64,000 bases of DNA, from positions 64,001 to 128,000 of IMG/VR virus record IMGVR_UViG_3300020399_000132; one strand, written 5' to 3'. The translations under genes and the position numbers were made by a program. Of the stretch, positions 1 to 64,000 are shown piece after piece. Every line of letters begins with the position of its first letter. Positions within the stretch are counted from its first letter, which is position 1. The notes beneath the pieces were generated by a model. The model saw only the letters and a program-made list of their open reading frames with translations, had not been told where the DNA came from and did no database searches. Source of the stretch: a virus (Duplodnaviria > Caudoviricetes).

Positions 1-484
1 GTTGTAACAGTTCATTCGAAAGTTCGTTGACATCGTCTTGAGCATCTTCCGATTGTTGCCTTTCCCTTTGGGCTTGGGCCGCGTCGTGTGCTGCAGGATT
101 GCTAGCAATAGAAACTTTCCTTACTCCGCCTTGCTGAGTTTGAAGATTTTTTTTCTTTGCTGCTTCAGCTGCTTTTGCTCGTGCTATAGCAGGATCTATT
201 GCTTCAGCTGCCTCTATATCCTTAGTAATTGCTTTTCTTTTCTTATGTAGGAACTTATCAGAATCGTCAGTGTCACCATCGTTGTCGATATCTTTATCTT
301 TACGATTACCAAATTTTTTCTTCAGTGCCTTAGGTTGGACTTTATCCATTTCTTCGCCGTCATCTGATATATCATTAGTGTTATCTTCTTCAACTGGAGC
401 GTCTTTCAGTTCTCTAATCATTCTAACATCTTCGGCGGTTACCGCGCTCCAATTTGCGGGATAATATTTTGACCAGTCCATCAT
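1..484 (-). CDS. Virion/internal head protein, runs off the left edge of the window (not in ORF track)
   Basis: Manual translation MMDWSKYYPANWS...DKDIDNDGDTDDSDKFLHKKRKAI...DDVNELSNELLQ, open to the window edge; start overlaps the upstream stop (ATGA). Confidence 0.8.
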   Translation of the reverse strand, partial: MMDWSKYYPANWSAVTAEDVRMIRELKDAPVEEDNTNDISDDGEEMDKVQPKALKKKFGNRKDKDIDNDGDTDDSDKFLHKKRKAITKDIEAAEAIDPAIARAKAAEAAKKKNLQTQQGGVRKVSIASNPAAHDAAQAQRERQQSEDAQDDVNELSNELLQ

Positions 485-1869
485 TTGCTCCTACTTGCAA
501 TTATTTTCGAAAGAATTTTATTATGTCTTTCTGTTTGATTTAATCTTTTTTTATCTTGTTCGAGTTTAAACTCCTCTTCTGGAGTCAAATTCACAATATA
601 TTGTCTATATTTATCTGTTCCTAATTCTAACTGTCTACCTTCGGATGCACGATTCTTATTCCATTCTTTTAAACCGAGAATTTTTTGCAATTTATTACTA
701 ACAGGGACTTCGAAATCAACTTCATCTACAGAAAGATTATCTACCATTTCATGTAAATATGTGAAATCTGTCTTATTAAAATCAACCATTCCAGACTGTT
801 CATCTAATATTGTTATATAATCAGTTGTCTTTTTAATAAGTCCTCTTAATTTTGAAAGTTCCCAAAGTTTTACTTTTTCCGTTATTAATTCATAAGTTCC
901 AAAAAATTCTTGGCATTCTTTTAAACATCCTTTAATATAAGCTATTTCTTGAGTATGATATGGTAAAGTTTTTATATATTCAAATATTTTAGTAGCTCTC
1001 TTATCTACACAAAATATTTCTCCTTCAAATTCAACATTCTCCATCCATAAACTCTCTTTAACATCATCATCATCTCCAGGATACTTCACTGGAAGCGCTT
1101 TTGGCATATGAGTAGAAATAAAACTATCCGCAGCCTTTTTTTGTTGTTTTGGGGTTATCCCCTTAGGCTTCTTCATCACTGCTTTGCTCGGTCGTATTTT
1201 GCTTATATCAAGCACTTCCGTACTGAGTTTTTCTTTTATTTGCTTTTCCATTACACTAAGTTTCATTTGTTTTCTTAATAATTGATATAAGCTTCTTTTG
1301 TCTCTTTCACTTAAAGTGTCGGGTAAACCTGTTTTAAACGCCTCGAAATCGCTGTCTATGGCGAGAGATCTTAACTTAGATGCAGACATACCGGTCGCGT
1401 CATCGGCATCAGGATCTCTTTCTCCCGCGCTTTCTATATCTATTTTTTTAAAATTATAAAACCCATGCGGCTTATCTTTAACGCCATTATATTGAGATAA
1501 GAGTTTTTTAAAATCATTTACCCTATCACTTCCAACAACCATAACAATTTGTTCATATCCATCATCATGTAATAATGAAGCAGTTTTCAGAACATCTTTG
1601 GATTGCTCTTTAGAATATTTGAAAATGTCTTGGCCTCTTACCTTAAACATTTTCTTCATCCATTTGATTTTATCTTTATAGTCCAATGGATTTTTTTTCG
1701 AATCCTGAGAGGAACTTAAAAAAACAAAAGCATCTGCCCGATTGCGAGAGGCCACTGTTACAATTTTATTAACTAAAATTTCATGACCGGTTGTTGGAGG
1801 ATTAAATCGACCAAATGTAAATACAGCAGTTTTTAACGTACCTTCCCGTAATTCGGCAAATGTTGTCAT
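481..1869 (-). CDS. Cytidylyltransferase-like (HxGH nucleotidyltransferase) protein of T4-like marine phages, with C-terminal extension
   Basis: FTFGRFNPPTTGHE, VVGSDRV, SAGERDPD, MSASKLR motifs. Confidence 0.85.
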   Translation of the reverse strand: MTTFAELREGTLKTAVFTFGRFNPPTTGHEILVNKIVTVASRNRADAFVFLSSSQDSKKNPLDYKDKIKWMKKMFKVRGQDIFKYSKEQSKDVLKTASLLHDDGYEQIVMVVGSDRVNDFKKLLSQYNGVKDKPHGFYNFKKIDIESAGERDPDADDATGMSASKLRSLAIDSDFEAFKTGLPDTLSERDKRSLYQLLRKQMKLSVMEKQIKEKLSTEVLDISKIRPSKAVMKKPKGITPKQQKKAADSFISTHMPKALPVKYPGDDDDVKESLWMENVEFEGEIFCVDKRATKIFEYIKTLPYHTQEIAYIKGCLKECQEFFGTYELITEKVKLWELSKLRGLIKKTTDYITILDEQSGMVDFNKTDFTYLHEMVDNLSVDEVDFEVPVSNKLQKILGLKEWNKNRASEGRQLELGTDKYRQYIVNLTPEEEFKLEQDKKRLNQTERHNKILSKIIASRSK

Positions 1870-2105
1870 TTATCCTCTTCACCGGGTCTTACAATTTTGT
1901 TCGGAGTTTCCTTTTGTACCATTGACACGTAAGCATCTTGAACAGATTTATTCGCAGTTTGTTCTGACATGTCCCGAATTTGTTCTTTAGTATATTTAAA
2001 CCCTTTATGTTTTTTATCTACAATTCTTTTTACAGAATTTGCTAGATCAGTATAATCTTCATTTGAAAAGGGACCATCACCGAAATAATTATGTTTATCT
2101 GCCAT
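1866..2105 (-). CDS. Hypothetical protein
   Basis: ORF with AGGAG RBS; overlaps the downstream gene. Confidence 0.7.
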   Translation of the reverse strand: MADKHNYFGDGPFSNEDYTDLANSVKRIVDKKHKGFKYTKEQIRDMSEQTANKSVQDAYVSMVQKETPNKIVRPGEEDK

Positions 2106-2143
2106 TATATTCTCCTATTATTGTAATTGATAATTAAATGTTT

Positions 2144-2416
2144 TCACCAATCTGCTCTGTCTCCGCCACCCTTCCATTCTAATCTTGCATCAGAGGCTTC
2201 TTCGATGGCGTCTAAGAATCCTTGTAACATATATGGTAACTTTTGTGGTCGCCTCATAAACTTATGAGCATAGTCTTCATATATTTGCGCAAGTTTATTC
2301 TTACTTCTTTCAGGAGCATCCTCAATACAGTCCCGTAACGCATTAATCAGTTTATCAGAAGCCTTAGATTCAAATAACGTGGCTTCTTTTGTAAAAATAG
2401 GTCTCATTGGTCCCAC
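2144..2416 (-). CDS. Hypothetical protein
   Basis: ORF in operon; start may be at 2407. Confidence 0.65.
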   Translation of the reverse strand: MGPMRPIFTKEATLFESKASDKLINALRDCIEDAPERSKNKLAQIYEDYAHKFMRRPQKLPYMLQGFLDAIEEASDARLEWKGGGDRADW

Positions 2417-3636
2417 TCCTTTTCTGCGGTGAAATTTATTCTACTAAATTCCATCCTGTTAACTAATTTTAAACCTTTTTGATTATCAAAAGTATCTATA
2501 GCAACAAAACCTTCTGGTTTAGTTACTCTATACCCTGAAGGGGTTTTTATAAAAGTATTTGTTATTCCTTTTACTTCTTCTAATTTTTCAACTATAAAAA
2601 GTTTGATATTATTTATTAATGATATTAATCGAAATATGATCTCTATTTGATCCATGGAACCATTTAAAGTTTTCATATATCCATCAACAGTCATTTGTTT
2701 TCTTTGCCTACCTCTTTCAGACTTTAACTTCCCAACTTCGTTCTGCATTTTATTCTCAATCCACTTAACACAATCTTTTGCAGATCTTTTATAGTTATCA
2801 ACAAATTCACCTTCTCTAACTTTTGTGTTCATGAATGTTTTAATGTGCGTTCTGATAATATTATCTTTTGATATATTATCTAAAAATCTTCCATTAACTT
2901 TATTAAAATCTTTTCCTAATTCAGAAAGCATTCCAGTTATTTTAGTGGTATCTGATTGAGTAAATGTCGCTGATCCACTTAAATCGGTAAAATCTGCATT
3001 TACAGCCCAAACATCTCTATGAGAAGACCATAGGTTTATATCTGCTCCAAATTCTGCTTTAAGATTAGTTAAATCCTCAGCGCCGGATGTTTTATATGTT
3101 GTATGAAAAACAATCCCTACTTTAGCAGCAATAATTTTTTTAGCTAATTCAGTATTTAATGGAGCGGCATATGTTATAGTATTAGGTGTAAAAGTAACAT
3201 ACTTTTCTTTATCAATTGTTTTAATTTTTTTATCTTTATTATCTGTCCAAAGAACATCTCCATGGAATATATTTCCTGGTATATTTAATTTGGGCAAATG
3301 TTCTAAAAGAGCAGACATTTTTGGATGTAAAGGCCCGCCACCAAAATGTTCATCTACGTCTGATTGTGTAAAGCAAGGTTTCCTCATTGATTTATAATCA
3401 ACGAAAAATTTTCCATTAGGATGAATTCCTGCTACCGCCGCCGGAGCGCCATCCCATTTAACTGTAACATTAACAGCTTCTTTATTATTACCTGCTAACA
3501 TGTCTCTTAGCGATCTCAGAAAATTAATAGCACCTCTAGTACCATTAACTCCTCCATTCAACACCTCATCTTCGAGATGTTCCATATGAAGATTTTTTCC
3601 TGATGCTTCTATAAGAAATTGTTTGTAAGATTTCAT
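2404..3636 (-). CDS. Conserved T4-like phage protein (KNLHMEHLED / TVKWDGAPA / PEGFVA family)
   Basis: Characteristic motifs; MKSYKQFLIE capsid-targeting-like N-terminus. Confidence 0.8.
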   Translation of the reverse strand: MKSYKQFLIEASGKNLHMEHLEDEVLNGGVNGTRGAINFLRSLRDMLAGNNKEAVNVTVKWDGAPAAVAGIHPNGKFFVDYKSMRKPCFTQSDVDEHFGGGPLHPKMSALLEHLPKLNIPGNIFHGDVLWTDNKDKKIKTIDKEKYVTFTPNTITYAAPLNTELAKKIIAAKVGIVFHTTYKTSGAEDLTNLKAEFGADINLWSSHRDVWAVNADFTDLSGSATFTQSDTTKITGMLSELGKDFNKVNGRFLDNISKDNIIRTHIKTFMNTKVREGEFVDNYKRSAKDCVKWIENKMQNEVGKLKSERGRQRKQMTVDGYMKTLNGSMDQIEIIFRLISLINNIKLFIVEKLEEVKGITNTFIKTPSGYRVTKPEGFVAIDTFDNQKGLKLVNRMEFSRINFTAEKEWDQ

Positions 3637-5168
3637 GATAAGTGCTTTTTAATTATATTTGCCAACTCCAGACGATTGCCTACGTTTTTCTTCCCAGATA
3701 TAATATTCATAAAATCACTAAAGGATCTATTATCTCTCGGCGCACGTCCTTTCTTTTTCTCTAAAGGCTCTTTTTCTCTCAAATAGGAATCTATGGTATT
3801 TTTTAAAGTATTATTTTTATCTGTTGCTTTATTATACTTTTTTATTGCTGCTCCCTTTGTCCACTTATCATTCATTAAGGCATTCGCAAATACATCACCT
3901 AGGATATCACCATATCCCGATTCACCTTTAACCAATTTTGCCGGTGTATATGGTTCTACTTTTAATCTTGGTACAAAATTTCCATAACCACCTTGTTTCC
4001 AATCTAAAGCCCAGTCATAATCAATATCAACTTTACCAGCAACACTAAGATAATCTTGACCGGTTTTAAATGCATATGCATTTAAATTCGCTGGATTATA
4101 ATAAAAAATAACATCATGAGATTCTTTCTTTGCATATACGTTCATACCATTTGCAACCCAAATATGCATAAAAGTATTAGGCTCTGTCACACACATTTTT
4201 TTATCTAGGTAAATGGCATCATTAAATTTAATTCCACCATCCATTCCACCTTGACATGCAGTGCATACTTTTTTCCACATATCTGTAATTTGTGTAACAG
4301 AGGCGCCATGTTCGTACAACCTTATTGATGCTTCGTTCATTGCCGCTGAAAATTTTTCTTTCTTTATAACTCCACCTCCGGAAGATTTATCAACAACTCC
4401 TAATCCAACATTTCCAGGAACTTCCGTAGCACCAGTTGTTTTTTTCCAAAAGTCATCAAAAACTTTCTTTCCATCTCTGAATCCATCTTTTTTACCAAAT
4501 GCTGCGCCACTACCCTTTTTCGCTTCTGGGTCGTCCGATTCTAAATCTTTACCACCTTTTTTTAATTCGATAACACCTGGTGTGCCGGCGACTCCACCTT
4601 CAAAATAAACATCACCTTTACCATCTTTACCTTTACGCCCACTAGGATGATTTAAAATTAAAAAAATCTCACCACCACCCATATTTCTTTTATCTATTTG
4701 AGGTTCCCAGGAAACAAACCAATTATAAAATGCTGGATTATTAATTAAAGGATTGGAATCTTTAATATATTTTTTGTTACCAATATTAGTCCCCTCACCT
4801 TTTAGAGCATCAGTTACTATGGCGTCTGCATCAACTAATTTTCCGCCTATTAATTTGTTTATAAAATCTAACTTCTCTTCTACTTTTACATTTATTTTAA
4901 TAATTTTTGACATCAGAGCTTCTTTAGCCACTTCTACTTTACCTGTTGTCATTTTCCTATTATCAAATAATTCACCGATTCTCATTTCCATATTGGGAAC
5001 AAATACTGCTTCGTATGCTCTATCAATAGTCTCCTGAGGAGCTTGCTTTAAAATTCTCAAAAGAGGGGCCAATTCTGGAGCATTAATATTTCTTATATCT
5101 TTTTCCAGAAGAAGCGCTATTATATGTTCGGCAGATTCAGTCATAAAATTTTTATATGTTTTTTTCAT
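3633..5168 (-). CDS. Hypothetical protein, probably packaged in the head
   Basis: MKKTYKNFMTE N-terminus; 511-aa ORF. Confidence 0.7.
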   Translation of the reverse strand: MKKTYKNFMTESAEHIIALLLEKDIRNINAPELAPLLRILKQAPQETIDRAYEAVFVPNMEMRIGELFDNRKMTTGKVEVAKEALMSKIIKINVKVEEKLDFINKLIGGKLVDADAIVTDALKGEGTNIGNKKYIKDSNPLINNPAFYNWFVSWEPQIDKRNMGGGEIFLILNHPSGRKGKDGKGDVYFEGGVAGTPGVIELKKGGKDLESDDPEAKKGSGAAFGKKDGFRDGKKVFDDFWKKTTGATEVPGNVGLGVVDKSSGGGVIKKEKFSAAMNEASIRLYEHGASVTQITDMWKKVCTACQGGMDGGIKFNDAIYLDKKMCVTEPNTFMHIWVANGMNVYAKKESHDVIFYYNPANLNAYAFKTGQDYLSVAGKVDIDYDWALDWKQGGYGNFVPRLKVEPYTPAKLVKGESGYGDILGDVFANALMNDKWTKGAAIKKYNKATDKNNTLKNTIDSYLREKEPLEKKKGRAPRDNRSFSDFMNIISGKKNVGNRLELANIIKKHLS

Positions 5169-5183
5169 ATGATTGCGTCTGGG

Positions 5184-5912
5184 TTAATTCTTAATATGAA
5201 TAGAATCGGTACCACCAGGTTCGCCATGATTTTTCCATGAACCGCCGGCTTTAGACCATTTCTTACAAACTTTTTCCAAGTCTTTTGAAAATTTTATAAT
5301 ATTTTCTTTAGGAAAAACTGTGCCCTCACCATGGGAATGTTGATATTTGTCATCCGATTCGTCTGCCCAGCCATCAACCCATTGCGCAGTACTTTCAATC
5401 TGCCTCATAATCCATAATGCCGTTTGTAAGCCTTTATCTTTAACTCTATAGCCTTCCAGTACTTGCTCGACTTCTTCCTTTGGATTAAACGTTCGATTGG
5501 AATTACACCACTTTTCGATTTCTTTAGCGGTCTTTTTATCGCTTGAATCAAATTTTCCATATTCCATAAAATCTATCGCGTCATTACCCTGACTTGGACC
5601 TATCTTATCCGTCACAGCTTTTCCTTTACCATCTTCAACATATACGTGAAAGGCAATATTTTCATCTGCACCTGGTGTGGTATCTGATGCGTCATGATAT
5701 TTAACAGGTGTTATTGAAAAATCTCCACATTTTATTGATTTACCTTCGAAGCCGTCAGACTTACCAGCTCTAGCCTTCTTTGAAGATAACTTTTTAAAGC
5801 CGGCTTCAATATCTCTAGCAAGATCTTCTTTTATGCTTATTCTTCCTCCCAGCCGGCCGCTGCTTAATCCATCCGTCAGTCCTTCGAGGGCTAAATCCTT
5901 ATAAGTTTTCAC
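5184..5912 (-). CDS. Hypothetical internal head protein
   Basis: MKTYKDLALE N-terminus; AAGGAG RBS. Confidence 0.7.
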   Translation of the reverse strand: MKTYKDLALEGLTDGLSSGRLGGRISIKEDLARDIEAGFKKLSSKKARAGKSDGFEGKSIKCGDFSITPVKYHDASDTTPGADENIAFHVYVEDGKGKAVTDKIGPSQGNDAIDFMEYGKFDSSDKKTAKEIEKWCNSNRTFNPKEEVEQVLEGYRVKDKGLQTALWIMRQIESTAQWVDGWADESDDKYQHSHGEGTVFPKENIIKFSKDLEKVCKKWSKAGGSWKNHGEPGGTDSIHIKN

Positions 5913-5963
5913 ACTTTCTCCTTCGATTAATTTTAGAATTATACTCTATATTAGAATTATACT

Positions 5964-6581
5964 CTATTTATTGTTTTTAAGATAACTGTATTTCTTTCTT
6001 GCTTGAGATCTCATTTTATTAGCTATCTTATTATCTATTGTAGCATACCTTGCATACGAATCGCAAGTTTTTTCTTCTTTATTATAAAGAAACATATCAA
6101 AGGCGAGTTCAGAACTATACGCATCTATCTCAAATGGGCTTGAAAAATAATCATTATCTTTTTTCTTTTTGCCGTCATCTATTTGTAAAGAATGTGTTAA
6201 TTCATGAATGAAAGTGAGGGTAAGTTGTTGTTTGTAGTTTTCCCAAGCATCTTCCGGAACGGATAGTTGTTGCGTATAAAATTCTGGTGATAAGTTAATT
6301 GTTATTTCTAATTCAGATTCTGAAATATGTTCTTCAGGAACATTAGCGGCTCCATCAAAGGTCATTTCATATAAAGCATGGCTTCTATCTTTTCGTATAT
6401 TAACATAACAAGAAAAATCTAATTCTTCTTCTAATATTTCTTCCATTCTATTGGCGCAGTGATGCCAATGAGAAATAGGTTTCCGGAAACCGAATTCCAA
6501 CGTATTATAAGAACCCTTAAATTCTTTAAAGGCTTCGTTTATACATCCTAATGAATTTTTAACAAAATCTAAATCATTCAT
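5964..6581 (-). CDS. HExxH metallopeptidase-like hypothetical protein
   Basis: FIHELTHSLQ and YFSSPFEIDAY; likely start MNDLDF overlapping the end of gp41. Confidence 0.6.
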   Translation of the reverse strand: MNDLDFVKNSLGCINEAFKEFKGSYNTLEFGFRKPISHWHHCANRMEEILEEELDFSCYVNIRKDRSHALYEMTFDGAANVPEEHISESELEITINLSPEFYTQQLSVPEDAWENYKQQLTLTFIHELTHSLQIDDGKKKKDNDYFSSPFEIDAYSSELAFDMFLYNKEEKTCDSYARYATIDNKIANKMRSQARKKYSYLKNNK

Positions 6582-7983
6582 ATTGAAAATTCCCGAAGTC
6601 AGCCTTATTTCTGTGTCTATTATCAGTAGAGATATCAAACAGCGGTTCATCATCTTGTCCGCTGTCCGATATGTCTACTTGAGCTCTTTGATCGACATCA
6701 TAAAGTCTCATTTTACTTCTATCTACTCCAATAATAAACTTTCTATAAGATGTGGGATCATTATATCTGTTTTTCAATTGTTTTACAAGCATTTGATTTA
6801 ATTCTTCCATTTCTTCAGAAGATATAAGTGCGAACATAAAGTCAGCAGTTGCTGGTAAACCAAAACTCTCAGATGTATCTTCTAAACCAATATCTGTACT
6901 TGTAAACCCCGATCTGGTTGTTTGTGTTGCAGACATAATCGGAACATTATATTCTACAGCTAAGCCTCTTAATTCTTCGGCAATAGATTTAATATATGTG
7001 TATGAATTAACATTGGCTCCTGCCTTTATTCTAGAAGATGTGCAAATGTTTAAATAATCTATGAATATTATATCGGGAACAAAATTACGTTTCAAGCTTA
7101 ATTCACCTAATAAATTTTTAAAATGCATTGCACCGGCAGATGCAGTAGGATATTCTTTAATAATTATTTTACCATTGGTTTTTCCTTTGAGTTTATCTAT
7201 TTTCTTTTTATACATATCTCTAGGAATTTCTTCTAATTGACTCATAGGAATATCTAAAAGATTCGCATCAATTCTTTCAGCGATCCTTTCTTCCGCCATC
7301 TCCATGGTGATGTAAAGAACATTTTTATTAATAGAAAGACAACTAGCGGCTTGATGACACATGAATAAAGATTTACCAACTCCAGTTCCTGCTAAACAAA
7401 TATTTAAGGTCTTCTTAGGTAAACCCCCTTTTGTAATTTTATTAAATAACTCGAGATCAAATTCAAGTTTTTCTTCTACTCTGTGATAAAAATCAAATCT
7501 ATCTTCTGCGTCATCAATAAAATCATGTCCGACATGAGGATCAAAGGAAACGGCTAGAGCATCTGATAAAACAGTGGGAATTGCTCCTTTAGATAAATGA
7601 GTCTTCTCATTACCTTCAAGAATTGCGATAGCATTCACTACAGCATTATATATTGCTTTATCTTGACAAAATGTTTCTGATTGTTCTAAAAGCCATGGTG
7701 TGATGTCTTTAGAATCACTAGGCTTATCTAAAGTATTAATTATTTCATTAGATTTAGAATATTCTGTTTCATGTATACCCTCTAATTGATCTAAATCTAT
7801 TAATAAACTTTGTTTGGTTGGTAAGTCATTATGCTTTAAAATATATTCTTGAATTAATTTAAAAACTATCTTTTCAGATGAATCTTCAAAATATTCAGAT
7901 TTTACGTAAGGAACAACTTTCCTCGTAAAATTTTCATTATGTATTAAATGTGATAGTATCAGGCGTTCTATCCGCGGTGTCAT
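6574..7983 (-). CDS. 41: Replicative DnaB-like DNA helicase (T4 gp41)
   Basis: Walker A AGTGVGKS, ITMEMAEE, IFIDYLNI, SESFGLPATADF, KQLKNRY. Confidence 0.97.
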   Translation of the reverse strand: MTPRIERLILSHLIHNENFTRKVVPYVKSEYFEDSSEKIVFKLIQEYILKHNDLPTKQSLLIDLDQLEGIHETEYSKSNEIINTLDKPSDSKDITPWLLEQSETFCQDKAIYNAVVNAIAILEGNEKTHLSKGAIPTVLSDALAVSFDPHVGHDFIDDAEDRFDFYHRVEEKLEFDLELFNKITKGGLPKKTLNICLAGTGVGKSLFMCHQAASCLSINKNVLYITMEMAEERIAERIDANLLDIPMSQLEEIPRDMYKKKIDKLKGKTNGKIIIKEYPTASAGAMHFKNLLGELSLKRNFVPDIIFIDYLNICTSSRIKAGANVNSYTYIKSIAEELRGLAVEYNVPIMSATQTTRSGFTSTDIGLEDTSESFGLPATADFMFALISSEEMEELNQMLVKQLKNRYNDPTSYRKFIIGVDRSKMRLYDVDQRAQVDISDSGQDDEPLFDISTDNRHRNKADFGNFQYE

Positions 7984-8344
7984 TAGTTTTTACTCCTTCC
8001 TTTTCACTCTCTTCTTTATATCTGTCCCATAATAATTTAACTAAAATTTCTCCAATCATATATTCAAATTCAACACCTTCTTCATCAGAATGTTCAACAT
8101 CCTGCAATTCTGGCGGAACAAGAACAACATCGTATTCATATTTCGCATTACTTTCTCCTTGTTCGTCCGGAGGTGCAACTTGAAACTTCCCTAATTTTAT
8201 AACAGTTCCTTTAAAAGGGCCCGTATTTAATTCAACACACATTTGAGAAACATCCTCAGGATGTTCCGGATGAGGAACTAAATTATAATAACTATTAATT
8301 CTATCGTAATCTTCTTGTGTTAATTCATTCATTCTTTTTACCAA
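7937..8344 (-). CDS. Hypothetical protein at the T4 gp40 position
   Basis: Synteny between uvsX and gp41; acidic small protein. Confidence 0.55.
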   Translation of the reverse strand: MVKRMNELTQEDYDRINSYYNLVPHPEHPEDVSQMCVELNTGPFKGTVIKLGKFQVAPPDEQGESNAKYEYDVVLVPPELQDVEHSDEEGVEFEYMIGEILVKLLWDRYKEESEKEGVKTNDTADRTPDTITFNT

Positions 8345-8559
8345 CCCGTTATTTCTGTTCGATTATCCTCTAGAGGAATCCATTGCATTGTTTGTTCCTC
8401 TCCTGTCCATCTAGCAGAAACTATTGGATAAGTTCCCCAAGCTCTTTCTACAGCGGCTTCTCCCCCTCGACATATTTTTTTTGTTCCATCTTCAAACGTT
8501 AATTCCACTACTTTAACTTTCTCTATTATCATATTATCAGTCGACATGTTCCTCTTCAA
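8338..8559 (-). CDS. Hypothetical protein
   Basis: ORF overlapping both neighbours. Confidence 0.6.
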
Positions 8560-9598
8560 GAGCTGATTCTTCTTCTACTCCCATTTCGCCATATAAAAAT
8601 TCTTTTCCGGCAACTACATCAATCTGATCGAGAATTTCTTTTGTAAAATATTTTGTGGGATTTTTTAAAACTGTTTTTAGAAATACCTTTTCTCCATCAG
8701 GCATTTCTAATCTAGTAGAAACTTTTTTAAAGATTCCGTACTTCTCTGCTAATTCTGCTAATCCATAATATCTATTCAATCCTTCTTTAAATGTAAGAAG
8801 AACATCTACCATTTTATGTTCTTTTGTGAGCCTAGATTTATAAGTTCTACAATGAACTATATTACCAATTACTTCAGTACCATCCTTTTCTTTCTTTTTA
8901 GATAGAAATACGATACTAGATGCGGCATAATGTAAGCCCGTTCCCCCACCCATAATTTTTTGAGGAAATAATGTTCCTATTTGATCGTATGTGTGATTAG
9001 TAACAACAAGAGGTACTTTAGCTTTACCACCTAATAAAGTTAAAACCCTAAATGTGCCTTTAACCATTTGTGCTCTGGTCATATCTCTGGTCTCTTTACC
9101 GTCACTAACATCTTCCATTTCTTTAGTAGTAGAAAGATTACCTAATGAATCTAAACATATCATCATTGGTGGACGAGACTTGATGGGTTCTTCTAAATGT
9201 TTTTCTAGAATTTTAGTTGCTTGTGTTCTGAATTCTTGAACCGTAGCAACAGGTAGGATAATCATTCGTTTAGAATCGATTCCTCTTGATTCTATCATAT
9301 CTTTGGTTATGGCAGATTCACTTTCAAAATATATAACTCCACCAGTAGGATTATCTGCGAGAAATTGTCTGACACAACCTAAAACGAAAAAAGTTTTGCC
9401 TGTTGAACTTTCACCGGCAAATGCTGTAATTTTATTAGATGGTAATCCGCCATAGATGCTACCGGATAATTGAGCATTTAAAATATACGATCCGGTATCA
9501 ATAAAACTTTCTACATCGCCTGCTTCAACACCATCACTTACTACTGCGCCATATTCATTATTAGCTACTTGTAGCATTTCTCCAAAATAATCGCTCAT
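8537..9598 (-). CDS. uvsX: RecA-like recombinase UvsX
   Basis: [34 protein letters not shown]. Confidence 0.96.
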
Positions 9599-9629
9599 AA
9601 AACCTTTTTCAATTAATCATTATATTTTT

Positions 9630-9664
9630 CAAAAAAGGGGGGCAATATTCGGCTCCCCCTTTTG
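9630..9664 (-). terminator. Rho-independent terminator (possibly bidirectional)
   Basis: Minus strand AAAAGGGGGAGCCGAATATTGCCCCCCTTTTTTT. Confidence 0.75.
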
Positions 9665-9672
9665 CATGCAAA

Positions 9673-9758
9673 GTGGCGCACACCTAAGCCCAACGCCGAA
9701 GCAGGAACAGCAGGATGGCTAAGCCTCGGGGTTTAACCCAAGTCTGCCGATGCGCCAC
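9673..9758 (-). ncRNA. Candidate structured RNA between the small membrane gene and the terminator
   Basis: GC-rich island closed by GTGGCGCA/TGCGCCAC; internal CTTGGG/CCCGAG stem and a GC-TTCG-GC tetraloop. Confidence 0.5.
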
Positions 9759-9767
9759 AATTTCTAG

Positions 9768-9989
9768 TTATGACTTGGAATAAATTCCCCAGAGTACCCA
9801 TATCGCAATTAAACCGACAAAACCTTCTTGTCCTAATTGTTTTACAAGTGCTACAACAGAACCCACGATATCAATTCCGATAAACGGTAAAGCTGCACCA
9901 AAAATAATCTGAAGAACTACGCCAAGAGCAATAACTGCTAAACCAAGTTCAGTGATGGAACGAATCCATCCAAGTACTTTATCTACCAT
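9768..9989 (-). CDS. Small membrane protein
   Basis: 73 aa, 2-3 hydrophobic helices; AAAGGAG RBS. Confidence 0.8.
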   Translation of the reverse strand: MVDKVLGWIRSITELGLAVIALGVVLQIIFGAALPFIGIDIVGSVVALVKQLGQEGFVGLIAIWVLWGIYSKS

Positions 9990-10096
9990 ATATTGTTCTC
10001 CTTTTATTTTATATTATTCTCTCACCACGGTTAAACATAATTTCTGGTAACTCAGCTCATTCCGAACTACCTTACTATGCATATTTATCAAATTCT

Positions 10097-12601
10097 CTAT
10101 ACTAAAAACGCTTCTAGAGAACTTGTTTTTTCAGGAGACCATCCAATGACTTTTAATATTTCATTCAAGGGTCCCCTAAAAGACTTTTCAAATTGTTTAT
10201 CATAATCAATATAATCATGAAGCCCGAACTCTTCAGGCAAGCCTTCCATCATGGCTATAACACCATCTCTAATAGGATTAGGCTGTTTCAAATAAACAAA
10301 TTTGATCTTTTCCCCTTCTTGAATAAGAGGATACTTATTTTGCAATTCATTTTGTTTCAAAAAATGATTATACAGGCGTGTTCCTTTTACATGAACAGGT
10401 GTTCCTTTAGCATACAATTTTGTCCCACCATTATATTTTTCAATTCCTTTAACAGATCTAGGAAATGCAATATTTTCAATAGGTTCTTTTTCAAACTGTA
10501 TTCTAAAATCTGCAATGAACTTCTGTATAGCTTCTTCATCGTGATTGATAATAATATCAAAAGATTTTTTTAATTTATCTCTACAAGATGTGGGTGTTGA
10601 TGATTTAACAGATTCAATACCCATAACTTTAATTCGAGGATTTACATATCTAACACCCTCATTATCATGAACATTAAGAATATAATGTTTCTTTCCTGTC
10701 CAAATACCTTTATCAGCAATGCACTCTCTTTTCATAAACATCTTCTGACCATAAGCATTCATATAATTTGCTAGATCTGAATATCCGTTATCGATTACTC
10801 CTTGTAGTTTTTCCTCACATACTTTATCTAAAAAATTTATTACTTTAGTTGTATCCGGCTCTTCAGGAAATACTTTTTTTACTAATCCATCTAAAGTAAT
10901 GTAAAGGGAGTCTGTATCCGATGCAAGAACATAATCAACCTCTTTTGTTTCCATAACTTGATTAAGATAATTATTGACTACAGTTTCTGCCCAGCGAATA
11001 CTCAGTTGTCCTCCTAATGTAATAGCTTCAGATATTCTCAAATCAAAAAATCTAAAATATGGATTTCCAAAAGCTCCGTAAACACTATTAAGCATTAATT
11101 TCATGGCAGTTTGTTTATTGCCAAATGAATCTGCTTCCTTTTTTAATTTTTCTATCTCAACCGGATCCGTTGCTTTTTCTAATTTTTTCTTAGCCGCGAT
11201 TTCCTTCTTTTTAAAGATAACTCTATTATCATACTTCTCCTGCATTAGTCTTGGTAAAAATCCTTGTTCATCCTTTTTGAATCCTTGACCATTAGGAGCA
11301 ATGATAATATCTTTATCATAATATTTGTTTAAATCTACTTGCTTATTTAATAAAGAATCAACTCGACACGGCTCTGTAACACCTGTTAAAATAGTATCAG
11401 GACTAACATTGTATTGCATGATTAAATGAGGATATAGACTATTTAAATCAAAGCTGACAACCCATTTATGCATGCCTGTCTGCACTTCTTTTACATATGC
11501 TCCAACATATGCAGCATTTTTTGTATTATCTTTCTTAGGTGGAACTACTATATTTCTATTCATTAAATCATTCGCAAGAATAACTTCCCACATCATCACC
11601 ATTCCAAATGTGTCCTGATAGTTTACCTTTGCTTCATAAGCCAAAGCAACCACCATTTCTATCAATTTTTTCTTTTCCTCTAATCGTTCTACAAGCTGTG
11701 CATCTTTAATATTATAATCAATAAACAACTGATAATTTTCTTTATATAATGTATAAAGATTTCCATACTCTTCAAATGATAATTTTCTTTCTCCTAATTC
11801 AACAGAAGCAATATAATCTAACCTATAACTTTCCGCAGGAGGAGAATTCCTTCTATAAACATCAATGTAATCAATAACAGCAATACCGATGAGATCATGA
11901 AAGATTGTTTCTCTACCTCTAAAGGTTGTTGATCGCTCATTAACTAATCTCCAAGGAGATAATCTTTTGACAGCTTTATTATCAAATAATCTAGAAATTC
12001 TATTAACCAAATATGGAATATCAAAACCTTGAATATTCCACCCAGTAACAATATCTGGAGCTAACTTTTCCCAAAAAGAAAGAAATTCTTGAACCAAATG
12101 ATTTTCATCAGCACAATGAAAATATTCAACTGCCGGATTAGTATTATTATATTCACCACAACCAAATACGAAATATTTTTCTTTTGCTCCGACAGTGATG
12201 GCTTGAATTTCCTCGGTGGCTGAAATTGGATCTGGAAATCCGTGTTCTGAGGCAACCTCAATATCAATACTTGCGACTATGAGTTGTGAAAAGTCATATT
12301 CAATTCCTTTATCTTTAGGATACTCATCGTAAATAAAATTATATCTCCAAGCAGTCATTCCATAAATTTGAAAATTTTCTACTCCATCATATTTTCGAAT
12401 AAATTCTCTTGTTTCTTTAATTGTACCAGGCTTAATAGGAGATAATGATTTTCCATCAATAGTTGAATATTTTGATTTTTCGTTGGAAGGAATAAAAACT
12501 GTGGGGTGATATTCAATGCGATCATCAAAACGTTGGCCGTTTTCATAACCCCTAACTAAAACATGATCACCGATTTGGTGTACGTTTGTATAAAATTTCA
12601 T
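10097..12601 (-). CDS. 43: Family B DNA polymerase (T4 gp43)
   Basis: Exo motifs DIEV, TGWNIQGFDIPY, YNIKD; pol motifs SFDLNSLYP, KLMLNSVYG, SDTDS. Confidence 0.98.
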   Translation of the reverse strand: MKFYTNVHQIGDHVLVRGYENGQRFDDRIEYHPTVFIPSNEKSKYSTIDGKSLSPIKPGTIKETREFIRKYDGVENFQIYGMTAWRYNFIYDEYPKDKGIEYDFSQLIVASIDIEVASEHGFPDPISATEEIQAITVGAKEKYFVFGCGEYNNTNPAVEYFHCADENHLVQEFLSFWEKLAPDIVTGWNIQGFDIPYLVNRISRLFDNKAVKRLSPWRLVNERSTTFRGRETIFHDLIGIAVIDYIDVYRRNSPPAESYRLDYIASVELGERKLSFEEYGNLYTLYKENYQLFIDYNIKDAQLVERLEEKKKLIEMVVALAYEAKVNYQDTFGMVMMWEVILANDLMNRNIVVPPKKDNTKNAAYVGAYVKEVQTGMHKWVVSFDLNSLYPHLIMQYNVSPDTILTGVTEPCRVDSLLNKQVDLNKYYDKDIIIAPNGQGFKKDEQGFLPRLMQEKYDNRVIFKKKEIAAKKKLEKATDPVEIEKLKKEADSFGNKQTAMKLMLNSVYGAFGNPYFRFFDLRISEAITLGGQLSIRWAETVVNNYLNQVMETKEVDYVLASDTDSLYITLDGLVKKVFPEEPDTTKVINFLDKVCEEKLQGVIDNGYSDLANYMNAYGQKMFMKRECIADKGIWTGKKHYILNVHDNEGVRYVNPRIKVMGIESVKSSTPTSCRDKLKKSFDIIINHDEEAIQKFIADFRIQFEKEPIENIAFPRSVKGIEKYNGGTKLYAKGTPVHVKGTRLYNHFLKQNELQNKYPLIQEGEKIKFVYLKQPNPIRDGVIAMMEGLPEEFGLHDYIDYDKQFEKSFRGPLNEILKVIGWSPEKTSSLEAFLV

Positions 12602-12762
12602 TTATCAAAATAATTATATTCCACTTTGTGTCCATAAGATTTTAATTTCTTATAACACCATAATATTTGATCATCGACCCAACTTCTTTTAGTCTTGTAT
12701 GCTCCAATTAAATATAGAAATTGGAGATATACCAAAAGAGGAAATATCAATAATCGTTTCAT
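12598..12762 (-). CDS. Small hypothetical protein (54 aa, hydrophobic N-terminus), not in ORF track
   Basis: MKRLLIFPLLVYLQFLYLIGAYKTKRSW...; ATGA overlaps at both ends. Confidence 0.65.
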   Translation of the reverse strand: MKRLLIFPLLVYLQFLYLIGAYKTKRSWVDDQILWCYKKLKSYGHKVEYNYFDK

Positions 12763-13256
12763 TGAATCAGCCCATTTTTATATACTGTTTTCCCTTTTAC
12801 TCTCAGAGCTGTATTAATTTTTCCGCGATTCTGACCATTTGTTTTAAAAGAGCAGTGGACCCATCCGCTACTAGGTTGACCTTGAGTATAAAATTCTAAA
12901 ATTAATTGATCAAAGTCTAAATTTTCTTTAATCCAGCGCGCTAATTTATAATTACCTATTCTGGAACTTTCAAAATCAGCTGCTTCTCCCCAACAATGTT
13001 GACTAGTTTTAGATCCGCCGACTGCCTTATTCAGAGCCAATCCTCTATAACCGCTATTAACTCGAAGTGGTCCAACTTCATCTCTTACCGGTTGTAAAAT
13101 ATGATTTGCAACGTTAGTAAGGTTAACTAAAATTTGTGCGGAATCGGGCATATTGGATATTCCCATTCTTTCTGCGGTTGAACTTTTCACTAGTTCAGGA
13201 AGAGTAAAATTAGGAGCAACCCTAATATCTTCTTCTGTATGTAATAAATCTATCAC
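12759..13256 (-). CDS. Peptidase M15A family endolysin
   Basis: NFTLPELVKS, VNSGYR, SQHCWGEAAD, WVHCS. Confidence 0.88.
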   Translation of the reverse strand: MIDLLHTEEDIRVAPNFTLPELVKSSTAERMGISNMPDSAQILVNLTNVANHILQPVRDEVGPLRVNSGYRGLALNKAVGGSKTSQHCWGEAADFESSRIGNYKLARWIKENLDFDQLILEFYTQGQPSSGWVHCSFKTNGQNRGKINTALRVKGKTVYKNGLIQ

Positions 13257-13304
13257 TGTATAATCCTAAAAGAGGGTTTGTTATGACCACATTTCTATAT
13301 AACA

Positions 13305-13312
13305 TATTTATA
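13305..13312 (-). promoter_or_regulatory. T4-type late promoter for the lysin
   Basis: TATAAATA about 50 nt upstream of the lysin start. Confidence 0.7.
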
Positions 13313-13345
13313 ACGCCCCCTCTTGTATAATTTACGAAAAATAAA

Positions 13346-13789
13346 TTATTTAGTTACAATTGGGATCCGTCTAGATTTCTTATCCTCAGGAACAATTCTT
13401 TCTAAGGTGATAATTAACATTCCGCTGGTCATAACCGCGTCGTTAACTATCATATCATCAGATAAAGTCCAAGATCTTTTAAACGAGCGCTTGGCGATAC
13501 CTTGATGAATATAATCTTCTTCGGTTTTTTCTGTATCACTACTGACAGTTAATACTCTATCCTCAACATGTACCTTAATATCATTTTCGCCGAGTCCTGC
13601 AACTGCTAACTCTATTATATAATGATCTCCATCTTTTTTCAAGTTATAAGGTGGATATCCCTTAGATTGGTTTTGTTGATTACATTCAAAAAGTCTATCA
13701 AACATTGAATCAAACCCAACGGATAATCCTAATGCTTGTTCAAATTGTTTGTGGGTGGGGAATACAGAAAGTGCGTTAGTCGTTAACAT
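13346..13789 (-). CDS. Small heat-shock protein Hsp20
   Basis: YPPYN, IELAVAG, HQGIAKRSF; start MLTTN after AAGGAGG. Confidence 0.93.
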   Translation of the reverse strand: MLTTNALSVFPTHKQFEQALGLSVGFDSMFDRLFECNQQNQSKGYPPYNLKKDGDHYIIELAVAGLGENDIKVHVEDRVLTVSSDTEKTEEDYIHQGIAKRSFKRSWTLSDDMIVNDAVMTSGMLIITLERIVPEDKKSRRIPIVTK

Positions 13790-13874
13790 ATGTCCTCCTT
13801 CTTTAAGCAAAGACGTTTAGTAAAACATTAAGAACCCTTACGCAAGCAATTCCTAATGATATGAAAGGAAAAGA

Positions 13875-14069
13875 TCAATCTCTCCAACCTTCTCCTGCTA
13901 TTAAATGCCCAAATCTGTGTTTGAACACTATCCATATTAAATGTAATATGGAATTGGCACTATACACTCCAACCTCGTCGAATTCAATAGTGCCTTTTTC
14001 GGGATCAGTTAAAACTTCTTCGTATATTTCTAAGTCGTAACTATGCCCGATAACTTTAAATCTGCTCAT
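13875..14069 (-). CDS. Hypothetical protein
   Basis: ORF coupled to dUTPase. Confidence 0.65.
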   Translation of the reverse strand: MSRFKVIGHSYDLEIYEEVLTDPEKGTIEFDEVGVYSANSILHLIWIVFKHRFGHLIAGEGWRD

Positions 14070-14575
14070 TTACCAGTACTCCCAAAACCACCTGTTCGGC
14101 TGGTTTTTTGTTTAGGAGGTGAGCTGATTTCTTCGATATTATATTGTTGTAATCGCACAAGTTCTCCCTGTGCAATTCTATCATTATTATTTATAACAAT
14201 TGATTGAACGTCTGATAAGTTTATTACGGGAATCATTAACGGTTCGATATAATCGAAATCGATCACTCCTTCACAATTAATAAAACTCAACCCTTGTTTA
14301 ATCGCTGTACCAGATCTCGGATGTATTCTTACTGAAAATCCCGCTGGAATATCTAAAATTATCCCTGTAGGAACTAGTACTCTTTGAAAAGGATGTATTG
14401 TTATATTCTTATCATGTCTTTCAATAAATTTTTTCCTATCTTCATTCCAAAATTTACATCCTATTTCAGGAGTATAATAAGCATGTATATCAAAACATGC
14501 TGAGCCTCGTGTTGAAAATGTTGGAAGGGTTACGTCGGGATATAATTTATGAGCTTTCAGACTTAGTGTCGTCAT
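14066..14575 (-). CDS. dut: Trimeric dUTPase
   Basis: SACFDI, PRSG, GVIDFDY, RIAQ, RTGGFGSTG. Confidence 0.95.
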   Translation of the reverse strand: MTTLSLKAHKLYPDVTLPTFSTRGSACFDIHAYYTPEIGCKFWNEDRKKFIERHDKNITIHPFQRVLVPTGIILDIPAGFSVRIHPRSGTAIKQGLSFINCEGVIDFDYIEPLMIPVINLSDVQSIVINNNDRIAQGELVRLQQYNIEEISSPPKQKTSRTGGFGSTGK

Positions 14576-14975
14576 TTTTTTTATTACCTATATTATATTT
14601 CGCAACTAGTTCCCATTCATCTTTTTTCTTAAAAGATATAATCTTTAATTGATTAATTGGAACTATGTTATCTTCATCGATTTTATCATTATTAACTTTT
14701 TGTACTAGATCCCATTCGGCTAATAAATTTACTATTGTATTTCGTCTCGCTGCATCATTATCCGAAAAATTGGAAGGTTTTCCATCCAACATAAACAATT
14801 CTTTAAAATGTACAATGTAATATCTAGCTTGCTTATGAAGAATATGACAAGATTGATATAAAATCTTATCCTTCTTAGATGCTACACCTATTCTCGTTAA
14901 TGTTTCTTTTACTTTTAAAAAATCGTCGGGCTGCTTTAACTTGATTTCAACGAGAGAATCTATCTCTACGCTCAT
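14547..14975 (-). CDS. regA: Translational repressor RegA
   Basis: DFLKVKETLTRIG, LYQSCHILHK, YYIVHFKELF. Confidence 0.97.
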   Translation of the reverse strand: MSVEIDSLVEIKLKQPDDFLKVKETLTRIGVASKKDKILYQSCHILHKQARYYIVHFKELFMLDGKPSNFSDNDAARRNTIVNLLAEWDLVQKVNNDKIDEDNIVPINQLKIISFKKKDEWELVAKYNIGNKKNDDTKSESS

Positions 14976-15372
14976 TGTTCTCCTTCAAACCACCTGTAAA
15001 TAATTCTTGCCTAAGAGTATTCAGATCTTCATCACTGAAGATATCTACAACCTCTCTTGCTTTTTGAAGGCTGTATCCATAATATTCAACAATTAAATCT
15101 ATGGCTTCATACTTCTCAGCTTTTAACCATCGACCAAATCTATTCTTGGGTCTGATAATATTTAGCAAATAGTGGTATTGAAGTTTATTGTCCAGATGAG
15201 TTCTGGTGTTCATTTCATTGGCTTGAAGGATAGTATCGAAATTAAAACTTAAAGATCGATTAACAAGAAACGCTTTATATTGACCTTCTAATTGATTATC
15301 AAAGTCATTACTTAGTATATCTTTTTTCTTATAATTGATATCATTTACAAAATCAAACGGATTTATTGCCAT
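14947..15372 (-). CDS. 62: Clamp loader small subunit (gp62)
   Basis: PFDFVNDIN, NRSLS, ANEMN, YYGYS; synteny. Confidence 0.93.
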   Translation of the reverse strand: MAINPFDFVNDINYKKKDILSNDFDNQLEGQYKAFLVNRSLSFNFDTILQANEMNTRTHLDNKLQYHYLLNIIRPKNRFGRWLKAEKYEAIDLIVEYYGYSLQKAREVVDIFSDEDLNTLRQELFTGGLKENNERRDRFSR

Positions 15373-16301
15373 TGTCCTTCTATCATAATTTCAATTAAAC
15401 ATGCTGTAAGATTTATATCTTGATCTGCAGCAAATGCGCTCTTATATTGATAATCTGCCAATAAAAGTATTATTGGTGGTAGTCCTGCTGGTGTCAAATG
15501 GTCATGCAAATTATCATATAACTTTCTATATACTGTTCTAGCATCTGTATGACTTGTATCAACAACCCATTTACGAACCTTAGTAAAGTTCTTTTCCTTT
15601 AATGCATTAATAAGAGCGTTAAAATCAGAATCGGAAAGCAAACTGAGGATACCACTATCAATACTTCCGCTGGTGCTATATCGTTGTAATTCATTTAAAG
15701 TTCTTCTAAAATCTGGATAATATTTCATAATAAGTTCAACAACAACTTTCTCGTTAAACTTAATCTTATTTTCATTAAGAATTACTGTAATTCTATCCAA
15801 TAGCTGTTGTGCTATCTTAGGTGATTCTTTTTTATCTACCTTAAATTCAACTACCGAGCATCGAGAATGAATAGGATCGATAATTCTATTAAGATAATTA
15901 CATGTAAAAATAAAGCTGCAATTATCAGCGAATCGCTCAATAAATCCTCTCATTGCTGGTTGCGTAGATTGAGGATTTAAATAATCGGCCTCATCTATAA
16001 TAACAACCTTACGACCACCAATTAATGAAACACTACTACAATAATTTTCTAACTTAACTCTCAATAAATCAATACCAGATTCCTGAGAACCGTTGATGAT
16101 CAAATAGTCTAAACCAATCTCTTTACACATTGCTTTCGCAATTGTGGTTTTACCCATTCCAGGACCACCACATAAAAGAAGATTTGGTATATTACCCGAG
16201 GCCACATAAGATTCGAATGGTTCTTTCAGATGATCTGGTAGAATACATTCTGCTACTGTTTGAGGTCTATAAGCTTCAACCCATAATATATTTTTTGTCA
16301 T
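15363..16301 (-). CDS. 44: Clamp loader large subunit (gp44)
   Basis: LWVEAYRP, GPGMGKTT, IIDEAD, SRC. Confidence 0.96.
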   Translation of the reverse strand: MTKNILWVEAYRPQTVAECILPDHLKEPFESYVASGNIPNLLLCGGPGMGKTTIAKAMCKEIGLDYLIINGSQESGIDLLRVKLENYCSSVSLIGGRKVVIIDEADYLNPQSTQPAMRGFIERFADNCSFIFTCNYLNRIIDPIHSRCSVVEFKVDKKESPKIAQQLLDRITVILNENKIKFNEKVVVELIMKYYPDFRRTLNELQRYSTSGSIDSGILSLLSDSDFNALINALKEKNFTKVRKWVVDTSHTDARTVYRKLYDNLHDHLTPAGLPPIILLLADYQYKSAFAADQDINLTACLIEIMIEGQWQ

Positions 16302-16305
16302 AATT

Positions 16306-16992
16306 TCAAGATACCTGTTCGGTTGCTATCCAATATTCAAGATTCCGTTCTGAATTTTTAAAATATCCAAGACCTTTATTTGATATTTTCACATCATAAG
16401 AACCTCTCATGAGTTTAAGATTTTCTATCTTAAAAATCATTTTAAAATTAGAAGTTGAATTCCCTAATTCAACTGCATAACTATCGATAGATGTTTTAGC
16501 ATCAATTGCTTGTATTTTAAGTTTTCCATCATTTGCTACAACTGCAATTTCTGGAAGACTCATTACTGCAGCTGCTCTCATTATAGACATAAAATATTTT
16601 TCTTCTAATTTAAAAACAGCTTCTTCAGATGGTAAATTTATATCCTTTGCTAGGATCTTTCTCTCATTTTCAAATAAACTCATATTTGCAAATTGATATT
16701 CAGCTACGGAATCCCCTGCGACGAAATTATTAGCATCAACACTTGATTGTATTTTTATAGATTTTTCACTGAAATCAAATTGAGGCTCTGCAAATAATGA
16801 AAGAACTCCTAAAAATTTATTCAAATCATATATAGCAAAATCCTGAGGAAAGCTTTGACCAAGCTTAGCCTTTGCTAAAACGTTTGTTTGTTCACTTACT
16901 GTTTTAATTACATCGCCGGCCTCTATAACCAAACTTTGATTAATTTCTGCAAAGTTCTTTAATGTTTCAACAGTCTCATTATTAATTATCAT
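16306..16992 (-). CDS. 45: Sliding clamp (gp45)
   Basis: LKNFAEINQS, FAIYDLNKFL, YWIA; synteny. Confidence 0.93.
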   Translation of the reverse strand: MIINNETVETLKNFAEINQSLVIEAGDVIKTVSEQTNVLAKAKLGQSFPQDFAIYDLNKFLGVLSLFAEPQFDFSEKSIKIQSSVDANNFVAGDSVAEYQFANMSLFENERKILAKDINLPSEEAVFKLEEKYFMSIMRAAAVMSLPEIAVVANDGKLKIQAIDAKTSIDSYAVELGNSTSNFKMIFKIENLKLMRGSYDVKISNKGLGYFKNSERNLEYWIATEQVS

Positions 16993-17000
16993 TATATTTC

Positions 17001-17999
17001 CTATAGGTGATTAGGGCTCTCAGCATGAGAGGATTTGTCCTTCTTTTTGGTATCCTTCCGCTTTTCCTTAGCAAGAGCTCTTCTGTCTTTTCTACTCATT
17101 CCTTTCGATGCTAACTTCGTTTTTCGATCTTCAAGAAAAGGTCGAGATTCAGTATCATATCCATGGGCCGCGTATTCTAAGGCTCCCATATCAGGAAGAT
17201 TACCATTAAACACATATGTTCCAATATGTTGTAATTTCATCCATGGACATAGAAAAGTTTTAATATCTATCTTCTGACACAGTTGACAAAACATATAATC
17301 TTCAGAAAGATAACGATCAGACCCTTCAGATTTTCCTTTGCCCATCCATTGATCATTGTCAATAATGGTATCAAAAAATGCATGAATATATCTGGAACCA
17401 TCGAAATGGTCTGATCGATTATGATCGGGTTTATATCGAAATTTAGGATAAGCTTTTTCAAACTTTGTGAATACTTCTCTCTGTATCATCATAAACCCTG
17501 TTCCAATTTCTAACGCTTCAACTGGCTCAGATAAAGATATTGTTTGAGTTCCGCCAGTTGGATTGAAAACAAAATCTCCTGTAAACTTCTCAAGAAGCAT
17601 AGGATTATCATCAGCTAAACCTTTATCAACAGCATTACGAACTTTTTCCCAAGCAATACACTTCTTGGGATATATTCCTCCAACAATTGGTTTTGTATCA
17701 TCACATAGAGCAGCTAATGTTAAAACATAATTTGGATCGAAACAAATATCGCTATCAATGAACATGAGATGAGTATAATCTGATCTCAAAAATTCATCAA
17801 CACAATAATTTCGAGCTCTGGTGATTAATGATTCGTTAAAAAGATAAAAGAACTTTAAGTCTATTTGATATTTGGTAGCGGTGGTTGCTAAGTCACAACA
17901 CGCCTTTGTATACATTCCACTACACATGCCCGCATACATTGGAGTTGCAACAAATATTTTTTTCTTTCGTAATTCTGCTATAGGCACTTCAATTTGCAT
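17001..17999 (-). CDS. GT-A fold glycosyltransferase-like protein
   Basis: ATPMY, ESLITRARN, FIDSD, GTGFM, YLSEDY. Confidence 0.75.
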   Translation of the reverse strand: MQIEVPIAELRKKKIFVATPMYAGMCSGMYTKACCDLATTATKYQIDLKFFYLFNESLITRARNYCVDEFLRSDYTHLMFIDSDICFDPNYVLTLAALCDDTKPIVGGIYPKKCIAWEKVRNAVDKGLADDNPMLLEKFTGDFVFNPTGGTQTISLSEPVEALEIGTGFMMIQREVFTKFEKAYPKFRYKPDHNRSDHFDGSRYIHAFFDTIIDNDQWMGKGKSEGSDRYLSEDYMFCQLCQKIDIKTFLCPWMKLQHIGTYVFNGNLPDMGALEYAAHGYDTESRPFLEDRKTKLASKGMSRKDRRALAKEKRKDTKKKDKSSHAESPNHL

Positions 18000-18053
18000 T
18001 ATTTCCTTTTTTTCATATTAACAAAAAACATACATTATCAACTATTTAATATA

Positions 18054-18082
18054 ATTATAGCTGATAATGTAAATAATGTCAA
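18054..18082 (-). promoter_or_regulatory. Sigma70-type promoter
   Basis: TTGACA-17 nt-TATAAT. Confidence 0.75.
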
Positions 18083-18098
18083 GGATTAAATTATTTTT

Positions 18099-19283
18099 TT
18101 AATATTTCGCTGATTCTTTTTCCACGTATCCGTCTTGCACGTGCATGCTGTTATCTTCTAATTCTTCAGTTGCATTAGGATCTACTTTAGTCCAGAGATC
18201 CATAAATCCCGTTTTGGTATCTTCATCGAAACGATTGATCGAAAATTCGATCGCCTTTTCTTTATTCTGGAATATCATATAAGAAGTAACAATGTTTATC
18301 AAACGACGAGTGGAAATTATTTCATCGATTCCTCCATCAGCAAAGGTCCGACGGATAACATCTGTCCATTGACAAAGATGATTAACAAAATCTGAATCTT
18401 CAACACCATGATTTTTAAGTATTCTAGAAACGATTTTCTTTTCAATAGAGGTGGGGGGATAATCTTGTTCGAATGTAATTGGAAAACGATCAAGAAAAGC
18501 TTCATTAAGAATGTTGGCTCCTATAAATCGTCCATCATCATTACCTTTACCTTTTGTATTAGCAGTTGCGACAATGTTAAATCCGGCTTCAGGCTTTACA
18601 AGACGATTAATCTTTTTCAAGAAAATGCTTCCACCTTCAAGTACTGGTTGGAGACACATAATTTTATTAGATGCAAGATCAATTTCATCAAGAAGAAGCA
18701 GTGCGCCTCTTTCCATCGCAACGATAACTGGTCCATCTTCCCAAATGGTCTCACCATCTTTTAAAATATAGTGACCAAGAAGATCATCTTCATCTGTTTC
18801 GATTGTAATATTGACACGAATTAATTCGCGTTTTGTACTAGCCGCTGCTTCAAAAACTTCCTTGGTTTTGCCCATTCCGGACAAGCCGGTAATAAAAGAA
18901 GGAACGAACATTCCAGATTTAAATATCTGAACTAGTTCTTTGTAATATCCTGCTTTAATATAATTGGGATCTTTTTCTGGAACGAAAGAGATGCTTTCAT
19001 CTACTTTCTTAATTGTGGTGTCATGTTGAACAACACGGACATCTTTAAGTGCTTTCGGTTTGCGATATTTATCTCCCCATTTAGCTACAGGAGCTGTCAT
19101 ATTCTTTCCATAATTTGCAATTGAAAACTGATTCCGACCTACTCGAATTTTTCCTAAAAAATTCTGATTAGGCTCTGGATTACCGCTTTCATCAGCAACT
19201 TCATTTACCTGTGAACGATCTAAAATCGCTTGCACACCGTGCTTAGTTTTCCAGGTTTCAACTAATTGTTCTTTATTCATCAT
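18099..19283 (-). CDS. CobS-like (MoxR family) AAA+ ATPase
   Basis: GLSGMGKT, LLLDEID, ATANTKGKG, NEAFLDRF, ISTRRL. Confidence 0.92.
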   Translation of the reverse strand: MMNKEQLVETWKTKHGVQAILDRSQVNEVADESGNPEPNQNFLGKIRVGRNQFSIANYGKNMTAPVAKWGDKYRKPKALKDVRVVQHDTTIKKVDESISFVPEKDPNYIKAGYYKELVQIFKSGMFVPSFITGLSGMGKTKEVFEAAASTKRELIRVNITIETDEDDLLGHYILKDGETIWEDGPVIVAMERGALLLLDEIDLASNKIMCLQPVLEGGSIFLKKINRLVKPEAGFNIVATANTKGKGNDDGRFIGANILNEAFLDRFPITFEQDYPPTSIEKKIVSRILKNHGVEDSDFVNHLCQWTDVIRRTFADGGIDEIISTRRLINIVTSYMIFQNKEKAIEFSINRFDEDTKTGFMDLWTKVDPNATEELEDNSMHVQDGYVEKESAKY

Positions 19284-19380
19284 ATATTCTCTCTCATTAT
19301 TGTTTGTGTTTATTTACCGCCATCCCACCCAACTCTTCGCTTCAGCAGTTGTCGCTGGTCTTTCTTTATTCTCTATATAT

Positions 19381-19464
19381 ATTATACACTATTTTTGACA
19401 ACATGTCAACCTTTTTGTTTATCAATGATTACAACAAGTTCCTTATAACCTATTGATTTCATTA
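19381..19464 (-). promoter_or_regulatory. Sigma70-type early promoter plus upstream 42-bp dyad
   Basis: TTGACA (19404-19409)-17-TATAAT (19381-19386); dyad 19423-19464. Confidence 0.8.
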
Positions 19465-19479
19465 CAAAACAAACTTGCA

Positions 19480-21984
19480 TTAAGCAACCATTTCCGCAAA
19501 TCTTTGAAGCATTATCCTTTTTTCTAATTTTCCTTTTTGAAATTTTTTGAATGCCTTGGTCAAAGAAGCGGTTGAATTAACTTTATTAGTATCAATATTT
19601 ATTTCATCCTCCATCATAACGGAGGCATATTGTTTGATTACATAAAGTTCATCATATCCACGATTTTCTACAATCATGTAACCGTTTCGATTGTAATCCG
19701 TTTTTACATCTTGCCATTCGCTCCATCCAACCATGCGAGTTGCATCATCAGAGGAAGTTGTAAGAAAAAATCCTAAAACATTTGAACCGGTCTTATATTT
19801 AAAATAATTTATAAAATTTTCTGTTTGGCGAAATCCATGACAGGCGGTCCAATCAAAAACTTTTTTTGTTTCTTTATCAACCAACCTGATGTGAGAATTT
19901 CGAGTATCGATTCGTTCTGGAAAAAGTTCATCTCCGCTGTCTTCTCTTGTCACGAAAGTTTTATGAGATGAATTAGATTCTCCGTCTGTAAGAATAATTG
20001 TGTTAACAATATCAAGATTATTTTCTCTTTGAAATCTTTTAACATTTTCTGAACTTATCATGATTGCATCATTCAAAGGAGTTCCGCAAAGACGATGTAG
20101 CGGAAACTTTATATGTCGACCTATTGAATTCCATTCCCAAGATGATTGACATTTATTTTCATAACCCCAAGTATCATAGATTATAGAAGGGATTGTATCT
20201 TTCGGAAGTTTGGTATTTCGACCAGTCCATGCATTTCTATTTCTTATTTTATCTCTTCTTTCTTCTAACCAATACGCACCAACAAAATCTCTATCGCATC
20301 GAAGTATAGATAAAAGAAGATTTTCACGTTGTGACTTAAATTCCTTACTGGTCATTTTATTAGAAAATATTTCAATTAATTGAGTAGATTTATCTCCCAT
20401 TGCCATATCGCCTAATCGTTCTTTATAAGGAGTCCCAAATTTTTCTTTTTCTTTTCCTTCTTCATCAAAACTATAATCAACAAAAGCATATGCCTCATGA
20501 GCGATGTTACATTTTCGACAAAAATCTATTAATTGAAATAATTGATTCAAAGTTGGAAGCATTTTATCACTCATAGATCCTGACCAATCCATTAAAAAAT
20601 AAAGTCCGTGACTCTTACCTTCAGGAACAATCGTAATTTTCTTAAAAATATTATCACAATATTTGTACTTATGAATGTCTGAAAGAGATATGGTACCTGT
20701 GTTTGCGGTCATCGATCTTTTATATTCAGCTGCTTTCTTTTTCATTTCAAATTCTTTAACAAGATAATTAACAACTGGTTTATTTTCTTTGTCGATATAT
20801 TTCAAATATTCGCGTGCATATCCAAATGCTAATGAATATTCTCTTTCCCACTCACTCTCTCCCTTATTTGCCCCTATCAAATAATCCCTGCGTTCATCTA
20901 TTGCTTCCTGAGTTCTTTTTAAAAGTTCTTTATAATTAATAATTAAATTTTCACTTTTCAAATCAATTGTTGGTGAATTATAATATTGCAAATCTAGCGC
21001 ATCTTCATGAACTAGTTCTTCCTCATGTTCACGAAAATTCTGATCAGTTAAGGATTTCGGTTCTTGTTTCCATCTCCATGGATCATCTTCATACCACTTA
21101 TCATATCCTCCTGTTTTTCCGGAACCCAACTGTCCATCTTCTTCCTCTTTTCCTCCATCTTCTTCAGACGCAGATGATTCTTGATTTCCATCACCTTCTT
21201 CTTCTTGATCTCCATCAGTTCCTTCATTATCGCATTTATCTACCGGCTTATCACAATCATCTTTTTCTGTTTCCTCTGCTGCCGATGATTGTTCTTCTGT
21301 TTCATTAAAATCATAATCATAATCATTTTCCTCATCACTATCTTCATCTTCATCTTCATCTTCTTGATAATATTGATCCATAAAAGAATCATCCTGACAA
21401 GTCTGTTGTTCTTGTTCGTTTTCTTCAGCATAATTCCAAAGTTCCTTAGTCAGTTGTTCAACATCTTCCCAAGTCTCAAGTGCGGCCATCTTATCAACAA
21501 ATGGTTTCTCTGCTTCGGTGAATTGAACATTCTCCAAAGGACCACCTTTAAAATGAATATTGAGTTTATCAATTAGTGAGGCAGAATTGATATCTATATT
21601 ATATTGCTTGAGGCCGAAAAAATCTCTATCATGTACTAAGACTTTATATCCCTTGCTCATCGCTTTTCCAGCACCTGCGAACTTTCTTTTGATTAATTTT
21701 TCGATCCTGGCATCTTCTACAACGTTCAAAAAGCCCTTATAATTCGGTCCTTTTTCTTCAATAACCTTGTGCCAGCCATTAGCTGGAGTATTTAAAGCGT
21801 GTCCGACTTCGTGACAAACAAACAAGTCATAAACCTCACCTTCCATCTCTTTGAGAATCGGTAAAATTAATGTTCTGCCTTTCGGATCGAATCCGGCGGT
21901 TGGAACTTTAGCGTGGCGCACAGTAATATTTTCTGACGCCATGAGTTTTGCTAAAATTCCTTTTTGTTCTATTAATTCAGCCAT
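19480..21984 (-). CDS. CobT-like metallopeptidase/VWA partner of the AAA ATPase
   Basis: HEVGHAL, NVVEDARIE, acidic linker, MIDAS DWSGSM, GTPL, ILTDGE. Confidence 0.88.
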   Translation of the reverse strand: MAELIEQKGILAKLMASENITVRHAKVPTAGFDPKGRTLILPILKEMEGEVYDLFVCHEVGHALNTPANGWHKVIEEKGPNYKGFLNVVEDARIEKLIKRKFAGAGKAMSKGYKVLVHDRDFFGLKQYNIDINSASLIDKLNIHFKGGPLENVQFTEAEKPFVDKMAALETWEDVEQLTKELWNYAEENEQEQQTCQDDSFMDQYYQEDEDEDEDSDEENDYDYDFNETEEQSSAAEETEKDDCDKPVDKCDNEGTDGDQEEEGDGNQESSASEEDGGKEEEDGQLGSGKTGGYDKWYEDDPWRWKQEPKSLTDQNFREHEEELVHEDALDLQYYNSPTIDLKSENLIINYKELLKRTQEAIDERRDYLIGANKGESEWEREYSLAFGYAREYLKYIDKENKPVVNYLVKEFEMKKKAAEYKRSMTANTGTISLSDIHKYKYCDNIFKKITIVPEGKSHGLYFLMDWSGSMSDKMLPTLNQLFQLIDFCRKCNIAHEAYAFVDYSFDEEGKEKEKFGTPYKERLGDMAMGDKSTQLIEIFSNKMTSKEFKSQRENLLLSILRCDRDFVGAYWLEERRDKIRNRNAWTGRNTKLPKDTIPSIIYDTWGYENKCQSSWEWNSIGRHIKFPLHRLCGTPLNDAIMISSENVKRFQRENNLDIVNTIILTDGESNSSHKTFVTREDSGDELFPERIDTRNSHIRLVDKETKKVFDWTACHGFRQTENFINYFKYKTGSNVLGFFLTTSSDDATRMVGWSEWQDVKTDYNRNGYMIVENRGYDELYVIKQYASVMMEDEINIDTNKVNSTASLTKAFKKFQKGKLEKRIMLQRFAEMVA

Positions 21985-21991
21985 GTTCCTC

Positions 21992-22237
21992 TTATACGAT
22001 GTTAAATCTAGGATCTTCAGTTATATGATCTCCCTCTGCAAGGCATGATTTGACCTGATACTTATCTCTAAAGATTTCCATCTTGTTAAAAGCATCGTCA
22101 AAGCTTTCTGCCGTCAGATATAAAGGTGATACATATTCCAAGGTATCCCAAGTACGCATCCATACCTGATACGTCTGATTTTTAGTCATGTGCCTTCTTC
22201 TTTGGTTGCTTTTATATTTTTGATCGTATATCGCCAT
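21992..22237 (-). CDS. Hypothetical protein
   Basis: ORF directly downstream of an early promoter. Confidence 0.6.
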   Translation of the reverse strand: MAIYDQKYKSNQRRRHMTKNQTYQVWMRTWDTLEYVSPLYLTAESFDDAFNKMEIFRDKYQVKSCLAEGDHITEDPRFNIV

Positions 22238-22291
22238 TATTTCTCTCTCATTTGGTTATGGGATTATTCCCTTTCTTTATTCTCTATATAT

Positions 22292-22432
22292 ATTATACCA
22301 TTTATAGCGCAACATGTCAACATATTTGATTTCTTGTAATATCAAGAGGTTACTAGTACCTTATTGAAATTATTGATAATCTTTTATCATCAATGATTGC
22401 GACCGGTTACCTATATCTCATTAAAATCATTG
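22292..22432 (-). promoter_or_regulatory. Sigma70-type early promoter plus two copies of the 42-bp dyad
   Basis: TTGACA (22315-22320)-17-TATAAT (22292-22297); dyads 22334-22375 and 22391-22432. Confidence 0.8.
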
Positions 22433-22500
22433 ATAATCTTTTTTGATAAATAGAAGAATTGGAGAGAATATTTAATGAATTTTTTTGGAAAGGAACAACC

Positions 22501-23334
22501 TTGACTAGCTTAATTATACCTACAGATTTTGACAATGCCGTTACCAGTCTTCGTAAATTTTTTCATTCCCGTGGTTTCCTAGAAGTACACACCCAAAACA
22601 GATTATCCATATTAGCCGCTTGCGAAGATCCCACAACTGTCGCAACATATAATTATAATGACATCATATGGCCTTTGCCTCAAACAGGTCAAATGTGGTT
22701 AGAATACGAGCTATTAAATAATCCAGATTTAAAAGGAGTATTCTGTGTTTCAACATCTTATAGACAAGAACAGAACCCCGTTGAAGGTAGACATGAAGTT
22801 ATATTTCCCATGTTTGAATTTGAAGCACCTGGCGACTTTCAGGACTTGCTTAATATGGAAAGAGATTTAATTAAGCACTTAGGTTTCATAATTCCTGATA
22901 ACAATTCATTTCCTGAAAAAACCTACGGTATGTGGTGCGAGGATTTTGATTGTGATGAATTAGATCATGACCACGAACAAATGATATCTGATTCCCATCC
23001 ATCCGGAGTTGGATTTATAACTCAATTTCCTTATCATACTTCCCCCTTTTGGAATATGAAAAAAGAAGGTGATCTTGCTAACAAATGCGATGTAATTATG
23101 GGGGGCATGGAAACTATTGGTTCCGCTGAAAGGTCTGCTGATCCGAAAGAGATGGAAGACCAGTTTCATACAATTTCCGATGGAGAATATGCTGAATTAT
23201 TATTTAAATTATTCGGTAAAGAACGAGTAGAAAAAGAATTGAAAGAATTCTTAAGTCATAAATTTTTTCCAAGATATGGTGGTGGAATAGGTCTTACCAG
23301 ACTTATAAGTGCCCTGAAGATTAATAATGCGTGA
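22501..23334 (+). CDS. Class IIb aminoacyl-tRNA synthetase catalytic-domain-only protein (AsnRS/AspRS-like or archaeal-type asparagine synthetase-like)
   Basis: Motif 1 LRKFFHSRGFLEV, motif 2 SYRQE...GRH...FPMFEFE, ETIGSAER, motif 3 GGGIGLTRL; no N-terminal OB-fold anticodon domain; likely TTG start at 22501 after AAAGGA. Confidence 0.85.
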   Translation: MTSLIIPTDFDNAVTSLRKFFHSRGFLEVHTQNRLSILAACEDPTTVATYNYNDIIWPLPQTGQMWLEYELLNNPDLKGVFCVSTSYRQEQNPVEGRHEVIFPMFEFEAPGDFQDLLNMERDLIKHLGFIIPDNNSFPEKTYGMWCEDFDCDELDHDHEQMISDSHPSGVGFITQFPYHTSPFWNMKKEGDLANKCDVIMGGMETIGSAERSADPKEMEDQFHTISDGEYAELLFKLFGKERVEKELKEFLSHKFFPRYGGGIGLTRLISALKINNA

Positions 23335-23337
23335 TAC

Positions 23338-23448
23338 TCTGGGGTGGCGAAATAGGGAAACGCGGCACGTTGTTTGCGTGTTATCTTTGGTTTGATCGAT
23401 ATAATCTAGATCAAAGATGTGTTGGTTCGAGTCCAACCCCCAGAGCCA
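23338..23448 (+). tRNA. Non-canonical tRNA with GTT (Asn) anticodon and 39-nt variable arm
   Basis: Acceptor TCTGGGG/CCCCAGA, G73, encoded CCA; D-arm GCG-AAATAGGGAAA-CGC; anticodon arm GCACG-TTGTTTG-CGTGT; T-arm GTTGG-TTCGAGT-CCAAC. Confidence 0.85.
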
Positions 23449-23473
23449 TTAGTAAAGATATATTTATATCATT

Positions 23474-23968
23474 TTAAAACTTAGATATAAATTTCGCTAT
23501 GGGTTGAATAAGTGGAAGTAAAGCAACCGCCATTAGTGCATTCACTCCTGTATGAATTATTGCAATCTGTTTAGTTATTCCTGTGGGCATCCCATCAGAA
23601 ACCATTATTCCAGCCAACCAAATAGTTCCAGTAGTTCCTATATTTGCACCAAGTACAGCTGCGATTGCAGATGGTAAAGGTAAGGCGCCAGATGCAACTA
23701 ATCCTATAATTGCGGTAGTAGAAAGTGAACTAGATTGCCAGAGAAGAGTACATCCAATTGCTCCGAAAAACATATAATAGGGATTTCCTAAAAACCATTC
23801 AAGATGTTCTAAATGACTCATTGATTTCATTCCTCCCGAAAACATCTTAAGACCAATGTAAAAAATTACCAAACCTAAAAGGGTCTGAAATACTGGGTTA
23901 TTAAATTCCATAAAATTTCCTTTTTTATATTTCCACGAATCGTAGAGTTTTCTATCTTTCTTTTTCAT
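23474..23968 (-). CDS. Na+/phosphate cotransporter family protein (single repeat)
   Basis: GLKMFSGGM, WQSSSLST, LGANIGTT motifs; hydrophobic. Confidence 0.85.
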   Translation of the reverse strand: MKKKDRKLYDSWKYKKGNFMEFNNPVFQTLLGLVIFYIGLKMFSGGMKSMSHLEHLEWFLGNPYYMFFGAIGCTLLWQSSSLSTTAIIGLVASGALPLPSAIAAVLGANIGTTGTIWLAGIMVSDGMPTGITKQIAIIHTGVNALMAVALLPLIQPIAKFISKF

Positions 23969-23969
23969 T

Positions 23970-24872
23970 TCATCCTAATGCTTCTTTTAATTCATTATTT
24001 TCTAAAATGTAATTAAATAAAACTTCTCGTTGTGCGTCTTCCCCTAAATGCCCTTTATATTTTTTATACTCATGAAACACTAATCTTCCTGCATCTAAAG
24101 AAGACACATTAAGAGTTGTTGTCCAATGTTTTGCTAACCAATCGTATATTGTTTTAGGCCAGTCAACTTTATCTCTAAGATTTTTTCCTGTTAAAAATTC
24201 AGACATAAAAAGAGGAACTTTATCTTTTATCTCTACTACAGACTGAACACTATTACTAGGCCCATGACTATAAGTAGGAACCCACAACATAGAATAAAAA
24301 TGTTTAAATAATTTTTTATATAATTCATTACAATTATAAAAAGTCTCTGCCATTTCATTAAAATATTCATTATCGATGAATATATCTAATAAGACTTGAG
24401 GTAATTCATATGAATTAAGTTCTATAGGGTAGTGTTTTATATGGTTCCTAGCATCCCAATGTCCGCCTACCATAACGCATTTGCGTTCAACTACATAATT
24501 CTTTATGGAAAGAGATTTTATTTTTTGTTGATGTAAAATAAAATTACCTCTTCGCTGAGTATTGTACCAGGAATCAAGTGTCCCATCAGACTTTTTTGAA
24601 ACTCTATCCACTTGTGTTGGATATAATTGTCGCTGCGTTGTAAATTGGAGAAGCACTACATCAAAGTTTTCAATAAGACAAGTTCTTAAAGCTGACTCCA
24701 TATTATTTTGACCTCCTCCCGGAGAAGCAAATAAATGAACATCATGTTGAGGATAAGCTTTGGCCAATTCTCTCGGCCAACCCTTCCAAGCATTAAATCC
24801 TCCAGACTTCCTTAAAAGTCCACTTTCAGAAACACCAGCACTATGACTACAACCAATTATTCCAATTTTCAT
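23970..24872 (-). CDS. Hypothetical protein (SGNH-like GCS motif)
   Basis: IGIIGCSHSAG N-terminus; C-terminal GH. Confidence 0.55.
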   Translation of the reverse strand: MKIGIIGCSHSAGVSESGLLRKSGGFNAWKGWPRELAKAYPQHDVHLFASPGGGQNNMESALRTCLIENFDVVLLQFTTQRQLYPTQVDRVSKKSDGTLDSWYNTQRRGNFILHQQKIKSLSIKNYVVERKCVMVGGHWDARNHIKHYPIELNSYELPQVLLDIFIDNEYFNEMAETFYNCNELYKKLFKHFYSMLWVPTYSHGPSNSVQSVVEIKDKVPLFMSEFLTGKNLRDKVDWPKTIYDWLAKHWTTTLNVSSLDAGRLVFHEYKKYKGHLGEDAQREVLFNYILENNELKEALG

Positions 24873-25326
24873 AATCTTCTAAATGACAATAACTAAAACT
24901 ATAAAATACTTTTTTATAATGTTCCAAGGTCTTTAAATATTTTTCATATTCTATTTTCCAAAATTGATTATCAATATAAAATTGTAAAAAAGGTGTCCAA
25001 TGACAATTTTTAAAAACAGTTCCTTTTCCATATTTTTTTTTCCTTTTCTCATTAAGATTATCTGTAGAACATGTTGTTTCTGTTTTATATCCTTCTGCTG
25101 AATCATTTGGAAATATTTTTGTTCGATCAAAACCAGCACTCTTTTGATAATCTTCATATATTAAAAAAAGATATATATCGGGCCCCTCTTCATTAAAAAC
25201 TTTTCGGATTAAATGTTCTTGATAATCAAATCCATAACTTTTATCATCAAAGATTTTTAAGTTTTCTATTGAGAGATCAGATAACTTATTCTTCGGTGCT
25301 ATCATTACATGCGGTAAATCAATCAT
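24847..25326 (-). CDS. Hypothetical protein
   Basis: ORF in operon. Confidence 0.6.
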   Translation of the reverse strand: MIDLPHVMIAPKNKLSDLSIENLKIFDDKSYGFDYQEHLIRKVFNEEGPDIYLFLIYEDYQKSAGFDRTKIFPNDSAEGYKTETTCSTDNLNEKRKKKYGKGTVFKNCHWTPFLQFYIDNQFWKIEYEKYLKTLEHYKKVFYSFSYCHLEDYENWNNWL

Positions 25327-25388
25327 ATATAAATGGATCTAAATCTTCTTTTTCTTTAACAAATTTATATTTAATTCTCAAATAGTGT

Positions 25389-26816
25389 TTAAGAATATAC
25401 GTTGACACCCGTTTTCTTAGTGAAGGCTTTGGCATCTTCTTTAGTGTTGACAATTGGTTCTCCTTTAATATTTAAAGACGTATTTAATAACACTGGACAT
25501 TTTGTAATATCTTTCCAAATTTGTAATAACGTTTTATGAGGTTCATGCTTAACTACTTGTAATCTGGAAGTCCCATCTAAATGAACAACTCCTGGATACT
25601 TAATTTTAAATTCTTCTGTTGCTTGAAGAGCACAACTCATATACGGCGAAAAAAATCCTCCATTAAAATATTTTGAAACATCTTCTTCTAATATCATTGG
25701 TGCAAAAGGTCTAAAAGGTTCTCTACCTTTTATTTCATTAATTTTATCTTTAATTTTAGGATCTCTTGGATCCCCAAATAAAGTTCTATTACCTAAAGCT
25801 CTCGGCCCAAATTCACATCTACCATTAGCAACTCCAACCACTCTTTTAACCATTAATTCATCTATTATTTCTTGGAACGGAAACGGTCCTTGAATATCAT
25901 AACCAAGATAAGGAGAAGGATCAATGTGGTTTCTTGTTCTTGCAAGAATGCATCCCACAGCAGAACCAGAGTCACCTGGATTAGATGGAATATGGATACG
26001 AGAAAAATAATCTGATAAAAATCTATTGGCACTAACATTTAAAGCACATCCTCCCACAAAAACTATATTACCTGTTTCATTTAATTTATGAATACTAACT
26101 CTTTTTATTATGTCTCTAAAAATGTCTTCATATACCGCTTGAGCAGCAGTAGGAACATCTTCGGGATAAACTTCTGGTCTTTTTGTCCATTCTTTTATTT
26201 TAAGTAAACCTTTATGCCAGGACGTTCCATTATTCCAGAGTTCAAATATTCTTTTATAAACTGGTTCATATGGATATGTCTGTCGGGCTGCAGCTCCCAT
26301 CATAATATATTCTTCTTCATTAGGTTTCCATCCAGCATATTGAGTTAATGCTGAATACATTAAACCTAAAGATTTAGGATATTTCCAATTCCATAACTTC
26401 TTTAACTTTTTACCTTTGGCTTTCCATACAGTTAATGTCTCCCACTCTCCAATCGCATCAATAACCAAAACCATAGTATTATCAAAAGGAGAAGTATAAT
26501 ATCCATATGCTGCATGTGATAAATGATGTGAAGTATATTTCAGTTTATGATTATAAGGAAACTCGGGTGGTTTATAAAATGGTTTTTGTCCGGCATACCA
26601 ACGTCGCGACATTTTTACAAATGGATTTTCATAAAAATAAACTTTGGCTGGTTGCCCGTATTCTTCTAAAACATAATTGAAAAGATTTTCAGGGATTGCC
26701 GGATCGTTCTTTTTTCTAGAAAATCTTTCTGCATCGGTTGCAAATAATAGTTCGCTATTTTCAAATACTGCTATAGCGCCATCATGTGAGCCACAAGTTA
26801 ATCCCCAATAGATCAT
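25389..26816 (-). CDS. Carbamoyltransferase (NodU/CmcH family)
   Basis: SHDGA, ERFSRKKND, HHLSHAA, DAIGE, GGCALN, EFGPRALGNR, RPFAP, LLNTSLN. Confidence 0.93.
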   Translation of the reverse strand: MIYWGLTCGSHDGAIAVFENSELLFATDAERFSRKKNDPAIPENLFNYVLEEYGQPAKVYFYENPFVKMSRRWYAGQKPFYKPPEFPYNHKLKYTSHHLSHAAYGYYTSPFDNTMVLVIDAIGEWETLTVWKAKGKKLKKLWNWKYPKSLGLMYSALTQYAGWKPNEEEYIMMGAAARQTYPYEPVYKRIFELWNNGTSWHKGLLKIKEWTKRPEVYPEDVPTAAQAVYEDIFRDIIKRVSIHKLNETGNIVFVGGCALNVSANRFLSDYFSRIHIPSNPGDSGSAVGCILARTRNHIDPSPYLGYDIQGPFPFQEIIDELMVKRVVGVANGRCEFGPRALGNRTLFGDPRDPKIKDKINEIKGREPFRPFAPMILEEDVSKYFNGGFFSPYMSCALQATEEFKIKYPGVVHLDGTSRLQVVKHEPHKTLLQIWKDITKCPVLLNTSLNIKGEPIVNTKEDAKAFTKKTGVNVYS

Positions 26817-27490
26817 ATTAAATTCTTTTCAAAAATTATATCTTCAACACTCTCATTATTAAACTTCCTCTTTATATATATTGATAATATTTCATGATTA
26901 GATTCGCAAAAATGATTTGATCTCTGGTCTCTAAATTCGGGATCATAATCACTATTAATTTCCCCTCTGGAAACATCCATCAATATTATATCGGCTATTT
27001 CGAATTTATCAATTGATTGTATTTCAAGAACATTATAATTATTACGATTACGTGATGTGGAAAAATATAATACTTTTTCATATTGATCAGACAAAGCTTT
27101 CAGAACACATCTTGCTTTTGTTGCCTTATGATAATCTTTATAGTTCTTATGAAAGTGTTTAACAAATTGCTTATGTTTATGAACATATTCCATACCAGGT
27201 TCAGAAAGCCATTTATCATTTTCCCAATCATGTTCCCACATTACAGCAGCATCGTGTCTTGGGGTTTTTAAAAATTCAAAATGAAATCGGCGAGGTATGG
27301 ATTCTATAAAAATTATTTTACCAGATCTTTCCTTATGACCATTAATAAAATTATCTAAAGACCAATCTATACTTGATCCAGCTAATCCGTAAATAAAAGT
27401 TGGTTCTTCGAGATTATTATACCATCTTTTACTTTGCTCTAGGTGACCACTACAAGGATCACAATATGAATCACCGAATACGTATATCAT
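26813..27490 (-). CDS. Hypothetical protein (SGNH-like GDSY)
   Basis: YVFGDSY...RSNHF; paralog of 57240..58034. Confidence 0.6.
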   Translation of the reverse strand: MIYVFGDSYCDPCSGHLEQSKRWYNNLEEPTFIYGLAGSSIDWSLDNFINGHKERSGKIIFIESIPRRFHFEFLKTPRHDAAVMWEHDWENDKWLSEPGMEYVHKHKQFVKHFHKNYKDYHKATKARCVLKALSDQYEKVLYFSTSRNRNNYNVLEIQSIDKFEIADIILMDVSRGEINSDYDPEFRDQRSNHFCESNHEILSIYIKRKFNNESVEDIIFEKNLI

Positions 27491-28199
27491 GAACTTTAAA
27501 GTGAGAACTATCTTGTTCGTGGTTTCCGGTATTCATATCATATGATAAATCAATACCTGTAAATAAACTCATACCATCAACAAATGGTTTATTTCTAACA
27601 TGGAGCCTATAAGACCAATCAGTTCTGGTCCATCTATACATATCCCAATCTTCTCTTTGAGATGTATCGAGATTAAAGATCCATTTCTTATCATTAATAT
27701 GTATTATATGTAATCTAAATTTGCGCAACGGTACAGATTTATTATATACCTTATGTTGCCAATTACCTATTTCTGTGGAAACTGCTGAATAGAATAATTC
27801 AGATAGTGGTTTATATATTTTCTCAAATCTTATAGTAGGTATTTCATCTGGATGATATTGGGTTACTACATTATCTTCTTCAACATAAATCGTTGATTTA
27901 TCGTACTCGCAAACATCTATGCACCAACCTTTTCCTTTAAAAGGGTCGCTTCTTATCCATCTTTCTTCATTTCGCCATATTACATCGAAAGGTTTAAAAA
28001 AATATGCTTGGTCGGGTATACCTAGTTTATTTCTAGGTGGATGTTCTTCATCAAAAACATTATCACTTCTAAGGTCGGGTATGTTCCAAGAAAAATCAAA
28101 TAATAATTTTCTGGGTTTATCTTTCCAATAATTATAAGCCGCTTCAGTCAATTCCCAGGTTGATACTGTGCCGCCTGGACCATTAAGAAAAATTTCCAT
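27471..28199 (-). CDS. Hypothetical protein
   Basis: ORF in operon. Confidence 0.65.
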   Translation of the reverse strand: MEIFLNGPGGTVSTWELTEAAYNYWKDKPRKLLFDFSWNIPDLRSDNVFDEEHPPRNKLGIPDQAYFFKPFDVIWRNEERWIRSDPFKGKGWCIDVCEYDKSTIYVEEDNVVTQYHPDEIPTIRFEKIYKPLSELFYSAVSTEIGNWQHKVYNKSVPLRKFRLHIIHINDKKWIFNLDTSQREDWDMYRWTRTDWSYRLHVRNKPFVDGMSLFTGIDLSYDMNTGNHEQDSSHFKVHDIRIR

Positions 28200-28200
28200 A

Positions 28201-28458
28201 TTAATTCAAATAATAACTTTCTACATCGTCGTCATGACATTCGGGAGACAACTCTGCCATTTTTTTAATTATAGCATGAAGACTATCTACATCTTCCTCA
28301 CCTTGTGGATAAAATTGAGATGATTTATATCCATTTTCTTGAAAGTATTGTTTCACTTCGCGAAGCTCATGTAATTCGAACACGGTCCTATCCACACACA
28401 ATTTACCATCTACAATAGAAATAAATGCTTCATCCATATCTAGATCATTCATATACAT
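28201..28458 (-). CDS. Hypothetical protein
   Basis: ORF in operon. Confidence 0.6.
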   Translation of the reverse strand: MYMNDLDMDEAFISIVDGKLCVDRTVFELHELREVKQYFQENGYKSSQFYPQGEEDVDSLHAIIKKMAELSPECHDDDVESYYLN

Positions 28459-29071
28459 ATTTAGATCTTTTATCTTTAATAGATCTGTATCTTTGATATT
28501 CTTTATTTAATATAATTTCATCAACTTTATGTCTGTTTAAACCTATTATATTATTTTTAGAAAATTTTCCCGGATTACCATACCATAATCCACCTGGCAC
28601 GACAGTTTGTTTACTCGTTATAATTGTTCCCATTCCAAACATACAATAAGAACCTATGGTTTGGTATTGATGGATAATAGTTCCGAAACCTAATTGACAT
28701 CCTTTCATTATATAAACATGACCGCCTAACACTACGTTATTGGTCATTATAACATCATCTTCTATAACACAATCATGGGCGATATGAGAAAGAACCATAA
28801 GATAACAATTATTTCCTATAATAGTTTTTTCAGACCATCTAGTAGGTAAATGTATTGTTGCATATTCTCTAATAATATTATTATCACCTATAATAACTTC
28901 GCCAACAGAATCTTCTTTTCGATGCTGTGCATTTGTACCAATACAAACTCCCGGACCTATTACATTACCAGAACCTATAGAAACTTTTTCCCAATTTACT
29001 ACTGCTGATTCATGTATCTTATTTCCCTCTCCATCATCATGCCATTGATGTGCATATCCATTTAAACTCAT
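28445..29071 (-). CDS. LpxA-like hexapeptide-repeat acyltransferase
   Basis: IGDNNIIREYATIH, SHIAHDC, LGGHV, IHQY, GNP, NIIGLNR. Confidence 0.85.
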   Translation of the reverse strand: MSLNGYAHQWHDDGEGNKIHESAVVNWEKVSIGSGNVIGPGVCIGTNAQHRKEDSVGEVIIGDNNIIREYATIHLPTRWSEKTIIGNNCYLMVLSHIAHDCVIEDDVIMTNNVVLGGHVYIMKGCQLGFGTIIHQYQTIGSYCMFGMGTIITSKQTVVPGGLWYGNPGKFSKNNIIGLNRHKVDEIILNKEYQRYRSIKDKRSKYVYE

Positions 29072-29811
29072 TTCATTCCTTTTACAAATAAAGGTTCATA
29101 AAGATATTTTTGTTCTTTACCTTCTGTTGAATATTGTTCCGGTTCAAGTTCATATATGATACTAGGCGTTTCATTTCCAACTAACCATTTATGTTTTAAA
29201 GGTGACCAACCTTGTCGAAGATGTCTACAAAAAGCATCTCGATGTGTCCATATTTTATATTTCCCATCTCTTTGTATTCTATAAGAAATGTGATGATCTG
29301 AAGCATTTGTATTACTATACGTTTGTAAAGGATACTCTAATAAAATATTTCTCTTAAAACTACTTATACAAAAACATACAACGCTTACTTCAAAATTATT
29401 TGATGTACTTAATACTTCATCTATTGTAAGATATTTGGGATAATCTTCTCTTTCAGGCCAGCGCTCTTGATCGATAGTTGGTAATCTACTTGTAGCCACA
29501 TTAGAGATTGTACTCATCGCCTCACCGTTCATATGCATATTCACCCATGCGGTAAAAATATCACACTTGGAAACATTTTGTAAAACTGTATCAACAGCTC
29601 TCTTATAAAGAATAGCATCATCTGAATTTACCAAATAATGTGAATAATTTGTTTCTCTTACAAACTTATTCATTTGCTCACATACTTGAGGTTCTGTAAA
29701 CGCTCTAAACCATACTTTCGGGATATTTATATTGGCACGATTAGTTTCTATTGGAATAGCCAATTCTCTTGGCTGCATTTGCATTAGAACAGGATTAAAC
29801 GTCATACCCAA
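29068..29811 (-). CDS. Glycosyltransferase-like hypothetical protein
   Basis: YLVNSDD acidic motif, SDH, HLR; gene context. Confidence 0.5.
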   Translation of the reverse strand: MGMTFNPVLMQMQPRELAIPIETNRANINIPKVWFRAFTEPQVCEQMNKFVRETNYSHYLVNSDDAILYKRAVDTVLQNVSKCDIFTAWVNMHMNGEAMSTISNVATSRLPTIDQERWPEREDYPKYLTIDEVLSTSNNFEVSVVCFCISSFKRNILLEYPLQTYSNTNASDHHISYRIQRDGKYKIWTHRDAFCRHLRQGWSPLKHKWLVGNETPSIIYELEPEQYSTEGKEQKYLYEPLFVKGMK

Positions 29812-30521
29812 TTTTTTAATAATTCTATATTAAAACTTTTATTATAAAGTTGTTGTATTTTAGGTATACCATGAAAATATACGATACTTGTGGTTTTCAA
29901 AAGTATTGGGGATTTCATTATATGCATTTTATAACTATGAATTCTATTAGGGAATCCAATATCTATTCTGGGGACCTTTCCATCGGCATTATATAACCTT
30001 CTCATCATTGCTAATTCTGATGGTGTATTCCATGGGGGTATAGTACATTCTCTTATAATCCATTCTTTTTGATTTATCCAAATATTCCAAATCTCATTTG
30101 CTGTTTTATCACTAACGATACTAATAGCATTACATACTTCATCTTTCTTTATTATTCCTTCTCCTGCCATTGGATCAGACACAAGTCCAATATCTAAAGA
30201 AAAAGAAAGAATGTCATCTATATTAGAACAAATAATCGTATCCAGACCAATAGTCATTCTACGATTTGTTGTAATATCAGGTCTATAAAGTTCTGCTAGA
30301 AGAGACCAACCAGGAACAGTTGAATCTAAAAAGGGAATTGGTTTAATAGGTTCTTTAAAATTATAATCTTCGTCAACTAAACAAAACAATTCCCAATCAA
30401 TTGTAATGTTCCTCTTTAATCCCCGATATAATTTATCTACCCATTCTGGGGAATAAATGTCTACTGAATGAGGCAAGCCTCTTCCGGTTCCTTTAAAGAG
30501 ACCACATATAATTGAAATCAC
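29802..30521 (-). CDS. Glycosyltransferase-like protein
   Basis: YSPEWVDKLYRGLKRN, LDTII, SYK, VYFHGIPK. Confidence 0.7.
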   Translation of the reverse strand: MISIICGLFKGTGRGLPHSVDIYSPEWVDKLYRGLKRNITIDWELFCLVDEDYNFKEPIKPIPFLDSTVPGWSLLAELYRPDITTNRRMTIGLDTIICSNIDDILSFSLDIGLVSDPMAGEGIIKKDEVCNAISIVSDKTANEIWNIWINQKEWIIRECTIPPWNTPSELAMMRRLYNADGKVPRIDIGFPNRIHSYKMHIMKSPILLKTTSIVYFHGIPKIQQLYNKSFNIELLKNWV

Positions 30522-30760
30522 GTTCCGTTAAAATGCTCCACTAGATCATTATAATCACCGACATATTCTCCATTTAAAATTATCTGGGGAACTTTTTTAC
30601 TATGAGTGACTTGCATTAAATTCCAGAAAAACTTTTTATCACTATCTATAATTGTATATTTAATACCTTTTTGATCTAATAAATCTTTTGACTTGTCACA
30701 CCAATCACATTCGGGAACTGATTGATGTCTCACTAGAACATTATTTAATTCTATATTCAT
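30518..30760 (-). CDS. Glutaredoxin
   Basis: CDWC, KVPQI, VGDYNDL. Confidence 0.85.
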   Translation of the reverse strand: MNIELNNVLVRHQSVPECDWCDKSKDLLDQKGIKYTIIDSDKKFFWNLMQVTHSKKVPQIILNGEYVGDYNDLVEHFNGT

Positions 30761-30845
30761 TATTTTATATCTTCTTTTATACTAGTATGATAACCCTCTT
30801 GCAGTATATGCCGTTGCACAGGTTATCATACCAACTCAAATTTAA

Positions 30846-31331
30846 TTACTTCTTCGGAGCTTTGAAGGGCTGCTTCAGCTTTTTTGCTAAATCAGACTTT
30901 TCTGATTTCTTCATAGGGTCCGCAGTACCATGTTGCACACTGTTCTGCCCTTTTCCCTTGTAATCAGGGCCCCAGTTCTTGTGGTCGTCTCGTGCGCTTC
31001 TGCCGTCAGCGGCTATGTCCGAAATTTTCGGTTCCTTATCATAATTTTTTCCGGTTCCTCTGTGCGGATTGTCATGCTCTGGGGGCTTTCTCTTATAACG
31101 TCTCGGATCATTTTCACCCGCGCCGGACTGTCCGGGTTCTGCAGGGTGGCCTTTTGCATTCGCCATGTGGTCTTTATGCTTGTCGCGGTATGGAATTCCA
31201 CCTTGGTGCGGTATATCTTCTCGGTCTCTTTTTGCTTGCTGACCGCGCGTTTTAATGTTCGGCTTTTCGCCACGCGCTTTGATTGCATCAGCGACTCTAT
31301 CTTCATCTAAAAATTCTTTAAAAGACTTCAT
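30846..31331 (-). CDS. Basic internal head protein
   Basis: MKSFKEFLDE N-terminus; highly charged, low complexity. Confidence 0.7.
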   Translation of the reverse strand: MKSFKEFLDEDRVADAIKARGEKPNIKTRGQQAKRDREDIPHQGGIPYRDKHKDHMANAKGHPAEPGQSGAGENDPRRYKRKPPEHDNPHRGTGKNYDKEPKISDIAADGRSARDDHKNWGPDYKGKGQNSVQHGTADPMKKSEKSDLAKKLKQPFKAPKK

Positions 31332-32311
31332 ACACGTTTCCCACCTAAATGTGCTGCTACTTGTGCAACGAAAGAATCTTCGGGTATAAGAGCATTTGAA
31401 CTTGCTTCACCTGGATCAAAGGAATTTGATACATAGTAACCCTGATCTTCATCATCTCTTCGCTTCTGACTGTCTTGACCGCGCCAGTCGGTATGTCTCT
31501 GCTGATCGCTTTTCCCTCCGGTCTTCCCTTTTCTCTTCTGCCCCATTTCTCCTGCGGCCTTTGCAGCGGAAGATTTTGTGTCACCTTTTTCGGGGTAGTC
31601 TTTTCTATCAGTATAAGTTTGGAATTTGTCCGTTTGTCTTTTTCGCTTAGCGTCTGATTTTGCAGTTTTAGTTGTTCCTAGATCTGATTTCTGGGAGCTT
31701 GGATTATCGCGGATATCATTATAAGCTTTATCGGCTGCGCGTGATGTCAAATCTGAACTTAATTCATCGACGGGTTCTACTGCTTCAGTTTTTTTTTCGG
31801 GGGGAATACCCTGTCGAACTTGACCATACTTCTTTGCCATTGCTCGGTTTTTGGCTATCGCTTTTTCATTCGCTTCTGGGTCGCCGGTGATCCCTTCTTC
31901 AGTGGGTTCTACTTCTTCCTTTTTTGCAAACTGAGGTGGAACTTTTCCTTTTTTGGATTTGCCATCATCGTCATCATCGTCATCATCTGAATCCGAATCA
32001 TCGTCATCTGAATCATCATCTCCAACAGGAGCATCATCTTCATCTTCCTCTGCATCATCATCTCCTTTTTTTAGAAACTGAGGTGGGACTTTTCCTTCCT
32101 CGACTTCTTCCTCATCTTCGGCAAATAATGTTTGAGAAATTTTATACTTTTCTTCTTCGATTGCTACAACTACTTTATCTTCAATAATCGAATTAAACTT
32201 CTGATTAGCCGCGTGTAACTCACCAGTAAGGATCAGTTCTACTAGTTCTTCCGCGGGAGCTTCCACTGTATTTTCATCATTTAATTCTTCTGTTCCTTCT
32301 ACTTCCGACAT
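31328..32311 (-). CDS. Prohead core protein (gp67-like N-terminus) with acidic/charged extension
   Basis: LVELILTGELHAANQKFNSIIEDKVVVAIEEEKYKISQTLF; GKVPPQF repeated twice; TATAAATA upstream near 32363. Confidence 0.65.
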   Translation of the reverse strand: MSEVEGTEELNDENTVEAPAEELVELILTGELHAANQKFNSIIEDKVVVAIEEEKYKISQTLFAEDEEEVEEGKVPPQFLKKGDDDAEEDEDDAPVGDDDSDDDDSDSDDDDDDDDGKSKKGKVPPQFAKKEEVEPTEEGITGDPEANEKAIAKNRAMAKKYGQVRQGIPPEKKTEAVEPVDELSSDLTSRAADKAYNDIRDNPSSQKSDLGTTKTAKSDAKRKRQTDKFQTYTDRKDYPEKGDTKSSAAKAAGEMGQKRKGKTGGKSDQQRHTDWRGQDSQKRRDDEDQGYYVSNSFDPGEASSNALIPEDSFVAQVAAHLGGKRV

Positions 32312-32381
32312 TGTTACACTCCGTTAAATATTTGTCAGTTATAATCTGGTTGTTTATAGGTATATTTATACATTTAGTAAT

Positions 32382-32747
32382 CTACAATTTACCATGGTTC
32401 ACAGGAAACTGAAGAAACCAATCTTCTGAATTATAAGATTTATCACAAATATACATATCAAACCACGGTTTACCACCTACAACAAGTGAATGAAACTTGG
32501 CCCCCCATTCCTGCAATTGTTTTTCCGTATCATTATACCAATATTGTGGATCATCTTTAAATGACTCTCCACCTCTACCTGTCCAATATATAATCTCATG
32601 TCCTTGATCATAGAGATCGTTTACTATTTGAATTCGTTCAGGATATGGTTTCATATCTAGATATGTTAAAGTATCATCTTTCTTTTCTTTTCTAACGTCT
32701 TCACGATTAGTACAAATAGTACCATCTATATCAAAAGCATATCTCAT
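32382..32747 (-). CDS. HAD-family phosphatase
   Basis: FDIDGTIC, WTGRG, GKP, ICDK. Confidence 0.85.
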   Translation of the reverse strand: MRYAFDIDGTICTNREDVRKEKKDDTLTYLDMKPYPERIQIVNDLYDQGHEIIYWTGRGGESFKDDPQYWYNDTEKQLQEWGAKFHSLVVGGKPWFDMYICDKSYNSEDWFLQFPVNHGKL

Positions 32748-32752
32748 CTTTT

Positions 32753-33340
32753 TTACACCATTCTCATTTCCTGTACTTTATCACAAAGACCTAATTTCTT
32801 AGCTTGTTTTGAATCCAACCAAACATCATGTGGTGGGAGTAACTTTTCACGAATTACCTTTTCTGTCAATCCAGTACATTTTTTGTAATGTGTCAACAAC
32901 CGATTTGTAGTTAAATCAAATTCTTTTACTGTCGCGAACAGCTCATGTTCTTTTCCAAACGATCCCCATGTATATTGATGAGATAGAATTGATGTATTAG
33001 GTGTAAGTATTCTTTTACCTTTTGTTCCAGTAATGAACATCAACAATCCACATGATGCAATCATTCCCATTCCGATTGTACGTATCGGAATTTTAGAACC
33101 CATCATGACATCTAGAAGAGCGAAACATGCATTCAAATCACCGCCAGGAGAACAGATTCCCAAAGTCAACTCTTTATGTTGTTTTTCTTTAGTAAAATTG
33201 GATGCAACAATCCAATTAATTATTGGACTCATTGTTTCCATTGAGACTTCACCCATGAATATGTGAAACCCTCTTTGGAATAATTCTGCATCTGGTGCTT
33301 CTGTACTTTGTGGCTTTTGCCCTTTTTCTTCATCTGTCAT
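32753..33340 (-). CDS. clpP: ClpP-like protease subunit
   Basis: CSPGG, IASCG (catalytic Ser), SHQ, DVWLDSKQAKKLGLCD. Confidence 0.85.
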   Translation of the reverse strand: MTDEEKGQKPQSTEAPDAELFQRGFHIFMGEVSMETMSPIINWIVASNFTKEKQHKELTLGICSPGGDLNACFALLDVMMGSKIPIRTIGMGMIASCGLLMFITGTKGKRILTPNTSILSHQYTWGSFGKEHELFATVKEFDLTTNRLLTHYKKCTGLTEKVIREKLLPPHDVWLDSKQAKKLGLCDKVQEMRMV

Positions 33341-33493
33341 TTTTCTTTTTCGATCTGATTTTTAATATGCTACCTCTGTACCCATCGGGAGTTTTATATT
33401 GTAATACAGTTTCAATATAAAAATCTTGATTGCCATATGCAGAATAATGAGATTTTAAACCTATAAGTGATTCTTTATCTTTAATTGATTCCC

Positions 33494-33652
33494 TTAAAGT
33501 TGTCGAATATTCGGATACAATGGTTCATTATCACTATCGTGTTCTGCTACTGTGGAATATTCAGTGCATCCACACTGAACGGTTGGCGAACATTCACATG
33601 GGTCGCAGTTACAATGTTCTTGTGAATTGCAATGTGTGTTAGTACATGCCAT
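33494..33652 (-). CDS. Metallothionein-like Cys/His-rich peptide (52 aa), not in ORF track
   Basis: MACTNTHCNSQEHCNCDPCECSPTVQCGCTEYST...; AAAGGAG RBS. Confidence 0.7.
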   Translation of the reverse strand: MACTNTHCNSQEHCNCDPCECSPTVQCGCTEYSTVAEHDSDNEPLYPNIRQL

Positions 33653-33852
33653 TAGTTTTCTCCTTTATTAATCCCACAAATCTTTATCCCATTCTTTATT
33701 AAAGTGTTCGTGGATAATATGTTTCTTATTGTTCTTTGTTTTTTTCCCGGCCTCATCCCGTGCTTTCATTCGCATAGCGCTAACGCCACGTTCAAGAAAA
33801 CTGGGACCGTTCCATATTTCTCTAAAACTCATTTTCTCTCTCACAAAGGTAT

Positions 33853-34038
33853 TTATATATCATAACTTCCTTGTCTATGTAATTTCCGTTGATGAGAACA
33901 TTTAAAACAAAGTTGTCCTGCTCCTTCAACGTAACCGGCTCTAAAAGTTACATTATCTGTTTTCTTATATTGAGTAGCTGTTCCACAGCGAACACAATAT
34001 TCAGTTTCGTCTTCTACTTCTTCTTTTTTAATACCCAT
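33853..34038 (-). CDS. Small Zn-finger-like protein
   Basis: CVRC...GYVEGAGQLCFKC. Confidence 0.7.
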   Translation of the reverse strand: MGIKKEEVEDETEYCVRCGTATQYKKTDNVTFRAGYVEGAGQLCFKCSHQRKLHRQGSYDI

Positions 34039-34248
34039 TTCGTTGTACTCCCGTGCTGAATATAATCACATTTTTCGTCTAACTGTTTCATGGCTAAACC
34101 AAACGGACAAGGTATTTCTGTATGATAGGCACAAGATGTAATTAACAAAAAAAACACTGTACTTAAAACCCGTGAGGTTGTCCCCAATGTTGTATGATAG
34201 CATTGACCCATAGAATATATATCAAATTCTTCCATAACCAAACTTCAA

Positions 34249-34530
34249 TCATTTATCCTCTTCTGTCAATGGTACACCCCTATAATCAAGAGATTCTTTT
34301 TTCATAACAAAAGATTTTTCTTTCACCATTGATTCAAAAACCTTCCATAATTTTTTCATTCTTGTTTCATGTAATTCGCTTAATCCAATTAAAACATTCG
34401 CAATATCATCTTCTGACATTTTGTCTGGATCATCCATCATGCGACTAGTTATTGATTCAAGATCGTCTTTCGTATTCCAGACACTCATGATTCCTGCTTC
34501 TAAATCAAATCTATCATATTCTTGTCCCAT
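34249..34530 (-). CDS. Hypothetical protein
   Basis: DRFDLE...IMSVW conserved-looking phage ORF. Confidence 0.7.
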   Translation of the reverse strand: MGQEYDRFDLEAGIMSVWNTKDDLESITSRMMDDPDKMSEDDIANVLIGLSELHETRMKKLWKVFESMVKEKSFVMKKESLDYRGVPLTEEDK

Positions 34531-34536
34531 ATGATC

Positions 34537-34752
34537 TTACCACTTTCTAAAAGATTTTAATATTTTCATTCGCTTTTCTTTATATTCGTCAAAGGTAGAA
34601 AAATTAAAAATACGAACTCCAAGATAAATTAATACAATCCCCAACAATGATGTATGTATATGAGGCCAAATAAAATATGCTCCAATAAGTATTGTAGTCA
34701 AAGAGAGTAACCATCCTCCAAATTTCATCCATTCCATTTTCATTAATCCCAA
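34537..34752 (-). CDS. Small membrane protein
   Basis: Two hydrophobic segments. Confidence 0.6.
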   Translation of the reverse strand: MGLMKMEWMKFGGWLLSLTTILIGAYFIWPHIHTSLLGIVLIYLGVRIFNFSTFDEYKEKRMKILKSFRKW

Positions 34753-35258
34753 AGCCCGTTATAATATTTTCCAAACAATTTAAATCCTTTAATTATCCGA
34801 TTTTGATATTTCTCCCTACCCTCTACATCATATTCACGAGTATGATTTGGTCCGTATGCCCACGTATACAATGGTTCGCCTTCTTCATCTTTCTTATCAG
34901 GGATTTCAACAAATGATACATCATTTTCTCCTGACGCAAATTCATCTTCCCAATCTTCCAATTTAGATTGAAACGCGAAAATCATTTCGTCCATTACATA
35001 ATCCCAACGAGTAAAATAATGTTTATCAGATTCACCACCGTCCCAATGTTCTTTTAGTTCTTCTTCTGTTGCTCGAAGAAACTTTGGTACATCTTCATTT
35101 TCTACAAAAGGTGCACCTTGTTTAACATCTTTGAGCCTCTTTAGTAGCGGCACAATAATATGTGCAAGTGTCACATCAACGTTCCAAGTATCGTAATCAT
35201 GTATTTCAATTTTTTCTGCCCTATTTTTTCTGGCTGGGTTTCCGAGTCTTACAAACAT
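34743..35258 (-). CDS. Conserved phage hypothetical protein
   Basis: IHDYDTWNVDVTLAHII...WDYVMDEMIFAF...GFKLFGKYYNGLWD. Confidence 0.75.
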   Translation of the reverse strand: MFVRLGNPARKNRAEKIEIHDYDTWNVDVTLAHIIVPLLKRLKDVKQGAPFVENEDVPKFLRATEEELKEHWDGGESDKHYFTRWDYVMDEMIFAFQSKLEDWEDEFASGENDVSFVEIPDKKDEEGEPLYTWAYGPNHTREYDVEGREKYQNRIIKGFKLFGKYYNGLWD

Positions 35259-35268
35259 ATTTTATTTT

Positions 35269-35481
35269 TTATGGAGGGTATACTAATCCTTTTTCTTCCA
35301 TCTGAAAATTTAGTTCTTTCCGAACAAGTCCTAATACTCCTTCTCTGTCTTGTTCATATTTGATCTTGTTTTGGATAAACTGATCTATGTGCCAAACAAG
35401 CAATGCCCAATCCATACCTTTATTAGCGATATGAAATAGTTCTTCATCTTCTGGTAAATCAAATTCTAATATTGCTTTCAT
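35269..35481 (-). CDS. Hypothetical protein
   Basis: MKAILEFDLPED. Confidence 0.7.
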   Translation of the reverse strand: MKAILEFDLPEDEELFHIANKGMDWALLVWHIDQFIQNKIKYEQDREGVLGLVRKELNFQMEEKGLVYPP

Positions 35482-35756
35482 AAATTTTTCCCTAAAAGGT
35501 CCATTGGATATCCTATGGCTCTTCTCATTTCCAATTCTTCTGTTTGATCCAAAAAGTTATCTCGTACCTCTTTAAATTGCCAATCAAAATCTTTATCGTA
35601 TTGATTATCGATCCAACGACAACTTTGATTCCAATGTTCCACGCAAAACTTTCCCGATTGTATATATTTAACCTTAACAATATTCCCAGTTTTTTTAACT
35701 AGATTTCTTCCATGCCTTGTTCTAGGTGTTAATACTAAAACATCTCCTTTTATCAT
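35478..35756 (-). CDS. Hypothetical protein
   Basis: Translationally coupled ORF. Confidence 0.65.
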   Translation of the reverse strand: MIKGDVLVLTPRTRHGRNLVKKTGNIVKVKYIQSGKFCVEHWNQSCRWIDNQYDKDFDWQFKEVRDNFLDQTEELEMRRAIGYPMDLLGKNL

Positions 35757-36037
35757 TTGCCCTTTATGTCACAGGTCAACCAAACTAGTGGCTTACCGTC
35801 GAAATTCTTATACATTCTAGTTGGGTATTCTCGGTGCTCCGGGCGATGTTTTTTATGGTATTCTTTGCCCGGCTTATTGCCTTGGTGATCTAGAACTTGT
35901 ATGCCGTAGCTATTGAGCATTTTAGTTTCTCCTGCACCATTATCGTAGTAGTTCCAACAAGCTACTTCAGATGAAAATTCTTTATCTATTGTATAAATGA
36001 CGGGGTTCCATGTCATGACTATTGCTATCCATATCAT
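35753..36037 (-). CDS. Hypothetical protein
   Basis: Translationally coupled ORF. Confidence 0.6.
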   Translation of the reverse strand: MIWIAIVMTWNPVIYTIDKEFSSEVACWNYYDNGAGETKMLNSYGIQVLDHQGNKPGKEYHKKHRPEHREYPTRMYKNFDGKPLVWLTCDIKGK

Positions 36038-36254
36038 AATATTCTTTCACATGTTTCGATGCTTCATCTGAGGTATCATATAAGAATACTCTTTTTGTTT
36101 TCTTTCTCTCAGAATATTCTTTAAGAGAAATTAGTGAGCTAGCAACTTCTTCCATGCCAATACATTCTTCATCAAATTCTGTTACTACATATTTATGCTT
36201 ACCAAATTTATTTTTACCACTGCCTTTTAAAATTTGAATAGTCGCGGTTTTCAA
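35982..36254 (-). CDS. Hypothetical protein
   Basis: ORF; N-terminus resembles a small ORF near 37690-37853 (KTATI.IL). Confidence 0.6.
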   Translation of the reverse strand: MKTATIQILKGSGKNKFGKHKYVVTEFDEECIGMEEVASSLISLKEYSERKKTKRVFLYDTSDEASKHVKEYYDMDSNSHDMEPRHLYNR

Positions 36255-36263
36255 ATGAATTCC

Positions 36264-36650
36264 CTAGAACCCGGGTGTTAGGCCCGGCTCCGGATATCCG
36301 GCGTCTGCCCGCTGCTGTGGAGTCCATAAATGTAGTTCACATCCGAACTCATCTCTGACAACCTGCCCATTAGCGCGTACGTGTGTAGCACATTTTTCAA
36401 AATTTATTAAACTTGGAGATGAATAAACCGGTGTTTTAAATGCTATAGATACTGGTTCTTCTTCATGTGTATGTGTAACTTCTCGTCTTTCCATTACACA
36501 ATCCGGACATTCGCCAGTTTTCGTATCTACCCAACACCCAGATAATGCTTTACAGACCTCTTCTGTTACATATTCATTTCCGTATATATAATTATAGGAA
36601 GAGAAAAAGAAAAATATAACAATCCATAATGTAAGTATTAAATATTTCAT
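36264..36650 (-). CDS. Secreted/membrane-anchored Cys-containing protein
   Basis: Likely start MKYLILTLW (signal-like) rather than 36713. Confidence 0.6.
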   Translation of the reverse strand: MKYLILTLWIVIFFFFSSYNYIYGNEYVTEEVCKALSGCWVDTKTGECPDCVMERREVTHTHEEEPVSIAFKTPVYSSPSLINFEKCATHVRANGQVVRDEFGCELHLWTPQQRADAGYPEPGLTPGF

Positions 36651-37140
36651 AATGCCCCGAAAAAAATATATTTGTCCATCATCGCCCAAAGATAGTCTGG
36701 TAACTCTATCCACCTACAAAAATCTATAAAGTTACTATTAACAAAATAATACCACTCTGCGCTAACAAAACTAAAACCGTACCCTAATATAAATCCTAAA
36801 ACGATATATTTAAACATAAGTTATTTTAAAACTATCCAGGTCCAGGCTACTATCATAAAGATAAAACCAAGGTAAGCTGCTACACCACCCAAAAAATATA
36901 ATACATCATAAACCATTTTACCTCAACCCTGACCAATTCATAACTGGATCATTATACATTTCTTCTTGTTCACGACAGTAATGATAATATCTCATATCCT
37001 GTGCATCCAAATCTGCTTGATACTCTTCTTCAGAATCCGGCATGAACATATCTTCCATGGGTTCTTCTGCAACCTTTCTTGCTATATTATCTACCACTGC
37101 GTTACTCCAAATATAGGTTATATCTTTCATAATTTCCTTT

Positions 37141-37506
37141 TTATCCAGCGCCTGTCCAACGGACATGACCAAAAGTTCTGTCAAGGACATTTCCTCTTGC
37201 AAAGTTTCTTGCAGGAGCCGCCCATCCAGCAGGTTTCAAAATATCTCCAAAACTGAATTTCTTATCAGTGGTGGTGTTCACAATAAAAGCACTAACACTA
37301 CTATTGCTAGTCACCTTGATATATTTTAAACCAGTAGTATAACTAATTTCATTAGCATACTCTTCTTCCATTCTTGTACGAATTTCATTATTGGAATGTG
37401 CAGAATCATGTTTTGCACACATACCAGACCATCTGCGATAATCTTCTCGCATATGTTCCATCATTGCTTCAACACCTTCTTCAATATTTTCATTCAATTC
37501 ATTCAT
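37141..37506 (-). CDS. Conserved phage hypothetical protein
   Basis: KYIKV...GDILKPAGWAAPARNFARGN. Confidence 0.75.
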   Translation of the reverse strand: MNELNENIEEGVEAMMEHMREDYRRWSGMCAKHDSAHSNNEIRTRMEEEYANEISYTTGLKYIKVTSNSSVSAFIVNTTTDKKFSFGDILKPAGWAAPARNFARGNVLDRTFGHVRWTGAG

Positions 37507-37858
37507 ATTATTTTTGTATTTTTAATTGTTGTTTGAGCTCTTTCTATTTTTTTCTTTAATAGTTTTTTCTCATTATCATCTTTACTAGAATTTAGCTTCT
37601 TTTCATATACAAGAATAGATGCTTCTGTTCGTTTGATTGCTCCTTCTTGGCGAGCTTGTTTTCCATGTTGTTTCATTCTATTCCTTCCCATTCTCTTATT
37701 GCTCCTCCTGCTTCCGCAAGGGTGTAGAAGAATTCACCACTCATTTCGATCCCATCTTCATATCTTCGTACCATATATTCACCTCTAGTACGAGATCCTA
37801 AAACCTTTTCATCTTTTTCTAAAATTTCAATTGTTGCTGTTTTCTTTTTCATCGTATA

Positions 37859-38209
37859 TTATTTTCCTTTATAAACGTAATATTTGGAACTATTGAAATG
37901 ATCAAGAGGAATCCTAGGATCTCCTGGTTCCATCATCGAATAACAATGACCGCAAGGTTTTTTCCCTTGCTTCTTCAGTGCATTTCTTAAAGCTTGAAGA
38001 AAACTATCCACTTCTTCATCGACTATTTCTTTTGCATCTTGTTCTGATGTGTCTGTAAACAACGACACAACTTGTTCTGATGTGTCTGTAAACAACGACA
38101 CAACCTGCTCTTTACCCCACTCAAAAAATCCAGAAGCAAATACCGGCTGCGCGCCAAAGACACTCGCTCCGAGTGTTATTGATAAAAATAATATAGTTAT
38201 TTTTTTCAT
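37859..38209 (-). CDS. Secreted hypothetical protein with an internal duplication
   Basis: Signal peptide MKKITILF; EQVVSLFTDTS twice. Confidence 0.65.
   Translation of the reverse strand: MKKITILFLSITLGASVFGAQPVFASGFFEWGKEQVVSLFTDTSEQVVSLFTDTSEQDAKEIVDEEVDSFLQALRNALKKQGKKPCGHCYSMMEPGDPRIPLDHFNSSKYYVYKGK
38038..38103. repeat. Perfect 33-bp tandem duplication (in frame)
   Basis: CTTGTTCTGATGTGTCTGTAAACAACGACACAA x2. Confidence 0.95.
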
Positions 38210-38368
38210 GATATTCTCTCTCAATTTTATAATACAAAAAATATAATCATTGCCCAGGTTCCGGCGACCATCGCTACGGTTCCAACAAATCTAACAATTT
38301 CTGTTAGTATAATTCTTTTCGACATGGCTCTCTCCATAATTTAAGTTATTATTTTATTCTCTACTTAT

Positions 38369-38452
38369 ATTATACCATATCTAACTCAACATGTCAACGT
38401 TTTTGTTTCGCAATAATATCAATTGGTTACTTGAATCTCGTTGAAATCATTG
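38369..38452 (-). promoter_or_regulatory. Sigma70-type early promoter plus 42-bp dyad
   Basis: TTGACA (38392-38397)-17-TATAAT (38369-38374); dyad 38411-38452. Confidence 0.8.
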
Positions 38453-38480
38453 ATAAACAAAATTGAAAATAATTGAGAAA

Positions 38481-39014
38481 TCATACGTTTGTGATCAAAT
38501 TTTTAGCGGGAACAGGAATTTTATCAATAGACCCGGTAACATAATGGAGAAGCAACTGGATTTGATAGACTCCGTCGAAGGGTTCTCGCCAATGTTCATA
38601 TCTATTCTCTTTTTGATCATAGAGTAAAGCATCTCCTACATTGCAATGTATGGGTGTACCGTCGACATATAAAGGCCAAACAGTCCCTTGATAGCTATCA
38701 CCGTAAAGGTGACCTGTATGTATAGTAATAGAAATTTCGCAAGCATCAGTATCTACATGTTTAGTTAATTGTTGCCCGTTCTCATAAACAATATAGAACG
38801 AATATGATGGATGAATATCTTCTTTAAAATATTTTTGTACTCGTTCCCGAAAACTATATAAACAAGCTTCTGCAAAAGAATCTTTATAAGCACCATGAGT
38901 GTTAGGAAGTTCTTTTCCATATGATTTAAAATTATCTAATCGTTCTCTTAGCGCATAAGTTGTAAAACTCTGACATAAATCTTCTCCAAGAAAACCCTTT
39001 AATACATGTAACAT
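38481..39014 (-). CDS. 2OG-Fe(II) oxygenase-like protein
   Basis: KHVD...CEISIT...GDALLY...EHWREP...LHYV. Confidence 0.75.
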   Translation of the reverse strand: MLHVLKGFLGEDLCQSFTTYALRERLDNFKSYGKELPNTHGAYKDSFAEACLYSFRERVQKYFKEDIHPSYSFYIVYENGQQLTKHVDTDACEISITIHTGHLYGDSYQGTVWPLYVDGTPIHCNVGDALLYDQKENRYEHWREPFDGVYQIQLLLHYVTGSIDKIPVPAKNLITNV

Positions 39015-39709
39015 TCTTTAACCATCGTTAAATCATTACAGGGTCTATATAAATCACCTGTCCAAAAATCTCTAAGATCAAAATCATGTCCCTTCCATGG
39101 CATTGTTTGATTAAAATAACATATAGTAGGAACTTTCATTAATCTAGATAAATGAGCTATACCACCTTCAGAGCAAATACTAAAAGAACAATTCTTTAAT
39201 ATAGATTGTACCAAATAACAATACTGTTCAAAATCATAATCTATATCATATATTGTTTCTCCAGCAGATCTTTTAAAGCTAGGAATCAATACAACTTTAT
39301 ATCCATCTTCTTTGAGATCTTTAAATAAACTCTGTAAAGTATAATGTCCAACAACTTTATCTTGATGATGAGGAGACTGTGAATGATGCTTTGTATATAA
39401 CCATATAGCACAATACTTTTCATCGCAGGAACTATGTAACACTTCAGCTGGCCAATACTCATGATCTTGTTGACTATATGGCGTTTCTTTTCTTTTTATA
39501 TACTCACCAAACTCATGTTTAATTAAAGAATTAGATTTAAAAAGTTTAATAACCCTTTGTACTTGCCTATGTGTGCGTGGTTGTAAATGCCATTTTATAG
39601 TTGTTGGTTCTTTGGCTTGTTGATATTCATACGATAAATGATTAATGAGATCTCCAAAGCCAGTGCCAAAACCTCTATGTGTCCAAAATTTATTAATTAT
39701 TTTCATCAT
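38999..39709 (-). CDS. Glycosyltransferase-like hypothetical protein
   Basis: GFGDLI and SEGGIAHL (GT-B-like) motifs. Confidence 0.5.
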   Translation of the reverse strand: MMKIINKFWTHRGFGTGFGDLINHLSYEYQQAKEPTTIKWHLQPRTHRQVQRVIKLFKSNSLIKHEFGEYIKRKETPYSQQDHEYWPAEVLHSSCDEKYCAIWLYTKHHSQSPHHQDKVVGHYTLQSLFKDLKEDGYKVVLIPSFKRSAGETIYDIDYDFEQYCYLVQSILKNCSFSICSEGGIAHLSRLMKVPTICYFNQTMPWKGHDFDLRDFWTGDLYRPCNDLTMVKECYMY

Positions 39710-40466
39710 CTACATTAATACATCCTACAATATGTATTCTACTTACCTTTCGCGATAAATTAATTCCTGAATGATATACCTCTGTATTCATTAAATGAAC
39801 CTCTCCCGGATATATGTGGTATACTTCTTTATTGCCTTCTATGTTTTCTATAAGATGAAAGCTATCACTATCACCACATAAAGGTATATGAATCCTCATA
39901 CTGGGATCATGATGCCATGACAGACACGATTTAGGTTTTAATAACATCAATCGTGATCTATACATTTTTAATTCTTTAAGTAAATTATTAGTATAAATCA
40001 TTTCCGGAAATAAAGGAATTATAAAATCCTGTTCGCTATATCCTGCTTCTGCTATTTCTTTAAACTCTCTGGAACCAAAATAAACATCATCTTCTTTTCC
40101 CTCAGCTCCTTGAATCATGATTTGACATATGCCCTCTGTTTTCCAGTCTTCTCCAACAACCCTTATCTCTTCAAGGATTTTATCAACATCAATATCATGT
40201 CTAAGAGGCATTGTTCGATTATCGCCTATGTCTGCTCGTAAAGTCATTCTTCCCCTAATATTCGAAAAGTGTTCACATTTTTTAGCAACTCCAGGAATCA
40301 CTGGTAGTTTTATTTTTTTATTTCCTACAAAAATTCTATATTGATTTTTTTCATTTCCACATCTTACTCCCTGACCTAAAGCAACCATCCAAGACATAAA
40401 TTCACAATTATAACAACATTCATAATCTTTGGGGATTTGATTTCTAGTATGTAAATTATATTCCAT
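39693..40466 (-). CDS. Asp/Asn beta-hydroxylase-like oxygenase with Cys-rich N-terminal module
   Basis: RSRLM, SWHHD, RIHIPL, HSGIN, RIHIV. Confidence 0.7.
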   Translation of the reverse strand: MEYNLHTRNQIPKDYECCYNCEFMSWMVALGQGVRCGNEKNQYRIFVGNKKIKLPVIPGVAKKCEHFSNIRGRMTLRADIGDNRTMPLRHDIDVDKILEEIRVVGEDWKTEGICQIMIQGAEGKEDDVYFGSREFKEIAEAGYSEQDFIIPLFPEMIYTNNLLKELKMYRSRLMLLKPKSCLSWHHDPSMRIHIPLCGDSDSFHLIENIEGNKEVYHIYPGEVHLMNTEVYHSGINLSRKVSRIHIVGCINVDDENN

Positions 40467-40542
40467 GGAGTTGCCGACAGGAGTCGAACCTGCATAAAAC
40501 AGTTTTGCAAACTGTTGCCTTTAACCATTCAGCCACGGCAAC
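40466..40542 (-). tRNA. tRNA-Cys(GCA)
   Basis: Cloverleaf, anticodon loop TTGCAAA, U73, encoded CCA. Confidence 0.93.
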
Positions 40543-40544
40543 AC

Positions 40545-40561
40545 TGGAGTGAGTAACAGGC
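40545..40561 (-). pseudogene. 3' remnant of a tRNA
   Basis: CCTGTTACTCACTCCA = T-stem 3' strand + acceptor 3' strand + CCA, with no 5' half. Confidence 0.45.
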
Positions 40562-40563
40562 AT

Positions 40564-40872
40564 TTAAACTTCTTCAGCTGTTACCATTAAAGGAAATTGA
40601 TTTTCTTTTGCGTGCTGCATTGATTCATATACTTTAGTTTCTGCTATCTGCAACGAGTAAATACCCGCTACACCTTTTCCTTTTTGATGGACGTTCAACA
40701 TTATTGCTTCAGCTGCCGTTGATGAATGACTAAAAACTATTTGTAATAGATATACTACAAATTCCATTGGAGTAAAATCATCATTATGAAAAACAACTTG
40801 ATATTTATTAGGGGCTTTCAGTTTTTGTTTCGACGTTGACTTCTTCTTTATAATTATTTCTTCTGTATCCAT
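40564..40872 (-). CDS. clpS: ClpS N-degron adaptor
   Basis: YQVVFHNDDFTPMEFVV, MLNVHQKGKGVAG, IAETK, FPL. Confidence 0.95.
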   Translation of the reverse strand: MDTEEIIIKKKSTSKQKLKAPNKYQVVFHNDDFTPMEFVVYLLQIVFSHSSTAAEAIMLNVHQKGKGVAGIYSLQIAETKVYESMQHAKENQFPLMVTAEEV

Positions 40873-40888
40873 CTTTATACCATTATTT

Positions 40889-40964
40889 TGGTAGGCGATA
40901 TTGGAATCGAACCAATGACCTGATGCTTGTAAAACACCTGCTCTCCCAACTGAGCTAATCGCCT
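40889..40964 (-). tRNA. tRNA-Val(TAC)
   Basis: Cloverleaf, loop TTTACAA, A73, CCA. Confidence 0.93.
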
Positions 40965-40967
40965 ATG

Positions 40968-41051
40968 TGGTGGGGAGAGATGGAGTCGAACCATCACAGC
41001 CTCAGGCGGCAGATTTACAGTCTGTTGAGCTCACCAATGCACAGCCTCCCC
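40968..41051 (-). tRNA. tRNA-Tyr(GTA)
   Basis: Loop CTGTAAA, class II variable arm, A73, CCA; minor mismatches in the D and anticodon stems. Confidence 0.88.
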
Positions 41052-42380
41052 ATTAAGTATTTCTACTAACAAAGGATCTAAGTAGTCTTTATAACTTTGA
41101 TCCCTAACTTCATCTAAAATAATTATTTCCGTTTTCATTTTTTTAACATCACCATTATGATTATCAATCGCGTTTTGTATTTGACCAACTAAATTATGAA
41201 TATTAAATCTATACCACTTCTTATATTCTTTCCCTCTTATAGTTGCATGTACAGTATCAGATTGTGCAACAGTAGCTATTCCAGATTCAGTAATATCTAT
41301 AATCCGATCAAGAGCAATCTCTAATAATTCCTTTGGCATATTCCTAATTGATGTTCCCCTATTATCTGGATACATTTCTGAAAAATGAATATACCAATCA
41401 GGAATTTTATAGTGTGCACATTTATTACATATCCATTCTATATAATCAGCAACATTTAAAATATTTAAAGATGACAATACCATATTAAAATATTGATGTT
41501 TAATATTTGTACATGTACTAAGATAATGATCTAAACTTTCATTTAATTTTTTCCAATCAGAATTATGTCGGATATAATTATATGTTCTATGGGTGCCATC
41601 TATACTGAACGTATGCCCCTGCTCTTTAAAATTATTTAATAGTTTTGATAGTTCCGGTGTAAACTGAGTAGCATTAGTATGAAACTTTAAAATTGTATTT
41701 TTACTTGCTTCCGTTTCGACATATCGTTCTAATACTTTAACTACTCTTCTATCATAAAATGGTTCGCCTCCAGAAGCTTTTAACATTGTTATCTTGTGTG
41801 TATTATTCAATAACCAATCAATAACACTGTTATTATCTTTATCATAGATAACACCTTTTACATCAGGCATTGCATTATTACTAGCTTTCATAAAGGAATT
41901 ATGTAAACCCTTTACTTTCATCTTCTCAACGTCTTTACCCAATTGATGAGATGAACCCACATTACACATTCTGCAGGCTAAATTGCACAGGTTAGAAAGG
42001 GTTATGTCAAACTCAAACAACCCTTCTTGATTGGGATGAGGTGGATCAGAAGAATCAGAACATTGTCTAAATGATTCTAAACCATCTTCCTCCATCTTCC
42101 AACAAACGGTACATGCTTTATTCTTTATACCATTAGATAAATCATTTCTAAGTTTTTCAAAAGATTCATGATTAAATATTTCCTCTGGACTTAAACCTTT
42201 TAAAGATCCATGGCCTAACTCATGATGTTTAACTGAACCATCTTCTTCTGAAGTAACAGGGTTCATCATCATGCAACAAGGAGTTACATTAATGGGTTCT
42301 CTTCCATCTTTAGACCATTTCTTAAAAGTCATGGCATGAAATGGATAATGACAATATGTCGGATGTGTCTTAGGATTCAT
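41031..42380 (-). CDS. Radical SAM protein with N-terminal twitch/SPASM-like Cys cluster
   Basis: CNLACRMC, SGGEPF, SIDG, YIR. Confidence 0.9.
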   Translation of the reverse strand: MNPKTHPTYCHYPFHAMTFKKWSKDGREPINVTPCCMMMNPVTSEEDGSVKHHELGHGSLKGLSPEEIFNHESFEKLRNDLSNGIKNKACTVCWKMEEDGLESFRQCSDSSDPPHPNQEGLFEFDITLSNLCNLACRMCNVGSSHQLGKDVEKMKVKGLHNSFMKASNNAMPDVKGVIYDKDNNSVIDWLLNNTHKITMLKASGGEPFYDRRVVKVLERYVETEASKNTILKFHTNATQFTPELSKLLNNFKEQGHTFSIDGTHRTYNYIRHNSDWKKLNESLDHYLSTCTNIKHQYFNMVLSSLNILNVADYIEWICNKCAHYKIPDWYIHFSEMYPDNRGTSIRNMPKELLEIALDRIIDITESGIATVAQSDTVHATIRGKEYKKWYRFNIHNLVGQIQNAIDNHNGDVKKMKTEIIILDEVRDQSYKDYLDPLLVEILNGEAVHW

Positions 42381-43312
42381 TCAAATAAAATAGAAATAGA
42401 TTCATTATGATTAATTCTTCTAATCGCTTCTGAGAACATAGGTGCTATTGTTAATACTTTTACACTATTAGTTTCAAGATTTGGTATAGTATCTGTTATT
42501 ACTAAATTTGATAGGGCATCTGACTCTTCCATTTTACGTCCACCACCCTTACTTAACACTCCGTGAGTAATATACGCGCTGACTTCAATTGCTCCTTCTT
42601 TCTTTAATGCCTCAGCAGCTTTTAGAAGTGTACCACCAGTATCTACAATATCATCTACTATTATACATTTTTTCTTATTCACATTTCCAATAACATTCAT
42701 CGAAGCAATTTGATTAGCTTGCTCTCTACGTTTATCGATGATCGCTATATCTAATTGTAATTTCTTAGCCACCTTTCTTGCTCTGGCAACACCACCTGCA
42801 TCAGGAGAAACTATAACACCATTCCTTGCTATTACCATTCGATTGGGATGGGTTTCTAAATCATTAACAAACAATGGCATGGCTCCTAAATCATCTACTG
42901 GAATATCAAAGAACCCTTGTATCTGTCCAGCATGTAAATCCATTGTTACTATTCTATTAGCACCTGCCGCCTCTAACATGTTTGCCACTAACCTAGCCGT
43001 TATGGGTGTTCTGGAAACGGGCTTTCTATCTTGTCTTGCATAACCGAAATAAGGAATCACTGCAGTAATTCTACCAGCTGATGCTCTCTTACAAGCATCC
43101 ATTAGAATCAATAATTCCATTAAATTATCATTGGCGGGATTACAAATACTTTGAATGATGAATACATCCTCACCACGGACATTCTCTTTGATCATACAAG
43201 AGAGTTCATTGTCTGCAAATTTAATAAGTTCTACTTCACATAAATGTTGTCCACAATGTTGTGCAATGGACACTGCTAAATTATTATTTGAATTTCCAGC
43301 GATCAGTTTCAT
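42377..43312 (-). CDS. prs: Ribose-phosphate pyrophosphokinase
   Basis: PYFGYARQDR, DLHAGQIQGFF, VSPDAGG, VDDIVDTGGT. Confidence 0.97.
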   Translation of the reverse strand: MKLIAGNSNNNLAVSIAQHCGQHLCEVELIKFADNELSCMIKENVRGEDVFIIQSICNPANDNLMELLILMDACKRASAGRITAVIPYFGYARQDRKPVSRTPITARLVANMLEAAGANRIVTMDLHAGQIQGFFDIPVDDLGAMPLFVNDLETHPNRMVIARNGVIVSPDAGGVARARKVAKKLQLDIAIIDKRREQANQIASMNVIGNVNKKKCIIVDDIVDTGGTLLKAAEALKKEGAIEVSAYITHGVLSKGGGRKMEESDALSNLVITDTIPNLETNSVKVLTIAPMFSEAIRRINHNESISILFE

Positions 43313-43487
43313 TTAACCTTTACGAATTCAGTTTCATTACCTACTTTTTTAGTTTTAATATATCCTTCTGATTCAAGCATTTCTAAAGTTCTATTAGCTA
43401 CCTTATCTACTGCTATATGCCAAGCAATGCGATATCCGAAGTATGATCCTATTACATAAGCTATTAAATTTTGTATCCACGGTTCCA

Positions 43488-43748
43488 TTATTTCCTCTTA
43501 TTCCTTTGAATGTCATCCAAATAATCTACACCTTCTTTTAAATGATCATAGGGGCCTGGTAGTACTCCTTCATATTTTTTTAGTATATCTTTTCGATGTT
43601 GCTTTACGGTCTTTCTTATATTCTGTTTTATTTCTTTTTTAGTGGGCATTGTGATTGGCTCCCTTATTTTAAAAGCTGAACTGATTTCTGCTTCTATTAT
43701 TCCTTGAACATAGTCCCAAGAATTATTCTCTACTGATATTTTGTACAT
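43488..43748 (-). CDS. Hypothetical protein
   Basis: AAGGAG RBS; late-promoter-like CATAAATA upstream. Confidence 0.65.
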   Translation of the reverse strand: MYKISVENNSWDYVQGIIEAEISSAFKIREPITMPTKKEIKQNIRKTVKQHRKDILKKYEGVLPGPYDHLKEGVDYLDDIQRNKRK

Positions 43749-43774
43749 CTCTCCTTTAATATATTTATGTGGGG

Positions 43775-43849
43775 TGGCTGCCTAGGCTGGGCTCGAACCA
43801 GCGACATTCTGATTAACAGTCAGATGTTCTACCACTGAACTACTAGGCA
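43775..43849 (-). tRNA. tRNA-Asn(GTT), canonical
   Basis: TGCCTAG/CTAGGCA acceptor, loop CTGTTAA, G73, CCA. Confidence 0.95.
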
Positions 43850-43857
43850 TTAAAACA

Positions 43858-44066
43858 TGTAGGGTAGAGCCTAGACTATCCCGAAAGATAACTCTTGCAA
43901 GACACTCGGGTCTCGTTCATCAAAAGTTATCTACTCCCTCACCCGGTGGCACGTACCGTTGGTCTTATTGGAGGGGAACTCTTAACTTCATCTAGGTAGA
44001 TCACTTAGTCGCACTCAGTACTAAGGTCCGTCCCCCGTTCCTGGCTTTAGTGTCGTTTACCCTACA
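43858..44066 (-). ncRNA. Candidate ~209-nt structured ncRNA upstream of tRNA-Asn
   Basis: Closing stem TGTAGGGTA/TACCCTACA plus several internal helices; no ORF called in the track. Confidence 0.65.
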
Positions 44067-44068
44067 AT

Positions 44069-44323
44069 TCAAATCATCTTATACCATTCAGTAGGTATCT
44101 TATCTAACATCATACAGTTTTTATATAAGTCCGATCGCTTCCTCATAAAGCTACGAGCAGTCGTATCATTATTATATATTCGTCCTTCAAATCGGCCATC
44201 ATTATATTCAACTATTAATCCGCAATGCCAGACACGGCCAGACGCAGCCAAGTCCCCCATCGCTCTCACAGGAACTTCCGCAACTCCACACGCCGACAGC
44301 GCGCGCTCTATAAGTTTACCCAT
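44069..44323 (-). CDS. Hypothetical protein
   Basis: ORF. Confidence 0.55.
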   Translation of the reverse strand: MGKLIERALSACGVAEVPVRAMGDLAASGRVWHCGLIVEYNDGRFEGRIYNNDTTARSFMRKRSDLYKNCMMLDKIPTEWYKMI

Positions 44324-44393
44324 ACTCTCTTTTCGTTTAGCCGTAGGCTGATTATTTATTAGTGGTTTAGGGCGCGAAGCGCCCTTCGGCTCG

Positions 44394-45212
44394 TCACTTC
44401 TTCTCTAGACCTTCGCCAAAGGCTGTTTCTGGTAAGGAACGTTCCAGATCCGTTAGATCTTCATCTGATGCAGCTAAGTGCAAAACTTCTCCATAAGCTT
44501 TTCTTTGATCTCTCTCACTCTCTAATTCTGCAATGAAATCATTTACATCCATAGCGGCTCCTTGTGGCTTTGATGTCTCTTCTGTCTTCTTCCTTGTCTC
44601 TAACTTTCTTTTCCTCTTGCTCCAGGATTTCTTTGCTTGGTCCTTCCAGCTCTGTCCATCTATATTTCCATCCGAAACAAGTTTCTGTATTTTTCCACCA
44701 CCTGCTAAGAAATCATCTACTGCGTTTCTAATCTGTTGCCTATCTATTATATCATCTACGCCTTTCGATGCGGCAGCAGCACTTTTCAGGCGGTTCTTGT
44801 CGGCGCTAACTGTACCTGCCCATTTCTTACGCACGGCTAAATTTTGTTTGTTTGCCTTAGCAATAATAGAATCTTCTTGTGCTTTCTTTGTTGCTTTTTT
44901 CTCTAGTAGATCTGTTCCTGCCACTCCACGTTTAATCTTACCACTAATCGCTGCGTTAGAGAATCCTGTAGCACTTGCAATTTCTGCTACGGTCATTCTA
45001 GTTTTTCCTTGCGAGTCTACAGCAAATACTCTAGGATTTTTTCCGGAGCGTTTTGCACCTTCTGAATTACGCTGTAAATAAATTGTATCTGCATCGTGAT
45101 TAAACTTATGCATTAGATTACTCATCCTACAATACGAAAGATTAAAGAGCTTTGCTAGCTCTCTCATCGTGTGTAGGGATTCGTGGAATGGGTATAATTT
45201 CGCTTTAGCCAT
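44394..45212 (-). CDS. Putative DNA-binding protein (two HTH-like repeats)
   Basis: TMRELAKLFNLSY...; MTVAEIASATGFSNAAISGKIKRG; own sigma70 promoter. Confidence 0.6.
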   Translation of the reverse strand: MAKAKLYPFHESLHTMRELAKLFNLSYCRMSNLMHKFNHDADTIYLQRNSEGAKRSGKNPRVFAVDSQGKTRMTVAEIASATGFSNAAISGKIKRGVAGTDLLEKKATKKAQEDSIIAKANKQNLAVRKKWAGTVSADKNRLKSAAAASKGVDDIIDRQQIRNAVDDFLAGGGKIQKLVSDGNIDGQSWKDQAKKSWSKRKRKLETRKKTEETSKPQGAAMDVNDFIAELESERDQRKAYGEVLHLAASDEDLTDLERSLPETAFGEGLEKK

Positions 45213-45258
45213 AATCTTATCTTTTCTTAATTGGTTGTTATTTAAAATATAATATTAT

Positions 45259-45287
45259 ATTATAATATATTCGGGGCAACATGTCAA
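45259..45287 (-). promoter_or_regulatory. Sigma70-type early promoter
   Basis: TTGACA (45282-45287)-17-TATAAT (45259-45264). Confidence 0.75.
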
Positions 45288-46011
45288 CGTTTTTCTTTCG
45301 CAAATGGAAAAAAAATTTTTCCGAAGCCTGGTCCCGATTGAGGAAGCGGTTTACATAAGGCCGCCAAGTCCTACTCTTACTTACTTAGGACCTGCTCTTG
45401 ATTCCGGAAGCCCTGACTCGAATGCGGTATTACAATAAATAAACATTAACGGTGGGAGATGTTAAAAAATAAAAAAAAATTTTGTATTAGATTAGTTTAT
45501 AGCCTGATGCCTAAGCCTATAGGGCTATGACGATTACGGTACACTCTATTGCAGGTAGGGGGGTGCATGTGTTGTTCTCTCTATTGAACGAGCAGAGTGT
45601 GTTGACCGTTTCATATCTCTACTGAGCTTGTAGCTAGCACTCACTCAGCCGCGTCATGTGCGTTGCAGATATGCTACACTAGTTTGACGACACTTAGTCC
45701 GATGCTTCAATCATGATGAGCAGTCGGACGACTCTGCTCGAAGCTCGTATATATAAGAAAAAAAATATAGCAGAGGATAATTTTATTACGTAGCTCTGAG
45801 CTTATCCCACGTTCACATTATCCTCCATAACATATATCTATCTGAGTCCCGCAATGCATGTTCGCGCTTGTCGTATACACGACTACGTAGGAGCTGGTCG
45901 ACTACTCGTATATATGCTTAGCTATATACGCTGTATCTCTCATTGTATGTTAGACAGGGACTCCGGCGGCGAGAGAGATGGAAGCGCGAAGCCCCTGTAG
46001 AAGGCGCGTTA

Positions 46012-46260
46012 CTAGTTAAGTAATTCGCCATCATGTATATACTGCAGCAGTTCGAACTCTGCTACGTCTTGTTCATATATGCTTACTGCGCCGTTCAGAT
46101 GCTCTATGGTTTTTTGCAGTCTATTATAGAGAGTTGTATCTGAACGGTCGCTAGCTTCCCATATACCTAATAGTGTATCTAGCTCATTTAATTGACTATC
46201 GATTCGACTCGATAAATCATTGCACAATTCTGCTGCTTCGTCCATTGGTTGATTATACAT
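46012..46260 (-). CDS. Hypothetical early protein
   Basis: ORF. Confidence 0.6.
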   Translation of the reverse strand: MYNQPMDEAAELCNDLSSRIDSQLNELDTLLGIWEASDRSDTTLYNRLQKTIEHLNGAVSIYEQDVAEFELLQYIHDGELLN

Positions 46261-46636
46261 AGTCTATTGTTCTTCCCGGTCGTGGTTTATTGTTTACTAA
46301 ATTTGTATATTTTTCAAAACGTGCGTCCCACTCTACGCGAGTAGCACTAAGATAATTCCGCATCTCGGATTTCGAAATAGCGATCTCCATATCAGTTTTA
46401 AAATTTTCGGGAACTTCAATTCCACCGAGGACTTCTTCGTTGAAATATTCATTGGGGGGATTGACGATGTAACTGTAAACGAATTCTACAGCTTCTTCAA
46501 CAGATGGAGCACCGGAGACAATGTAATCATCACCGCCTTTACATTTCCACATCTGCGGACAGTCACCTGAACCGTTCCAGTCGTGGGCTCCATAGTTTTC
46601 ACGTATCTGTGATTGTACGTGTACTTCAATACTCAT
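46253..46636 (-). CDS. Conserved phage hypothetical protein
   Basis: QIRENYGAHDWNGSGDCPQMWKCKGG; start probably MSIEV. Confidence 0.7.
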   Translation of the reverse strand: MSIEVHVQSQIRENYGAHDWNGSGDCPQMWKCKGGDDYIVSGAPSVEEAVEFVYSYIVNPPNEYFNEEVLGGIEVPENFKTDMEIAISKSEMRNYLSATRVEWDARFEKYTNLVNNKPRPGRTIDYV

Positions 46637-46654
46637 AATCTCTCTCATGATATG

Positions 46655-46850
46655 TTATAGTTCATTCATATGATACAGATAACCTTCGAGGTCCAAGAAC
46701 GGTCCTCCTCCAGCCTTACTCTCTGCTAAGCTAATTCTACCGATATCGTCGTAATTCTCATCGACGAACGTATGATAAGCACCGACCAAATCACGATGTG
46801 GCTGACACAAATCTAAATCACTTTTATCTATTTCACTCAATTTTCTCATA
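46655..46850 (-). CDS. Hypothetical early protein
   Basis: Likely start MRKLSE after GAGAGAGG (start coordinate approximate). Confidence 0.55.
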
Positions 46851-46888
46851 ATGTCCTCTCTCAAACTCTTTCTTTATTCTCTATATAT

Positions 46889-46972
46889 ATTATACCACAT
46901 CTAGAGAGAAATGTCACGGTTTTTCTTTCGCAACAACTTCAATGAGTTACCTGGAGTGCGTTGATATTATTA
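46889..46972 (-). promoter_or_regulatory. Sigma70-type early promoter plus 42-bp dyad
   Basis: GTGACA (46912-46917)-17-TATAAT (46889-46894); dyad 46931-46972. Confidence 0.75.
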
Positions 46973-47666
46973 ACAAAGAAACTTTCCTTTTTTTACAGAA
47001 ACCTACAGCGTAGCTGACACGTTACTGCAATTGTTGATTCAGTATATCACTATTCATATAGTAGAATATTTTAGTTGATTTCTAAATTTTTTCGCTTTTT
47101 TGCCTGCGGCGCCGTTTATATCCACTCTCTGAGAACATTTATACAGCTTCTACTGCGCATTAACCCGGTTTATTTACCGTTTCTAAACGGTCTCATATCC
47201 GAGATTCCTGTTCGATAAAAGAGATCCCGGGATAAGGAGTAATAGAAGATCTATGAGATCTACCACGAATAGACGTCAAAAACAGGAGAAAAGTCGATAT
47301 CTGGTGACCTTTCTCTATAGTATATCCTATGATAGTCTATGTAATATGAATGATTATTGTTTGTTTTTATGCCAAGAATCATGTCGAAATATTAATTGTG
47401 CTTCTGATACTTGTTTGACTTTTTGTATCATTTCTATATGAGATAGTCTCTTATGTAGTTGCCATCCTATTACTATCCATATTAGAGTTAACATAACAAT
47501 TAATGTTGTATTAAACCATGGTTTCATTGTTACGGATTGTTGTTGTTATCAGACTTCCTATACACATTCCGAACCCTGTGAAGAGAATGAGTCCGATGAT
47601 CATATTGGTTGAGTACATTGATATTATATCATTTGCTAGTGTAGTACATTCCATTGTATTATCCTA

Positions 47667-48710
47667 TTATAGTATTTGTTTATCATTATGATGGTCTATC
47701 CATCTTTGTAAACCTTTGGAATTCCCGTTCCATCCAGTGTCTTTATAGATCGTTTCTATGAGTATTTTTGTTATCTCATATGGATTAGCGTTGCCTGCTG
47801 GTCGTCTATCTTCTAGGTAACCTGTAGTATAGTTTGATTCAACTGTCTCTACTGGTATTCTTACACTAGCACCTCTATGACCTTCTCCGTAAGTGAATTC
47901 GTCTATTGATGCAGTCTCGTGCTTACCTGTCATTCGTTGATCATTGTCTTTACCATATACAGCTATATGATCCGCGTGTGTGCTTTCCATATTTTTTAGG
48001 ACCTGCATATAGACTTTGTGTGATGAGTTGTTTCTCATCTCGTTCGTACTAAAATTTGTATGCATGCCAGAACCGTTCCAGTCTCCTTTGATGGGTTTAG
48101 GTTCTATATTAATATCGCAGCCATGTTCTTCTGCGATTCTCTCTAGGATGTATCTTGACATCCAGAGGTCGTCACCAGCATTTTTTGCGCCTTTACTGAA
48201 CACCTGATATTCCCATTGACCGAGAGCTACTTCTGCGTTCGTACCCGTAATAGTAATCTCTGCTTCTATGCATGCTTCCATGTGATCGTTGACGACTTCT
48301 CGCCCTGCGACTTTACTAGCGCCCACACCACAATAATATGGACCCTGAGGTCCTGGTTCTCCGCTCTCCGGCCAGCCTAGTGGTTTGTTGGTGTCGGACT
48401 CACATAAAAAGTATTCTTGTTCGAATCCAAACCAGTAACTATCGGAGTCGACAAACGTTATTGCCTCTCTCTTTTCGGTTGAACACATGACGAGCCAGCC
48501 ATTAAAATGAAATGAATTATGATAGATTTTGACAGGAGTTAGTTTACAATCTGATTTATCGCCAGGTGCTTGACCTGTTGACGAACCGTCATAACCCCAG
48601 ATGGGCACGTCTCTCAGTTCATTAATCTCTATGCTTGTGATCTTTATTTTGCTACGTAGTTGCTCATCTGCGTCCAGCCATACGTATTCAAGTAGTGTCT
48701 GTGTGGTCAT
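47667..48710 (-). CDS. glnII: Glutamine synthetase type II
   Basis: EYVWLD, WGYDGSSTGQA, GFEQEY, QGPYYCGVG, GQWEYQ, DWNGSGMHTNFS, GYLEDRRP. Confidence 0.95.
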   Translation of the reverse strand: MTTQTLLEYVWLDADEQLRSKIKITSIEINELRDVPIWGYDGSSTGQAPGDKSDCKLTPVKIYHNSFHFNGWLVMCSTEKREAITFVDSDSYWFGFEQEYFLCESDTNKPLGWPESGEPGPQGPYYCGVGASKVAGREVVNDHMEACIEAEITITGTNAEVALGQWEYQVFSKGAKNAGDDLWMSRYILERIAEEHGCDINIEPKPIKGDWNGSGMHTNFSTNEMRNNSSHKVYMQVLKNMESTHADHIAVYGKDNDQRMTGKHETASIDEFTYGEGHRGASVRIPVETVESNYTTGYLEDRRPAGNANPYEITKILIETIYKDTGWNGNSKGLQRWIDHHNDKQIL

Positions 48711-48851
48711 GTTTTTCCTCTCCCAATTTTAATTGTTTTCTTTTTTCGTACCTTTCCATCCATTCAACGTTCTGTTGCTTGTTCTTATTCTGCATATCCT
48801 TGACTATTTTATCACGTTGATCATCGAAGTACTTTCCGAAAGATGTTTTAC

Positions 48852-49064
48852 TCATAACATATCCTTTTCCCAGTTTTGAGCATGTACGTCATCTGTGGCT
48901 TTCTCTAACCGTTCTCCTACTCTTTCCCATTGTTCTAGTTCGGCCATGAGTTGATTGTTTGCTTCCACTAGATAGTCAATACGTTTTGAATACATTAACA
49001 TACAGGCTTCTTTTATCTCTTCTCTTAGTCCCTTATCATAAACAAGTTGAGCTAGTGTATTCAT
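48852..49064 (-). CDS. Hypothetical protein
   Basis: Coupled ORF. Confidence 0.6.
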   Translation of the reverse strand: MNTLAQLVYDKGLREEIKEACMLMYSKRIDYLVEANNQLMAELEQWERVGERLEKATDDVHAQNWEKDML

Positions 49065-49327
49065 CGTCTTCTTCCTCCGCGCGCTTCTTGATGTAATGCT
49101 TCTAACCTTTTAAGGTGAGCTTTTCGCTGTTGGATCTCCACTTCACGATTTATTGTTTGTTTCATTTCTTCGAAGTCTTTTTTTTGTTCTTCGGGCGGCT
49201 TATCGAATCTAGATTCGTCACCTAGGTCAATCTCACAGATCGCCTTAATCAACTTGGCTTCTTCTTTCTTGTATTCCTCTGTGCCCGGCTTTAGATGGAA
49301 TAGCGGTGAATCGGTTCCTTTAGCCAC
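49061..49327 (-). CDS. Hypothetical protein
   Basis: Coupled ORF. Confidence 0.6.
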   Translation of the reverse strand: MAKGTDSPLFHLKPGTEEYKKEEAKLIKAICEIDLGDESRFDKPPEEQKKDFEEMKQTINREVEIQQRKAHLKRLEALHQEARGGRRR

Positions 49328-49616
49328 TTTTACTCTTTAAATCTTCTTTAGGTACTACTTGATATCCAGACTTATTATAAGCTATAGTCACAGCAAATCC
49401 ATCCGGTGTTGTAATCTCTCTAATAGGCTTATTAACGCATATACGATCGCGCTTCATCATTCGCTCTACATAATTATCTGGTATATCTTCTAACGTCGAA
49501 CGACGCTGATAGAGAGGTTCTTTAATTCCATAATTACGACCTTTTCGACCTATAATAGGATCAATAGGTTCATCTTCTTCCTGTTCAAAATAACATCCCG
49601 CACTAATTTTTATCAT
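49320..49616 (-). CDS. Hypothetical protein, probably from a leaderless transcript
   Basis: IAYNKSGYQV motif; TTGACA-17-TATAAT ends 6 nt before the ATG. Confidence 0.7.
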   Translation of the reverse strand: MIKISAGCYFEQEEDEPIDPIIGRKGRNYGIKEPLYQRRSTLEDIPDNYVERMMKRDRICVNKPIREITTPDGFAVTIAYNKSGYQVVPKEDLKSKSG

Positions 49617-49794
49617 AATTATATTATAGTATATTTTGATTCAAATGTCAACTGGTTTATTTTCGTGAATATCATCAAAGTCAGTCTCAAATCTCCTCCG
49701 CCAATAGTCCTTACATTCTTGAGAAATCTCTATCATTTTATCGCCACACTCTCGTGTTTCCTTCTCATACTTTTCATCTTCTTCTGTTGTCATT

Positions 49795-50721
49795 TTAGTT
49801 AACCTGTTGTTCCCAACCCTGTTGATCATGATGTTGAGCTAATCTCCATTTAAAATATTCATGGGAGGTGATAGGTGAGTGCTTATCTGGTTCATCTGTA
49901 AAATTTTTGATCAATGCATCTTTACCTGGATCGACAAAGTAAGGCATTGTATAGCGAGATTTTGTATGATCTCTATTAATGACTCTATGATTGGTTGATT
50001 TCAACGTATCGTTAGACCATCTTTGAAACATGTCTGCTACATTCAATACTATAGAGTTTTCTACTATGGGAGCTTCAATCCATTCTCCTGTTTCTCTATC
50101 CTCAACCTGAAGACCTCCTACATCGTCGAATCGCCAGAGTAGTGTAATGGAACCGTAATCTGTATGTTCTCCGCCTCTATAGGTTTGTGGTCCGCGAACT
50201 ACTCTAGGTGCAACAGCTGGATAATGAATCATTCTCATATTGACAGAGCCGTCTACGTGCTTATCTATTAAATATTTTTTTTTGAGTTTGAACATGCTCT
50301 CGAACTTGTCGAAAAACTGATGAGAGAGTTGTTGAGAGATCTGAAGAATCTGTTGAGCTAACGATTTGAGCTCTGAAATCTCCGTCGGCCAGTACTGCTC
50401 TTGCATTCTTGTTGAATCAATCCAGTTATAGGACTCTTTCATATCACCTGGTCGACTCTGAATATAACCCATCTCTCCCCAGCCAGCGCGGCACGTTGCT
50501 GAGCCTTTTACTCCGCTATATTCGTATTTCTTTTTCGCATCTAATGGTAGTTGGAAGAACTCCTCCATGAGTTGCTTCCAGTCTTGAAATTCTGATAGCC
50601 ACTCATTATAAACATTGGTGAAGACAGCGAACCCACAGGTAGTATATGCTCTGTGCATTTCTTCTATGCAAGTTTTACTTCTGAAATCAATTATTGGGAT
50701 GGCCATTTTTGTTCGAACCAA
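49795..50721 (-). CDS. Isopenicillin N synthase-family 2OG-Fe(II) oxygenase
   Basis: IPIIDF, MRMIHYP, HTDYGSITLL, GGLQV, STNHRV, RYTMPYF. Confidence 0.9.
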   Translation of the reverse strand: MVRTKMAIPIIDFRSKTCIEEMHRAYTTCGFAVFTNVYNEWLSEFQDWKQLMEEFFQLPLDAKKKYEYSGVKGSATCRAGWGEMGYIQSRPGDMKESYNWIDSTRMQEQYWPTEISELKSLAQQILQISQQLSHQFFDKFESMFKLKKKYLIDKHVDGSVNMRMIHYPAVAPRVVRGPQTYRGGEHTDYGSITLLWRFDDVGGLQVEDRETGEWIEAPIVENSIVLNVADMFQRWSNDTLKSTNHRVINRDHTKSRYTMPYFVDPGKDALIKNFTDEPDKHSPITSHEYFKWRLAQHHDQQGWEQQVN

Positions 50722-51002
50722 GCCTCGTCAGGGAATTTCTTTCCAATCAAAGGGTCATTATTAGTCTTTTTTAACATGTTGATTGTATCTTTTCTTTGAT
50801 GCTCTGGCAGTTCTTGAATCATACGTTTAACTGTGCCCCACTTTTCATTCAATGCATGTCTTTGTAGTATCTGTAGCATTTCGTGCTGCTGAAGATGTTC
50901 TGGATGTTTCACCTGACCATCTGGATGAGGACTAGTGATATGACCTATTTCCTTATCTGCTAGTCTCTTCTCTGTAGCGTTTTCAAAATTGTATTTGTGC
51001 AT
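50691..51002 (-). CDS. Hypothetical protein
   Basis: ORF. Confidence 0.6.
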   Translation of the reverse strand: MHKYNFENATEKRLADKEIGHITSPHPDGQVKHPEHLQQHEMLQILQRHALNEKWGTVKRMIQELPEHQRKDTINMLKKTNNDPLIGKKFPDEAWFEQKWPSQ

Positions 51003-51010
51003 AGGTAACT

Positions 51011-51412
51011 CTAAATTGCTGCTGTTAGACGTTCGACGAACTTTACGTGTTCTTTTGGTCGCTTGCCTTTATATTGAAAAGTATATGTTCGCTTCTCTAA
51101 ATCATCTAAAACCATCTGTAACTGCTCTTTACTAAAATCATTTATCTCATCACTCACATCTTCTAAGACATAGTAAATCTCATGTTCAGCTTCATGCAGC
51201 CATCCATCAAGAGCTTCCCGATAGATTATCTTATTACTATTACTCGCAGACATTATAGACATCCGCAACCAATTTTTAATTCTATTAATATTATCGTAAG
51301 CATTAAACTCAAATAACCAATCATGCATAAAATCGACTTTCTCCTGAACGTCTTTTATACGCTTCGCTCTTACTCTAGCTACCTGCCAACTAATATTCCA
51401 ATTTGTTTTCAT
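51011..51412 (-). CDS. Hypothetical protein, probably from a leaderless transcript
   Basis: Start MKTNWN 7 nt after the TATAAT of a TTGACT-17-TATAAT promoter. Confidence 0.65.
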   Translation of the reverse strand: MKTNWNISWQVARVRAKRIKDVQEKVDFMHDWLFEFNAYDNINRIKNWLRMSIMSASNSNKIIYREALDGWLHEAEHEIYYVLEDVSDEINDFSKEQLQMVLDDLEKRTYTFQYKGKRPKEHVKFVERLTAAI

Positions 51413-51613
51413 AATATATATTATACTACAATATAGAAAACAAGTCAAGTTAATTTTACAACATTAACCACACGAGTTCTTCTTTAAACACAATCATAGA
51501 TATTATCACACTGAATGCGATCACTAGAGCAACTCGTGTCTCGAAATCTCCCTGTGGCGACTCGTAATTCATCTCTGAATGTATCGGATATCCCCACTGG
51601 TCGTATTCGACTT

Positions 51614-51799
51614 TCATTTCTTCTTCTTAGTTTTCTTTTTAACAAGACCTTTTGCTTTCTTAGCGGTCTTCTTAACCTTTTTTGCTGTGTCCACAACTTT
51701 TTCTGCTGTGTCTACGGCGCTCTTAGTTTCTTCAATAATCTCTTTATGATTACCCATCAGCGTTTGTGCATGATGCTTCAATTTACTCAAAAATCCCAT
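51614..51799 (-). CDS. Small Lys-rich protein
   Basis: AAAGG RBS; KKVKKTAKKAK tail. Confidence 0.6.
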   Translation of the reverse strand: MGFLSKLKHHAQTLMGNHKEIIEETKSAVDTAEKVVDTAKKVKKTAKKAKGLVKKKTKKKK

Positions 51800-51852
51800 A
51801 TTTACCTTTCATTATGAGTTTGTTTTTTAACCACCTAGGGCCGGGGTGGCTT

Positions 51853-52371
51853 TCATATTTCGATTCCGGCATCGAACTTTATGTGTTCTACTTCTTTCAT
51901 CCCTATTCCTTTTATGCGATAGGCTTTACCGAAGCCCTTTATATAAGTTCCACGCATAGGAAGAAAACGAAACATCTTAAAGTCATCTAAGGACACTAAA
52001 GTATTTATTATATCTCCAAATTTTGCAGTAAATCGGGATACCAAATCATCCCAGAGTAAATGACCGGCTCCCATTTCTCTAGTTATTTGTAATGTGTTGC
52101 AATAAAAATTAAGGCGTGTTCTAACATATATTTGTTCACATTGTTCTTCAGACTCAATGAACATCAATGATGTATTACGTTGTGCGAGTAATGCTTCGGT
52201 GCGTTTTGAAAGGGTACTTACAAGAACGTAAATGTTCTTATTTTCATCTACTATACAAGGCGAGTAACTTATCTCTGGTGTCATTCCACCTCGAAACTCA
52301 TTCAATGTTGAGATGTAGACACTTTTTGCGGCATTCATGAATTCAACGTATTCATCATAAATCTTTTTCAT
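51853..52371 (-). CDS. HutZ/HugZ-like (pyridoxamine 5'-phosphate oxidase fold) protein
   Basis: SYSP, VSTLSKRT, SLMFIESE, RTRL, LDDFKMFRF, KGFGKAY. Confidence 0.8.
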   Translation of the reverse strand: MKKIYDEYVEFMNAAKSVYISTLNEFRGGMTPEISYSPCIVDENKNIYVLVSTLSKRTEALLAQRNTSLMFIESEEQCEQIYVRTRLNFYCNTLQITREMGAGHLLWDDLVSRFTAKFGDIINTLVSLDDFKMFRFLPMRGTYIKGFGKAYRIKGIGMKEVEHIKFDAGIEI

Positions 52372-52386
52372 AATATATTTTATGTT

Positions 52387-52629
52387 TTATTTTTTTGGTT
52401 CGTCTGGAAGGTATCGTCTACTCTTTTTAAGGATCCTATCTTTTCTCTTCTTTTTTTCTTTTTGCTTCTCTTTTTCCTTATCTGTTAGAGCTAGCATAGG
52501 AGGACTCTCTTGAGTATCTGAATACGTTGGTCTAACAGCAGCGGCAAATGATGTAGTTGAAAGCTTTTCAGTGGGGTTGAGATGAGGATGAGCTTCGAAG
52601 AATGCTCCAAATTCTTTAAATGTTTTCAT
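52387..52629 (-). CDS. Small internal head protein
   Basis: MKTFKEF N-terminus. Confidence 0.65.
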   Translation of the reverse strand: MKTFKEFGAFFEAHPHLNPTEKLSTTSFAAAVRPTYSDTQESPPMLALTDKEKEKQKEKKKRKDRILKKSRRYLPDEPKK

Positions 52630-52644
52630 ATTACATGGACATTT

Positions 52645-53121
52645 CTACTTTAATTTTTTAGGTGGGTGCTTGTGAGTTTGTTCTCTTGTTATTGTAACTT
52701 CTGATGCTTCCAGAACCACGTTGGATCCAATTTGTGAAGCAGGAGGTGGAATAACTACATATTGTTCTATGTTGCCCCTTTTATCTAAGCTATGGCTAAC
52801 TACTACTAATTCTTCCTCACCCAAACTTGAGTGTCGAACATGAGTAGCTCAATTATGTTCCAGAGCTTTTTCAGAGATTGTGTCTAATTTATCAGCTATC
52901 CACGTATAGGGGTCACCATCGCGAGCTTTTGCTACTCCGTATGGCATATCTGTCTGCCAGTGATTCATTAATGCATCATATAACTTTGGCAAATCTAGTA
53001 AATCTTCTTTACCATCTTTAAATGCTTTGTAATCTTTAGCATGTGCTTTGAGAATATTTTGGAGTTCTCGATCCATGCGTAATTCTTGTTCATCAATTAC
53101 ATGCTCTATGAATGTCTTCAT
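52645..53121 (-). CDS. Candidate selenoprotein (158 aa with TGA=Sec at 52849-52851); virion-type protein
   Basis: 90-aa ORF continues in frame for 67 codons after TGA (HN*ATHVRH...HKHPPKKLK), filling the gap to the next gene; SECIS-like hairpin follows. Confidence 0.7.
52800..52848 (-). promoter_or_regulatory. Bacterial SECIS-like element
   Basis: GCTACT...CACTCA-AGTT-TGGGTG...AGTAGT immediately 3' of the in-frame TGA. Confidence 0.62.
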
Positions 53122-55403
53122 CCGGTTAATTTCCTTTTCTTATTCCATACTCCGAGAAAACCACCCTTATAATATATGTGTGGTTCTCCACCCTTTTTGA
53201 ATGACTTCGCTAGGGTCTTTTCAGCTTTTACAACATCTTTTTTATCTACCCATAGCTTACCATCTTCCCAATAGCTTTTAATACCAGCGTCATCTAATGC
53301 CATATTAGCTTGGAGCTTATTACTCTCGTCAATTTTCTTTTTAGCTGCTCTATCGAATTTAAATGCTTGATAATCTTTCTTAGCTGCTTGGTAATCTGCG
53401 CGTTTCGATTTAAGATTTTGTCCTGGTGGTTGACTAGTGTCTCCAACCCTTGAAGCGGCTCGATCTGATACAGCTCTTTGTTGCCCAGCTTTCTTTTTAG
53501 CTGCTTGTCCTGCGCGTTGTAACAGGTCTTTCGAAAGTTCGTTAACGGAATTGGTTTTATCGCGGCTTTTAGCAAGAAACAGTTTGTCCCGCGTTTTCTT
53601 CTGACTGCCTACCGACCTGGCCATCATCTCATTTTTACTTGTTACCTTCTCCACTGCTTTCTTAGCTATGTGCTTTATTGCTTTTCTAGCAATGAACGCA
53701 CCAACTGGTCCGAGTTCCTTAACCTCAACTTCGTCATAAAAAGTACCTCTGGTAGCTTGCTTTCCTGGATTTCTCCGCTTCTCTCTTCCGACTGTAGTTC
53801 TAAACAGACTTTTGGAAATTGGACCATCCGGTTGTTTTTCAACTTTTCCACCTTTCTTTTTAAAAGCAGCGATTTTGTCAGCGTAATCGCTTTCTTTTTC
53901 ATCAATAACATCTTCCTTTTTAAAAGCTGTATCCCGTTGCTTGACATCGACGGCCGCACTGAATTTTCCGGCTTGTTTCTCTCTCTTTGCTGCCTTTTTG
54001 CCTGCTTCGTCAGCACCAAAAGCATGTCCTTTACCTTTCACTCTCGTCGCCCAATCTTGTGCGTCTCTTTGTGTTGCGGCATCCTTCTTTGCTGCGCCGG
54101 CTGCGCGGTTTAATAGTCCAGTTGAGATTTCATCAACAACTTCTCCTGCTCTTGCCTTTTTAAGCTTAGCTAGAGTTTCTGGAGTGGTAGGAACTGCTCT
54201 AGCCTTCTTCCTCATCTCTGATTCTTTTCTTTTATGATCATACATATCTATGCCGGATGAATCAACTTCATTAACTTTATCTCTTAACTCAGCGAAAGTC
54301 TTCTTATTACCTTCAACATAACCAGTATACTTATCTTTCTTAGGATTCTGATTTGGGTAACCGTGTTTCTTTACTGATTCTCTCTTCTTTATTGTGCCGA
54401 CATATTCATCTACCATTTTTCCATCCTTGTAATGAGCGGCATGTTTATGATCACCGCCGCCTTTACGAATCTTATCTAATTTTTTATCATCCTGATATCT
54501 ACTTGAACTATAATTTTGACCAGTTTTTGTATTTTTAATACTATACTGCGGTCTTTTTAAACTTTTTATTAACTCTAGTGCATTTTTGTCTTCATCAACT
54601 TCTACTTCTTCATTTGTCCGGAATCCAGCTTGTACTGGATTATCTATTGTACCAAAAACATATTGATGCAAATCTTTAGGTACAATCTTTTTGGCTTTTG
54701 CTTCCATATCTCTTTGAACATATATTCTGTCTCCAAAATACATAGAGTTACCATACTTTGCTGGTATACCTTTTTTCTTTAAAAGTGCGATTGCTTTCTC
54801 AGAATCTTTTTTAATTTCTGGATGCTTCCTACCTTTAGGATCGGGTTTTGACTTGTCTCTGCTGTCTTCAACAATTTCTACTTCTTCTAATACACGTTTT
54901 AAAGTAGTTTTCTCTCTTTTTGTTAATCCACCAATGCCATCAACCCATGCATCTTTGTCTGCCGTAGAAGTTTTATCGCCCATTTTCATCTTGAATTTTT
55001 TAACATAGTCATTCAGATTTGCTTCATCGATGTAGAACTCTTCTTTAGCAAGTAAAACTGCTATCTTCTTTAGATTTTCTCTTTCTGATTTGCTAAGCAT
55101 TTTTAATGCTCTATCATTAGCTATTTTCTCAAGAGATTTGGCATATTCTTTTGTAGATTCATCAACATCTACACCCCTTATCCTGTTAAAAAATTTTTGA
55201 TACGTTTCTTTATGGGTAAGGCCTAACTTCTGTAGTCTTTTCTTTTTCTCATCCGTATCTGTTAGCGCTTTGGATCTTATGTCTGGCCGATCAGGCTTCA
55301 CTTGACCCATAGAATCTGGTTTACACTGCGACGCCAGAGCAGACGTTTTGGACAATCCAGGAGTGTCGCAAAATGCAGGTCTCTCTTGGAGGTTTTCTGA
55401 CAT
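53118..55403 (-). CDS. Large Lys-rich internal head polyprotein-like protein
   Basis: Charged modules separated by V/I-D/N-E motifs; AAGGA RBS; late-promoter-like site upstream. Confidence 0.7.
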   Translation of the reverse strand: MSENLQERPAFCDTPGLSKTSALASQCKPDSMGQVKPDRPDIRSKALTDTDEKKKRLQKLGLTHKETYQKFFNRIRGVDVDESTKEYAKSLEKIANDRALKMLSKSERENLKKIAVLLAKEEFYIDEANLNDYVKKFKMKMGDKTSTADKDAWVDGIGGLTKREKTTLKRVLEEVEIVEDSRDKSKPDPKGRKHPEIKKDSEKAIALLKKKGIPAKYGNSMYFGDRIYVQRDMEAKAKKIVPKDLHQYVFGTIDNPVQAGFRTNEEVEVDEDKNALELIKSLKRPQYSIKNTKTGQNYSSSRYQDDKKLDKIRKGGGDHKHAAHYKDGKMVDEYVGTIKKRESVKKHGYPNQNPKKDKYTGYVEGNKKTFAELRDKVNEVDSSGIDMYDHKRKESEMRKKARAVPTTPETLAKLKKARAGEVVDEISTGLLNRAAGAAKKDAATQRDAQDWATRVKGKGHAFGADEAGKKAAKREKQAGKFSAAVDVKQRDTAFKKEDVIDEKESDYADKIAAFKKKGGKVEKQPDGPISKSLFRTTVGREKRRNPGKQATRGTFYDEVEVKELGPVGAFIARKAIKHIAKKAVEKVTSKNEMMARSVGSQKKTRDKLFLAKSRDKTNSVNELSKDLLQRAGQAAKKKAGQQRAVSDRAASRVGDTSQPPGQNLKSKRADYQAAKKDYQAFKFDRAAKKKIDESNKLQANMALDDAGIKSYWEDGKLWVDKKDVVKAEKTLAKSFKKGGEPHIYYKGGFLGVWNKKRKLTG

Positions 55404-55780
55404 AGTTTCCTTCTAGAAAAGTTTATGTTATATCTCTTCTATTTATTATAATTCAGTCCGCAGCACTCATTTGTCGATAATATGAGTGTCGTTTGCGTCC
55501 TTTAGAATTCCCTAACCATCTGTAGTAGGTACACATCGTACATTTAGGGCTTTTTTTTCGCCAACCTTTTCGCTTCCTCTTGCCCACTTTCTTATTCAAA
55601 TCCCCGCCACTGGTTCTTCTTCGACCAGCAACTGAGGTTCTTCTTGGCGTGCTCTCATTTCTTCTCCGATTCCCTCTCTAAATTTGATTTCTGCTTGTAA
55701 TTTACCGAGTAAACCCCTCATTTCTGAGGTTGACATATTTTTAATATCTATTACGCTCCAGTTTTCCATTATTATATCCT

Positions 55781-56005
55781 CTAGTCATTTGTTAAAGTTG
55801 GCTCGCCTCTATCATAAAATTTCCAGCCCATAAAACAAGGCATCTGTTTTCTTTTACCATAAGCTCTATCTGTGTATACTTTGCCACTATCTTCACATAC
55901 TGCAAAAAAAGGTGTCATTCCATCTGGCCAATTATTGCTCTTTGATGAACAAGATGTTCCTATTGTTATTAAAAATATTATTGATAATATTAGTTTCCAT
56001 TTCAT
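55781..56005 (-). CDS. Small lipoprotein
   Basis: Signal peptide with lipobox-like GTSC. Confidence 0.65.
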   Translation of the reverse strand: MKWKLILSIIFLITIGTSCSSKSNNWPDGMTPFFAVCEDSGKVYTDRAYGKRKQMPCFMGWKFYDRGEPTLTND

Positions 56006-56421
56006 CCGTATATTCCCTCTTGATAAATTGGGCTCGACTCATGAGCTGAAGTCGATTGAGTTATTGTTTTAATCTCTACTGCCCTATCCAAGAGCATGTG
56101 CTCGATCTTAATGGGTTCCATCTCCATAAATTCCACTAGAACTTCATTTGAAGAAAATTCTGCACATGAATATACATCACATTGCACTAATGCCGGAGAT
56201 GTTTCATCCCAGATATGTATTGCTATGTGACTTGTTTCTATCATTACTACTGCTGTTATACCACGATTACCTTCCTCGGACACATATGCAGCATATGGGC
56301 CCTTGATAATTTTCATCTCTATTTTGTTTACTAAATTTCGAAGCCATTTTTTAATTTCTTTTTCACCCGTCATCGGGTTATTCACTTCAGCCCTAATAAT
56401 CAAATGCTTATGTTCAGGCAT
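56002..56421 (-). CDS. speD: S-adenosylmethionine decarboxylase proenzyme
   Basis: HKHLII, MIETSHIAIHIW, DVYSC; likely start MPEHKH. Confidence 0.88.
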   Translation of the reverse strand: MPEHKHLIIRAEVNNPMTGEKEIKKWLRNLVNKIEMKIIKGPYAAYVSEEGNRGITAVVMIETSHIAIHIWDETSPALVQCDVYSCAEFSSNEVLVEFMEMEPIKIEHMLLDRAVEIKTITQSTSAHESSPIYQEGIYG

Positions 56422-56486
56422 CCTCTCTCTCCTGTTATAAATGCTGAGGGCGTGTCGTCGGAACGACACTCCGAGCCCCCAATAAA

Positions 56487-56807
56487 TTAATTACATTTAT
56501 ATAACGTATAACTCCAAGTAAGTTCTTCTCCGGATTTAATGTCTCTTGAAGCACCGATCCACCAAGTTTTAGGATCCATCAAAAGTTTGAAACAATTAGG
56601 ATCATCAGAGTGATTACCAAATCCTCCTAGAGGAGTTCTAATGAATCCGTTTTCAGAGTTTTCATTTGCATGATGGGTAACTCCAATTATTGTGTGTGCT
56701 GCAATATTTTCTGTTGCGAAAAGTCCTAGTCCGGAGACAGGAGATTCTTTAATTGTTATATAGTGGGGTAATGGTTTATACATATTATCTTTATTTATAT
56801 TTCTCAA
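56487..56807 (-). CDS. SET-domain protein
   Basis: GLGLFATENI, NHSDDPNC, DIKSGEELTWSY. Confidence 0.88.
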   Translation of the reverse strand: MRNINKDNMYKPLPHYITIKESPVSGLGLFATENIAAHTIIGVTHHANENSENGFIRTPLGGFGNHSDDPNCFKLLMDPKTWWIGASRDIKSGEELTWSYTLYKCN

Positions 56808-57274
56808 TTATAAACTATATCTTCTTCCTCTTCCGATTTTTCAATTGGTTTTATATTTTTCCTTTGTATTTCCGCATGGTACTTCATATGTGCTTCGATA
56901 AGTTTATCTTCGTTAAAAGGCTTATCAGATTGTATCTGCTGAGCTATTTCAATTGCATCATCTGGAGAATCAAACCATTCACTTTTCCACGTTCCTTTAG
57001 CTACAATTGTTCTAGGGTTTGTATATACAATTCCAGATTCTTCAGGTGTCCACCAAAGATGTAACATTCCAATAAATCCTATTTCCGGTGGAGCTTCAAA
57101 TCCTTGTAAAATATGTCTTATGCCCATGCTTTGAAGAAATGGAAACTCTGTTGAATTATAAAACTTATAACGAAATTGAGTTTCCATAGCATGTCTCAAA
57201 TCTTTTCGCATCTTCTCTCTATTGTTCATTTCGTCAGAGCTACTCATATATAAACTCCGATATTTCTTCTCCAT
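56804..57274 (-). CDS. Hypothetical protein
   Basis: ORF in operon. Confidence 0.65.
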   Translation of the reverse strand: MEKKYRSLYMSSSDEMNNREKMRKDLRHAMETQFRYKFYNSTEFPFLQSMGIRHILQGFEAPPEIGFIGMLHLWWTPEESGIVYTNPRTIVAKGTWKSEWFDSPDDAIEIAQQIQSDKPFNEDKLIEAHMKYHAEIQRKNIKPIEKSEEEEDIVYN

Positions 57275-58034
57275 CTTTTATATGATATAGATCTTCATGA
57301 AACTCTTCTGAGAATTTTGTATTATAAAAGAAATTAGAAATAATATTATACAAAACTATATGATTTGGATATGATAAATGATTCTTACGTTTACTTTCAA
57401 TTTCACTGCGAATAATTCCATCATGAAATTCATTACCGCATACTTCACGTAATTGGGTATCTACGATTTTAAAGTTTGAGTCATTAAGAGTCGACCAATC
57501 ATACGGCACGTCTTTAAATACATTCTTTTCCGTTGTTAATACTAACGTTTTCATATTGAGATGTTTTAAAAACAAACATGTATAAAACGCCCACATTTTA
57601 ATCTCAGGTTTAAAGGTATCATATGCGCCTATAACTTTTTCCATATTATTATAGACACTACCTCCAATTTCATAGCCCTCGCCAGCTTCACCCTTTCTAC
57701 AAAAATCATCTATATTTTCTCCAGATTTATATGCCCTATACATATCGTCTGCGGCTCCAGCATGTGTTGGTTTGTCAAGAAAAGGAAAAGGTATCCGGGT
57801 TCTATCTGTTAATAGAAATATAACTTTATCACCCCGTAAATAACCCTGCCTTGGTAATTTTTCTTGTAATATGCGCAATGACTCATATGTACTTCGACCG
57901 CCATTTGAATTAACATCAATGGCTTCATGTTTTTTTAATTGATTTTGCCAGCACAGATCGCCGTTATCAAAATCCCAGTTATAGTCTGGTTCTTCATTAT
58001 AATCACAATAACTATCACCGTATATTAAATACAT
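57240..58034 (-). CDS. Hypothetical protein (SGNH-like GDSY)
   Basis: LIYGDSY...RKNHLS; paralog of 26813..27490. Confidence 0.6.
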   Translation of the reverse strand: MYLIYGDSYCDYNEEPDYNWDFDNGDLCWQNQLKKHEAIDVNSNGGRSTYESLRILQEKLPRQGYLRGDKVIFLLTDRTRIPFPFLDKPTHAGAADDMYRAYKSGENIDDFCRKGEAGEGYEIGGSVYNNMEKVIGAYDTFKPEIKMWAFYTCLFLKHLNMKTLVLTTEKNVFKDVPYDWSTLNDSNFKIVDTQLREVCGNEFHDGIIRSEIESKRKNHLSYPNHIVLYNIISNFFYNTKFSEEFHEDLYHIKDGEEISEFIYE

Positions 58035-59184
58035 ACTTATCCTGATCTTTATTAAATATTTCTAAAACCTCGGTGTCGCTTTTAGTTAAGCCTTCTTCGC
58101 GAAACATATCAACCATATCTATGTGTTGTAATTTGTCTAAAGCCTTATAATTATATTCCCTCTTCTCAGAAAGATTCTTACACTTATCTATTAATTCTGA
58201 CGTAGGTATTTTTAAGATTTCTTTTATTTGAGTTATAACTGAATTCAATCTTTCCTTGTAAGGTTTATCATCGAATGAATAGTCAAATAATTCATCATAT
58301 AATTTAAAACCCATATTCTTAAGAGCTTGATGGATATATCTTGGACCTAAAATAATGAATGGTTTCTTATATAACATAGGTTTATATGCTTTTTCTGTTA
58401 ATACAGTACCAGCTGAGATACAATAAGCTTCCGTCACGAGATCAATACAACTTTCAATATATTCTAAGGGTACGCTTTCTTCCCGTGATTGCTGTTTCAG
58501 TTCCCATTCCTCTAATAAATCTTCTCGAGTTCGTTCCTTTAAAGGTTTTTTATTTTTATCTGTCTCGTTTAACTCTGTTAATTCATTTAATAATTCTACT
58601 TCACCATCATCTTTAAAAAACGAATTAATTTGATCTTCATCTTCAAACGGATAGTATGAATATATAAACCTCTCCTCGCCCTGTAAAGCTCTCAGTAAAT
58701 CTATTCTGTGAGGTTTTCGAGTACAATTTAATGATACTACATTATATTTTAAATCTAAATCTAATTCATAAGAACGATTCCTATCTCGCGTATTTCTTAA
58801 AAACTGTGGTATACATACTTCGGGATAGATTATAGGCTTTAAATTACTATCTACTTCGAATCGTTCTATGTTAGAATGTATATTAAAATCACCTGTAATA
58901 TAATATACGTTTTTGCCTTTAAAATCTAAAGTTAAAAGATTATATAAAACATAGTCAGTATATTGATATCTATCATCTGATGTTTTTAATGGACTAAACC
59001 TATCTGTCTCTCCATCAAAAAATATCATATTATCATCTAATAACTCATCTAATAGTGCTTGATTTACTTGATGGTTATTACTTTGTCGTATTCCTAAAAT
59101 AAAAGATGTTCTGTCTCCAGGAACATAGAATCTCATAGATAGAATCCAGATATTTGAAGAGTATATTTGTCTTTCAATCCACAA
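58015..59184 (-). CDS. Glycosyltransferase-like paralog 1
   Basis: TEKAYKP...KPF...GFKLYDELFDYSFD; true start probably MRFYVP. Confidence 0.6.
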   Translation of the reverse strand: MWIERQIYSSNIWILSMRFYVPGDRTSFILGIRQSNNHQVNQALLDELLDDNMIFFDGETDRFSPLKTSDDRYQYTDYVLYNLLTLDFKGKNVYYITGDFNIHSNIERFEVDSNLKPIIYPEVCIPQFLRNTRDRNRSYELDLDLKYNVVSLNCTRKPHRIDLLRALQGEERFIYSYYPFEDEDQINSFFKDDGEVELLNELTELNETDKNKKPLKERTREDLLEEWELKQQSREESVPLEYIESCIDLVTEAYCISAGTVLTEKAYKPMLYKKPFIILGPRYIHQALKNMGFKLYDELFDYSFDDKPYKERLNSVITQIKEILKIPTSELIDKCKNLSEKREYNYKALDKLQHIDMVDMFREEGLTKSDTEVLEIFNKDQDKYVFNIR

Positions 59185-59669
59185 TTACCACTTAAATGTA
59201 AATGGCTTGGATCCCATAGATATCCTTCAGCCGCACTCCAATGGGTGCTTGATTGCCAATCATGATTTTCATCTTGATAATGCATCAGGTGTCCTGGTTC
59301 CCAATCTTGCAAATATATATTTGCTCTTACTTTGGGTCTAGTATCATTTGGATATTCATTTTTAAATTTAAAAAATGTATCTCTATGTAGAGTAACAGTA
59401 TTACCTGGTGGCTGAAGTATTGTGCTAACTGTAATTACCTCCATCTTTAATTGTTCACCCAATACTTTATAATCTACATCTCCATCATTAAACCATAATT
59501 GTTGTATTCTTGTATTATCTTCGGTATAGGTTTCAGGAAAACCTCCTGCTATTTCATGTAAATCTTTTTGTTCTGCAGTTTGATAGCTGATACAACTACC
59601 ACGATGTTGGTTATAATCTGCATCTAAAAATACACTCAAATCATAATCTAATTTAATATCTTCAATCAT
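59133..59669 (-). CDS. 2OG-Fe(II) oxygenase-like protein
   Basis: QPPGN..LHRD, VRANIYL, HLSGN, YTLQISG. Confidence 0.65.
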   Translation of the reverse strand: MIEDIKLDYDLSVFLDADYNQHRGSCISYQTAEQKDLHEIAGGFPETYTEDNTRIQQLWFNDGDVDYKVLGEQLKMEVITVSTILQPPGNTVTLHRDTFFKFKNEYPNDTRPKVRANIYLQDWEPGHLMHYQDENHDWQSSTHWSAAEGYLWDPSHLHLSGNCGLKDKYTLQISGFYL

Positions 59670-60931
59670 GTTATACCTTTCTCTTTATCTATTTGCTTTG
59701 TGATCTTAAACACATCGGTATATTCTCTACACTCTAATAATTGTTTTTTATTATAATATATTTTGTCCTGAATATCTAGTATTTTTTTATCAAATTCACT
59801 TTTATCCATATTTAAAATGTCTTTCATTTGAGTCATGATTGCTTCATGCCTGTATCTAAATGATTCTATTTCATCAAAACTGTAATCAAATAATTCATCA
59901 TATAATTTAAACCCTAATTGTTCAAATATCTTATACCATCCAGTGCACCCAACAACGAGAAATGGCTTACAATGAACCAATGCTTTACATGTCTTATCAC
60001 TCAAACCAAATGCTCTTATATGATATGTTTCAATAATTAAATCTATCTCCGACTCTAACCACTCCTGCACTGGTAAGAAATCATGATATGCATCTGTGTC
60101 GTCTTCAAAACCTTGTGTAAAAGGCGTTTTAAAATGGATTCGTTTAGTTTGATCAAACCTTTCATTACTCATATTAAATCCACATGATAGATCAACATAC
60201 TTTGTCTCATCACTTCTATTATTAAATTCTATAGCGTCTCCATTCTTTACCCACTTCCAAGAGCTCTTAGGATGCATTCTTTCTACGAATGATGTAAAGA
60301 ACTCATCAGTTTCGGAGCCGTCTCTTCCTATGCTATTAACTTCTGTGCAGTTGAATGAATATATGAATCCAGGTATACCTGCTAATTCTCTAAGTGTTAA
60401 TACTCTAGATATCTTCGGTTGATTAACCATGCTAATCACCCGATATTTTACAGGGATACCCATATCTTCTACAGGTTGATACAACTCATAAAATTTTCGT
60501 AATCTGGAGGCACAGATATCTCTAGCACTTGATGGTACTAGAGGATACATAGTAATTCTCATTTTAGGCTTAACTAATTCACACCAATCATTATAGATAT
60601 GTTCCGCATTTGCATCGCCATTAAGATACCATATTTTATTATCGGGATGAGAATAATTATGAATTATCTCTAATACATTATCATACTGATCACCTAATAA
60701 CGGATGGTATCCTCCTGATTCATTAGCATTCCATATCATTATATTTTTATCTGTCTTCTCCTTTAACCTTTCAAGAGAATAATTCCAATGATCAAATCCA
60801 GGCGGCTTTGGGACGTCCGGTGGTGTTAAAAATTCTTCTTTTGATTCGTATGCGCGGCCGTGACTAATGTATAGCCAATTCCCTGATTCGTTTTGCATTG
60901 TACTCCAATTTAGGTTGTAATCTCTTTTCAA
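59666..60931 (-). CDS. Glycosyltransferase-like paralog 2
   Basis: SDKTCK...KPF...GFKLYDELFDYSFD. Confidence 0.6.
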   Translation of the reverse strand: MKRDYNLNWSTMQNESGNWLYISHGRAYESKEEFLTPPDVPKPPGFDHWNYSLERLKEKTDKNIMIWNANESGGYHPLLGDQYDNVLEIIHNYSHPDNKIWYLNGDANAEHIYNDWCELVKPKMRITMYPLVPSSARDICASRLRKFYELYQPVEDMGIPVKYRVISMVNQPKISRVLTLRELAGIPGFIYSFNCTEVNSIGRDGSETDEFFTSFVERMHPKSSWKWVKNGDAIEFNNRSDETKYVDLSCGFNMSNERFDQTKRIHFKTPFTQGFEDDTDAYHDFLPVQEWLESEIDLIIETYHIRAFGLSDKTCKALVHCKPFLVVGCTGWYKIFEQLGFKLYDELFDYSFDEIESFRYRHEAIMTQMKDILNMDKSEFDKKILDIQDKIYYNKKQLLECREYTDVFKITKQIDKEKGIT

Positions 60932-61937
60932 TTTTTTTTATTTCTTCTTTATCCATATCTAATATCTTATCACATTGTCTCATTATATTTTTCCATCTAT
61001 CTTCAAATAAGGGGTTAGAATCAAAACTGTAATCAAATAATTCATCATATAATTTAAATCCCATTCTTTCAAACTCTCTATACCAATTAGGTCCTCCTAT
61101 AGTTAAGAATATCTTTTTCCAGTATAGCGGCTTGCATGATTTATCTGATAGGTAATTTGCTACACATACTTTATTTTCTTGAACTAAATCTATATACGAT
61201 TGCCACCATTCTTTAGGAGGAAATATGTCGTGTTGACATGAAGTGCCTATTGCTTCTCGAGGACATTCTTCAGTTAATAATACTCTCTCTCGTGCATTAA
61301 AATTTCTAAAACTCAAATCACATGGCGCCGGATAATCCGCAGGATATATCATATCTAATGTTTCAATACTATTGCCGTCGTGCCAGTCCCATTTCTTACC
61401 TAACCAGGCTTCCGTAGTATTTTTCCAATTCTCTCCAATCGCTTCTTCATCGTTTAATAAATGAGTGGGGGTGACTCTGTAAGAATACTTAAACCAAGAA
61501 TTACCTGTTAAACGTCCTAGAGTAAGTAATCGAAATATTCTGGGATTATTAACTAATGTAACAATCTTATAGAGCCGTTTATGGGTAGGTGCTTGATACT
61601 CACTCCACAAGGAATTCATCGTATTCACATACTTTGATATCATAAACCTCCAATTTGGGTTTACTTTTATCTTAAATTCCGGTTTAACTATTTGACACCA
61701 TCTATCATAATTTTGTTGTAATAAACTATCGTGATTGGAAAACGTCACATTATTGTCAGGATGTGCAAAATCATGAATAACCTGTAATAATTTGTCGTCT
61801 TCTCGCCCATGCAACGGATAATAGCCCTGTGCTTCCCACTCGTCTTTAATAACTATAGGTTCATCAATTGGATTAGATATAATTTCTAATTCTGGATACT
61901 CTGTTTTTCCTATAGTGGACTCTACTTTTATAATCAT
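60864..61937 (-). CDS. Glycosyltransferase-like paralog 3
   Basis: SDKSCKP...GFKLYDELFDYSFD. Confidence 0.6.
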   Translation of the reverse strand: MIIKVESTIGKTEYPELEIISNPIDEPIVIKDEWEAQGYYPLHGREDDKLLQVIHDFAHPDNNVTFSNHDSLLQQNYDRWCQIVKPEFKIKVNPNWRFMISKYVNTMNSLWSEYQAPTHKRLYKIVTLVNNPRIFRLLTLGRLTGNSWFKYSYRVTPTHLLNDEEAIGENWKNTTEAWLGKKWDWHDGNSIETLDMIYPADYPAPCDLSFRNFNARERVLLTEECPREAIGTSCQHDIFPPKEWWQSYIDLVQENKVCVANYLSDKSCKPLYWKKIFLTIGGPNWYREFERMGFKLYDELFDYSFDSNPLFEDRWKNIMRQCDKILDMDKEEIKKIEKRLQPKLEYNAKRIRELAIH

Positions 61938-62587
61938 AATCCTTTTTCATAATCAATGATATAGCTTTTTATGCTAGGCCTCACATATCGATGATTTATA
62001 AATGTTTTCTTTATTATCTCTTTATTAATTTTGTTTTCATCGTTGACAACAAATTGTATAATTGGAAACTCTGGAAAGGTATCAGCCATAAAAGATTCAG
62101 GAATCTTTATTTGTAAATCAGCAGAAGTAGTTTCAGGAACTCTGGGAGGATAAACGGAAATCACTTCTAAAATTATTCTATCTATTAAGAGATCTTTTAC
62201 ATTATTTAAAAACTCTTTAAATTCGTGATATTCATCAGACTCAAATAGATGATAAAAGTCTCCATTATTTACATGTATAGTTCTATATTCTCTGTATATA
62301 TTCCATTCTATAGATGTATTAGATCTATCAAAATCAACTGTTAGACATTTTTTTAATATATTAACATAATCATGATTCCTAAAACATCCTTCAAATAGCT
62401 TTACATCTACAAAACGAGTTTGTTCATAATCAATTTCATCAATATTTACTGAGGGTGTTATACTATCATCGTCATAATCTGAACATGAACGATATAATTC
62501 TCTGCCAAATACTAAATTATCTAGATGCAGCATATTTTGTCTATACAAAAAACCTCTCTGTTCTCCTACCCCACCACATACATTCAC
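61934..62587 (-). CDS. Hypothetical protein
   Basis: ORF in operon. Confidence 0.55.
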   Translation of the reverse strand: MNVCGGVGEQRGFLYRQNMLHLDNLVFGRELYRSCSDYDDDSITPSVNIDEIDYEQTRFVDVKLFEGCFRNHDYVNILKKCLTVDFDRSNTSIEWNIYREYRTIHVNNGDFYHLFESDEYHEFKEFLNNVKDLLIDRIILEVISVYPPRVPETTSADLQIKIPESFMADTFPEFPIIQFVVNDENKINKEIIKKTFINHRYVRPSIKSYIIDYEKGL

Positions 62588-64000
62588 GAGCCCACTTTTC
62601 TAAATTACCATTATATACTTCGTAAGGGTCTTTCATCTTATTATACTGAGTATCAACTATTGAATGATTAAACCCATACTCATCTTTTAAATAATCTCCT
62701 ATTTCTCCATAGAAACGGTCTTTTTCTTTAGCAATATGTATAGCAGTTGCTTCTTCATATTCCCAATATATATTAGAGGCTCCCGGAACTTTACGCCCCC
62801 ATGGAATCTCTCTATCAAATACCTTCTTTAATAGTCTCATTGTTACTGTATATTCTCTATATAGTAATGACTTATCGTTTTCATTAAACCACTCGAATAA
62901 TCCATTATAAAACTCTCTCATTGATATATTATGATTATTCTTTAATTCTAATGCTAATATTCTAAGCCATCCTAAAAAATGTAGAGATATCATAAACCAC
63001 TTCCATCCAGAGGCATCTAAGTATTCATCAAACGTCATATTACTAGAACCGACTACTACAGAATTAGTGTCTTTTAATAATTGGTCTGGAGGATGTTCAT
63101 GGTGAAAAAATGCAGGTGATGTTTGTTTTATTAGTACATTATATTTTCTGCAATATTCAGGATCCCCAAATGGGGTTTGGGGAAGAGCCACCATTATATA
63201 TATGCCGATGTAATTGTGATAATCTATATCATCAATCAATCTAAAGAGACCTTCTTTAAAGCTATGTAGTGATTCCTCTGGTAGTCCAAGAATAGTTTCT
63301 ATGTAACATGGTACTCCTCTACTTTTTAAATAATCTATCACCTCTTTTAGATTAGTATTCTCATTAGATCTTTCAATCGCTTTTAATGTATCATCATTCA
63401 TCGATTGTAGAGCGATTGTAACACTTTTATTAAGGCCTACCTTCCATAAGTCTTCTGCTATATCAAATAGCCATGCCTTCTTATGCTTCGCCCATGTTAT
63501 ATTAAGTGTATCCGGATATCCAGTAGATTTTTTAGTATCAATCAGTAAATCAGATATAATCTTATGATCTTTGAACATGCCAAAATTATTATCAATAAGG
63601 TGTAAGTACTCTATCTTTTTATCAGCTATCCAATCAATCTCTTTTATTAACTTATCATTGTCTTGTCTATGCACTTTGGTCCAGTGCCTATCACCTGTCT
63701 CACAAAAAGTACACATATATGGACAGCCACGCGATAATTCTACTAAGCCCTCCCATTCATATGGATAATCTTTAATTTCCAGGAGATCATCAAATAACCC
63801 ATCTAAATATGGGCTTGGTAGTGTTTTGATGTCTTTTATTCTCTCTCTGTCTCCTCCATTTTGAAATAACGGTGTTGTAATACCCTTGACCATACTGAGG
63901 TCTTGCTCGTGTAATAGCGCTTTAAGGATGTGTTTAAACCCTGTCTCACCTTCATTATGTACTGCCACATCAATGAATGGTTTATCTTTTAAGAACTTTT
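62541..64000 (-). CDS. Radical SAM protein of B12-binding type, 5' end outside the window
   Basis: EGE, PSPYL, SRGCPYMCTFC, DNNFG, ILGLP; frame open to the window edge. Confidence 0.88.
   Translation of the reverse strand, partial: KFLKDKPFIDVAVHNEGETGFKHILKALLHEQDLSMVKGITTPLFQNGGDRERIKDIKTLPSPYLDGLFDDLLEIKDYPYEWEGLVELSRGCPYMCTFCETGDRHWTKVHRQDNDKLIKEIDWIADKKIEYLHLIDNNFGMFKDHKIISDLLIDTKKSTGYPDTLNITWAKHKKAWLFDIAEDLWKVGLNKSVTIALQSMNDDTLKAIERSNENTNLKEVIDYLKSRGVPCYIETILGLPEESLHSFKEGLFRLIDDIDYHNYIGIYIMVALPQTPFGDPEYCRKYNVLIKQTSPAFFHHEHPPDQLLKDTNSVVVGSSNMTFDEYLDASGWKWFMISLHFLGWLRILALELKNNHNISMREFYNGLFEWFNENDKSLLYREYTVTMRLLKKVFDREIPWGRKVPGASNIYWEYEEATAIHIAKEKDRFYGEIGDYLKDEYGFNHSIVDTQYNKMKDPYEVYNGNLEKWARECMWWGRRTERFFV

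Follow-up and report, generated by a model that had tools for sequence, protein, structure and literature searches.

A two-gene phage module of an AsnRS-derived enzyme core and an adjacent dedicated tRNA, probably metabolic rather than for ordinary decoding

Several relatives of the aminoacyl-tRNA synthetases (aaRS) have lost the anticodon-binding domain, kept the adenylate chemistry and turned to a new acceptor. EpmA/GenX (PoxA) is derived from LysRS and acts on EF-P, and GluQ-RS (YadB) is a class I enzyme acting on Q34 of tRNA-Asp. In archaeal asparagine synthetase A (AS-AR, AsnRS2), an AsnRS-like core of about 290 amino acids stands alone, with no anticodon domain attached. To our knowledge, this truncated AsnRS paralog, the structure of which has been solved, is reported not to charge tRNA, and we know of no link between it and pyrimidine genes. 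Nor do we know of any case in which a paralog of an aaRS core is accompanied by a private tRNA of a non-decoding type.

Direct homologs of the enzyme described here, with 61% identity, occur in the cyanophages P-SSM2, P-SSM5 and P-SSM7, where each is followed, within about 10 nt, by an 85-88-nt tRNA(GUU) of the same family as ours. They appear in one table row as 'tRNA ligase' (T4-GC 194), a similarity-only annotation, and the same paper is silent on the pairing, on the oddities of the tRNA and on the wider family (PMC3037559). In the ESM Atlas the family carries only automatic 'tRNA ligase' names. In the literature on cyanophage tRNA ligase, phage AsnRS, DHODH-AsnRS fusion and Asn-to-dihydroorotate conversion we found no functional study of the enzyme family, and we found no description of tRNA-linked pyrimidine synthesis.

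The window analysed is a stretch of 64,000 nt from a record of a marine T4-like phage in IMG/VR, with a GC content of 34.6%. Among its non-overlapping ORFs, 60 reach 100 amino acids or more and 58 of these lie on the minus strand, against which the two-gene unit stands out on the plus strand, as a preliminary description of this DNA had remarked. The frame 22459..23334 (+) is open, and the longest ORF starts from a TTG at 22459; an ATG at 22476 belongs to another reading frame. Homologs begin at MT.LI.P, which corresponds to a TTG at 22501, and a Shine-Dalgarno-like AAGGA read in the sequence (22490..22494, +) lies 6 nt ahead of this codon. The product is therefore taken to be 277 amino acids long, encoded by 22501..23334 (+).

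Pfam PF00152 (class II D/K/N core) matches the ORF with E=1.7e-18 over residues 27-286, and PHROG 29758 matches the enzyme with E=4e-114. The Pfam search gave no second domain and no OB-fold, and only about 15 residues lie N-terminal to motif 1. Motifs 1-3 are all present, with HTQ and not P in motif 1, and the class II motifs are invariant across 46 homologs. The enzyme is an AsnRS-derived class IIb core in which the ATP and amino-acid motifs are intact and the anticodon domain is absent, in agreement with the preliminary description.

The AF2 model of the enzyme has a pLDDT of 86.8. Using VIA-align, archaeal/eukaryotic AsnRS (1x54, 8h53, 2xgt) were found at Z 26-26.8, with 22-24% identity over about 260 residues. 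AsnRS and the enzyme share the motifs QxxQ-LE, (S/F)YRxE...RH...E.E, GS.ER and G.G.G..R, and Leu81 of the enzyme occupies the position of Lys198 in AspRS, where AsnRS also has Leu. Unlike AsnRS, the enzyme has no N-terminal OB-fold, a much shorter insertion between motifs 2 and 3, and Gln in place of Pro in motif 1. The asnS models score below cut-off (TIGR00457, 28.2 bits with a cut-off of 342.6; NF003037, 31.9 bits with a cut-off of 414).

The dedicated tRNA(GUU) begins 3 nt after the stop codon of the enzyme (23338..23448, +; anticodon at 23372-23374) and is 111 nt long, i.e. 108 nt followed by an encoded CCA. Rfam RF00005 matches positions 23338-23445 with 41.5 bits (gathering threshold 29), and a covariance model of the family (R1) gives 79.4 bits. 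ARAGORN, run on the window, made no call at 23338..23448; the tRNA is called by Rfam and by the custom covariance model. The MFE fold is a cloverleaf with an extra arm of 12-14 bp (-38.3 kcal/mol, z=-3.0), and this lineage-specific, A/U-rich hairpin lies in a variable region of 39 nt (23382..23420, +). A blastn search of isolate phages with the tRNA region found no match.

The same phage has an ordinary tRNA-Asn(GUU) outside the unit (43775..43849, minus strand, called by ARAGORN), used here for comparison only. It has the loop CUGUUAA with U33 and A37, a 4-bp D stem and a 5-nt variable loop. The window tRNA carries the canonical tRNA-Asn marks GUU, G73 and U1-A72, but it departs from the canonical body (4-5-nt variable loop, 4-bp D stem, U33, A37) by its 39-nt region, a 3-bp D stem and U37 in the anticodon loop UUGUUUG. 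Asn identity, and with it charging with Asn or Asp, depends on the anticodon together with G73, and amidation by GatCAB on U1-A72 (PMC9976931). Both tRNAs had been recognised in the preliminary description, and our searches bear this out.

The preliminary description had also placed a late-promoter-like sequence upstream. A T4-late-promoter-like octamer, GATAAATA, can be read at 22445..22452 (+), and the call is weak because the window shows no excess of exact TATAAATA copies (7 against 12 expected, all seven on the minus strand). The spacer before the convergent minus-strand gene (23449..23473) contains an A/T hairpin with a T run, which the terminator scan skips because its stem is too poor in G-C pairs, and TATAAATA at 23461-23468 (-). 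Scans of the window for sigma-70 promoters and terminators stayed at chance level. RNA-library contigs (Logan, metatranscriptomes) from four studies cover the ORF, with DNA carry-over possible. Such contigs report presence in RNA libraries; transcript ends, strand and charging are outside their reach.

Besides the window, the same tRNA family lies 3' of an enzyme homolog in 75 of about 82 marine viral loci with enough flank, P-SSM2, P-SSM5 and P-SSM7 among them, and in 7 such loci the homolog has no special tRNA. As the pairing is repeated in 75 further loci, it is more than chance. The tRNA-bearing members make up three phage clades in the enzyme tree, all of them deep, across which the adjacency is kept although protein identity is 59-90%; most of the gaps measure 5-10 nt. 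Compensatory changes were observed in 18 of 20 stem pairs among 47 tRNA homologs. Judged by this covariation, the private tRNA is a true tRNA co-evolving under cloverleaf constraint.

Position counts were made on 61 unique sequences of the tRNA family. U1-A72 and G73 are invariant, and the anticodon is GUU in 60 sequences and GUC in one. G34-U35 is kept, the T arm and elbow are conserved and canonical, and an encoded CCA is usual. At position 33, 47 sequences have U, 8 have C and 6 have A, and position 37 is U or G, mostly U, in 59 and A in the remaining two. The GUC sublineage is represented by five contigs with compensatory changes in the T stem, and its enzyme pocket is the same as in the GUU lineages.

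The length of the variable region varies between 5 and 39 nt, with 11 of the 61 sequences having just 5-7 nt, and a region of 38-39 nt was found only in the window and in loci L006, L009 and L013. This means that the long arm cannot be a general identity element. Of the two recognition sites suggested in the preliminary description, the oversized arm thus falls away, and the acceptor end keeps its U1-A72, G73 and usual CCA. An identity of type II (Ser, Leu, bacterial Tyr) was rejected, the long arm not being constant. An acceptor stem of 8 or 9 bp, as in tRNA-Sec or allo-tRNA, was likewise rejected, since position -1 (T 27, C 21, A 13) does not covary with the invariant G73; the 8-bp acceptor drawn by ARAGORN is confined to the P-SSM2/P-SSM7 type.

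About 600 IMG/VR loci and 414 cellular species genomes carry the enzyme family, which extends over phages, CPR bacteria, Rickettsiales, Bacteroidota and giant viruses. A near-length search returned at least 8000 candidates, and all the proteins scored, a single one for each 90%-identity cluster, matched. Of the 150 best representative clusters listed, almost all were 260-340 amino acids long or shorter fragments, and a search for longer forms found only fusions to DHO_dh or to endonucleases. The proteins are acidic (median pI 4.8) and have no added RNA-binding part. RLSILAACEDP and TSPFWNM are invariant blocks specific to the family, and the active-site motifs do not differ between phage, bacterial and giant-virus members, nor between members that have the tRNA and those that lack it. 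The coupling, which recurs in the marine phages, is absent elsewhere: in huge phages, in giant viruses and in about 400 cellular genomes the enzyme stands without the private tRNA. Homologs lacking an adjacent unusual tRNA are what the preliminary description had named as speaking against its idea, and outside the phage clades this is the case. A search of the huge phages LR756501 and LR756508 for the special tRNA gave just ordinary tRNAs for Leu, Ser, Pro and Asn, and near the DHO_dh fusions the special tRNA is absent.

Cellular and giant-virus members are fused to, or share operons with, pyrD, pyrE or pyrF. Fusions of the type DHO_dh::enzyme occur on giant-virus contigs, and the operons read pyrD-enzyme-pyrE::pyrF (genome G308), pyrD-enzyme-amidohydrolase (G226) and permease-enzyme-pyrF-pyrE-pyrD (Ca. 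Bandiella). No such arrangement, and no pyr gene, was found in the phage genome. Since the enzyme stands in pyrimidine-synthesis operons of bacteria and giant viruses, the unit may be an undescribed tRNA-linked metabolic module and not a spare synthetase.

A search for pyrB in five carrier genomes gave none. In one order of Bacteroidota, 17 of 121 genomes lack pyrB and all four carriers are among these 17 (p=2.8e-4, uncorrected for phylogeny); the other 13 have no enzyme either. In 16 of the 17, pyrD is kept. Three CPR (Patescibacteria) carriers (G002, G003, G008) and one Dependentiae carrier are without pyrD, and the three CPR carriers are also without pyrF.

The unit is a two-gene phage module that is probably metabolic rather than a device for ordinary decoding. 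The preliminary description had offered several options, and the donation of aminoacyl groups to a non-ribosomal reaction is the one that fits best. In the specific form which we prefer, and which we put forward tentatively as somewhat short of an even chance, the enzyme activates Asn and feeds pyrimidine synthesis, and the phage tRNA acts as an aminoacyl carrier dedicated to it; which reaction is run, on which amino acid, and whether the tRNA is contacted are all inferred here. The enzyme would form an adenylate of Asn (or Asp), and its conserved reaction would supply dihydroorotate or a precursor of it to DHODH, Asn plus CO2 minus H2O being equal to dihydroorotate. The elements kept in the carrier tRNA would be those read by host (ND-)AspRS/AsnRS (anticodon, G73), by GatCAB (U1-A72) and by an acceptor-end site of class IIb type. 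The aminoacyl group could pass in either direction between the 3' end of the tRNA and the adenylate site of the enzyme, and tRNA-dependent charging of Asp/Asn would thereby be tied to nucleotide supply during infection.

In favour of this reading are the AsnRS-like fold and pocket, the conserved adjacency, the covariation, the invariant U1-A72 and G73 with the published identity rules, the GUC sublineage, the DHO_dh fusions, the pyr operons, the missing pyrB in the carriers searched, the pyrD kept in 16 of the 17 pyrB-less genomes, the shared active-site motifs, and the ordinary tRNA-Asn that the phage also has. Against it, cells and giant viruses run the enzyme with no private tRNA, the phage has no pyr genes, and three CPR carriers and one Dependentiae carrier have no pyrD. 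The 13 pyrB-less genomes without the enzyme also count against it, as does the lack of a phylogenetic correction in the anticorrelation with pyrB. Furthermore, the T arm, G18-G19, the encoded CCA, the near-invariant GUU and U33 in 77% of the sequences are equally expected of a decoding tRNA, the proteins are acidic and without an added RNA-binding part, and the 40 of 50 carriers without canonical AsnRS would also fit a true mini-AsnRS.

A minor but appreciable likelihood attaches to two independent parts travelling in one mobile cassette. The enzyme would then be a tRNA-independent metabolic enzyme (a pyrimidine-precursor or asparagine synthetase), and the second gene either a divergent tRNA-Asn charged by the host for translation or an RNase P processing signal at the 3' end of the mRNA. 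The family does function where the tRNA is missing, as in cells, huge phages and giant viruses, and its motifs are unchanged there; the host identity elements GUU and G73 are kept. The cassette also looks mobile: its position differs between P-SSM2 and P-SSM7, and homing endonucleases occur as fusions or neighbours. Independent parts are harder to reconcile with an adjacency surviving in three deep phage clades. Moreover, a plain decoding helper needs no type-II-like body, no U37 and no switch to GUC, and the phage has a normal tRNA-Asn as well.

That the unit is an orthogonal decoding pair, in its simple form suggested by the preliminary description, we consider unlikely. Here a minimal, anticodon-blind AsnRS would charge its private tRNA(GUU) through U1-A72 and G73 for use on the ribosome, which would free Asn decoding from the AsnRS or ND-AspRS/GatCAB of the host, or make it withstand anticodon nucleases. 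All catalytic motifs of an aaRS are kept, including the motif-2 loop, and AsnRS are the nearest folds; on the tRNA side the adjacency is conserved, the acceptor-end elements are invariant, CCA is encoded, and the T arm and elbow are canonical. An RNA contig from a close relative (Logan) bridges the end of the ORF and the tRNA. Searches of cellular carriers for a canonical asnS above cut-off were positive in none of 5 genomes and in 10 of 50, and gatB is present in all five tested, so a direct AsnRS would be useful in the 40 without asnS. In the CPR class, an AsnRS-like gene occurs in 0 of 6 carriers against 22 of 151 genomes overall (p=0.38), a pattern that speaks neither for nor against a replacement of AsnRS by the mini-enzyme.

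The decoding pair is weakened, on the other hand, because U33 and A37 are not conserved (C33 or A33 in 14 of the 61 sequences, U37 or G37 in 59), because a GUC tRNA served by an unchanged pocket would bring the same amino acid to Asp codons, and because the enzyme is found in or fused to pyrimidine genes. The oversized arm is unconserved, 10 of the 50 carriers have a canonical AsnRS in addition, and the phage already has a normal tRNA-Asn. Archaeal asparagine synthetase A, so far as we know, does not charge tRNA.

Quite unlikely, as we judge it, is the most specific version of the carrier reading, a tRNA-coupled shortcut in which an Asn adenylate, made from free Asn or by reversed transfer from Asn-tRNA, would react with CO2 to give dihydroorotate and bypass CarAB, PyrB and PyrC. 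The private, non-decoding tRNA(GUU/GUC) of the phage would be loaded by host (ND-)AspRS, amidated by GatCAB through U1-A72 and used as the Asn donor, turning the tRNA-dependent Asn synthesis of the host into nucleotide supply.

Very unlikely is a viral equivalent of AS-AR, a core making free Asn from Asp, NH4+ and ATP beside a tRNA that raises Asn decoding in an AT-rich, Asn-rich phage: size and architecture, Z values of 23.3-23.8 to 3p8t, 3reu and 3rex (VIA-align), the low GC content and weak matches to NCBIfam asparagine synthetase A would suit it, but these matches are far below cut-off (NF005055, 27.4 bits with a cut-off of 389; NF005053, 17.8 with a cut-off of 322), the profile E is 9e-4 to 3p8t against 1.5e-9 to AsnRS, E. 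coli AsnA matches at motif 3 only, most cellular carriers have no AsnRS to use free Asn, and the pyrD/E/F operons, the fusions and the special tRNA are left unexplained. Bacterial AsnA itself was rejected as a relative, hhalign covering 33 columns around motif 3 with a probability of 4%.

The enzyme family is abundant, and it is present in the growable model cyanophages P-SSM2 and P-SSM7. Should an aminoacyl group pass between the enzyme and the tRNA, nature would here have provided a minimal class II synthetase core whose private tRNA is recognised independently of its anticodon, with a bearing on the origin of aaRS-tRNA pairs and on the engineering of orthogonal pairs. If the link to pyrimidines holds, the family would provide an undescribed entry to UMP synthesis in those Bacteroidota, Rickettsiales, CPR bacteria and giant viruses that have no aspartate carbamoyltransferase, and would add a new type to the auxiliary metabolic genes of phages.

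Compared with the described systems, the unit shares one feature with each of several. AS-AR has the same stand-alone architecture; it is farther than AsnRS from the enzyme in both sequence and fold, and unlike the phage enzyme it has no partner tRNA. EpmA/GenX and GluQ-RS follow the same logic as the enzyme. GenX reaches Z 23.4 (VIA-align), the NCBIfam EpmA models give 18-23 bits (cut-offs 264-287), and neither EpmA nor GluQ-RS has a private tRNA gene as the phage enzyme does. The P-SSM cyanophages have the same pair, from which the window tRNA differs in that its extra arm is much longer and its CCA is encoded. In tRNA-dependent synthesis, i.e. ND-AspRS/GatCAB for Asn and Glu-tRNA in the tetrapyrrole pathway, the tRNA carries an amino acid while chemistry is done on it, and this is the role which the private tRNA of the phage may have.

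The virus record is a complete T4-like genome of 177,419 bp, of which the window covers bases 64001-128000 at a GC content of 34.6%; psbA was not found in the window. The minus strand holds 58 of the 60 non-overlapping ORFs of at least 100 amino acids. The mini-enzyme gene and its private tRNA had been described as the only convincing plus-strand unit, and the strong strand bias stands, but the unit is one of two exceptions. Its open frame runs from 22459 to 23334 (+). Since homologs begin at the equivalent of TTG 22501, preceded by AAGGA, the protein has 277 amino acids. The class II core of about this length proposed earlier is also supported by Pfam, where the sole domain is the class II D/K/N catalytic domain (E=1.7e-18, residues 27-286). 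An ATG at 22476 was ruled out as start, being out of frame. Curated models of AsnRS, AspRS, LysRS, archaeal asparagine synthetase A (AS-AR) and EpmA gave 12-38 bits against cut-offs of 264-1026, and PHROG 29758 (function not assigned) matches at 4e-114.

Two copies of the 14-mer ATTGATAATCTTTT, at 22372-22385 and 22429-22442 (+), 57 nt apart, lie directly before the unit and may form a regulatory repeat; the second adjoins a GATAAATA box. A perfect sigma-70 consensus (12/12; TTGACA, 17 nt, TG-TATAAT) at 22292-22320 (-) is oriented away from the unit; the genes it would transcribe are 21992-22237 and 19480-21984 on the minus strand. On the other side, an exact TATAAATA at 23461-23468 (-), one of seven copies in the window, all on the minus strand, lies 13 nt past the CCA of the private tRNA and points toward the unit; should this be a late promoter, antisense transcription over the tRNA and the mini-enzyme gene would follow. 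The convergent neighbour (23477-23968, -) encodes a 164-aa Na+/Pi-cotransporter-like fragment (PF02690, E=1.8e-15), possibly an auxiliary gene for phosphate uptake or else a remnant.

The preliminary description placed a complete tRNA(GTT) with CCA 3 nt past the stop codon, and this was recovered. The Rfam tRNA model scores 41.5 bits (threshold 29) at 23338-23445 (+), followed by CCA, and the RNA folds as a cloverleaf with an extra arm of 12-14 bp (-38.3 kcal/mol, z=-3.0); ARAGORN did not call it in the window. The anticodon loop is UUGUUUG. A separate, ordinary tRNA-Asn is present as described at 43775-43849 (-); its anticodon loop reads CUGUUAA, its D stem has 4 bp and its variable loop 5 nt.

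The isolate phages P-SSM7, P-SSM2 and P-SSM5 encode proteins 61% identical to the mini-enzyme and annotated 'tRNA ligase', with an 85-88-nt tRNA(GUU) within about 10 nt downstream. For P-SSM2 both ARAGORN and Rfam place the tRNA at 3813-3900 of the locus (L002, AY939844.2), directly after 'tRNA ligase'; the GenBank tRNA-Asn feature PSSM2_199 lies about 2 kb off, which looks like an annotation slip. IMG/VR holds at least 596 relatives of the mini-enzyme. A covariance model built from 47 family tRNAs, with compensatory changes in 18 of 20 stem pairs, detects the tRNA just 3' of the gene in 75 of 85 loci (63-96 bits), comprising 72 of 80 IMG/VR loci and three isolate cyanophages. Three of the ten other loci are contig ends, and the searched flank of the remaining seven held no such tRNA. 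The gap after the stop codon is mostly 5-10 nt.

Among 61 unique tRNAs, U1-A72 and G73 are invariant, and 60 carry the anticodon GUU and one GUC. At position 33, 47 of them have U, 8 have C and 6 have A; at position 37 most have U, with G in 8 and A in 2. The CCA end is part of the gene in 44 of 59 cases. The variable region covers 5-39 nt, the tRNA of the window being in the longest class, so that of the expected long-arm GTT neighbour the adjacency held but the long arm did not. The GUC form is a real lineage, following the gene on five contigs with U1-A72, G73, CCA and compensatory T-stem changes, and the enzymes paired with it have unchanged pocket motifs. Four studies contribute metatranscriptome contigs over the ORF, and in a close relative one contig spans the ORF end and the tRNA; being contigs only, they are weak evidence of co-transcription.

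Consistent tRNA adjacency in all homologs was not found outside phages, where fusions and cellular loci are without the special tRNA. On contigs of one genome per species, 414 loci encode relatives (55-63% identity) and span CPR (Patescibacteria), Rickettsiales (Ca. Bandiella), Dependentiae, Legionellales, Saprospiraceae and Chitinophagales; only five contigs, marine, phage-like and inside MAG bins, carry the tRNA. Seven short contigs from marine MAG bins (L104, L109, L117, L142, L164, L103 and L135), labelled Thaumarchaeota, Pacearchaeota, Bacteroidetes, Poseidoniia, Legionellales, Chloroflexota and Flavobacteriaceae, group with the phage clades in the enzyme tree; five have a phage-type tRNA, and all are probably mis-binned phage fragments. 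Longer forms of about 590 aa, fusions of the core with an N-terminal dihydroorotate dehydrogenase (DHODH) domain (E=1e-40 to 1e-52), occur on giant-virus contigs from freshwater metagenomes (L098:4249-6033; proteins P0121-P0129) beside TBP, IF4E, RING and TK genes, with no tRNA near the fusion genes.

In the enzyme tree the tRNA-bearing sequences form three phage clades and the CPR sequences a separate one; active-site motifs are identical across all groups; acidity is highest among the phage proteins. The cassette appears mobile, as its genome position differs between P-SSM2 and P-SSM7. That enzyme and tRNA are two independent partners of this cassette is nevertheless unlikely, since their adjacency is kept through the three deep clades.

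The family has many members, which differ little in length. A near-length search among representatives of 90%-identity clusters gave at least 8000 candidates, and every scored protein matched. At 50% identity, 271 cluster representatives score below 1e-30, the best 150 of which are nearly all 260-340 aa or shorter fragments. One mini-enzyme (P0130) is fused to a GIY-YIG/NUMOD3 homing-endonuclease domain, and a LAGLIDADG endonuclease is among the upstream neighbours of another.

A census of 63 true cellular loci gave as upstream neighbours tRNA-dihydrouridine synthase (Dus) in 13 and DHODH in 2; on the downstream side 11 have DnaX and 6 have OMP decarboxylase. In Patescibacteria Dus lies immediately 5' of the mini-enzyme (L105:170-1177, L157:791-1813, L112:839-1798 and 10 further loci), often with dnaX 3'; this could reflect shared synteny or a further connection to tRNA. 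Compact operons with pyrF, pyrE and pyrD are found at L158:174-4579 (Ca. Bandiella chromosome OZ245923.1), L184:3162-6410 and L183:4945-8875. The Ca. Bandiella operon consists of an amino-acid permease, a 151-aa protein, the mini-enzyme, pyrF, a PRTase and a DHODH-like gene. Among other carrier genomes, G308 has pyrD, the mini-enzyme and a pyrE::pyrF fusion (4-nt gap), G226 has pyrD, the mini-enzyme and an amidohydrolase, and in G175 and G194 the gene adjoins pyrD with pyrE alongside. No pyrB was detected in five carriers and no pyrC in the two Rickettsiales carriers, which suggests an undescribed route into UMP synthesis. In one Bacteroidota order pyrB is present in 104 of 121 genomes, and all four carriers are among the 17 without it (p=2.8e-4, uncorrected for phylogeny); pyrD is kept in 16 of these 17, and carB is missing from three of the four carriers. 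In one CPR class, 41 of 151 genomes have pyrF, against 4 of 6 carriers (p=0.047). Some observations speak against the pyrimidine link: pyrD was not found in three CPR carriers, also without pyrF, and one Dependentiae carrier, and no pyr genes were found in the phage genome.

The AlphaFold model of the mini-enzyme (pLDDT 86.8) is nearest to AsnRS (Foldseek E=6e-18 to 1x54; VIA-align Z 26-26.8, 22-24% identity), followed by archaeal AspRS (Z 26.1) and then AS-AR (Z 23.3-23.8); GenX gives Z 23.4. The family profile matches AsnRS 2xgt at 1.5e-9 and AS-AR at 9e-4. Leu81 aligns with Lys198 of E. coli AspRS, as in the LYLE of AsnRS. In AspRS this lysine contacts the side chain of Asp, and AsnRS has lost it, so the pocket looks Asn-type. 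A reversed AS-AR mode could also accommodate Asp there, and the pocket residues therefore do not settle the substrate.

The private tRNA, confined to phages, keeps its acceptor-end and anticodon identity but not its decoding features, and GUU to GUC is possible. Asn identity is set by the anticodon and G73, and GatCAB amidation by U1-A72 (PMC9976931); by these rules the kept elements are those that host (ND-)AspRS or AsnRS, GatCAB and a class IIb active site recognise. Because these are kept, because phage, bacterial and giant-virus members evidently share one chemistry, and because the gene is tightly linked to pyrD, pyrE and pyrF where pyrB is missing, we tentatively favour an enzyme that would activate Asn and feed its product to DHODH, the phage tRNA serving as its dedicated aminoacyl carrier. 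Arithmetically, dihydroorotate is Asn plus CO2 minus H2O, and the adenylate could conceivably drive the ring closure.

The orthogonal aaRS/tRNA system of the preliminary description gains from the conserved coupling in marine phages, but a true decoding pair is rather improbable given U37, C33 or A33, the GUC lineage and the pyrimidine context. Canonical asnS was found in none of five carriers in one set and only 10 of 50 in a larger one, and gatB in all five tested; in the CPR class AsnRS is rare regardless (p=0.38 for carrier versus AsnRS absence), so the pattern there is uninformative. As free Asn would need AsnRS, its scarcity argues against a plain asparagine synthetase, and an enzyme of the AS-AR type is very unlikely despite the fold resemblance.

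Both genes are already deposited, named by similarity. The literature search turned up a single mention, a table row reading 'tRNA ligase', T4-GC 194 (PMC3037559), and no paper on the pairing, on how the tRNA is built, on the family in cells or on its link to pyrimidines. A categorically new system, namely tRNA-coupled pyrimidine synthesis, seems to us quite doubtful; we rate the mini-enzyme as joining the aaRS paralogs with non-canonical roles.

What the first reader, a model, noticed from the sequence alone, without database searches (positions are those of the whole stretch)
52645..53121. Candidate phage selenoprotein: in-frame TGA plus bacterial SECIS in a virion-type protein
Seen: the 90-aa ORF 'ends' at ...LEHN-TGA, but the frame stays open for 67 more codons (ATHVRHSSLGEEELVVVSHSLDKRGNIEQYVV...EQTHKHPPKKLK-TAG). 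This fills an otherwise unexplained 200-bp gap in a tightly packed operon. Directly after the TGA is a hairpin with lower stem GCTACT/AGTAGT, upper stem CACTCA/TGGGTG, and apical loop AGTT starting 21 nt after the TGA with G at loop position 2. Established: this matches the general bacterial SECIS geometry (apical loop ~16-37 nt from UGA, G among the first two loop bases). From memory and unverified: marine T4-like phage head proteins carry an H-[ND]-C-A-[TK]-H-V-x-H motif, which would put Cys exactly at this TGA. Inference: the phage uses the host SelA/SelB/SelD machinery to put Sec in a His-rich metal/redox site. Se availability would then set the ratio of long to short product, and the host should be a Sec user.
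Basis: partly seen in the sequence, partly recalled or inferred. Interest (0 to 1): 0.9.

Follow-up and report, generated by a model that had tools for sequence, protein, structure and literature searches.

The report
Phage gene family encoding selenocysteine
A small gene of this 177-kb uncultured marine T4-like phage has an internal UGA "stop" that over 50 distinct related phage sequences keep at a position where all other relatives have cysteine, always followed by an RNA hairpin of the bacterial selenocysteine-insertion type, so it most likely encodes a selenoprotein, which I found reported for no virus of bacteria.

Summary
On the minus strand, ORF 53121-52849 ends at TGA (52851-52849, not 52848-52846), and the frame stays open for 67 more codons to TAG at 52647-52645.

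- **TGA is conserved.** It sits at the same codon in 12 diverged metagenomic relatives read in detail. A hairpin-blind DNA pattern found 47 further unique contexts in metagenomes and 26 of 26 hits in IMG/VR.
- **Downstream is coding.** dN/dS is 0.13-0.33 at dS about 1.
- **Relatives have Cys.** All 13 relatives without TGA, including cyanophages P-SSM7 and P-HM2, have Cys there, in H-x-C-A-[ST]-x-V-x-H. With the site masked, one branch (100/99) separates TGA forms from Cys forms.
- **A hairpin follows every TGA.** Its loop starts 18-22 nt after UGA with G at loop position 1-2. It occurs in four sequence classes with different peptide sequences and compensatory pair changes, and is absent from the Cys forms.

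The genome uses TGA as an ordinary stop and has no tRNA-Sec, suppressor tRNA, selA or selD.

Best reading (about 0.8): a phage selenoprotein decoded by host SelB. It has a new SH3-like His-rich domain and a T4 capsid-targeting-like N-terminus.

The host is unknown, which is the main gap. This scan has flagged other candidate phage selenoprotein families on other genomes.

The parts
52645..53121 (-). Complete recoded ORF: 158 codons (M1...N90, U91, A92...K158) plus the TAG stop at 52647-52645.
   Evidence: Translation with TGA=U. Full-length relatives keep the same architecture.
52849..52851 (-). In-frame UGA, codon 91, read as selenocysteine.
   Evidence: It is at the same alignment column in 9 of 9 close relatives, in 4 stand-alone forms, in 75 metagenome matches and in 26 IMG/VR matches. 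Cys occupies the position in all 13 homologous domains without TGA.
52802..52848 (-). SECIS-like stem-loop. Lower stem 52848-52843 pairs with 52807-52802. Upper stem CACUCA 52833-52828 pairs with UGGGUG 52823-52818. Apical loop AGUU is 52827-52824.
   Evidence: Fold at z = -2.9. The consensus fold is kept in 8 of 8 sequences. Third codon positions in the stem are invariant in 11 of 11, and Leu is TTG only here. Hairpin classes with other sequences sit at the same distance. The hairpin arises in 0.27% of synonymous resamples.
53089..53121 (-). N-terminus MKTFIEHVIDE, resembling the T4 capsid-targeting sequence MKTYQEFIAE.
   Evidence: The T4 IPIII and IPII N-termini were read from NC_000866. 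The CTS concept is from PMC9026906. The next gene (52629) starts MKTFKEFGAFFE, and stand-alone relatives start MKTFNEF or MKTFLEM. Packaging itself is inferred.
52870..53088 (-). N-terminal helical module (...LPKLYDALMNHWQTDMPYGVAKARDGDPYTWI...). It is widespread in phages and also occurs alone or repeated in large proteins.
   Evidence: 178 IMG/VR loci carry it. Stand-alone 82-84-aa versions occur in phages 88% identical over this domain and lacking the C-module. The AF2 model is helical here, pLDDT 85-90.
52648..52869 (-). C-terminal His-rich small beta-barrel domain. Its first strand spans the UGA (KALEHN-U-ATHVRH...SHSLD...HKHPPKK).
   Evidence: AF2 places strands at 87-97, 101-112, 118-124, 135-138 and 143-152, pLDDT 72-82. 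Weak KOW/Tudor/SH3 matches, Z up to 5. BFVD matches are to the same domain in cyanophage proteins. No Pfam family. The profile search found 20 representatives.

Best explanation
The gene encodes a 158-residue phage selenoprotein. I infer that host SelB carrying Sec-tRNA(Sec) binds the stem-loop that begins right after the UGA and inserts selenocysteine at codon 91.

That residue lies in the first beta-strand of a small SH3-like barrel, within the conserved motif H-[ND]-U-A-T-H-[VI]-x-H. Two further conserved His positions are H110 and the H-x-H at 150-152. Sec replaces the invariant Cys of the Cys-type relatives found in cyanophages, so it is probably a redox-active or metal-binding residue.

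Ribosomes that terminate at the UGA would release a 90-residue N-domain protein. That protein resembles the stand-alone N-domain proteins of closely related phages, so the gene probably yields a short and a long product. The share of the long product would depend on how efficiently the infected cell inserts Sec.

The N-terminus resembles the T4 capsid-targeting sequence, which suggests the protein is packed into the head and injected with the DNA.

Shown here: the conserved UGA, Cys at that position in homologues, coding constraint across and beyond the UGA, and a hairpin that is conserved in position while its sequence varies. Inferred: Sec itself, the use of host machinery, the chemistry of the site, and packaging.
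For: 1. **UGA conserved.** It is at the same column in 9 related loci representing 7 lineages. One form is on record in 150 blocks of the collection. It is also kept in stand-alone genes, where it is codon 24-41 of an 88-105 codon ORF. Gene callers that produced full-length proteins did so only by reading TGA as W.
2. **Wide survey.** A DNA pattern that contains no hairpin bases found at least 118 metagenome stretches. Of 81 matches read, 75 are family members with 47 unique contexts. In IMG/VR, 26 of 26 matches are family members.
3. **Translated through the UGA.** Downstream omega is 0.13-0.33 at dS 0.3-1.6. Synonymous changes occur in the codons between the UGA and the first possible start codon. 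The six residues before the U (K-A-[IL]-x-H-[DN]) are conserved in both fused and stand-alone forms.
4. **Cys in homologues.** All 13 homologous domains without TGA have Cys at the position. With the site masked, one branch (100/99) separates the 13 TGA forms from the 13 Cys forms.
5. **Hairpin always present.** It is found in 12 of 12 TGA forms and 0 of 4 Cys forms.
6. **Four hairpin classes.** Loops are AGUU, GGUC, AGUCU and AGGAU. They sit on different peptide sequences (HPSLG, APVGA, MEWKSS, VAWKDS). In every class the loop starts 18-22 nt after UGA with G at position 1-2.
7. **Compensatory changes.** Pairs change on both sides between classes A and B (3 of 5 pairs) and between C and D (G-C to A-U, A-U to C-G).
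8. **Not a by-product of the peptide.** Synonymous resampling gives such a hairpin in 0.27%, 0.37% and 1.7% of trials for classes A, C and D.
9. **No global recoding.** TGA ends 84 of 241 long ORFs. The only tRNAs are Cys, Val, Tyr and Asn. No other in-frame TGA passes the filter.
10. **Phage groups differ as expected.** Cys forms are in Prochlorococcus and Synechococcus phages. [quoted passage not shown] The window's genome and five long TGA-bearing viral records lack psbA.
Against: - **Host unknown.** Sec capacity of the host is therefore untested. The phage carries no selA or selD and no tRNA-Sec over the cut-off.
- **The tmRNA hint points to a group where Sec use is uncommon.** The phage's permuted tmRNA scores best as the alphaproteobacterial type. 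One preprint reports that 135 complete Pelagibacter genomes lack selC. SelA was found in only about 38 of 301 sampled alphaproteobacterial species.
- **Limited covariation within a class.** Within the commonest hairpin class, changes are one-sided (G-C to G-U). The class B hairpin is largely forced by its peptide, arising in 39% of resamples, and a few class B members have a weakened stem.
- **No direct evidence of translation or selenium.** There are no protein, RNA or selenium data.
Confidence: 0.8

Rival explanations
1. Programmed UGA read-through without selenium. A near-cognate host tRNA (Trp or Cys) reads the UGA at low frequency, perhaps helped by the hairpin. This would give a short and a long isoform, as with the UGA-extended A1 coat protein of RNA phage Qbeta (Qbeta case from my own knowledge).
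For: The short product equals a domain that exists alone in related phages, so a two-isoform design is plausible. The phage encodes tRNA-Cys(GCA). No host Sec machinery has been shown.
Against: The residue is an invariant Cys in all 13 relatives without TGA, and Trp there would destroy the motif. In stand-alone genes the UGA is at codon 24-41, so the short product would be a leader peptide only. The hairpin has bSECIS geometry, with G (mostly GU) in the loop in all four classes. GCA pairing with UGA needs a G-A wobble mismatch.
Confidence: 0.1
2. Two separate genes. The N-domain gene ends at TGA, and an independent downstream gene starts at an internal TTG or GTG.
For: Gene callers annotate it this way: 90-96-aa proteins P0005-P0008 and downstream ORFs P0009 and P0011. 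A TTG (Leu of SLG) is invariant.
Against: Amino-acid conservation with synonymous change runs from the UGA to that TTG. The homology to the Cys domain spans the UGA. The predicted first beta-strand (87-97) spans it too. No Shine-Dalgarno sequence precedes the TTG, and GTG is absent in the window and in L007/L008. Class B, C and D forms have no such TTG.
Confidence: 0.04
3. A nonsense-mutated or decaying fusion gene, a sequencing error, or a phage-wide reassignment of TGA.
For: Close relatives lack the whole C-module, so the module is dispensable in some phages.
Against: The TGA is kept in dozens of independent assemblies at dS about 1, with omega of 0.33 or less downstream. TGA is the ordinary stop of 84 of 241 long ORFs, and there is no suppressor tRNA.
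Confidence: 0.02

Closest known systems
Bacterial selenoprotein genes with an in-ORF SECIS bound by SelB (prototype E. coli fdhF; mechanism as summarised in PMC1794560)
   Same: An in-frame UGA is followed at once by a stem-loop inside the coding sequence. [quoted passage not shown] One hairpin class here even has the loop GGUC, which is the fdhF loop as I recall it. Cys-containing homologues align at the UGA.
   Different: The gene is carried by a virulent-type T4-like phage that has none of selA, selD or tRNA-Sec. The protein is a new, unannotated domain, not a known oxidoreductase family. Decoding by SelB has not been shown.
Cys-type homologues in cyanomyoviruses (P-SSM7 PSSM7_192, P-HM2 PHM2_164, MED4-213, S-ShM2, S-RIM14; annotated 'possible cytitidyltransferase' or hypothetical)
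   Same: They share the same barrel domain and motif, H-x-C-A-[ST]-x-V-x-H ... H-x-L-[DT] ... H-x-H. They match by sequence and by predicted structure.
   Different: They have TGT (Cys) and no hairpin at that distance. Most carry a second Cys 14 residues further on, which the TGA forms lack. Their hosts are cyanobacteria. No Pfam cytidylyltransferase domain was found on the one checked, P0003, so that name is unsupported there.
T4 internal head proteins IPI, IPII and IPIII with the 10-residue capsid-targeting sequence
   Same: The N-terminus follows M-K-T-[YF]-x-E-[FH]-[IV], followed by an acidic residue. They are small genes in a T4-like genome, with several such genes side by side.
   Different: There is no sequence similarity beyond the N-terminus. 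Packaging and cleavage by the prohead protease are untested.
Viral selenoproteins of eukaryotic viruses (glutathione peroxidase homologues of molluscum contagiosum and fowlpox viruses; from my own knowledge)
   Same: A virus encodes a UGA-Sec protein and relies on the host's Sec machinery.
   Different: Those use a eukaryotic 3'-UTR SECIS and a captured host enzyme. This one uses a bacterial in-ORF hairpin and a phage-specific domain.

Membership tests
Bacterial-type selenoprotein gene (UGA plus in-ORF SECIS) | In-frame UGA conserved at the same codon among orthologues | tested here: met
   9 of 9 close loci, 4 stand-alone forms, 75 metagenome matches and 26 IMG/VR matches.
Bacterial-type selenoprotein gene (UGA plus in-ORF SECIS) | Homologues with Cys aligned to the UGA | tested here: met
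   13 of 13 domains without TGA have Cys and no other residue was seen.
Bacterial-type selenoprotein gene (UGA plus in-ORF SECIS) | Reading frame downstream of the UGA is under purifying selection and homologous to the same domain | tested here: met
   Omega is 0.13-0.33. PHROG and tblastn matches span residues 85-124.
Bacterial-type selenoprotein gene (UGA plus in-ORF SECIS) | Stem-loop just after the UGA, apical loop about 16-37 nt away, G among the first two loop bases (bSECISearch rule recalled from memory; conserved loop G named in PMC1794560) | tested here: met
   Loops start 18-22 nt after UGA. They read AGUU, GGUC, AGUCU, AGGAU, AGGU.
Bacterial-type selenoprotein gene (UGA plus in-ORF SECIS) | Hairpin maintained by selection on the RNA, not as a by-product of the peptide | tested here: met
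   Four sequence classes show double-sided pair changes. Synonymous sites in the stem are invariant. The hairpin arises in 0.27-1.7% of synonymous resamples for classes A, C and D. It is absent in the Cys forms.
Bacterial-type selenoprotein gene (UGA plus in-ORF SECIS) | selA, selB, selC and selD available in the cell where the gene is translated | not testable with these tools
   The host is unknown. The phage has no selA, selD or tRNA-Sec. SelA is present in about 38 of 301 sampled alphaproteobacterial species.
Bacterial-type selenoprotein gene (UGA plus in-ORF SECIS) | Selenium found in the protein | not testable with these tools
   This needs 75Se labelling or mass spectrometry.
T4-type internal head protein with a capsid-targeting sequence | N-terminal roughly 10-residue CTS resembling MKTYQEFIAE | tested here: met
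   MKTFIEHVIDE compared with T4 IPIII and IPII MKTYQEFIAE. This is a resemblance only, and position 7 is H rather than F.
T4-type internal head protein with a capsid-targeting sequence | Cleavage by the prohead protease and presence in virions | not testable with these tools
   A possible I-D-E site lies at residues 9-11. There are no proteomic data.
SH3-like small beta-barrel (KOW, Tudor, chromo, SH3) | Five-stranded barrel that superposes on solved members | tested here: inconclusive
   The best matches are Spt5/NusG KOW at Z 4.5-5.0 and Tudor/SH3 at Z about 4. These are below the level that separates true relatives from common arrangements.
Cytidylyltransferase (name carried by cyanophage homologues) | Match to a nucleotidyltransferase domain model | tested here: not met
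   No Pfam match for P0001, P0003 or seven other homologues.

The most novel reading that the evidence does not exclude
A family of capsid-targeted, injected phage selenoproteins. Widespread marine T4-like phages that lack psbA would hijack the host's SelB/tRNA-Sec system to place selenocysteine in a His-rich site of a small barrel protein delivered with the DNA. Selenium supply would then tune the phage's proteome. The presence of the UGA form would mark the still unknown, abundant host as a selenocysteine user.
Probability: 0.35. Interest if true: 0.9.

Novelty: new variant of a known kind. Interest (0 to 1): 0.8.

Why it matters
Selenocysteine decoding is documented for cells and for a few eukaryotic viruses. 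Three full-text searches of the held library found no phage-encoded selenoprotein.

If this one is confirmed, several things follow:
- Phages exploit host UGA recoding.
- Standard gene callers split such genes or mistranslate them as TGA=W. Five members tested here were on record only in that form.
- A trace element could modulate phage protein output.
- The Cys versus UGA state of one phage gene could serve as a marker of host Sec capacity, because Cys forms sit in cyanophages and UGA forms in phages lacking psbA.

The family is abundant in Tara, GOS and JGI ocean assemblies. It also provides four natural SECIS variants and a new Sec/Cys domain whose chemistry is unknown.

Tried and rejected
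- **No DNA match to known phages.** blastn of the locus against 50,697 phage records found nothing.
- **No family annotation.** Pfam gave nothing for the protein or its homologues. The Atlas feature search gave only a 0.76 hit to an unnamed cluster.
- **Host inference failed.**
  - The phage tmRNA is about 50% identical to each of five small alphaproteobacterial tmRNAs, so it is uninformative.
  - Genome contigs held only distant N-domain relatives, in a Rickettsiales MAG and an Erysipelotrichaceae MAG.
  - Records behind the metagenome loci are not held.
  - The other TGA-bearing phage records have no permuted tmRNA.
- **Best hit of the class C query.** It was a SAG-associated marine virus, AG-345-P14. 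This is a Cys form in a Kyanoviridae record.
- **No second selenoprotein gene in this genome.** None passed the filters, and no CDYTGWD-type gene from another finding of this scan is present.
- The alignment was too diverse, so I replaced it with a DNA pattern.
- **Odd tRNA rejected as tRNA-Sec.** The tRNA-like gene at 23338-23448 has anticodon GUU.

Full report
**1. What is in the sequence**

The gene lies on the minus strand. An ATG at 53121 overlaps the stop of the upstream 761-codon gene (ATGA). It opens a 90-codon ORF that ends ...SEKALEHN-TGA, with the TGA at 52851-52849. The same frame continues for 67 codons (ATHVRHSSLGEEELVVVSHSLDKRGNIEQYVV...REQTHKHPPKKLK) to TAG at 52647-52645, 15 nt before the next gene's ATG at 52629. 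No other ORF of 60 aa or more occupies those 219 bp.

GCUACU pairs with AGUAGU, CACUCA pairs with UGGGUG, and the loop is AGUU with 21 nt between it and the UGA. MFE is -15.4 kcal/mol and z = -2.9.

The window is bases 64001-128000 of a 177,419-bp IMG/VR virus record with 33.6% G+C. Its major capsid protein is 64-67% identical to those of cyanomyoviruses, a Stenotrophomonas phage and the Methylophilales phage Melnitz. It is therefore a T4-like phage with no close cultured relative, and it has no psbA.

**2. The TGA is conserved and is translated through**

A protein search returned four clusters of 90-96 residues that all end ...[EV]HN. It also returned a 179-residue protein with W at that position and a 120-residue downstream ORF. 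The DNA behind them shows TGA in every case. The W protein exists only because its contig was called with TGA=W.

Across 9 loci (7 lineages):
- The TGA column is invariant.
- The frame stays open for 67-125 codons.
- Downstream dN/dS is 0.13-0.33, with dS between lineages of mostly 0.6-1.6.
- The codons between the TGA and the first possible start (the TTG of S-L-G) show synonymous changes: gct/gca/gcc, cat/cac, gtt/gtg, cga/cgg.

A profile search of 1.84 billion representatives found further W proteins. All four that I looked up are again TGA called as W. These are stand-alone genes with the form MKTFNEF...KAIRHD-U-ATHIKHPSLG.... The TGA is codon 24-41 of an 88-105 codon ORF. For three of the four, a Shine-Dalgarno sequence precedes the ATG. 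If the UGA were not decoded, their only product would be a short leader peptide.

A DNA pattern built from K-x-x-x-H-[NDH]-TGA-A-[ST]-H-[VIM], which contains no base of the hairpin, was then scanned.
- In metagenomes it found at least 118 stretches. Of 81 matches read, 75 are family members with 47 unique contexts.
- In IMG/VR, 26 of 26 matches are family members.

**3. Relatives have cysteine there**

Every homologous domain without TGA has Cys at the aligned position. That is 13 domains from 11 proteins, including P-SSM7 PSSM7_192 (SHDCASKVKH), P-HM2 PHM2_164 (KHSCATKVEH) and a 255-residue protein that has the same N-domain plus C-domain architecture as the window gene (SHSCATHVEH).

A maximum-likelihood tree of 26 domains was built with the site masked. 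One branch, with support 100/99, separates the 13 TGA forms from the 13 Cys forms. This fits a single switch followed by long retention of the TGA.

**4. The hairpin behaves like a SECIS**

All 12 TGA forms first examined have a 5-6-bp G+C-containing stem with a 4-nt loop that starts 18 or 22 nt after the UGA. Four Cys forms have nothing at that place.

In the commonest class, the codons forming the stem (CCA/TCA AGT TTG GGT) have invariant third positions in 11 of 11 sequences. Leu is TTG there and TTA, CTA or CTT elsewhere.

The wider survey shows four classes that sit on different peptides:

| Class | Peptide | Hairpin | Unique contexts |
|---|---|---|---|
| A | HPSLG | CA[CU][CU]CA-AGUU-UGGGUG | 26 |
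| B | APVGA | GCACC-GGUC-GGUGC | not tallied (my class filter was too narrow) |
| C | MEWKSS | GUGGA-AGUCU-UCCAC | 13 |
| D | VAWKDS | GCAUGGA-AGGAU-UCCGUGC | 2 |

Single variants also occur (loop AGGU; stem UGGAUG). All have G at loop position 1 or 2, and most have GU.

Pairs change on both sides while pairing is kept. This holds for 3 of 5 pairs between A and B, and between C and D for pair 18-32 (G-C to A-U) and pair 17-33 (A-U to C-G).

Resampling synonymous codons with this phage's codon usage recreates such a hairpin at these rates:
- Class A: 0.27%
- Class C: 0.37%
- Class D: 1.7%
- Class B: 39%, because its peptide largely forces the hairpin

Within class A the changes are one-sided only.

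In the whole 177-kb genome, only this TGA passes a filter that requires an open frame together with a hairpin.

**5. Alternatives**

- **Global reassignment is excluded.** TGA ends 84 of 241 long ORFs. The phage tRNAs are Cys, Val, Tyr and Asn only.
- **Sequencing error or nonsense mutation is excluded** by the comparative data.
- **Two separate genes does not fit.** Conservation and domain homology span the UGA, the predicted first strand (87-97) contains it, and there is no start codon or ribosome-binding site.
- **Selenium-free read-through cannot be ruled out without experiments.** It fits poorly with an invariant Cys in relatives and with the SECIS-type loop.

**6. What the protein is**

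*N-terminal half.* It is a helical module (...MPYGVAKARDGDPYxWI) present in 178 IMG/VR loci, often repeated in large proteins. In phages 88% identical over this domain it stands alone, and the whole C-module is missing.

*C-terminal half.* It is predicted as a five-stranded small barrel with pLDDT 72-82. Matches to KOW, Tudor and SH3 domains are weak, with Z of 5 or less. Matches to the same domain in cyanophage proteins are clear. It has no Pfam family, and the name 'possible cytitidyltransferase' on the homologues has no support.

*Conserved residues.* These are H89, U/C91, H94, H97, H110 and H150-x-H152. This suggests a metal or redox site, which is inference.

*N-terminus.* MKTFIEHVIDE resembles the T4 capsid-targeting sequence MKTYQEFIAE, which I read from T4 ipIII and ipII (concept in PMC9026906). 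The neighbouring gene and the stand-alone relatives also start MKTF/MKTY. Packaging into the head is a reasonable but untested inference.

**7. The host, which is the weak point**

The phage carries no selA or selD and no tRNA-Sec over the cut-off, so decoding must rely on the host.

- **tmRNA.** The phage's permuted tmRNA scores best as the alphaproteobacterial type, 61.7 bits against a threshold of 50.
- **Pelagibacter.** A 2026 preprint reports that 135 complete Pelagibacter genomes lack selC, whereas Actinomarina has the full machinery.
- **Alphaproteobacteria sampled here.** True SelA was present in about 38 of 301 species. One is a 1.6-Mb genome with 28-30% G+C and a selA-selB operon. 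It is the only one of the 42 species in its order with selA.
- **Other TGA-bearing phages.** The five long viral records lack psbA and lack a permuted tmRNA.
- **Cys forms.** They are in phages of Prochlorococcus and Synechococcus. [quoted passage not shown]

This split is what Sec decoding predicts, but it does not identify the host.

**8. Novelty**

Three literature searches found viral selenoproteins only for eukaryotic viruses and none for phages. Earlier follow-ups in this scan reported other candidate phage selenoprotein families on other genomes, so the phenomenon has been seen before within this scan. This family, its domain and its four hairpin classes are different from those.

The mechanism would be the known bacterial one. 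The new elements are the carrier (a phage), the protein domain and the likely capsid-targeted context.

**Verdict**

- Confidence that the UGA encodes selenocysteine is 0.8.
- The remainder is mostly selenium-free read-through.

Noticed in passing
window 23338-23448 (+): A tRNA-like gene with a 7-bp acceptor stem, a GUU anticodon in the loop UUGUUUG and a roughly 39-nt variable-arm hairpin. It directly follows a class II synthetase-like ORF flagged by another reader. ARAGORN and Rfam at gathering threshold do not call it. It is not a tRNA-Sec.
   Followed up: partly
L104:659-1044 (-) = G000:C1:6658-7043, outside the window: A phage-encoded permuted tmRNA: RF04321 at 109 bits and alpha_tmRNA RF01849 at 61.7 bits. 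It is only about 50% identical to the tmRNAs of five small alphaproteobacterial genomes. It is absent from five other TGA-bearing phage records.
   Followed up: partly
window 53118-55403 (-) and L020:1319-1690: The lysine-rich 761-aa upstream protein contains the segment VTSKNEMMARSVGSQKKTRDKLFLAKSRD. This segment reappears as a C-terminal extension of the selenoprotein homologue in L020 and L021 (KVTSKNEMMSRSVGSQKKSRDKIFLARSRD). Modules are being shuffled between neighbouring genes.
   Followed up: no
window 52387-52629 (-), 53121 (-); genome 131215 (-) and 6119 (-): Four genes of this phage start MKTF..., which resembles the T4 capsid-targeting sequence. Two of them are adjacent at the finding. 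They may form a set of internal head proteins.
   Followed up: partly
L004-L006 (IMG/VR UViGs 3300027844_001132, 3300027847_002103, 3300027838_001208): In phages 88% identical over the N-domain, that gene ends at ...KLNAI with ATATGA overlapping the next MKTFKEF gene. The whole roughly 230-bp TGA, SECIS and C-domain module is an insertion/deletion difference between close relatives.
   Followed up: yes
L112 (G009:C9:12000-24970): An unnamed 1.6-Mb alphaproteobacterial genome with 28-30% G+C carries selA (379.5 bits against a cut-off of 267.9) followed by a divergent selB (190 bits, full length). It is the only one of the 42 species in its order with selA. That order also contains the 'Rickettsiales bacterium MED657' MAG.
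   Followed up: partly
G000:C1:47538 (-), 16.5 kb before the window: Two long ORFs of 196 and 254 codons lie in the same frame, separated only by TGA (...VFYNE-TGA-LYCPFYHTL...). There is no strong hairpin, with dG60 of -5.5. They are probably adjacent genes.
   Followed up: no
public protein collections (P0004, P0012, P0013, P0014, P0025): Full-length members of this family are on record only as products called with TGA=W, so they carry a false Trp at the Sec/Cys position.
   Followed up: yes
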